Positions 1 to 27,545 of a stretch of DNA of 27,545 nt are shown here, piece by piece. The position numbers and the translations under genes are program-made. The DNA lies in IMG/VR virus record IMGVR_UViG_3300033050_000026, positions 1 through 27,545 of that record, one strand, 5' to 3'. The DNA is from a virus. Lineage: Duplodnaviria; Caudoviricetes. The number at the start of each line of letters is the position of its first letter. The stretch's first letter is position 1. The notes below the pieces were generated by a model. It ran no database searches. It was not told where the DNA came from and saw only the letters and a program-made list of their open reading frames with translations.

Positions 1-105
1 AATCTGAGTGGTGTCGATCTTAGCGGTATTGATCTAAGCGGTGTCGATCTGAGAGGTGTCGATCTGAGAGGTGTCGATCTCAGAGGTGTCGATCTGAGTG
101 TTGTC
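1..105 (+). repeat. 15-nt coding tandem repeat (consensus GATCTGAGAGGTGTC), about 7 units
   Basis: Directly visible; encodes the pentapeptide repeats. Confidence 0.9.
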
Positions 106-408
106 GGTTGGATACCAAAGATCGAAAACATCCACACCGCCGTATATGCTGCGGCAAGCAAAGACAATGCTCTCGATATGGGAGATTGGCCTAAGTGCGA
201 CTCAACACATTGCCGAGCAGGGTGGGTAGTCATCCTTGCCGGGGAAGCGGGGAAAGTTATGGAAGATCTCTACGGTACAGGTGTGGCGGCGGCGTTAATC
301 TACATGGCTAGCGATCCGACCATGGAAAGTATACCAAATTGGCTAGCGTCATCTGAGACGGCCCTTAAAGATATGAAAGAAATGGCAGAGGCGGAACAAC
401 GACCTTAA
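1..408 (+). CDS. Pentapeptide-repeat protein with C-terminal CxxxHCRAGW domain (5' truncated by window edge)
   Basis: Frame 1 is open from base 1: NLSGV DLSGI DLSGV DLRGV DLRGV DLRGV DLSVV GWIPKIENIH..., continuing in frame into the listed 178..408 ORF. The ATG at 178 is therefore internal. Confidence 0.85.
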   Translation, partial: NLSGVDLSGIDLSGVDLRGVDLRGVDLRGVDLSVVGWIPKIENIHTAVYAAASKDNALDMGDWPKCDSTHCRAGWVVILAGEAGKVMEDLYGTGVAAALIYMASDPTMESIPNWLASSETALKDMKEMAEAEQRP

Positions 409-420
409 GGAGACCGATAC

Positions 421-684
421 GTGAACCATAAACTTAAAATTAAACCAGCTTATTTGGCAGCGAAAGCTATGGGGGAAAAATTATTTGAAGTTAGGCGTAA
501 CGACAGGGATTTTAAGGTCGGTGATACAGTGGCGTATAGTCAGCCTTTTTCAAACATGTATGACAAGCAATACGTTTACGAAATCACCTATGTCAGTGAC
601 TTTATGCAAGCCCCAGGGTACATTGTTTTTGGCGAGCGTCAGGTCGGCAATATGGTTCTTGCCCTGCGCAGGGGAAGAAAATGA
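421..684 (+). CDS. ASCH/PUA-like domain protein (DUF3850-like)
   Basis: HKLKIKPAY...GEKLFEVRRNDRDFKVGD...EITYV...GYIV matches the phage ASCH/DUF3850 pattern; SD TAAGGAG upstream of GTG. Confidence 0.85.
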   Translation: MNHKLKIKPAYLAAKAMGEKLFEVRRNDRDFKVGDTVAYSQPFSNMYDKQYVYEITYVSDFMQAPGYIVFGERQVGNMVLALRRGRK

Positions 685-823
685 AAGTTGTCAACATGAA
701 TAAAGAGCGCGTTGAGGATGTGGTTGAATTTCTTGAGGAGCTATTAAGCTAGATGCTCGTTACCAGCATCTAGCTAAGCAGTTTTACTTAGAGAACATCG
801 ACGATAGGGCGGTTTTTAATTAA
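681..823 (+). pseudogene. Short ORF (681..752, 23 aa) with a possible -1-frame continuation to 823; gene remnant or frameshifted gene
   Basis: ATGA overlap with the upstream stop. MKVVNMNKERVEDVVEFLEELLS* is followed in the -1 frame by LDARYQHLAKQFYLENIDDRAVFN*. Confidence 0.35.
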
Positions 824-839
824 ATCAGAGGCGAGAAAG

Positions 840-1217
840 ATGAGCAAGTATGAACAGTGTGAGCTAAAGGTGGAAGAGTATGAAGATGACGTCAACCCCG
901 TGATGTTTTACTTTACTTGTAAGATCGGTGGGGTAGTTTGTCGGGGAAGCCGTGCCCACGCCCATCACTCAGATGCCATTAAAGCCGGTAAAGAGTTTAT
1001 TGATGGCCGCAATGTAGCTGACATGTTCCAAGAATGGCTTTTAGGCCATGAGTTTAGAGTCAAAGAGGCGTATCCAATTTTTTACTGGTATGCAGAATTT
1101 GATGACGTAACTGTAACTTGTAAACCTATGTCTACGAGAGCCTATGCAAAGGCAATGGGTGAAAAGTTCCTACGCACAATATACGATTTAGAAAATAACC
1201 AAAAGAGCCGACCTTAA
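840..1217 (+). CDS. Hypothetical protein, paralogue of 1548..1940, with two internal beta-beta-beta-alpha-like repeats
   Basis: SD GAGG; aligns end to end with 1548..1940 (YxxCxLxVxEY, IxGVxCR, AGxEFID, FYW, LRTIYDxENNQK). Confidence 0.8.
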   Translation: MSKYEQCELKVEEYEDDVNPVMFYFTCKIGGVVCRGSRAHAHHSDAIKAGKEFIDGRNVADMFQEWLLGHEFRVKEAYPIFYWYAEFDDVTVTCKPMSTRAYAKAMGEKFLRTIYDLENNQKSRP

Positions 1218-1240
1218 ATAATCCAACTTGGAGCGTAACA

Positions 1241-1561
1241 ATGACTACGGAGTATACTAACTTATACATGATGCCTACCGACAAACTCATCGCAATGGCA
1301 GACTTATCTAATCCGGAGATCAGCGAACTGGTGAAGCGTATTGAGACTATGATGCGCGATAGCAAAGTACTGTGGTCTTCGGTCGAGGCTGGCCATCAAG
1401 TTGATAAGAGCAGAATTGAACATCTAACTAAACAGTTAGAGGTCGGAAAAATAAAAAACGAGGCTTTAGAAGAAACTGTAGCTGGCCTTGAGTGTAGGGT
1501 TGGAGCGGCTGATAAAGTTTTTATAACTAAAATAGAGGGTTTATTAAATGAACAGATATGA
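1241..1561 (+). CDS. Hypothetical coiled-coil protein
   Basis: SD GGAG, helical heptad-like composition, overlaps the start of the next gene. Confidence 0.7.
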   Translation: MTTEYTNLYMMPTDKLIAMADLSNPEISELVKRIETMMRDSKVLWSSVEAGHQVDKSRIEHLTKQLEVGKIKNEALEETVAGLECRVGAADKVFITKIEGLLNEQI

Positions 1562-1940
1562 CGAATGTGATTTGGCAGTTAAAGAATACGTAAAGGATGG
1601 CACGACAATCGAATCTTTTGAGGACGATTTTGACGGCGTCAGTATAAATGGGGTGAGCTGTCGAAGCGAAATTAAGTATCTATCGCACAAAGCGGCTGTA
1701 GACGCAGGTCGAGAGTTTATTGACACCCACATGGGGTCTAGTCCATTCAATAAATGGCTTTGCCTCCACCGCTATCAGACCAGGTGCGACAATCACGCTT
1801 TTTATTGGGTCGCAACATTACATGGCGAGAATATAACCTCTGATCTTGTAGGTAGCCTTACGCTCGCAGACAGCAATGGACGACAGCTCCTGCGCACAAT
1901 ATACGATATAGAAAATAACCAAAAAGAGGCAACAAAATGA
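1548..1940 (+). CDS. Hypothetical protein, paralogue of 840..1217
   Basis: SD GAGGG; ATGA overlap with the next gene; paralogy visible by alignment. Confidence 0.8.
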   Translation: MNRYDECDLAVKEYVKDGTTIESFEDDFDGVSINGVSCRSEIKYLSHKAAVDAGREFIDTHMGSSPFNKWLCLHRYQTRCDNHAFYWVATLHGENITSDLVGSLTLADSNGRQLLRTIYDIENNQKEATK

Positions 1941-2305
1941 GCAAGCCACAAGTAATATCAATCGATGGCGTTGACTATGTTCGCGCAGATAAAAACCCGG
2001 CAGCTAAGGAAGTTGACGGCATGAAATATTGTGTTGTCCGCACATATTCTGCCGGGGTGCATATAGGATATGTAGAAGAGTTTGGAGTTAAGTATCCGCA
2101 GCACGCGAAGCTCAGAAACTCTCGCAGGCTTCATCAATGGAGTGGGGCCGCCAGCCTTTCTCAGGTCGCCATGGACGGCGTTGACCCCAACTCTCGAATA
2201 GCCATGACTGTTCCTGAGCAGCATCTAACGGATGTGATTGAGGTTATTCCATGCTCAGAAAAGTCTGCTGAGTTTTTTAAGGGCGCAAAATCATGGAAAA
2301 ATTAG
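1937..2305 (+). CDS. DUF6948-like phage protein, copy 1
   Basis: Motifs VVRTYSAGVHIG, RRLHQWSGAASLSQVAMDG, IEVIPCS; 105/122 aa identical to 26941..27309 by manual count. The family name is from memory. Confidence 0.8.
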   Translation: MSKPQVISIDGVDYVRADKNPAAKEVDGMKYCVVRTYSAGVHIGYVEEFGVKYPQHAKLRNSRRLHQWSGAASLSQVAMDGVDPNSRIAMTVPEQHLTDVIEVIPCSEKSAEFFKGAKSWKN

Positions 2306-2550
2306 CCCTACCTAGTATGAGAAGTGCTAAGGCGGGTTGCTCCGGCTCCAGTGATTGTTCTGGCTCGGGCGCTGGCTTTGGCTCGGGCGGCGGCTTTGTC
2401 GATGGCTTTGGCCTTGGCTTCGGTTCTAGCCGGGGTGATGAATTTGGCGCAGGCTCCGGCTCCAGCTCTGGGAATGGTAATGGCTCTGGGCACGGCTCTG
2501 GTCATGGCTCTGGGTACGGCTCTGGTCATGGCTCTGGGTACGGCTCTTAA
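2293..2550 (+). CDS. Gly-rich (Gx)n low-complexity protein, copy 1
   Basis: Overlaps the end of the DUF6948-like gene by 13 nt. The same overlap and a similar N-terminus recur at 27297. Confidence 0.7.
   Translation: MEKLALPSMRSAKAGCSGSSDCSGSGAGFGSGGGFVDGFGLGFGSSRGDEFGAGSGSSSGNGNGSGHGSGHGSGYGSGHGSGYGS
2481..2547 (+). repeat. 24-nt coding tandem repeat (TGGCTCTGGG[C/T]ACGGCTCTGGTCA), about 2.8 units
   Basis: Directly visible; encodes GSG[HY]GSGH. Confidence 0.85.
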
Positions 2551-2577
2551 TAATTATTAAACACAAGAGAAAACAAA

Positions 2578-3234
2578 ATGAAAAACACAGCGCTAGGAAT
2601 TACCGCACTACTATTAGTAACAGTTGGGTCAAGCGATGCTTTTGCATCACGATATGGATACCAGAATAACTACAATTACAACAGCTCGAGCAGCAATGCG
2701 AGCAGTGATTCTAGCAGCACAAGCCGAGCAACCGGGGGGAATGCACTCAGCGCAGCAACAGGCGGTCGAGCAACCGGGTTTGGTGGTAGCTCTGACAACC
2801 AAGTAAATATTGGAGGTGACACAACAACATTTCGTTTCCCCGTTTCGTCTGCGTTTGCACCCCAGGCGATCAACAATGCAGAGTGCGGGCGTGCTGGGGG
2901 CATTGCTGGACAGCTTAGAAATTTCGGTGGCAGCCTTGGGTTACCACTCAGCAACAACCTAGATTGTGATGCCGATAATGATGCAAATTGGCTTATAACA
3001 TTGGGGTACGTGGATGAAGCAATAAAATCAAAATGCCAAAAAAGATCAATGCGACGAGCACACGGTGGTGACGCTCGTGGCCGGAAATCACGCGCAGATA
3101 ATTGCTATAAGGAGCTTAAGACACGGCACGTAGCACCGGTTGCCCAGGTCGTACCAGTCACACCCATTGCTCACAATCACCCCGATATTGACGATAAAAT
3201 AGATCATGCTTTTGCGGTATTACAGAAGAAATAG
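2578..3234 (+). CDS. Exported protein: signal peptide, Ser/Gly/Asn-rich linker, Cys-containing domain
   Basis: MKNTALGITALLLVTVGSSDAFA resembles a Sec signal peptide with AFA cleavage site; core SSAFAP..C..GGIAGQ..GGSLG..DC..LG...A...C; four Cys. Confidence 0.75.
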   Translation: MKNTALGITALLLVTVGSSDAFASRYGYQNNYNYNSSSSNASSDSSSTSRATGGNALSAATGGRATGFGGSSDNQVNIGGDTTTFRFPVSSAFAPQAINNAECGRAGGIAGQLRNFGGSLGLPLSNNLDCDADNDANWLITLGYVDEAIKSKCQKRSMRRAHGGDARGRKSRADNCYKELKTRHVAPVAQVVPVTPIAHNHPDIDDKIDHAFAVLQKK

Positions 3235-3342
3235 AGGACTTGATTCGATAAAACAGCGTCGCTTAGATAGGGCGCTAACTCTTTGACATTAATATTACGT
3301 TATACCCAAAACCAGCAACTAAATTGATATAAGGAGAACAAT

Positions 3343-3459
3343 ATGGACAATGACGAAATTGACAGCGAAGGATTAATCAAAGCGCTGCTTTGGTCTATGC
3401 TAGCAGGAGTTATATGCCTTTCTCTTTTAGGGTGGTGGGTGTGGGAGGTTTTGACGTGA
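3343..3459 (+). CDS. 38-aa single-pass membrane peptide (not in the ORF track)
   Basis: Strong SD TAAGGAG; MDNDEIDSEGLIKALLWSMLAGVICLSLLGWWVWEVLT*; its TGA overlaps the GTG of the next gene (GTGA). Confidence 0.7.
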   Translation: MDNDEIDSEGLIKALLWSMLAGVICLSLLGWWVWEVLT

Positions 3460-3857
3460 AAATAAATGGCAATAACCAACAAGGGTTATCTGGCTCTGTG
3501 ATCTCTTCGTTCTTAAATGTGTATCTGATTATAAAGATGATCTTATTGGTTTTGCTTATCTTTGGGATTATGTTTTTCTTGCTTATATTCAACAGATGCG
3601 AAGCGTCAGAACTTACGGTAAGGCTAGGAGCTGGCTATGCTGAGGCTAGCATCCTCACGCAGAGCGACTGGGGCAACGATCCTCCTGCGGGGCTTGTGGC
3701 ATTTAAATACACCGATGAACTAAGCAACCGGTGGAACTGGGGAGCAGAGGGTATACATGTATCAAATGTCTTTTCTGGCGCACCCTTTAACAATGACCCT
3801 GAGAGTCACTTTAACTACGTAGGTCTGTATTTAGAATATAAACTATGGAGTAACTAG
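3456..3857 (+). CDS. Small outer-membrane beta-strand protein with PagL/LpxR-like HxSN motif
   Basis: Start revised to GTG 3456 (SD GGGAGG, GTGA coupling). Hydrophobic segment ends in CEA; amphipathic strands; GIHVSN; aromatic-rich C-terminal strand YVGLYLEYKLW. Confidence 0.6.
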   Translation: MKINGNNQQGLSGSVISSFLNVYLIIKMILLVLLIFGIMFFLLIFNRCEASELTVRLGAGYAEASILTQSDWGNDPPAGLVAFKYTDELSNRWNWGAEGIHVSNVFSGAPFNNDPESHFNYVGLYLEYKLWSN

Positions 3858-3886
3858 GATGGAAACTGCTAACAAATAGTTAGGGG

Positions 3887-4231
3887 TTAATTATTCCCCA
3901 AGCACATAATCATGTCATCTATTGTGGCTTCATCCTTGATGAAAACACCTAAGCACCGCTTTTCATCAAGGATGATATTCTTTGACTCGTCAGACATTAC
4001 ACCGCTGGACTCACTTGTGAGCGCGAAAATAGGCGATTCAGTTTTATTCTTTAAAATGTCTATGGTCTCTGCACCAAACCCGTCTCTTAGGCTGAGACCG
4101 GTGATAACCATATCGTAGTTGTCATCGATAAAGTCACCCAGACAATCAAAGTGAGTAATATTAACCCCTGGTGTCATTGCCTTAAATCTGTCAGCAAATG
4201 CAGGATCACCATCAATATGCGCTATTTTCAT
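3887..4231 (-). CDS. Stand-alone CheY-like receiver domain, degenerate (pseudo-receiver)
   Basis: MKIAHIDGD..YDMVITGLSLRDGFG..PIFALT..GVFIK follows the REC pattern; ATGA overlap with the upstream gene. Confidence 0.75.
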   Translation of the reverse strand: MKIAHIDGDPAFADRFKAMTPGVNITHFDCLGDFIDDNYDMVITGLSLRDGFGAETIDILKNKTESPIFALTSESSGVMSDESKNIILDEKRCLGVFIKDEATIDDMIMCLGNN

Positions 4232-4524
4232 CTTTTATCTGCCCAAACCCTGTTAATATGATAGCCAATATTCTGTACATTTATGCTCAGCTGCTCTACC
4301 GTCCCTGATAGCTTTTCAACCACTTCAAGCTTTCCCTGCACAAAGTCCATATCCAAATCGTGCTGCTTTAACTCCTGGTCGAAGTGACTAATCTTGCCAT
4401 CGTAGGCAGCGTGCTTAATCTTTATGGCAGAGATTTTACCGCTCACCCACCATGTCGCAGCAGCAGTGCTCATCACCACCGTAGCAGCGGCGCTGACAAC
4501 CGCCCAAGTACTCTCTGTGACCAT
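4228..4524 (-). CDS. Membrane-anchored coiled-coil protein (lysis-region accessory)
   Basis: Start revised to ATG 4524 (MVTESTW; SD GAGGTG); N-terminal hydrophobic helix followed by a heptad pattern. Confidence 0.65.
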   Translation of the reverse strand: MVTESTWAVVSAAATVVMSTAAATWWVSGKISAIKIKHAAYDGKISHFDQELKQHDLDMDFVQGKLEVVEKLSGTVEQLSINVQNIGYHINRVWADKR

Positions 4525-4525
4525 A

Positions 4526-4774
4526 TCACTGCACCTCAAGAAGTCGGATTGAATCCATCCTATCGCTGCACTCAGATAGATAGCTTTTTGATATTGCACT
4601 GTATGCCCCTAAATCAGCCAGAGTCCCCCCAGAAACCCAATCAGGTGCGCCGCAAGGCTCTGTAAGGTGAGCCGGGGGGTGGATATACTCAGGAACCGAT
4701 ATCATCACTGTTCGAGAGCAGCCTATCAAGATCAGGGCCGAGAACATCAATAACAGTTTCATTTGAGCATTCAT
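4526..4774 (-). CDS. o-spanin (Rz1-like lipoprotein)
   Basis: Lipobox LIGC after a hydrophobic signal, Pro-rich PPAHLTEPC, two further Cys; overlaps the 3' end of the i-spanin. Confidence 0.85.
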   Translation of the reverse strand: MNAQMKLLLMFSALILIGCSRTVMISVPEYIHPPAHLTEPCGAPDWVSGGTLADLGAYSAISKSYLSECSDRMDSIRLLEVQ

Positions 4775-5072
4775 GACTGGCCTCTCTTATTTGCCTTATT
4801 ACAGCAGTAATTTCTTGATTTCTTTGTTGTTCTTTAACTTTTAAATCTTTAGCTATTTTAGATAGCAACTGCTCGCGTGCTAAGGCAGCGATAATTGCCA
4901 CTTTTTGCTCTTTCAACACCACGGTAAGGCCTGATACCTCAGCTTTATGCTCAGCCTTTATAGTGGATCGATAATCTATGAAATAGTATGCACCTATTGC
5001 TGATGGTATAAGCATAGCTAAAATATATGGGGCAAGACTTCCAATAATTGGGCCTAGGAATTTAGGGATCAC
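4689..5072 (-). CDS. i-spanin (Rz-like)
   Basis: Start revised to GTG 5072 (SD GGAG); N-terminal TM helix, long coiled coil, C-terminal Cys. Confidence 0.8.
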   Translation of the reverse strand: MIPKFLGPIIGSLAPYILAMLIPSAIGAYYFIDYRSTIKAEHKAEVSGLTVVLKEQKVAIIAALAREQLLSKIAKDLKVKEQQRNQEITAVIRQIREASHECSNETVIDVLGPDLDRLLSNSDDIGS

Positions 5073-5265
5073 TTTTGTTTCTCCACTGATAAAGACCAAC
5101 GGCTACAGCAGGCAGGCCAAGTACTGAGCCTAGGGCGGTTACGGTGCCAAGGGGGATATCCGGCGGGTTAATGAAAGTGAAGCATATGGCAACAGTCACC
5201 ATAACCATAGCCCATACTATAAAAAGGGTTGAGATAATCCTGTATTTATGAAGAAAATTACTCAT
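5062..5265 (-). CDS. Putative class II holin (2 TM segments)
   Basis: 67 aa, two hydrophobic segments, basic C-terminus; lies between the endolysin and the spanins. Confidence 0.7.
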   Translation of the reverse strand: MSNFLHKYRIISTLFIVWAMVMVTVAICFTFINPPDIPLGTVTALGSVLGLPAVAVGLYQWRNKSDP

Positions 5266-5681
5266 GGCCGGTACGTCTTGATTCTCTCGCAGTTCCTGAC
5301 ATCACTATGAACCCAGCTAACGCCAAGCTCAAGACTATTAAGCAAAGGGAATTCATTAGGGTTGGCCAAGATATATTCTTGAACATATTCTTCTTCTACG
5401 TCGGCGAATTTCTTGTCTGATGCCCTGCCAAAGCTGTGCTGTGATGTCTTCGAGTAATAAGGACTGTCAGGAGTTCTAAGCCCAGACCAATGCCTGTTAC
5501 CCCCTATATGCCAGTTGTTTATAGTGATGGGGCCGAATCGATTCCTAAGCTGGTCATCAAGCCTTAGAAGCCTCTCGTCAAATAGTTCCCATGCAGAAGA
5601 AAGTCTTCCCTTCAATGCAAGCTCTTCAAACAGGCCGGGGGATATATATTCCTGAATAATAAAGTGATCTGGTTTATACAT
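5262..5681 (-). CDS. Endolysin, peptidase M15-type Zn peptidase
   Basis: LR..SQHSFGRASD..WVHSD (H-x6-D...H zinc ligands); start revised to MYKPDHF at 5681. Confidence 0.85.
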   Translation of the reverse strand: MYKPDHFIIQEYISPGLFEELALKGRLSSAWELFDERLLRLDDQLRNRFGPITINNWHIGGNRHWSGLRTPDSPYYSKTSQHSFGRASDKKFADVEEEYVQEYILANPNEFPLLNSLELGVSWVHSDVRNCERIKTYRP

Positions 5682-5691
5682 TATTTTACCT

Positions 5692-6867
5692 TTAAGAGTT
5701 AGCGCCATATCCGACTAGAAAAACGAAAACATCACTATCGTCGTAAGCACTCACCCAGTGAATGTCAAACATTCTTGAATTTGATATTTGAATCTTTGCT
5801 GTAGACATGCTGGACGATTGAGTGCTTCTGTTACTAATAATATCACCACCAACTCTATCACTCATAACAGCTACAGAATTAGTAGCAAACAACCCAAAGA
5901 TTGATCCAGTCTTTCTGGTATGCACGTTTATAGCCGCCGTTCTGCCAATGCCTGCGTTGGATGCGAATACATTTAGATATGTTTTAATTTCCAGCCAATC
6001 AGTATTTGATGGGACGAGATTTAAAGGCTGCCATATTATATCTGCCCCGCTTCCAGTTGGGCCAACGCTCGTCCAAACCCCCTGTATTATTGCAGGAGTG
6101 ACAGTTAATGGTACGCCATTAACCACAGGCGCGCCATCAGGAGAATTCACGAATACTGAAACATTACCAGCAGAAGCAGAGGCATCAGCAGCAGAAGCAG
6201 AAGCAGCAGATGCACTTAATGCAGAATCTTCTGCTTGTGCAGTAGCTATCGCCGCCTGATCAGATGAAGTTGTTATCGCTATAATGCCTTCTGCTTCGGC
6301 AACCCCCAAATTCACAAGTGCCGAAGACTCAGCAGTGGCTATGTCACCAAGTGCCGAAGACTCAGCAGTCGCTATGTCACCAAGTGCCTCCGCACCGGCA
6401 GCCTCGGTTAATGCAAAAGATGCAGCAGATTCACCAGCGCTTATTGCCGCCGAAGATGCAGACGCCGCCGCTATGGATATTGAAGCATTTAGTTCACCAA
6501 CTGTGGCCGCAACCATAGATAAAACAATAGATGTCTCTGCAACGATAATAGGATTGTCTGTGTCAACCTCCCATGTGCCAGTGTTATTTGCGCCATCAGT
6601 CACATTAACCTGAGTGCCCTTTGCAATGTCATTTGGCCCGTTCCAATCAGCAGAACGAACCCAAGACCCAGTGCTCACATTATAAATGCCATTCTCGGCG
6701 GCATTATCCTGTCCGGTGACTAAGCATCTATCATTATTTGAAAGGTCAACACCATCAACATTCTGCTCTCCGCTGAGCGTTATATTAACGCTTGCCGCAG
6801 CCAAGCAAGGAACCTTAATTGCTATTGATGAATTAACGCCAAAGCGCCTATCTGTTATTGTCGTCAT
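5692..6867 (-). CDS. Tail fibre / tail-associated protein
   Basis: N-terminal NITLSGEQNVDGV..DRCLV.GQ..AENGIY..W.RSAD typical of tail-fibre N-domains; Ala/Ser-rich coiled stalk; beta-rich C-terminus; follows the ejection proteins. Confidence 0.75.
   Translation of the reverse strand: MTTITDRRFGVNSSIAIKVPCLAAASVNITLSGEQNVDGVDLSNNDRCLVTGQDNAAENGIYNVSTGSWVRSADWNGPNDIAKGTQVNVTDGANNTGTWEVDTDNPIIVAETSIVLSMVAATVGELNASISIAAASASSAAISAGESAASFALTEAAGAEALGDIATAESSALGDIATAESSALVNLGVAEAEGIIAITTSSDQAAIATAQAEDSALSASAASASAADASASAGNVSVFVNSPDGAPVVNGVPLTVTPAIIQGVWTSVGPTGSGADIIWQPLNLVPSNTDWLEIKTYLNVFASNAGIGRTAAINVHTRKTGSIFGLFATNSVAVMSDRVGGDIISNRSTQSSSMSTAKIQISNSRMFDIHWVSAYDDSDVFVFLVGYGANS
6315..6388. repeat. 33-nt tandem duplication in the tail fibre (ALGDIATAESS x2)
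   Basis: CAAGTGCCGAAGACTCAGCAGT[G/C]GCTATGTCAC at 6315 and 6348, plus a partial third copy. Confidence 0.9.
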
Positions 6868-6868
6868 A

Positions 6869-9800
6869 TTATAAATCTCTCGGTGGCCCTGTTAATATAG
6901 CGCCAATAGTTTTTACGCCTTTCACTTCGCCTTTCTCTACCGCAATGATACCATCTACTGTTGCCTGAATCTGGCCAGCCGGATAGTGAAGCACCGCCCC
7001 GCTCACCTTATTTAGCGACCGCCAGAAAGCACGATCTGCCTCACCTTGTCCAACTTGAGTCTCAAGATTCGATATGTCAGCAAATGGCCTTAACCCAGCC
7101 GGGCCTTTATAGCCATATGTTTCAAAACCAAATAACGCTGGGATACCAGAGGCAAGCTCTCTAGTTGGGATAGTCATAGCCAGTAGAAAACTTAGCTGCT
7201 CACTACCCAACTTTCTAGATAGACATTCAGGCTCCATATCGCATTCAGATTTGAGCATTTCTTTTAGCGCAACCGAAAATAGAGCCGGAACAGTATTAAT
7301 AATAAGAAGCTGGCCCGCATACGCCAAAATCTCATCAGGCTTCTTTAAATCAGCATTCTTGAATGCCTCAACATTAATATTATAGGTGGCAGAAAAATAG
7401 GAATAAAAGTTAGTGAATAACTTTCCTAGTGGGCCTCCTCTTTGAATTCTTGATAAGTCGCCTATAAGCCCTGATGATTGGGTATCCTTAACCGCTTGGT
7501 CAGCAATCGATACCGCACGTTGATCGATGTGATCCCTAGTCTTTTGGTCTTGAGCTGTCTCAAGTTGAAGATCATCAATCGCTTTGTAATAGGCGCCCCA
7601 CCAGGTTGGAACATCTACAGTCTTTTGCATCTTTTGGATCATGTAGAAATTACTTGCCTTAAATGCTGACAGACCTTTACCAGACTGAACAATATTTAAA
7701 ACCTCGTTAATTTCACGTTGCATAGTGATATCACGGAATCTCATGGTCTTGGACTTCTCGCTGGCTATCCTCCCTGCCTCAATAGGATTAGCCATGTATT
7801 TAGCGATGCCTAGGGCCATGTGCTTGGCTCCTACCCTTGACCAGCTTTGAGCCAGACCTGATGGCTGGATAAGCGCCGTAGTTACCCGCCAACCAAGGCC
7901 AACAATAGTAGCGCCAACACGCAGCCTATTAACCATGGTCTGCCAGTAATTCTGAGCCGGTTCTGAACCAATAGCGATATCTCTAATCGTGAATTTAAGC
8001 TCATTAATCAATTCAACGGAATGGTGCTCGCGCATAGTTGAGTCGAGCGATGACATCAGCCTATTAGCATCAACAAGCCAGTCCTGGTGTGAAAGCCAGT
8101 GATTAACCTCAGAAATATGGCTTGAGATAACACTAAAATTTAATAATATAGGTCTGCCATGAACTTCCTTTGCGCGCTCTTTAGCAAAAGAATCACTAGC
8201 CGCCGATCTATTAAATAAACCTTTCATATTCAGGCTAAGTGAGCTTGCAGCCTCAAGGCTTTGCGATCTTGATGATAGCTTAGCATCGTATTTCGCAGGG
8301 TAATATCCTCCGGGTATGGTTCCATTTTTAGTGACAATAGGGCTTGCTTCAACCCACTTTGGAACTACACCTGAAAGCTTCTTCATCATTTCGCCAACAC
8401 GACTTCTTTTGCTGTTAAACAAATCGAAAATCCCTTGTATGAAGGCGAGATCATCTACAGTTAACGTATCAAGAATAGCCTGAGCGTGTGACTCAGGCAT
8501 AGAAATCTTGCCTGATAGCCCACCAGATAAAAGACGCTGGCGACTTCCTTCGTTACCCCAGTTAAGCCCAAATGAAAGAATCTGTTCTTTCGTCATGCTT
8601 AAATTGGTTCCAGAAATAAGCCGCTTCTGAGCAAGAATATTAAAAGGAATCCCACCCTTTTGAATATCTCCAATAATAGGCTCGAATAGCTTGATAACAG
8701 CCTGACTGTCAAGATAATTGGCTTCTGTCTCATTGTCTCCTGACTCGCCCATTCCACGAGTCAGAAGGTTATAAAGAACACCATTATCTTTTCCTCCGTC
8801 CATCTCTCTAACTATTGAGGGAAACTTTCGATGGATTGCCGCAAGGTTTCTGCCACCATCCGCTAACTTCCCCAACATATCGCTAGGCGTTCCGCGCTCT
8901 TTTACTGTTTTATTGGCATTAGCAACTAATGACTCTTTAGCTTTTTCTACTGTTTCAGCGAAATCGCCAAACTCTTTGTTTCTCATCAAAGTCTTTGCCA
9001 TTCGACCAATATGTTCAATATTCTTTATTGAATCGACTAGCCCGCTGAACTCCTCTACAGTCATATCCTTATAATGCTTTTTATTTGAAACAAGAGAAGG
9101 GTCAACAATAGGCGCAAACCCTTCTGCTTTCTGAGACTCAATCCAATCATTCAAGCTAGTACGTCGGTCAATCTCTTTTAGCGAGACATTCTTGCTTATG
9201 TCGTGGGCATTCAATATTGAATCAATCTGATCCAGTGCGTCAGAATCAATATTCTTTCTCGTCCCTTGCTTTTTAAACTTAGCAAGATGGGTCAGGTCAG
9301 AATCAATCTTATTCTCTGCATTCGAAGCCTCACGGAATAAGTGATTATTGAGTACCTGCTTACGTTTCTGATCTGCCGCTGTGGCTATATCATCCTTGGC
9401 AAAAGCGTCAAAGGCTTTCTTCCCTGCACGTCTTTCCTCAGCCAAATATTGATTGGGCGCTAGCTTTCTTATTTTTAAAGCAGAAATTGCGGTTATTGCA
9501 AACTCTTTAGCAGACTTTCCAAGCAACGATGGCTTTCCCGTTCGCTCAGCAAGAATTCTATACTGAGTATGAAGGTGCCGCGTCCTAGATTGATTGTGAA
9601 CGGCTTCTGATGCTGCCTTCCTTATCGCCTCAGGGCTTGTAAGGTCACCGTAGCGCTCAAACAGACGTTTCTCGGAAATCTCGGTTATCCGCTCTTTTAT
9701 TGGCTGAGCAGCAAGCACCGCATGAATTAGCGCATCACCACTAGAGAAGCCAAATAATGTAGCAGCCTCGTCTGGGTGAATGCCTTCATCAGAAACCATA

Positions 9801-12800
9801 TTGTTTTTCCCTCCACGCCTGAACTTGGACAAATCAAGGGTGCCCCATCCAGCCTCTAAAGTTCCTCGATGCAACTTAACCTGTCGCATTGATGCAATAG
9901 CTTGATATACAGGCTCTTCCGACACCTCTTGAGACGCTTCGCTCCTTGCAGCTTTGCGCTTGGCCTTGGCTTCATTCGATAGCTTCTTAACCAGCCTAGC
10001 AGGAGCCTTTTCAAGCCATTGCATGTCTTTAAGTCTGCGAGCGTTTAAATTATCCTCAGCATCCAGATAAATGCTTCTTTCATTTATCTGATACTCTTCC
10101 CATCGCCCATCATCTAACCCAGACTCTTCTTGTCTTTTAAAGATTGGCCTGTCAATCAACTCTGATATCTGATCTTCCGCAGCAATCATTCGGTCAAAGA
10201 CACCACGCACTTCATCGGTTAGCTGTACATTTAACGATGTTAGCGACTTGTAAACATTAATCAGCCATGACCTGAATGTTTGGAACAAAGACACTAATTC
10301 AGCACTCGGCGCTTTGCCTTCAAATAAATAAGCCTCGAAACTTCTGGCTATGATCTCATGCCCTTCGCGTCGCTCTTCATGGCTCTTGGCATTCCATTCT
10401 TCGAGCGTTTCCACTCCAATGTTTTTAAGCAATGCCTGCATGTCATCAATAACTTGCTGTGGAGCGTCAGGCTGTGATGCAATGTCACGGTAGACCTCAA
10501 AGAAGAAATGACCAGACTCATGCAAGAAAGAAGATAAATCGCTTTTCTCCAGCAAAGATATAATATGAGGCGCTTTTGTGATGTCATCCGGTAGCTGTAT
10601 TACGGCCCTGTCGTTTTGAGATAAGTCATCCCCCTCAATAACCCCCTGATTCAGTATATTCGGGTCGTTGGGGTCAAAATTTCCCCGGTTGTTAACAGAT
10701 TTTATTTGATTCGGTTCAAAGACCACTATATGGTCTGCGGACTGATCTATATCCTGGTCAGCATTATCAATTAAATTCTTTATGATAAGACCATCATGGC
10801 CTTGCTCTTTCGCTTGGCTTATGGCCTCGTGAATTTCATCTGAAATATCAAAAAACCTTTGATGTTCCGCATCAAGTTCAAAAGGATTATTGATTGATAC
10901 ATAAGCTTCTATAATATTTTCTTCAGGATCGGATTCTTGCTCTAATTTTTCTGCTTGAGATAATAGTTCATTCGACAGATCAAAATCACCTGCAAGCTCC
11001 GCCTCTTCTGATCTCAAAACCAAATCACCTACTGGCCGCTCATTGGCAAGACGACTGTAACCAGCCGCAACATCCCTATCATTTACAAAGAAAAAACCCG
11101 CCTCTGCTGATTTCGCTTTTGTGACAGAACCTAGCTTCTCTTTAAGGAATTGATCGCCACCAAGCCCTGATTCTGACGTCCCATGATAAACAATAAGCGG
11201 ATCACCTTCCTCATTGACAACCTTAGAATCACCGAACCATTTTGAAAATTCTTTGCTAAGTACAGGAGCAGACTGATCGAAGTTAAGCCCCCTTGTCTTC
11301 GACCCCCTGACTTCAAGTCCATATCGCTGATAAGCTTTCTCAGGCGTCACCGCAAGACGATCTGCCAAGACAATAGAGAACGACCGATGCAATGAGGCAT
11401 ACTTCGTAGCAACGTCCTTAGAAGCCCTTCCAGAGCCTATAATTTGATCGACAAGATTGTCTCTTACACGATCCGCAGACTCCTCTACCTCCTGCCTTTT
11501 AGCGCTTGCTGATAAAATCTCGTCAGCCTGAGCATTGAGCTGTTCATTCGCATCCTGTTCTTCGATCTCTCTGGCACTTAGTCCATCCAGATCATTTCTT
11601 ATGTCATCCCTTAGCTGGTCATGGTATTGCCCAAAATAGGCAACATAGTCAGAAACCAGTATTGGAATGTCATTCCCTGTTTCCAGTGCAGCCTTAATGT
11701 CGCTAGCCAGGTCAGGAATCTTGCTTTGCAGGTCAAGAATAATCTCTTCGTTTTCCTGAAAAAAAGTTTTTGCCTTTTCAATAGGGATTAAAACAGACTC
11801 ATCTACACCAACAGCTTCTTGTAAGAAAGTCTTGATTGAATCAGGTGATCTTTGCGCTGTTTTGGCTGCCTGAACCGAAGCAATTAAATCATCAAGACTC
11901 TTTAACTTCTGCTCAGAAGACAGGTTTTGCCTCTGATCTTGTGCAAAGGTTCCCAGTATCTTAGAGGCTCCATGTGCTATCGACGTCTGTCCGCCAGTAC
12001 CAACTAACGTTGCTATTAAAGTCTGGTATGCAGCAGAAGGTCGCTCATCAATATACTCAGACAAAGGTCGGTCTGGAGTTAAGACTATGTGCGAATTTAA
12101 GTCTTGAAGAATTGTCACTGCCTGTTCTTGAGGTACCTCAATAATCGCCTGGTTAAGCAAAGTCTTAAATAATGACGATCCTATCTTAAGGTCGCCCAAC
12201 AGCCTAAGCGCAGGGAAAAGCTCCGCCGTCACCTCAATAACTGCATCAGTAGACCCAAATGACAGCGCTTCAATACTGTTCTTGCCAGCCGAAAGGGCCG
12301 TTCCAGCGGATGATCCGCCCGCTTGTACGCCAGCACCCGCAAGCATTAGCGATGGATTACCAGTTAAAACTGACCCCAATAAATAGGGCAATTGAGCCCC
12401 TATAGACTGCAACCCTGACACTACCCCTGATTCCGTTTCGCTAAGACCTTCAAATGCTTTGCCTGCAAAACTGTCGCTTATTTCTTTATCAGTCAGGAAC
12501 TTTTTGGCTAAATTCCCTGACGTATTCCCTTCAATTCCAAATAAAGAATTAAAAGGGGTCTCAACAAAGTCAGAGAATATCTGAGCACCCTCGGCAAAAA
12601 GTCCGCTCGCACTACCAGCAGCAACAAAAGGCGCTGTAGATAATCCTCTGCCAATCAATCTGGCCGTATTCTCAACAAGTGAAAGCTCCTCCACATCGTC
12701 ATGGGCTAACGCTGCGAATTCAGGGTCAAGAAACTGACGCTTTAGAACAGGGGATAGGTCTAATGTCTCCCTGACCTTCCTAAGCTTTTCTCTTTGAGAA

Positions 12801-13039
12801 ACCTCATCAAAATTGTCTTCAATATAATCAATCGGTAGCCCAGACGATCTTGACAGGTCTTTAGATGTTGAGAATCTATCAGGGCTATTTTTAATGACCC
12901 CTTCGACAAGACTATTAATAGCAGTATCACGCTGCTTTGTTCTTTCCCCTACAGCCTCATCGGCTAAAGCAGAAAAATCATCATTATTAACCGCATTAGC
13001 GCCAAACCGGCTCTGAACAGCCTCATCATAAATATTCAC
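6869..13039 (-). CDS. Large internal virion/ejection polyvalent protein with ADP-ribosyltransferase-like (ART-PolyVal-like) domain and HExxH zincin-like motif
   Basis: Occupies the T7 gp16-like position. FSKWFGDSKVV..PLIVYHGT..GFFF..AYVSINNP..GHDGLII..VVFEPNQIKS at about aa 593-798; FLHESGHFF..HEIIARSFEAYLFEG at about aa 840-910. Confidence 0.8.
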   Translation of the reverse strand: MNIYDEAVQSRFGANAVNNDDFSALADEAVGERTKQRDTAINSLVEGVIKNSPDRFSTSKDLSRSSGLPIDYIEDNFDEVSQREKLRKVRETLDLSPVLKRQFLDPEFAALAHDDVEELSLVENTARLIGRGLSTAPFVAAGSASGLFAEGAQIFSDFVETPFNSLFGIEGNTSGNLAKKFLTDKEISDSFAGKAFEGLSETESGVVSGLQSIGAQLPYLLGSVLTGNPSLMLAGAGVQAGGSSAGTALSAGKNSIEALSFGSTDAVIEVTAELFPALRLLGDLKIGSSLFKTLLNQAIIEVPQEQAVTILQDLNSHIVLTPDRPLSEYIDERPSAAYQTLIATLVGTGGQTSIAHGASKILGTFAQDQRQNLSSEQKLKSLDDLIASVQAAKTAQRSPDSIKTFLQEAVGVDESVLIPIEKAKTFFQENEEIILDLQSKIPDLASDIKAALETGNDIPILVSDYVAYFGQYHDQLRDDIRNDLDGLSAREIEEQDANEQLNAQADEILSASAKRQEVEESADRVRDNLVDQIIGSGRASKDVATKYASLHRSFSIVLADRLAVTPEKAYQRYGLEVRGSKTRGLNFDQSAPVLSKEFSKWFGDSKVVNEEGDPLIVYHGTSESGLGGDQFLKEKLGSVTKAKSAEAGFFFVNDRDVAAGYSRLANERPVGDLVLRSEEAELAGDFDLSNELLSQAEKLEQESDPEENIIEAYVSINNPFELDAEHQRFFDISDEIHEAISQAKEQGHDGLIIKNLIDNADQDIDQSADHIVVFEPNQIKSVNNRGNFDPNDPNILNQGVIEGDDLSQNDRAVIQLPDDITKAPHIISLLEKSDLSSFLHESGHFFFEVYRDIASQPDAPQQVIDDMQALLKNIGVETLEEWNAKSHEERREGHEIIARSFEAYLFEGKAPSAELVSLFQTFRSWLINVYKSLTSLNVQLTDEVRGVFDRMIAAEDQISELIDRPIFKRQEESGLDDGRWEEYQINERSIYLDAEDNLNARRLKDMQWLEKAPARLVKKLSNEAKAKRKAARSEASQEVSEEPVYQAIASMRQVKLHRGTLEAGWGTLDLSKFRRGGKNNMVSDEGIHPDEAATLFGFSSGDALIHAVLAAQPIKERITEISEKRLFERYGDLTSPEAIRKAASEAVHNQSRTRHLHTQYRILAERTGKPSLLGKSAKEFAITAISALKIRKLAPNQYLAEERRAGKKAFDAFAKDDIATAADQKRKQVLNNHLFREASNAENKIDSDLTHLAKFKKQGTRKNIDSDALDQIDSILNAHDISKNVSLKEIDRRTSLNDWIESQKAEGFAPIVDPSLVSNKKHYKDMTVEEFSGLVDSIKNIEHIGRMAKTLMRNKEFGDFAETVEKAKESLVANANKTVKERGTPSDMLGKLADGGRNLAAIHRKFPSIVREMDGGKDNGVLYNLLTRGMGESGDNETEANYLDSQAVIKLFEPIIGDIQKGGIPFNILAQKRLISGTNLSMTKEQILSFGLNWGNEGSRQRLLSGGLSGKISMPESHAQAILDTLTVDDLAFIQGIFDLFNSKRSRVGEMMKKLSGVVPKWVEASPIVTKNGTIPGGYYPAKYDAKLSSRSQSLEAASSLSLNMKGLFNRSAASDSFAKERAKEVHGRPILLNFSVISSHISEVNHWLSHQDWLVDANRLMSSLDSTMREHHSVELINELKFTIRDIAIGSEPAQNYWQTMVNRLRVGATIVGLGWRVTTALIQPSGLAQSWSRVGAKHMALGIAKYMANPIEAGRIASEKSKTMRFRDITMQREINEVLNIVQSGKGLSAFKASNFYMIQKMQKTVDVPTWWGAYYKAIDDLQLETAQDQKTRDHIDQRAVSIADQAVKDTQSSGLIGDLSRIQRGGPLGKLFTNFYSYFSATYNINVEAFKNADLKKPDEILAYAGQLLIINTVPALFSVALKEMLKSECDMEPECLSRKLGSEQLSFLLAMTIPTRELASGIPALFGFETYGYKGPAGLRPFADISNLETQVGQGEADRAFWRSLNKVSGAVLHYPAGQIQATVDGIIAVEKGEVKGVKTIGAILTGPPRDL

Positions 13040-14817
13040 TAAAGACCCGCCTCAAAACTTGGCACATCATCTTTTAATCTGCTTATATCCAATGAGGGAC
13101 GAACTCTTCTCTTCATTAGACGCTGTACATCAAGGTAAGTCTCAGCAATCGCTTGCTCCGTGACAGAATGCCCCTGACTCTCAAGTGATTGAATAATAGA
13201 CTGCCTGTCATTTCTCGGTATTGAGCTAAGCCTAACCTCTTGACCATTAACAAGAACAGAAGCAGTATCAAGCTGGTCATCTGTAAGCGCAGAAACAGGC
13301 ACACTTTCCTTAGATGAAAAGAATCCACCCCCAACTAATGCCGTATTGGTAAACGCCTTAGTCACAATGTCAATCTCAATGTCAGGCGTGATCTCTATCC
13401 CCCTGGCAACAAGCGCTCTTAACTTACTATCAATTGATAGCGTTATATCTGCATATTGCTTTTTCTTCTCACCCTCAATATTTGACGGCGTTTCATCTCC
13501 AGAAAGATAGCCAGCAGAAATAGCCACTGTATTGATGGTTTCCTTAAAGCTAAAGTTTGACTTTTGCTTTGATGATCTACTGGATCCAGCCTCCCTCACA
13601 GTATCCCATTCATTAATAACAGACGACCAATGGCTATCATCAAGACTGTCATAGTAAGTTGAGAATAAAACAGACTTTGGTATCTTCTGAACCTCGGCCG
13701 GAGTTAGAGAAAGGAAGTCAACATAAAGCCTATCGTCATTAACAGGCTCCACTCTCTCACGCGAACCTCGATGGAATCCCTTTACAATAGAAAGCTCCTT
13801 CGGGGTAAGCTCAGCAATTACATTTGCCGGTATCTCACTAAACCCCCCCTCCCTGGTGATATCAATAGCACTGTCAAAAATCTCATCGTGGGCCTCTGCT
13901 TCGATTGCGTCACGGTCAGAAAATTCCGATTTAATCCTGCCAACAACGACATCTCTATCTTTCGTATTTTGTATTTTCTTTGCCTCAGCAAGCGCACCTT
14001 TAATATCTCGGTTTCTAACAAGAATTCCGTCAGTTAATTCTCTTTGCCTGTCAAGATCTTGACCTATGTTCACTGCGCCTGTAAGCCTAGTCCGATTAAT
14101 GTCGCTTATTTCTTTGTTGTGCGTATCAAGATAGGTTTTTGCATAACCATTGCTTTTATTCGACAAGGCATTCTCGATAACACTTGTGTGGATGTCAGAT
14201 ATAGAATCAAGCTCTGTAGCTCTAGCCTGAGCTGGAGCAATTCCAAGCCTTTCAGAATTGTCTCTTTCAAGCTTTCGTGTGCGCTCTATTGCAGTCCCAA
14301 TAACGTTGGGATTACTCCACCCTAGCGCAGCACCTTCAAGCTCAAGCGCCTTACCTCCTTCATATACTTGACCCGCATGAACCGCTCTCTCTTTAACTAA
14401 GTGATTCGTTAGACTGCCATCAAAATTGAGCTGATGAAGCTCTCTCTCTTGCCTGAAAGCCTCTCTTTGCTCATTATTAGTTAATGTCGCTCCAATCTCA
14501 TCCGCCGCAAGCGAAAATCTTTGGCTGTAATCCTTGTAAAAGTCACCAGAAACAACCTGGCCAGACCTCTTTTGAGAATATCCATCATCACCATTTGAAA
14601 GCTCTAGCGCCTTCCTCCTCAGCTTGTTGACAGCGCTATCAGACTGTACCGCGTCATCTTTTCGCTTCTCCTCAGAAAAATATAACTCAATGTCCTTGCC
14701 AACATTAGAAACACCAGCTCCAACAGAGCCTGTGCCCCTGGGCCCACTGACAACTCCGCCAACAGATACAATAGGCCTACGGCCACCTAAATCTCTCTGA
14801 TCCGGGAATCTAGCCAT
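13039..14817 (-). CDS. Internal virion/ejection protein
   Basis: Position between the small and large ejection proteins; Gly-rich N-terminus then helical charged body; no catalytic motif recognised. Confidence 0.65.
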   Translation of the reverse strand: MARFPDQRDLGGRRPIVSVGGVVSGPRGTGSVGAGVSNVGKDIELYFSEEKRKDDAVQSDSAVNKLRRKALELSNGDDGYSQKRSGQVVSGDFYKDYSQRFSLAADEIGATLTNNEQREAFRQERELHQLNFDGSLTNHLVKERAVHAGQVYEGGKALELEGAALGWSNPNVIGTAIERTRKLERDNSERLGIAPAQARATELDSISDIHTSVIENALSNKSNGYAKTYLDTHNKEISDINRTRLTGAVNIGQDLDRQRELTDGILVRNRDIKGALAEAKKIQNTKDRDVVVGRIKSEFSDRDAIEAEAHDEIFDSAIDITREGGFSEIPANVIAELTPKELSIVKGFHRGSRERVEPVNDDRLYVDFLSLTPAEVQKIPKSVLFSTYYDSLDDSHWSSVINEWDTVREAGSSRSSKQKSNFSFKETINTVAISAGYLSGDETPSNIEGEKKKQYADITLSIDSKLRALVARGIEITPDIEIDIVTKAFTNTALVGGGFFSSKESVPVSALTDDQLDTASVLVNGQEVRLSSIPRNDRQSIIQSLESQGHSVTEQAIAETYLDVQRLMKRRVRPSLDISRLKDDVPSFEAGL

Positions 14818-15304
14818 ATTTTCCGAACAATCCCCCTATCGTTCTTGCTGCTCCAATATTATTCGCGTCCCTAGACGCATCAGCCTCAATCTCCACAACA
14901 TTGCCGCGAGCAATAAGCTTGTCACTTAATGCCCTGCCTCTGTATAGTTGTATCGCAGCGCGATAAGCTCCCTCACCGTCAATATCAGCTATCGCCCTTG
15001 CTGTTGATGGGTCAGCAGCCCCACCCCCTGCGGCCGCCACAGCTAGCGCCCGAGAAGCTAGTATCTTTGCCTGTCTGCGCTCCTCCTGTGCGCTATGCTG
15101 GCCTTGTGCGACCTCCTGCCCAGCTTGATAGTTAAGATTGGCTTGAGTGGTGTCTGCCGCCGCCGATTCTGCTCTACCAGAAAGAACCTGACCGAGAGCA
15201 TCAAATACCCCGCCAGATATAGCTCCCGCCTTGTTCCAGTCAAAAGAAGGCTTAGATATAATTCCAGTTGACGAAACAGATTTAGTATTACCTAAATTAG
15301 CCAC
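14810..15304 (-). CDS. Small internal virion protein (T7 gp14-like position)
   Basis: Start revised to GTG 15304 (SD GGGAGG); Ala/Gly/Gln-rich, AVAAAGGG motif. Confidence 0.65.
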   Translation of the reverse strand: MANLGNTKSVSSTGIISKPSFDWNKAGAISGGVFDALGQVLSGRAESAAADTTQANLNYQAGQEVAQGQHSAQEERRQAKILASRALAVAAAGGGAADPSTARAIADIDGEGAYRAAIQLYRGRALSDKLIARGNVVEIEADASRDANNIGAARTIGGLFGKYG

Positions 15305-15638
15305 GGATATAAACCTCCCCGCGATAAGGCTTGAAACCAAAATGCCTCAACATTAACTCAGCCCCATCTTCTTTTCCTATCGTTGCATAAACAGGGATCA
15401 TATAGCCGTCAAGCATGGAGAAAATCATCCTAGCCCCCTTTATTAGATGACGCTTATAATATTTCAATTCTGCATTCTTTTCGATAAATAAATGAAAGCT
15501 GTTTAACACAATATAAACCCCAACCATACCCACTACAATTCCATTGTCAACCAAGCTAACCCCCATCATTGACTGACTAGGTCTGCCATTAAAAAAAACT
15601 CTAGCGTCTTCCTCTCTCGTGGGCCTAAGTTCTATCAT
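15297..15638 (-). CDS. GNAT-like virion assembly protein (T7 gp13-like position)
   Basis: Start revised to MIELRPTREED at 15638 (SD GGAG); VVGMVGV and LRHFGFK resemble GNAT motifs; directly after tail tubular B. Confidence 0.6.
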   Translation of the reverse strand: MIELRPTREEDARVFFNGRPSQSMMGVSLVDNGIVVGMVGVYIVLNSFHLFIEKNAELKYYKRHLIKGARMIFSMLDGYMIPVYATIGKEDGAELMLRHFGFKPYRGEVYIRG

Positions 15639-18297
15639 GGCTCTCCAGTGAGAAATTAAGACCAAGTGCCGTACAAGGTCTTGGCGCTTTCATCTCCAAA
15701 CATATCCTTGAATCTGCATCCCAGCCACCAGGGAATACTAACCTTTGCTCATCATAATCAGTAAACACCGTATCTTCTGGGATTTTTGCACCATCTCGGG
15801 TTAATGGAAGATTATCCAGCTTATCAAAACTAGGCCCATACTTTATGCCTTGGCAATGCGTGTTATAAAGAAGAAGGCCAACATGAGATATTCGCTTGCT
15901 TTTTGAAAAGCTTCTGCCAAGCTTTGTTGACATCCATTGACCTTTGTATCCCAGACCAATGCAATACTGTGAAATGGGCTCAGGAAGGACTATCTGTCCA
16001 CCAGAAACTACAGCCATCCCCAAGTCTTTTCCATCACCCCATATTACAACATCCTTACCCTCTAAATGTTCAAGACCAAAGGCTATCGATGTCGGAGCGC
16101 CATCATAGACAACAAAAGAGTCTGCCTGTCGGTTTATTGGCCCGCCCTGACACTGATCCTCAAAGGCCCATCGCTCCAAGTATCGTACCTCCTGCCCATC
16201 AATAATTCTCTTAACATGGTAATAGACAATATCCTCATTGTCTCCGGGATCACCAGGCAGAACGACAACATCCTCAACCTCACCATCAGTGATATATTCC
16301 TTCCAGCAATTCACCTCTTCGTGAGGATTGCTAACAAGAATCGCAGGAGAGCCGTTTGCTCTAATGCAGTGAATTCTAGTGTCTCTTTGTCTTTGAACAG
16401 CAATGTGGTTTATACCAGGGCTGCCAATATTTGGGTTTAACGCTGTAAGATCAACAGGGACATAATCAAGCCCTCCGCCAATAGCAAGCTCATACAGCCT
16501 AATTCCGCCACGCTGAACATAAATAGCCCTTCTATCTATCCTGATTGCCGCAACTTTTGCCGTCCCATTCGTCGCCACAACCTTAATGCTGCTATTAGTA
16601 TTAGATAATGGCTCATCAAATGATGATGATTTCAGTGAGAATTCGGAAAGATCAGCCCCCAAAAGTAGATGCTGAGTAGACAATATCCAATTCACAACCT
16701 CAACAGGCCCAGAACCAATTATTTTAGATATAGGCGCTGAGTCACCCTCAATTGATTCGTCAAAAGAGTTAAAGTTGTCGGACTCTGATGCAATAAACCT
16801 ATCTTGACCCGCCCACGATAACCTACCCTCAACAAGATCAACTGCTGTCGGCTGGCCACGAAAGTCAGACCAAACCCCCTCAGCCCAGTCATCAGTAGCC
16901 TCTATACCGCCTAAAGGTGAGAGAATATCAACCTTAGCCTCGACCTCACTAACAACCGCCGTGACCCTAACAAATCCATCTATAAAACCAACACTGTAAT
17001 CTAACCTAACCGAAGCAATGCCAGACGTGAATTCACCTGCCTTAGAACCTATCCTGTACCAAATAATTTGATTGTCTAAGCCATCGTTAAATGATCCGGA
17101 GCCTGTGGCTCCCAAGTTTATTCCCGGAGTATCAGTGTCTTGAAATGGCCCAAATTCTGACTCTATAGAAGATTGTAGTGTCAATGTTCCAACAAAAACA
17201 CTTAATGTTCGATTTATGGTGAAAGCTCTGCCTGTGCCGACACCTGACACCCTAATAGTGTCTGTGAACTCATTATCTGAGTTAATAACAGCCGTAACTC
17301 TCTGCCCTGATGATGTAATTCTGAATATTGCCCCTACATGGCCCTCTCTAAATAATGGCTGTGATGAAAAAATAGGCCGATTAGAACCAAATAGCCCCGC
17401 CACCTGTAATGTCGTAGGTGATACATTAGGAAGCCTCATAGGCCCATTGTCAGACAGATACTTGACAACAGACCACGACTCGTCACCCCTGCGCTCTATC
17501 CTGTACCCCTGATACCCCTCACAAGCAACCCAAGTCACATCAGCCGACGACGCACTCCTGATATTACGAAGGTCAACTGTCCTCCAAGGCGATGGGATAA
17601 CCATATCTCCTGCTGGCTCAATAGTGCATTCATCAACTATTGTTGTCCTCAGAGACATATTTGACATTTCGATATGAAAATTTACCGCCGGAGTAAAAGC
17701 CAGAGAATGATCGCCTTCGGTTAAAATAGCCTCTATATAGTCTCCCTCTCCAGCAGTAGACCCAACTTTGAATTGAACCTCCCCCTGCAAAACAACAACC
17801 TTCAATGCATGAACAACACCGGAAAGTCCGCCAATTGAAACTAGACGACTAACAGTAGATGATGTCCCACCCCCTCCAGTTTGATGCAAAGCATTATCAA
17901 CCCCAAATGTAAACGTTCCAGGTTCGTTACCCACAGACCAAGCTGTCAAACCATTGTTAAAATCTCCATTGAGTATATTTGCTGTTACAGCAGGTCTAAC
18001 CACCACGCTATCATCAACCCACACCCTAACAGACTCATCAGTAACCTCTATCAACGCCTTATTGACAAGAGACCTTACAAACGGTATATATTTGGCAGGA
18101 AGATTGTTCCTTGATGACCCAAGATACTGAGTCCCAGGCCTAAGCTGCATTGACCCAACTTCCCTCGCCACAACGTTAGTCATTACTTCGGCTGAGACCG
18201 CTATTCTGTCTATATCAAGACGGCCTAAAATCAAAGGCGATACCAGACCACGATTGAATGCCTGGATATACTCGTTGGTGATGTTACGTGCCACCAA
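15625..18297 (-). CDS. Tail tubular protein B / nozzle
   Basis: 890 aa; N-terminal FNRGLVSP..GR.D..GSMQLRPGT; beta-rich; follows tubular A. The start may be GTG 18294. Confidence 0.85.
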   Translation of the reverse strand: MVARNITNEYIQAFNRGLVSPLILGRLDIDRIAVSAEVMTNVVAREVGSMQLRPGTQYLGSSRNNLPAKYIPFVRSLVNKALIEVTDESVRVWVDDSVVVRPAVTANILNGDFNNGLTAWSVGNEPGTFTFGVDNALHQTGGGGTSSTVSRLVSIGGLSGVVHALKVVVLQGEVQFKVGSTAGEGDYIEAILTEGDHSLAFTPAVNFHIEMSNMSLRTTIVDECTIEPAGDMVIPSPWRTVDLRNIRSASSADVTWVACEGYQGYRIERRGDESWSVVKYLSDNGPMRLPNVSPTTLQVAGLFGSNRPIFSSQPLFREGHVGAIFRITSSGQRVTAVINSDNEFTDTIRVSGVGTGRAFTINRTLSVFVGTLTLQSSIESEFGPFQDTDTPGINLGATGSGSFNDGLDNQIIWYRIGSKAGEFTSGIASVRLDYSVGFIDGFVRVTAVVSEVEAKVDILSPLGGIEATDDWAEGVWSDFRGQPTAVDLVEGRLSWAGQDRFIASESDNFNSFDESIEGDSAPISKIIGSGPVEVVNWILSTQHLLLGADLSEFSLKSSSFDEPLSNTNSSIKVVATNGTAKVAAIRIDRRAIYVQRGGIRLYELAIGGGLDYVPVDLTALNPNIGSPGINHIAVQRQRDTRIHCIRANGSPAILVSNPHEEVNCWKEYITDGEVEDVVVLPGDPGDNEDIVYYHVKRIIDGQEVRYLERWAFEDQCQGGPINRQADSFVVYDGAPTSIAFGLEHLEGKDVVIWGDGKDLGMAVVSGGQIVLPEPISQYCIGLGYKGQWMSTKLGRSFSKSKRISHVGLLLYNTHCQGIKYGPSFDKLDNLPLTRDGAKIPEDTVFTDYDEQRLVFPGGWDADSRICLEMKAPRPCTALGLNFSLESHDRT

Positions 18298-18925
18298 TTA
18301 TCCCTCTAAGACTTCTGCTCTGACTGTTTCTCGATCCGCGTGAGACATTCCAACTACCCGGCGGAGGAAACTTGGTAGGATCTAACTTGGCATTACTGCT
18401 AAGTGCATCGTATTTGCACGATCTGAGTATCTCAACAACCTGACGCCTAATGTCTTTGTCGCTCGTTATCCTATTGCAAATTTTTGACGCAAGATACGCA
18501 GAAACATAATCAGCAAACGAAGGCGGCCAGACAGAAAGATTCATACCATGCTCTAACCCATCACTAACCCACCTTAAATAAATTGGATCAATTTCAGCGA
18601 ACAAATATCCGCTTTCATTGACAAAATCCAGCAAAGGCACCCTATGATACTCATCATTGCTTATTTGTACCGATGTCACGAAATCAGAAGGTATCTGAAA
18701 AACATACCGATAACCATCCTCGGTTTCTTGAGTCGGGTCTGAATCCAGCTTTGCTGCACGAGTAGCAAACTTCCACTCGCCCTCCTCAAGACATCGATTA
18801 ACCCCCTGATTGTCCCAAACAGTATCCAGCAATCGTCTAGGCTCTGACTCTTCCTCAAGAATTGCTAATGCTGCCTCGCCACAATATAAAAGAGCGTTAT
18901 TGTAAACACCCAGCTTCGTGGCCAT
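18284..18925 (-). CDS. Tail tubular protein A / adaptor
   Basis: YNNALLYCGE..WKFATR..Y.FQIPSDF..WPPSF...LAS pattern; expected size and position. Confidence 0.85.
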   Translation of the reverse strand: MATKLGVYNNALLYCGEAALAILEEESEPRRLLDTVWDNQGVNRCLEEGEWKFATRAAKLDSDPTQETEDGYRYVFQIPSDFVTSVQISNDEYHRVPLLDFVNESGYLFAEIDPIYLRWVSDGLEHGMNLSVWPPSFADYVSAYLASKICNRITSDKDIRRQVVEILRSCKYDALSSNAKLDPTKFPPPGSWNVSRGSRNSQSRSLRGIIGGT

Positions 18926-19323
18926 TACGCAGCCTCATACTCGTCGGCCCACGCCTCAGCCTCTACCTTGTTCATGCCCTCAGCTAAAACTTGGTCATTA
19001 CGCAACACTGACCACTTTTTCGGCCCTCTTAGCTTGACAATAAGACCGTCGAAAGTCCTTTCTTTCTCTTCCGCCAGATTGACTCGCTGCAAAACCTTCA
19101 CATGAGCATAATTTTTTCCAACAGTCGTAACGATAACATTCAAATAAAAGCTAAAATCATCGGGTATAATTTTTATCTCATCCCCTTCTACAAAATTCTT
19201 GGCACAGTAAGTCCAGAATTCCGGCTTTAATACATCCTCAATCGTAGTGCCAACCTCAACTCTGACAGCATGGTTTTGATTGTCTGAATATGCCTGTACT
19301 TTAATCCTATTCGATGGAAGCAT
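18925..19323 (-). CDS. Hypothetical protein in the head-tail region
   Basis: SD AGGAG; stop/start overlap with tubular A. Confidence 0.75.
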   Translation of the reverse strand: MLPSNRIKVQAYSDNQNHAVRVEVGTTIEDVLKPEFWTYCAKNFVEGDEIKIIPDDFSFYLNVIVTTVGKNYAHVKVLQRVNLAEEKERTFDGLIVKLRGPKKWSVLRNDQVLAEGMNKVEAEAWADEYEAA

Positions 19324-19335
19324 AAAAATTCTCCT

Positions 19336-19373
19336 AAAAAAAAGAGGCTCAGCTAAATAGCAAAAGCCCCCTC
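19336..19373 (-). terminator. Intrinsic terminator after the capsid and 86-aa genes
   Basis: Minus strand reads GGGGCTT-TTGCTATTTAGCT-GAGCCTC followed by T8. Confidence 0.75.
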
Positions 19374-19392
19374 AATTATAGCATTTACCTTA

Positions 19393-19653
19393 TTAGTTCG
19401 TCGAAGCAACCAAGGTAGCTGCGCCACCAGCACTAAGAGCGCTAATGTGCATGCTGTGAGACAAGTTTAATACACTGTCATAAACCTGCACAAAATCACC
19501 GACACGAAGACCAAGGTCAACTGCATCAGTAACATAGTCCGCCGCCAAAATGTCGGCAATCGCATCAGGACTGTTGTAACCCCACAAGGATGATGCAATA
19601 CCCCCAACACGATCAATCAAAAGTGTAGGGGGATTAGTGATTAAATAAGCCAT
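19393..19653 (-). CDS. Small putative capsid-associated/decoration protein
   Basis: SD TAGGAG; lies between the capsid gene and the terminator, so it is probably highly expressed. Confidence 0.65.
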   Translation of the reverse strand: MAYLITNPPTLLIDRVGGIASSLWGYNSPDAIADILAADYVTDAVDLGLRVGDFVQVYDSVLNLSHSMHISALSAGGAATLVASTN

Positions 19654-19662
19654 ATCAAACTC

Positions 19663-20511
19663 CTATGCTAAAGTATCGTGAGTGAATGGAATAACACCTT
19701 CGTCTTGCAAAAGCTTAGACCCCATAATCATTGAGCAACGAGCATAGGTATAACCTTGCTCTTCATCGTATCCAACAACATTTTCCATCCCGCTAACATT
19801 AGCCGCATGACCCATGGAACTTTTATGATACAAATATGATTGCTCGCTGTCTGTCCCCTGGCCAGGAAGACCTGGATGCTCAATAATTGTAGCGTTGCGC
19901 CATTTATAAACCGTCGGCATGTCACGCCAAGACATATCTTCACCCGCATAAGGCTGATGCTTAACGAAGTCAGCGCTTGCGAAAGCCCTGCTAGAATCCT
20001 GCTCTAATGCTGCCAAAAAACTAGGTTGACACAACATCGAGATGTATCCATCCCAAGGAACACTTTCATTAGTCAATCTAACGCGCCCCCGCTGAAACAT
20101 CGCCACACTCGCAACCTGACCTGCCCCACCAACTCCACCTGTCGCCGTACCAAGCTGAGCAATAATTAACTCATCAATTTTTCGGTTGATAACCGCAAGC
20201 GTATCTTCTTGCATGATCTGCTTTTGATTGCCTTGAGATGCAAATATATTAAAACCTGTCAGCGTGACAAGATCATTCCACTCCTCTAAAATTGCGGTGT
20301 TTTGCTCATTATCGTTGCCGCGCGGCTGAATCCTGCCAGTTATTCCACGCTTAGTAGCCGCAGCATTGCCAGACCCAGCAACTAAAAAGACGGCCTGATT
20401 GCCTTTGATTACCGCCTCTGTAGTAACAGTGCCAAGAAGAAGTGACTTGCGTTGCTCAAATTGAGCAATCCACTCATCACGATATTGTGTTTGAAAAGCT
20501 GAAAGAGCCAT
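19663..20511 (-). CDS. Major capsid protein
   Basis: FQTQYRDEW..FEQRKSLL..TV..AVINRKIDELII..GSKLLQDEGV; follows the scaffold; own promoter candidate and downstream terminator. Confidence 0.85.
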   Translation of the reverse strand: MALSAFQTQYRDEWIAQFEQRKSLLLGTVTTEAVIKGNQAVFLVAGSGNAAATKRGITGRIQPRGNDNEQNTAILEEWNDLVTLTGFNIFASQGNQKQIMQEDTLAVINRKIDELIIAQLGTATGGVGGAGQVASVAMFQRGRVRLTNESVPWDGYISMLCQPSFLAALEQDSSRAFASADFVKHQPYAGEDMSWRDMPTVYKWRNATIIEHPGLPGQGTDSEQSYLYHKSSMGHAANVSGMENVVGYDEEQGYTYARCSMIMGSKLLQDEGVIPFTHDTLA

Positions 20512-20620
20512 AAGTACGGTCTCCTATCTAATTAAAAGAAAATCTCTTAGACGGGGTAGCCGTTTGCAGTTAAGCAGGGTAGCCATAAGGGGCTGCATTG
20601 CCGGTCGCGGGGCCGTACTC
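20512..20620 (-). promoter_or_regulatory. Structured 5' leader of the capsid mRNA (candidate cis-regulatory RNA)
   Basis: Two nested stem-CCCC...GGCUACC-stem modules, plus AGUACGG/CCGUACU complementarity reaching the start codon. Confidence 0.6.
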
Positions 20621-20644
20621 TGACAAATATAATTGCCTGTTTCT

Positions 20645-20673
20645 ATTGTTTCACTATATCCAATAGCTGTCAA
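20645..20673 (-). promoter_or_regulatory. Sigma70-type promoter for the capsid gene
   Basis: TTGACA-17 nt-AACAAT with TG at the extended -10 position, immediately after the scaffold stop. Confidence 0.55.
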
Positions 20674-21570
20674 CTATAGCTCTCTGCTTTTAGCCGATAT
20701 AAGCTTAAGATATTTAGCCTGATTATCCGCTGCTTTCGGGCCTTTATAGTATTCAGAGTTTTTATTCCCCATTAAAGCCTTAAGATCATTGATCTGAGCA
20801 TCAATTGATCCGGACATATCAGTCGTGCCAGAAGGCACTAATCTTGCCGCTGGATTGATATCAATCGACATCTGAGCCATAAGACGAGCAAACCCTGCAT
20901 TCTCCTTAACAGAGTTTAAAATCGACTCCTTCAGGTCTGCCTGATCTTCGCCAAGCCTGGAATTTAGATCATTATTGATGGCTGTCAGATTACCCCGATA
21001 ATCAACCCCCCACTCAGTACGAAGCTCGTCCTCAGTATCTTGTATGCTTTGTAATTGAGAATTTCTAGCCTCTTCTGCAACCGCCAGATCATGCCCTTCG
21101 TGCCACTTGATTGCCTGGTCAACCTGCGCTTGAGTGTAATTGTTTTCATGAGCAACCTTAAGAAAATCATCAATCCTTGCTTGCTCTGGCTCACCAATAA
21201 CAACACCTTCCTTCGTGTTTACCTTATAATCAGCCGAAGATTCTGGCAATCCGGCTTCCTTTCGCCACGTAGCTTTTTCTTCATCCGAACCTTTATCAGG
21301 GAAAAGCTCAGTTAGCTCTCCCGATCTGATCTTCTGCTGCGCTTGATAACCAGCATTAAGCATTGATTTTTGATCTGTATAACGCTTTGCATAAGTTAGC
21401 TTCTTGTCATCACCGTCCGCATAATCCTCGCGCCAATTAGAAATAACCTCATCAGAAACAACCTCATCAGCCTTTACATCAGGCTCTACATCCGAACCTT
21501 TGTTTATCTCTTTATCATCTTTAATAATCCCATAACCACCCTCAGATGGAGCCTCTTCTTCATATCTCAT
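20674..21570 (-). CDS. Capsid scaffolding/assembly protein
   Basis: Acidic and helical; GLPESSADY, ELRTEWG.DY, C-terminal NSEYYKG; lies between portal and capsid. Confidence 0.8.
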   Translation of the reverse strand: MRYEEEAPSEGGYGIIKDDKEINKGSDVEPDVKADEVVSDEVISNWREDYADGDDKKLTYAKRYTDQKSMLNAGYQAQQKIRSGELTELFPDKGSDEEKATWRKEAGLPESSADYKVNTKEGVVIGEPEQARIDDFLKVAHENNYTQAQVDQAIKWHEGHDLAVAEEARNSQLQSIQDTEDELRTEWGVDYRGNLTAINNDLNSRLGEDQADLKESILNSVKENAGFARLMAQMSIDINPAARLVPSGTTDMSGSIDAQINDLKALMGNKNSEYYKGPKAADNQAKYLKLISAKSREL

Positions 21571-21815
21571 CTAACTTGCCTCTCTTTGTTAATATTAGTC
21601 TCTTTAACTATCTGCAAAGCCACCCATCGACGACCCTGAGAAAAAGCAGAATCATGGCTCGACTCACAATAAGTATCATCACCTGCGCCGCATGCCGTCA
21701 TAACCAACCACTGCATAAATATTGACTGTTGATTAGCATTAGCATTACCCGCATACATCGCCTTGATTGCCATGTTTACCGATACAGGAGCCCGAATGTA
21801 TGTATTAACCGACAA
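21567..21815 (-). CDS. Small conserved protein after the portal (Bbp19-like)
   Basis: SAFSQGRRWVALQI motif and position. Confidence 0.7.
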   Translation of the reverse strand: MSVNTYIRAPVSVNMAIKAMYAGNANANQQSIFMQWLVMTACGAGDDTYCESSHDSAFSQGRRWVALQIVKETNINKERQVR

Positions 21816-23379
21816 CCTTTACTCCTTGCTCAATTTGATCGAGAGCTTCTTGCCTCTCTATTTTCTGCTGCTGCTCTTTGACTTTTTGCTCAACAGTCTC
21901 ACGGCTATTAACCCAGGATGCCGGAGCGCCTAAACTTGCCAGCGCGTCTCTAAGACCGTTAATCGTGTCCGGCACAGCCAATGCACCAGGATCAAGCTCA
22001 GCCGCAGCGCGAATAAGCTCTCCAGATTGTATAAATATTTGACTCTTTTGTGCCTCAATCGAGTCATGCAGCGGAGACTCAAAAGTAAACTCAATTTCCC
22101 TTCCCTGCAAAGATTCGGGAATGTCAGCGCCGAAGGCTCCATTATCAATCAACAAATCAAACGTTGCACTACATAATCGCCCGTTATAGCTTGGCTCCAT
22201 TGGCGCAAATAAAGGTAATGCGCCGCGAATATACTCATCAACACGCTTAGAAACCTCGTAAGCTGTCATATCTCCATTATTAACCGGCAAAGTCAGCTTA
22301 TTAAGATAAAATGCTTGTGCCAACAAATCCCTGGCATCCCTTATCATCTCCATGCCATTAGGTATACCGCTATAATCTTGTGGTATAGGCCTGAGTGCCG
22401 AACCTAATCGCTCGTCATACTCCTCATTGAGCCAGCTAATACCACCCGCATAAATAGCAATATCACCAGAAACAGCCCCTTTAGTCGCAATAAGGGGCGG
22501 ATTTGTAGACTTCTCGCCAGCCTCAAGCAACGTATAAGTCATTGCCTGGATCATTCTTGCGTCAGCTAATGCTGTAATAGTTGATGGAGAATACGCATAC
22601 TGCGAATCACATGGCTTTTCCCACTGCGGAATTATGTACTCTCTTCTTCGCGTCGCAGTCTCTTCAATTAAATGACTGTTCTGCCTGTCATAATATATCG
22701 ATACAAACTGCATCTTCCCAGATTTAATGTCATAGATGTTTGATTCAACTTCTATGTGTAAGCAATCCACCCTTTCAAAGGGATGCTTATCAACCCGATC
22801 ACTGACTCTTGCGCTAACTTTGTCACCAAAGATTGTCACTAGATCACGATTCGTCGGCTTCCATTTCCGCGCGACAATTGCATGTTGCCCCTCCTCGTTT
22901 TCCGACCAGACTACATCACGCAAATGCCAAGATCGATACAACAAAGCATCTCGATTTTTATTCAATCGTACCGATAGTACCGCTTCACCAAATGCTGCAA
23001 AATCATTGTCTGCTTGCTTGGCAACCTGAGCAAGCATAGCCACAGGGTCATACATTATCTTGCGCTGAGTTTTTTCTGTAAACTCAAGAAATCGCTTGGA
23101 CTCATTATCAACCTTGTCTGAAAACTTTATCCCAGCTTTAAACCATTGCTTTGTTTCCGGCCTGAGCATAGACCCGATCTGATCCGCAAGCTCGCGTCTG
23201 ATTAAAATAGTATACGAAGTAGATAAATTGTCCGAAAACTCTTCGCCCATGATTCGAGTCCGAGTAAAATCTGCCCGTTGCGGATAAAAGTTCTCAGCAA
23301 TTTCTTGTCGCAATAAGTCTAATCTCAACTTATCCGAGTAGAGCTTATCAACCAGGCCGATTAGATGCTTAATATTCAT
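21805..23379 (-). CDS. Portal (head-to-tail connector), T7 gp8/BPP-1-like
   Basis: 524 aa; YAYSP...AL.D, PPL, MTAYEV..R..E, FESPL motifs. Confidence 0.92.
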   Translation of the reverse strand: MNIKHLIGLVDKLYSDKLRLDLLRQEIAENFYPQRADFTRTRIMGEEFSDNLSTSYTILIRRELADQIGSMLRPETKQWFKAGIKFSDKVDNESKRFLEFTEKTQRKIMYDPVAMLAQVAKQADNDFAAFGEAVLSVRLNKNRDALLYRSWHLRDVVWSENEEGQHAIVARKWKPTNRDLVTIFGDKVSARVSDRVDKHPFERVDCLHIEVESNIYDIKSGKMQFVSIYYDRQNSHLIEETATRRREYIIPQWEKPCDSQYAYSPSTITALADARMIQAMTYTLLEAGEKSTNPPLIATKGAVSGDIAIYAGGISWLNEEYDERLGSALRPIPQDYSGIPNGMEMIRDARDLLAQAFYLNKLTLPVNNGDMTAYEVSKRVDEYIRGALPLFAPMEPSYNGRLCSATFDLLIDNGAFGADIPESLQGREIEFTFESPLHDSIEAQKSQIFIQSGELIRAAAELDPGALAVPDTINGLRDALASLGAPASWVNSRETVEQKVKEQQQKIERQEALDQIEQGVKVVG

Positions 23380-23633
23380 TATCCCAGCTTAGTCGTCGGA
23401 GCTAAAACAGTGCTGCTACGTCCAGATCGTCGCTGAGACTGAGCAAAAGACCTACGCCTCGATGCCCTGACATTATCACCATCAGGCAAAGGTGCCGGAG
23501 TATTAGACTCTGCTGCAATTTCCGCAGCTCTGATCGACGCATCTTTGTTAGATCGTGCAGTCTTCTTAGCCGACAAAACTGTCGCTCCACCCCCAATAAT
23601 CGCCGATGCAATAGGTATTGCTGCTGCTGCCAT
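23379..23633 (-). CDS. Small virion-associated protein upstream of the portal
   Basis: Ala/Gly N-terminus, P.PLPD, RRSGRSSTVL...KLG C-terminus; tightly packed between terL and portal. Confidence 0.7.
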   Translation of the reverse strand: MAAAAIPIASAIIGGGATVLSAKKTARSNKDASIRAAEIAAESNTPAPLPDGDNVRASRRRSFAQSQRRSGRSSTVLAPTTKLG

Positions 23634-23634
23634 T

Positions 23635-25212
23635 TTATTTTCTCCTCGATATTGATTTTCGGTTGCGCCCAGTAATTACTTGCCCAGGCTCTTGCTGTTG
23701 TATCCAGCTTAGCGTGTGAGTCGACGCTCTCGAACCACCATACCATGCCATTACCACAGAATCGCTCAAATCAGTCGATGATCCTATACGCTTAATTAGC
23801 TTAGCTTTAGGCTCAAGTTTTATCACATTAAGATCATTATGATTATCATCAAATCGTATCGAGCATAACTGAGCTTTAAGCTTACGATCATCCGGCAATA
23901 TGATCTTAGCTCCGCCGGATTGATTCGGGTCTAGCGCCTCCATAAATACGTAATAAGCCGCTGTGCGAGTGTTATAAAATGGTATCTTGCTGTTTTTAGC
24001 CCGCTTTGTCGATTTTTCAGCACCTTTATATGCGACAGTCTCAATTCGATTGTCAGTTAAATGCTGATGTGTCGCACCGCCATAGCCACCACCCATGTCT
24101 AATATGATCGTTGACTGATCCCGCCTGTGCTTAAAGATTAGCGCGCTAACCTCAGCCCCGCCCGGCGTCTCAACACCCGGCACACTAATAAGATTGTCGT
24201 ACCATCCATCATATCGTATCGCTAATGATGTCGAGTCTGTACCACCTTGTGCGATGTCAACGCCAATGGCGCATTGAGGGACATCCTTAGGAGCTCCAGG
24301 CGTCCACAGAGACATTGACTTGCTTACCCAATCTGTCGGGATAAGCTGGAAACTGTGATCCCCCCTGCTCGCCTTAAATCCACCCATTAAGATTTTACGT
24401 AAATGTGCCGGAAGATTGTCTAGTTGCTTTTGATAACCAGTATCAGCATAAAAAGGATTGTCTTTAACTCCAGACGGGATATAAGTGCGTGACATCGATG
24501 TCGTTGTCCGACCGTCTATCTGATACTCGCCAGCACCTTTAACCTCGATATCTTTATCGTTATCGTCAGTGATAAACCATCTTAATTCCCCTGGCATCGC
24601 AGGATTAGCATTAAGATCATCAAGCCAGGGCGCAAACATATCGACAATCCAGTCTCCTTCGTCTGACAGCGCTGGATTTGTCCCCAGCATTATCCTGCAT
24701 CTTTGCTCTTGATCCGCAGACCGCACCCAGCCCATCAACAATCTAACTTGTGACCCGACAAACTGTGCAGCTTCGTCAATATACAAAAAATCATGCGCTC
24801 GGCCCATCCAAGATTGCTCATCCCCCACATATTGTGCTGCGCCAAACTCAATCAACCGACCATCTGTAGCCAACAATTTTGGCGGCGGCGAACCATTGAA
24901 TCCACTCCGCGTGCCATTAATTTCTATTGATCGATCCGTCAATCCGGATAAATCTGAGTACTTGCGACGCATAACAAGTGATCGCTTGTGTGCAGTAAGT
25001 GCTAATCCAAGCCCACAATCGCTCTTTCCCCCACCAGGCTCACCCCCGTACAAAACAACATCAGCTTTTGAATTGTATGCATCAGTTTGCGGCCCAGGGT
25101 TTGGAATCCAAACCATATCCTTCGTTGCCATTTCCGCTGTCGCAATGATCTGCGCTCGATCTTTAGCACTGACAGTGTCAAGCTGCTCGATTATCTCAGA
25201 CAGTAAAGACAT
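23635..25212 (-). CDS. terL: Terminase large subunit
   Basis: PNPGPQ Q-motif, Walker A GGEPGGGKS, Walker B LYIDE, GTNP coupling motif, nuclease GVDIAQGGTD and DLSDS. Confidence 0.95.
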   Translation of the reverse strand: MSLLSEIIEQLDTVSAKDRAQIIATAEMATKDMVWIPNPGPQTDAYNSKADVVLYGGEPGGGKSDCGLGLALTAHKRSLVMRRKYSDLSGLTDRSIEINGTRSGFNGSPPPKLLATDGRLIEFGAAQYVGDEQSWMGRAHDFLYIDEAAQFVGSQVRLLMGWVRSADQEQRCRIMLGTNPALSDEGDWIVDMFAPWLDDLNANPAMPGELRWFITDDNDKDIEVKGAGEYQIDGRTTTSMSRTYIPSGVKDNPFYADTGYQKQLDNLPAHLRKILMGGFKASRGDHSFQLIPTDWVSKSMSLWTPGAPKDVPQCAIGVDIAQGGTDSTSLAIRYDGWYDNLISVPGVETPGGAEVSALIFKHRRDQSTIILDMGGGYGGATHQHLTDNRIETVAYKGAEKSTKRAKNSKIPFYNTRTAAYYVFMEALDPNQSGGAKIILPDDRKLKAQLCSIRFDDNHNDLNVIKLEPKAKLIKRIGSSTDLSDSVVMAWYGGSRASTHTLSWIQQQEPGQVITGRNRKSISRRK

Positions 25213-25279
25213 CGTAAGACCAATTTAGCTTATTTAACGACAAATTAGTTAGGGAGTACCGGCCCGCAAATAATCGACC

Positions 25280-25292
25280 TAACCCATTGATT
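25280..25292 (-). promoter_or_regulatory. IHF consensus site
   Basis: Minus strand AATCAATGGGTTA is an exact match to WATCAANNNNTTR, within the terS-terL gap. Confidence 0.45.
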
Positions 25293-25603
25293 TCTATAGA
25301 TTCTGATTCTGCCAAAATCATCATTTAATTAGTAGTTCTTGCAGATTAAGCCGTGATCGCATCAAAAACCACCCTAACGACCGTATTCGGTCTAAATTAT
25401 AATCGCTTACAGTGACACTCATAAGCTCAACATCAACACAATCATCAAAACATCAATCAAAACAATGCAACTAATAGACCCAAACTAACGATACTGTATG
25501 TCTATTCATGCCCTGGCGTGCCGCTGGCTGCATTATCTAATGATACCCCTGCCAATGGTATTGCTTTATATGTCACGTCGCACAGAAGGGCGCACAGAGA
25601 GAA

Positions 25604-26113
25604 TTAACCCCCCTTCTTGCTCAGCAAAAATGCTACCTGCCGCGCAGCCTTGTTAATATCAAAATCAGGAATAAGATCCTTTCCGTTAGCCCCCGTAACC
25701 TCCTGTATCAAACGATCCCCATACTTGGTGGGCTTGATCTTAGATAAATACCACTTCCTCGCATCAACCCTCAACCGAGACCGCTGTATGTTCTCAGCAT
25801 GCAACTTTAATTTTCCGCCGCTCTCAGCCTCTTTTTCAGCCATGTAATCGTTAGTGCCGTCGTCCGCTATGTCAAGTAACTGCTCAGCTAAGTAGTCCGT
25901 GCATTCGTCCTTAGCTTTTTCGTATGACGCCCTGAAGTCGTCCTTCTCTCTTAACCATCTAAAAAGTGTGGTTATTGCTGGCATGCCCTTCGTCTTGCTT
26001 ATCTTAGCCATAGACTGTCCTAGAGCAAGCTTTTCGCAGATTGTGTCTGACAGCTCTTTGCTGTAATCAGTGGGACGCCCGTTAGGCATACCCGTAAGCT
26101 GTCCTTTGCTCAT
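25604..26113 (-). CDS. terS: Terminase small subunit (Sf6 gp1-like)
   Basis: GRPTDYS..ICEKLA.G.S...MP...TLFRWL HTH; LDIADD; RLRVDARKWYLSK..P.KYGD. Confidence 0.92.
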   Translation of the reverse strand: MSKGQLTGMPNGRPTDYSKELSDTICEKLALGQSMAKISKTKGMPAITTLFRWLREKDDFRASYEKAKDECTDYLAEQLLDIADDGTNDYMAEKEAESGGKLKLHAENIQRSRLRVDARKWYLSKIKPTKYGDRLIQEVTGANGKDLIPDFDINKAARQVAFLLSKKGG

Positions 26114-26114
26114 A

Positions 26115-26486
26115 TTAGTGCCTTATCTTGCCGTGAGAAAATGATTCGAAACTTAAATGCTCTGCAAGCATAGCCATTACTACATCACCGACTTGTGCCG
26201 CGGCATATTCTGGCTTTACTTTTTGATTATATAAACTGTTTACTACGTGCCTGATTCGATTGCGCATTTTTGGCACAAACGATTCTGGCAGCACGACTGC
26301 GTCAGGGATTCTTAAGCCGCTATCCAGCTCCAAGCCTAGCTTTTCAATAAATTTGCCGACTTCAACGCTTTGCTTTGGCTCCATCGCTAATGCAGAGACG
26401 GGTCTGTCAAATACAAGCACTACATCGCCATTTTGCACATGTATGCCGACTTTATGCGTTACTAGATCGTCTGTTAGCTCTGTCAT
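26115..26486 (-). CDS. Hypothetical protein
   Basis: Start revised to ATG 26486 (ATGA overlap with the upstream stop); ends 1 nt before terS. Confidence 0.7.
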   Translation of the reverse strand: MTELTDDLVTHKVGIHVQNGDVVLVFDRPVSALAMEPKQSVEVGKFIEKLGLELDSGLRIPDAVVLPESFVPKMRNRIRHVVNSLYNQKVKPEYAAAQVGDVVMAMLAEHLSFESFSHGKIRH

Positions 26487-26782
26487 GCTGCTGTAATGCT
26501 TAAAATATGACCGGGGGTTACTGCAAACCACTCTTTTTGTCGAGCAAACAGCGGGGTAGCGTTAATGTCTGCAACTTGAGACGTTGGCCCAACATTATAA
26601 TAAGCATCTACGTCGCAAACAATTTGCACATAGCGAGACTCGACATTAAAAGCATCAGCATCAATAGTTGATGCAAATGACTCAGATTGTCGCGCAATCG
26701 CTGGTTCGCGCTGCATTTGTATTTTCTGCGTATCCTTGTCGTGCGGCAGCTGTGAGTACTCAGACATCCAAAATCTTGCCAT
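26483..26782 (-). CDS. Hypothetical beta-rich protein, first gene of the late operon
   Basis: SD GGAG; downstream of an extended -10 promoter. Confidence 0.75.
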   Translation of the reverse strand: MARFWMSEYSQLPHDKDTQKIQMQREPAIARQSESFASTIDADAFNVESRYVQIVCDVDAYYNVGPTSQVADINATPLFARQKEWFAVTPGHILSITAA

Positions 26783-26807
26783 TTTCTGCTCCAGAATTCG
26801 AGACTCT

Positions 26808-26816
26808 ATTATAACA
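26808..26816 (-). promoter_or_regulatory. Extended -10 promoter for the late operon
   Basis: Minus strand TGTTATAAT is a perfect TGnTATAAT, 25 nt upstream of the ATG; no clear -35. Confidence 0.65.
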
Positions 26817-26864
26817 TAATTGCAAATGGCTATCGAATATCAGCCCTCGATTGAATTAATTGTA

Positions 26865-26892
26865 TTGCGATTAACTGCAATGAGCGTATATT
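26865..26892 (+). promoter_or_regulatory. Sigma70-type rightward promoter overlapping an inverted repeat
   Basis: TTGCGA-16 nt-TATATT; ATTGC-N8-GCAAT at 26864..26881; followed by an A/C-rich leader. Confidence 0.5.
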
Positions 26893-26940
26893 AACAATCA
26901 AGCAACAAACACACTAACAAACAATAGAGAGATTAAAATT

Positions 26941-27309
26941 ATGAACAAACCACAAATAGTATCAATCGACGGCGTTGACTATGTTCGCGCAGACAAAAAC
27001 CCGGTAGCCCAGGAAGTTGATGGCATGAAATATTGCGTTGTTCGAACATATTCGGCGGGGGTACACATAGGGTACGTAGCTGAGTTTGGAGTTAAGCACC
27101 CGCAGCACGCGAAGCTCATAAACTCTCGTAGACTTCACCGCTGGAATGGGGCCGCCAGCCTTTCTCAAGTCGCTATGGATGGCGTTGATGCCAGCTCTCG
27201 AATAGCTATGACTGTTCCTGAGCTGGATCTAACAGACGTTATTGAAGTTATCACCTGCTCAGAAAAGTCTGCCGAGTTTTTTAAGGGGGTGAAAGCGTGG
27301 AAAAATTAA
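26941..27309 (+). CDS. DUF6948-like phage protein, copy 2
   Basis: Paralogue of 1937..2305, same length. Confidence 0.8.
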   Translation: MNKPQIVSIDGVDYVRADKNPVAQEVDGMKYCVVRTYSAGVHIGYVAEFGVKHPQHAKLINSRRLHRWNGAASLSQVAMDGVDASSRIAMTVPELDLTDVIEVITCSEKSAEFFKGVKAWKN

Positions 27310-27545
27310 TCCTATTTAGCATGAGAGATACTAAGACTGATGGCTTTGGTTCGGGCTCTCGCGATGGTTGCGGCTTTTGCTGTGGCGCTGGCCCTGGTGA
27401 TGGTTATGGTGATGGCCAGGGCGCGGGTTATGGTGCTGGCCAGGGCTCGGGCGCGGGTTATGGTGCTGGCGATGGCCAGGGCTCTGGCCCTGACCCTGAC
27501 CCTGACTCAGGCGAGGACTCGGGCTATGGCGATGGCGATGGTCAT
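27297..27545 (+). CDS. Gly-rich (Gx)n protein, copy 2 (3' truncated by window edge; not in the ORF track)
   Basis: GTG start with AAGGGGG upstream; MEKLILFSMRDTKTDGFGSGSRDGCGFCCGAGPGDGYGDGQGAGYGAG..., open to the end of the window. Confidence 0.7.
   Translation, partial: MEKLILFSMRDTKTDGFGSGSRDGCGFCCGAGPGDGYGDGQGAGYGAGQGSGAGYGAGDGQGSGPDPDPDSGEDSGYGDGDGH

Follow-up and report, generated by a model that had tools for sequence, protein, structure and literature searches.

The leader of the major capsid gene in this phage carries an RNA element that is widespread ahead of phage capsid genes and has no Rfam family, and in the clade of this phage comparison of relatives gives good support for a two-state switch with a putative ligand. 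The DNA analyzed, referred to below as the window, is a linear viral record of 27.5 kb (27,545 nucleotides). The element in it is almost certainly a real RNA element: an asymmetric internal loop, CC opposite CUACC, appears twice, one copy nested inside the other on a long rod-like hairpin, and a rival hairpin engages the ribosome binding site (RBS). That these two folds constitute a functional switch in the clade is, in our judgment, likely. The whole model, i.e., a translational switch that is off by default and is opened by a loop-binding protein, probably unassembled scaffold, is given a somewhat better than even chance.

On the minus strand of the window the genes are arranged in the order terminase, portal, an 82-aa protein, a 298-aa protein, the 282-aa major capsid protein, an 86-aa protein, and tail-tube genes. 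The element sits in the 162-nt gap separating the 298-aa gene from the capsid gene (Table 1). The capsid family phrog_3437 includes both the window capsid and the major head protein of HTVC010P; pairwise alignment of these two proteins gave nothing significant (E 0.06). The position of the 298-aa gene, together with an Atlas lead to PF05396, suggests that its product is the scaffold. The TTGACA promoter candidate that the sequence-only reading had placed upstream of the leader was recovered by our scan, and a start at this site would yield a leader of approximately 127 nt. The same scan found 10 sites in the window, compared with 4.8 in shuffles, and promoter-like sequence is present in 17 of 86 relatives (4.7 when shuffled, 8 on the reverse strand). 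An intrinsic terminator preceding the Shine-Dalgarno sequence (SD) was also considered and rejected; none was called at the window site, and the U-tract is, by eye, absent in many relatives.

Elsewhere in the window, the plus strand carries several repeated features. Near each of the two record ends (1937-2550 and 26941-27545) there is a 122-aa gene with a Gly/Ser-rich repeat ORF behind it, and the two 122-aa proteins are ~85% identical by eye, which identifies them as paralogs rather than as a terminal repeat. Tandem paralogous genes (840-1217 and 1548-1940), 720 nt apart, share a 40-nt stretch that is 93% identical. Moreover, positions 2-106 hold five pentapeptide-like repeats (DLSGV/DLRGV) at 15-nt spacing, in an ORF that is cut by the record end.

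Table 1. Coordinates of the capsid leader element, its alternative pairing partners, and the neighboring genes in the window.
Feature	Position	Strand	Remarks
Scaffold-like protein, 298 aa, candidate ligand	20674..21570	-	phrog_3742, common to HTVC010P gp07
Sigma70-like promoter candidate, TTGACA-17-AACAAT	20645..20673	-	directly 3′ of the stop of the scaffold-like gene; 10/12 match, TG present
5′ arm AGUACGG, basal stem of the rod	20613..20619	-	in the window also pairs with 20519-20513
Outer module, short strand GG-CC-CC (GGCCCC)	20609..20614	-	loop CC 20612-20611
Inner module, short strand GCAG-CC-CC	20589..20596	-	AGCCCC 20594-20589; loop CC 20592-20591
Inner module, long strand GG-CUACC-CUGC	20574..20584	-	GGCUACCCU 20584-20576; loop 20582-20578; fits both folds
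Outer module, long strand AC-GG-CUACC-CCGU (putative switching strand)	20551..20563	-	GGCUACCCC 20561-20553; loop 20559-20555
Hairpin GUCUAA...UUAGAU, core of the conserved 3′ off-hairpin	20526..20552	-	ends one base before the SD
SD AGGAG, spacer ACCGUACUU, and capsid AUG	20509..20525	-	SD 20525-20521, AUG 20511-20509
Major capsid protein, 282 aa (putative regulated gene)	19663..20511	-	PF19821, phrog_3437
86-aa protein 3′ of the capsid gene, second candidate ligand	19393..19653	-	phrog_18004, without a named family

The leader text and coordinates reported by the sequence-only reading were all confirmed on the minus strand, as was the nested twin module that it described. The twin CC/CUACC module spans 20614-20553, and its outer long strand has two alternative sets of partners, either 20616-20609 or the SD together with the spacer. 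The pattern CCCC-N(3-30)-GGCTACCC has two occurrences in the window, both in the capsid leader, where 0.05 are expected, and a count of two was reached in 1 of 100 shuffles. With Rfam 15 no match was obtained in the window at the gathering threshold, and when 20 related loci were searched with E up to 1, three matches were obtained, none of them within a capsid leader; the sequence-only reading, too, could not assign the element to a named family. Folding of the leader, which had been put forward as a check, gave a divided answer: the overall stability of the region is not unusual (z -1.04) and, under the Turner model, the full-length leader is not predicted to adopt the twin-loop rod (pair probabilities <0.01), whereas the alternative helix formed by the 5′ arm, discussed below, is strongly predicted. 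Since folding alone does not return the twin-loop rod, its support comes from comparison with relatives.

Relatives were collected by capsid alignment, which yielded 198 loci, and the resulting set comprised 202 loci, 192 of them with a start codon. Keeping distinct loci with sufficient upstream sequence left 137; the requirement for an SD reduced these to 133, and a limit of <85% identity to 121. Pairs were counted in 93 parsed relatives with a capsid identity of at least 52%. Removing four atypically spaced leaders (L057, L064, L102, and L202) from these left a set of 89, and ensemble tests were done on 83 relatives in which all eight module pairs are canonical. Alignment A2 holds 93 of 99 close leaders, six having been removed by hand (L046, L057, L064, L084, L134, and L202).

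The nested order short-short-long-long was recovered in 108 of the 121 nonredundant leaders by weight matrices that use no pairing information. The basal pair of the inner module is paired in 91 of 93 relatives (G-C in 62, A-U in 28), compared with a mean of 72 and a maximum of 80 in shuffles; the next pairs of this module reach 86 and 75 of 93 (61 and 47 when shuffled), and the apical pair of the outer module reaches 80 of 93 (56 when shuffled). Loop positions and slid registers paired no more often than shuffles in the same 93 relatives. On A2, 87.8% of the cells of the rod are paired and 16 of 19 pairs show change on both sides, and 0 of 500 shuffles was as high; the rod structure was here drawn from the same sequences and the slid control is biased. 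Two further checks are less subject to this bias. Unguided RNAalifold returned the inner module and nothing else. When the changes at the inner basal pair were placed on a capsid tree, 20 of 21 were located on shared branches; the fractions for five control column pairs were 0.15-0.48. These results bear out the proposal that the same asymmetric loop forms twice along one long hairpin, with stems that covary and loop positions that stay unpaired, and they supply the covariation among relatives that had been named as its check.

They also bear on the possibility that the repeats act at the level of DNA, as operator or late-promoter elements that mimic RNA structure. Consistent with such a role, GGCTACCC is an exact direct repeat adjoining the promoter candidate. 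Nevertheless, this explanation is highly improbable given that the compensatory changes sit on shared branches, that permuted copies of the module are closed by GNRA loops, and that GAAA and GCAA are the most common apical loops; the counts of G-U versus A-C (35 versus 20) are weakly informative in this context.

In the consensus of the module, RG-CN-CC on the short strand faces GG-HYAMC-CY on the long strand. The rod is lengthened by a basal helix, ACC...GC with GC-GA(C/A)-GGU (88% paired on A2). Within this helix an internal loop (A2 columns 18-42 and 142-153) often has AGUA opposite GAC/GAA, which we take to resemble the bulged-G (loop E) motif. A third, circularly permuted copy of the module lies upstream in 24 of 86 relatives, compared with 2.8 when shuffled, and is absent from the window; this third copy suggests that the loop is a repeated binding site. 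In six alphaproteobacterial prophages (L195-L199 and L201), the inner module is circularly permuted within the outer one, an arrangement showing that the loop is probably functional in either orientation. In seven other relatives (L048, L052, L073, L120, L141, L157, and L174), the N terminus of the capsid protein is 32 to 62 residues longer and an intact leader precedes the new start.

The loop invites comparison with the C-loop, an RNA 3D motif present in rRNA and in a viroid loop bound by Virp1. In passages of two sources, it is defined as an asymmetric internal loop that lies inside a hairpin; its longer strand usually starts with C, and two crossing non-Watson-Crick pairs form two triads (10.1101/2021.12.02.470923, PMC2952876). 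The capsid-leader module is likewise an asymmetric internal loop within a hairpin, with flanking stems that covary and an unpaired loop, its long strand is of the YAM type, and the C-loop is a protein-binding module. The module differs in being a 2x5 loop (1x4 or a 4-nt bulge in relatives) and in that the first base of its long strand is more often A than C: in the inner copy the first loop base is A in 55 and C in 23 of 93 relatives and the second is C in 66 of 93, so that agreement with the C-loop on this point would depend on whether the first base forms a noncanonical pair.

The second fold is built on the same outer strand. Together with its 5′ flank, which frequently reads RUGAYGG or GCCAUGAUGG, the outer long strand pairs with the SD, the spacer, and the AUG, and the segment 3′ of the outer loop pairs with the segment preceding the SD, better with its own partner than with those of other phages in 77 of 89 relatives. 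For the pairing of the outer strand with the RBS, the observed mean of own versus cross was reached in 0 of 5000 permutations; the inner strand, as a control, gave 847 of 5000, and three other control segment pairs gave 69, 99, and 317 of 5000, which indicates some background. Compared with shuffles that preserve composition, the 3′ hairpin has the greater stability in 78 of 83 relatives (z < -1.64 in 63), and with shuffling restricted to the 5′ flank and spacer this is the case in 71 of 83 (z < -1.64 in 43). By columns, the off-helix is 63% paired (0 of 500 shuffles), its pairs with two-sided change were matched by 193 of 500 shuffles, and no single pair in a fixed register beat all shuffles; this column-wise support is weaker, which would be expected of a helix with a shifting register. 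In the free ensemble the partner of the RBS is the outer strand, and not the 5′ arm, in 78 of 83 relatives, and when the rod is imposed as a constraint the RBS becomes more accessible in 73 of 83. Comparison of the leaders shows, for this clade, a rival hairpin that is predicted to bury the RBS. In outline this agrees with the earlier claim of two mutually exclusive folds, one of which buries the RBS, with the outer strand providing the route used in the family. In the window itself, the 3′ hairpin joins ACGG (20563-20560) to CCGU (20519-20516) and GUCUAA to UUAGAU, and its stability is not above that of shuffles (z -0.73).

The sequence-only reading had assigned the burial of the RBS to the 5′ arm, a claim that the predicted folds favor for this phage and that comparison does not support for the family. 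In the window, the AGUACGG/CCGUACU helix is the dominant predicted fold (pair probability 0.96-0.98), and pairing of the 5′ arm together with 20625-20620 extends it over the AUG. The part of the helix beyond ACGG was equaled by 58 of 5000 shuffles, and in the same test 3 of 89 relatives reach p 0.05. Across the 89 relatives, pairing of the arm with its own spacer does not exceed that with the spacer of another phage (p 0.34), the longest Watson-Crick run is at most 4 bp, compared with 7 in the window, and the paired fraction of the helix was equaled by 37 of 500 shuffles. On these results the 5′ arm was rejected as a family-wide off-switch. No relative with a capsid identity between 64% and 97% was found, and the one at 97% has an identical leader. 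Since the extension beyond ACGG is unlikely to arise by chance, the 5′ arm helix may be a lineage-specific substitute off-fold, and the silencing role appears to have been taken over by the arm in this phage.

In the window, the rod, the family off-fold, and the 5′ arm fold have constrained ensemble energies of -31.0, -33.0, and -35.9 kcal/mol, respectively. Among the 83 relatives, the outer module has a probability >0.5 in 26 transcripts that end before the SD-proximal segment and in none of the full leaders, and the rod lies within 2 kcal/mol of the ensemble in 44 truncated and 3 full transcripts. Retaining the inner module in the full leader costs a median of 0.6 kcal/mol. The mean penalty for the rod is 8.8 kcal/mol, a value that is probably too large since the Turner model from which it derives ignores the noncanonical pairs of the 2x5 loops. 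The RNA at rest may therefore not be off.

We propose that the rod could form first during transcription and that the RNA would then relax to the off-hairpin. The inner loop would survive in both folds and could serve as a first docking site, while binding at the outer loop would stabilize the rod and leave the RBS open. The routes through the 5′ arm and through the 3′ hairpin would both disrupt the outer loop and keep the inner one intact; in this phage, with a family off-hairpin that is predicted to be weak, the 5′ arm likely supplies the off-fold. With the rod formed first and the off-hairpin as the predicted end state, any ligand bound at the outer loop would expose the RBS and hence activate translation. 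The ligand would be a phage head protein, most simply unassembled scaffold, which is our best guess, and capsid synthesis would then track the pool of free scaffold.

The difference between truncated and full transcripts (44 versus 3 of 83) would also be expected from a ligand-free kinetic timer, in which an early rod permits a burst of initiation before the off-hairpin forms and the loops only tune the refolding barrier. We regard such a timer as unlikely. The unpaired loop bases are kept in the inner copy (A in 86 and the last C in 92 of 93), which lies outside the off-helix, they are also conserved in the upstream permuted copy, which is not part of the off-helix, and the loop persists where the off-helix is weak.

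A reversed direction of control is likewise improbable. Here, the element would be an operator at which capsid or scaffold lowers translation, or else a nuclease site or 5′ stabilizer, with the off-hairpin being secondary. In a second phage family, a bulged variant of the module has such a repressor-like geometry, as it adjoins the SD of the gene in the scaffold position, and the off-hairpin is weak in most distant lineages. In this clade, however, the outer long strand begins 42 to 60 nt upstream of the AUG, and formation of the rod frees the RBS in 73 of the 83 relatives, which argues for activation.

Known leaders provide a context for the activation model. SD-sequestering riboswitches, ribosomal-protein leaders, and the coat operators of RNA phages are all two-fold or protein-responsive leaders, and protein-bound leaders mostly repress. 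The capsid-leader element resembles the SD-sequestering ON switches in having exclusive folds, one of which buries both the SD and the AUG, with the ligand site (putative here) upstream, and in this clade the two folds are separately conserved. It differs from them in having no Rfam match and in its putative sensor, a small loop that is present in two to three copies and in either orientation.

Wyckoff and Casjens reportedly described, in 1985, translational autoregulation of the phage P22 scaffolding protein (gene 8). That the P22 scaffolding protein is autoregulated after transcription is also stated in a passage of a more recent source (10.1101/2022.12.13.520362). The likeness to P22 lies in a head-assembly gene under post-transcriptional control, plausibly by unassembled scaffold. 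The difference is that P22 controls the gene of the scaffold itself, by repression, whereas here the element precedes the capsid gene, carries repeated loops, and is predicted to activate; in addition, the 13-nt gap before P22 gene 8 contains no such module by eye. At the scaffold gene starts of this clade, where a P22-type site would lie, there is no excess of the module (16 of 59, compared with 85 of 311 background windows), so the loop is linked to scaffold by position only; elsewhere, a variant does precede a scaffold-position gene.

The distribution of the module was assessed by scanning IMG/VR with RNA-only patterns, with the first 80 of at least 120 matches analyzed per scan. For two patterns containing an SD, 31 of 52 and 50 of 58 of the ORFs linked to the SD were major-head genes, among the matches listed and with duplicates included. 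A 17-nt permuted module with a GNRA loop, searched without an SD, was found in 70 distinct contexts among the matches listed; 60 contexts have a downstream ORF, and 52 of these 60 ORFs are capsids. Among the matches listed, the capsids belong mostly to PF19821/phrog_3437 and in some cases to phrog_267, phrog_1328, or PF20911. These data show that the module is linked to capsid genes. An exact single-module scan without an SD was set aside, the 119 loci listed being, by eye, mostly chance matches in GC-rich DNA that lack a flanking stem; two of the matches listed (L232 and L268) were confirmed as capsid leaders. A loose structural descriptor proved insufficiently selective for scanning genomes, with 46 matches on one strand of the window and 88 on the other.

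Model R1 finds leaders at the capsid start of divergent relatives, and its match in the window (20509-20631) is to a member of the training set. It had no match in BPP-1 or P22, in which there are only 13-nt gaps, before the capsid gene in BPP-1 and before the scaffold gene in P22, and it missed HTVC010P, Hodr, and P-SSP7, the leaders of which have another layout. Distant capsid leaders carry a 1x4 loop. In P-SSP7, the predicted fold of the gene 10 leader (L567:2680-2720, ~130 nt upstream) has a 1x4 loop with C opposite AUAC. In HTVC010P, the region before the major head gene (L563:3255-3360) has, by eye, a candidate permuted module with ACAA opposite C and a GCAA loop as well as a degenerate second copy, and its minimum free energy (MFE) fold is without the module. 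Among 40 leaders of the distant 1x4-loop lineages, the off-hairpin is strong in 8 of the 30 that could be tested, which suggests that the loop is older and wider than the switch layout.

A further variant occurs in a different phage family (L339, L340, L368, L486, and L514). It has twin 4-nt bulges (ACAA), with the outer copy permuted, and lies ~80 nt before a start near position 1500, where it follows a terminator-like hairpin and directly adjoins the SD of the gene in the scaffold position. Its MFE folds contain both bulges in four of the five leaders and the inner bulge in all five, and the gene that follows the scaffold-position gene matches phrog_9953 (L339, L368, and L486). Module-like text also precedes head-maturation protease genes in two loci (L506 and L359), which may be chance or a further use. 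Taken together, the loop may constitute a portable code, shared by HTVC010P-like phages, T7-like cyanophages such as P-SSP7, and the phrog_9953 group, by which unassembled scaffold would activate capsid translation and would repress where the loop abuts its own SD; this extension is tentative and we consider it rather doubtful.

The presence of the module across capsid families and in phages of different hosts could also point to a host ligand, which would couple capsid output to the state of the host. Such a ligand might be CsrA/RsmA, a small molecule, or a ribosomal or different RNA-binding protein with affinity for motifs resembling the C-loop, and C-loops are indeed described as protein-binding sites in a passage of one source (PMC2952876). 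We hold a host ligand to be quite unlikely, as the matches listed fall almost exclusively before head genes. The sequence AYGGAY, found in many long strands, recalls the CsrA/RsmA site, which is a single-stranded GGA in a hairpin loop. A CsrA/RsmA site was nevertheless rejected: of 90 leaders, 56 have GGA in the outer strand, 46 have it in the inner strand, and 26 have it in neither copy, the window reads GGC twice, and the GG is paired with compensatory changes. Unassembled scaffold remains the preferred candidate.

Structured RNAs ahead of major capsid genes have been listed before. Fremin et al. 2023 (PMC10690425) report candidate phage RNAs upstream of these genes, five of them before PHA00201 and others before HK97, N4, Podo, and P22 coat genes in the rows compared. 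The likeness is that these, too, are uncharacterized structured RNAs ahead of major capsid genes; the difference is that the listed rows do not include PF19821 and the passage describes neither a switch nor a ligand. It is possible that the present element is listed there as an unnamed candidate, above all in its T7-like 1x4 variant, the comparison being by listed rows. Within these bounds, a search of the literature gave no description of a twin-loop capsid-leader element.

The matching of capsid and scaffold output in tailed phages is, to our knowledge, known mainly from P22 genetics of the 1980s. The element described here supplies a defined RNA, the exact bases to mutate, and a predicted direction of control, which is activation, and the 1x4 version in the predicted fold of the P-SSP7 capsid leader offers a cultured model system for tests. 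A modular translational switch that is activated by a protein would also be a useful synthetic part. Among the members of the capsid family in which the element is found is a group of marine phages that ranks with the most abundant, according to a passage in PMC8477408. If the model is true, a structural protein in these phages would set the stoichiometry of the head by reading an mRNA.
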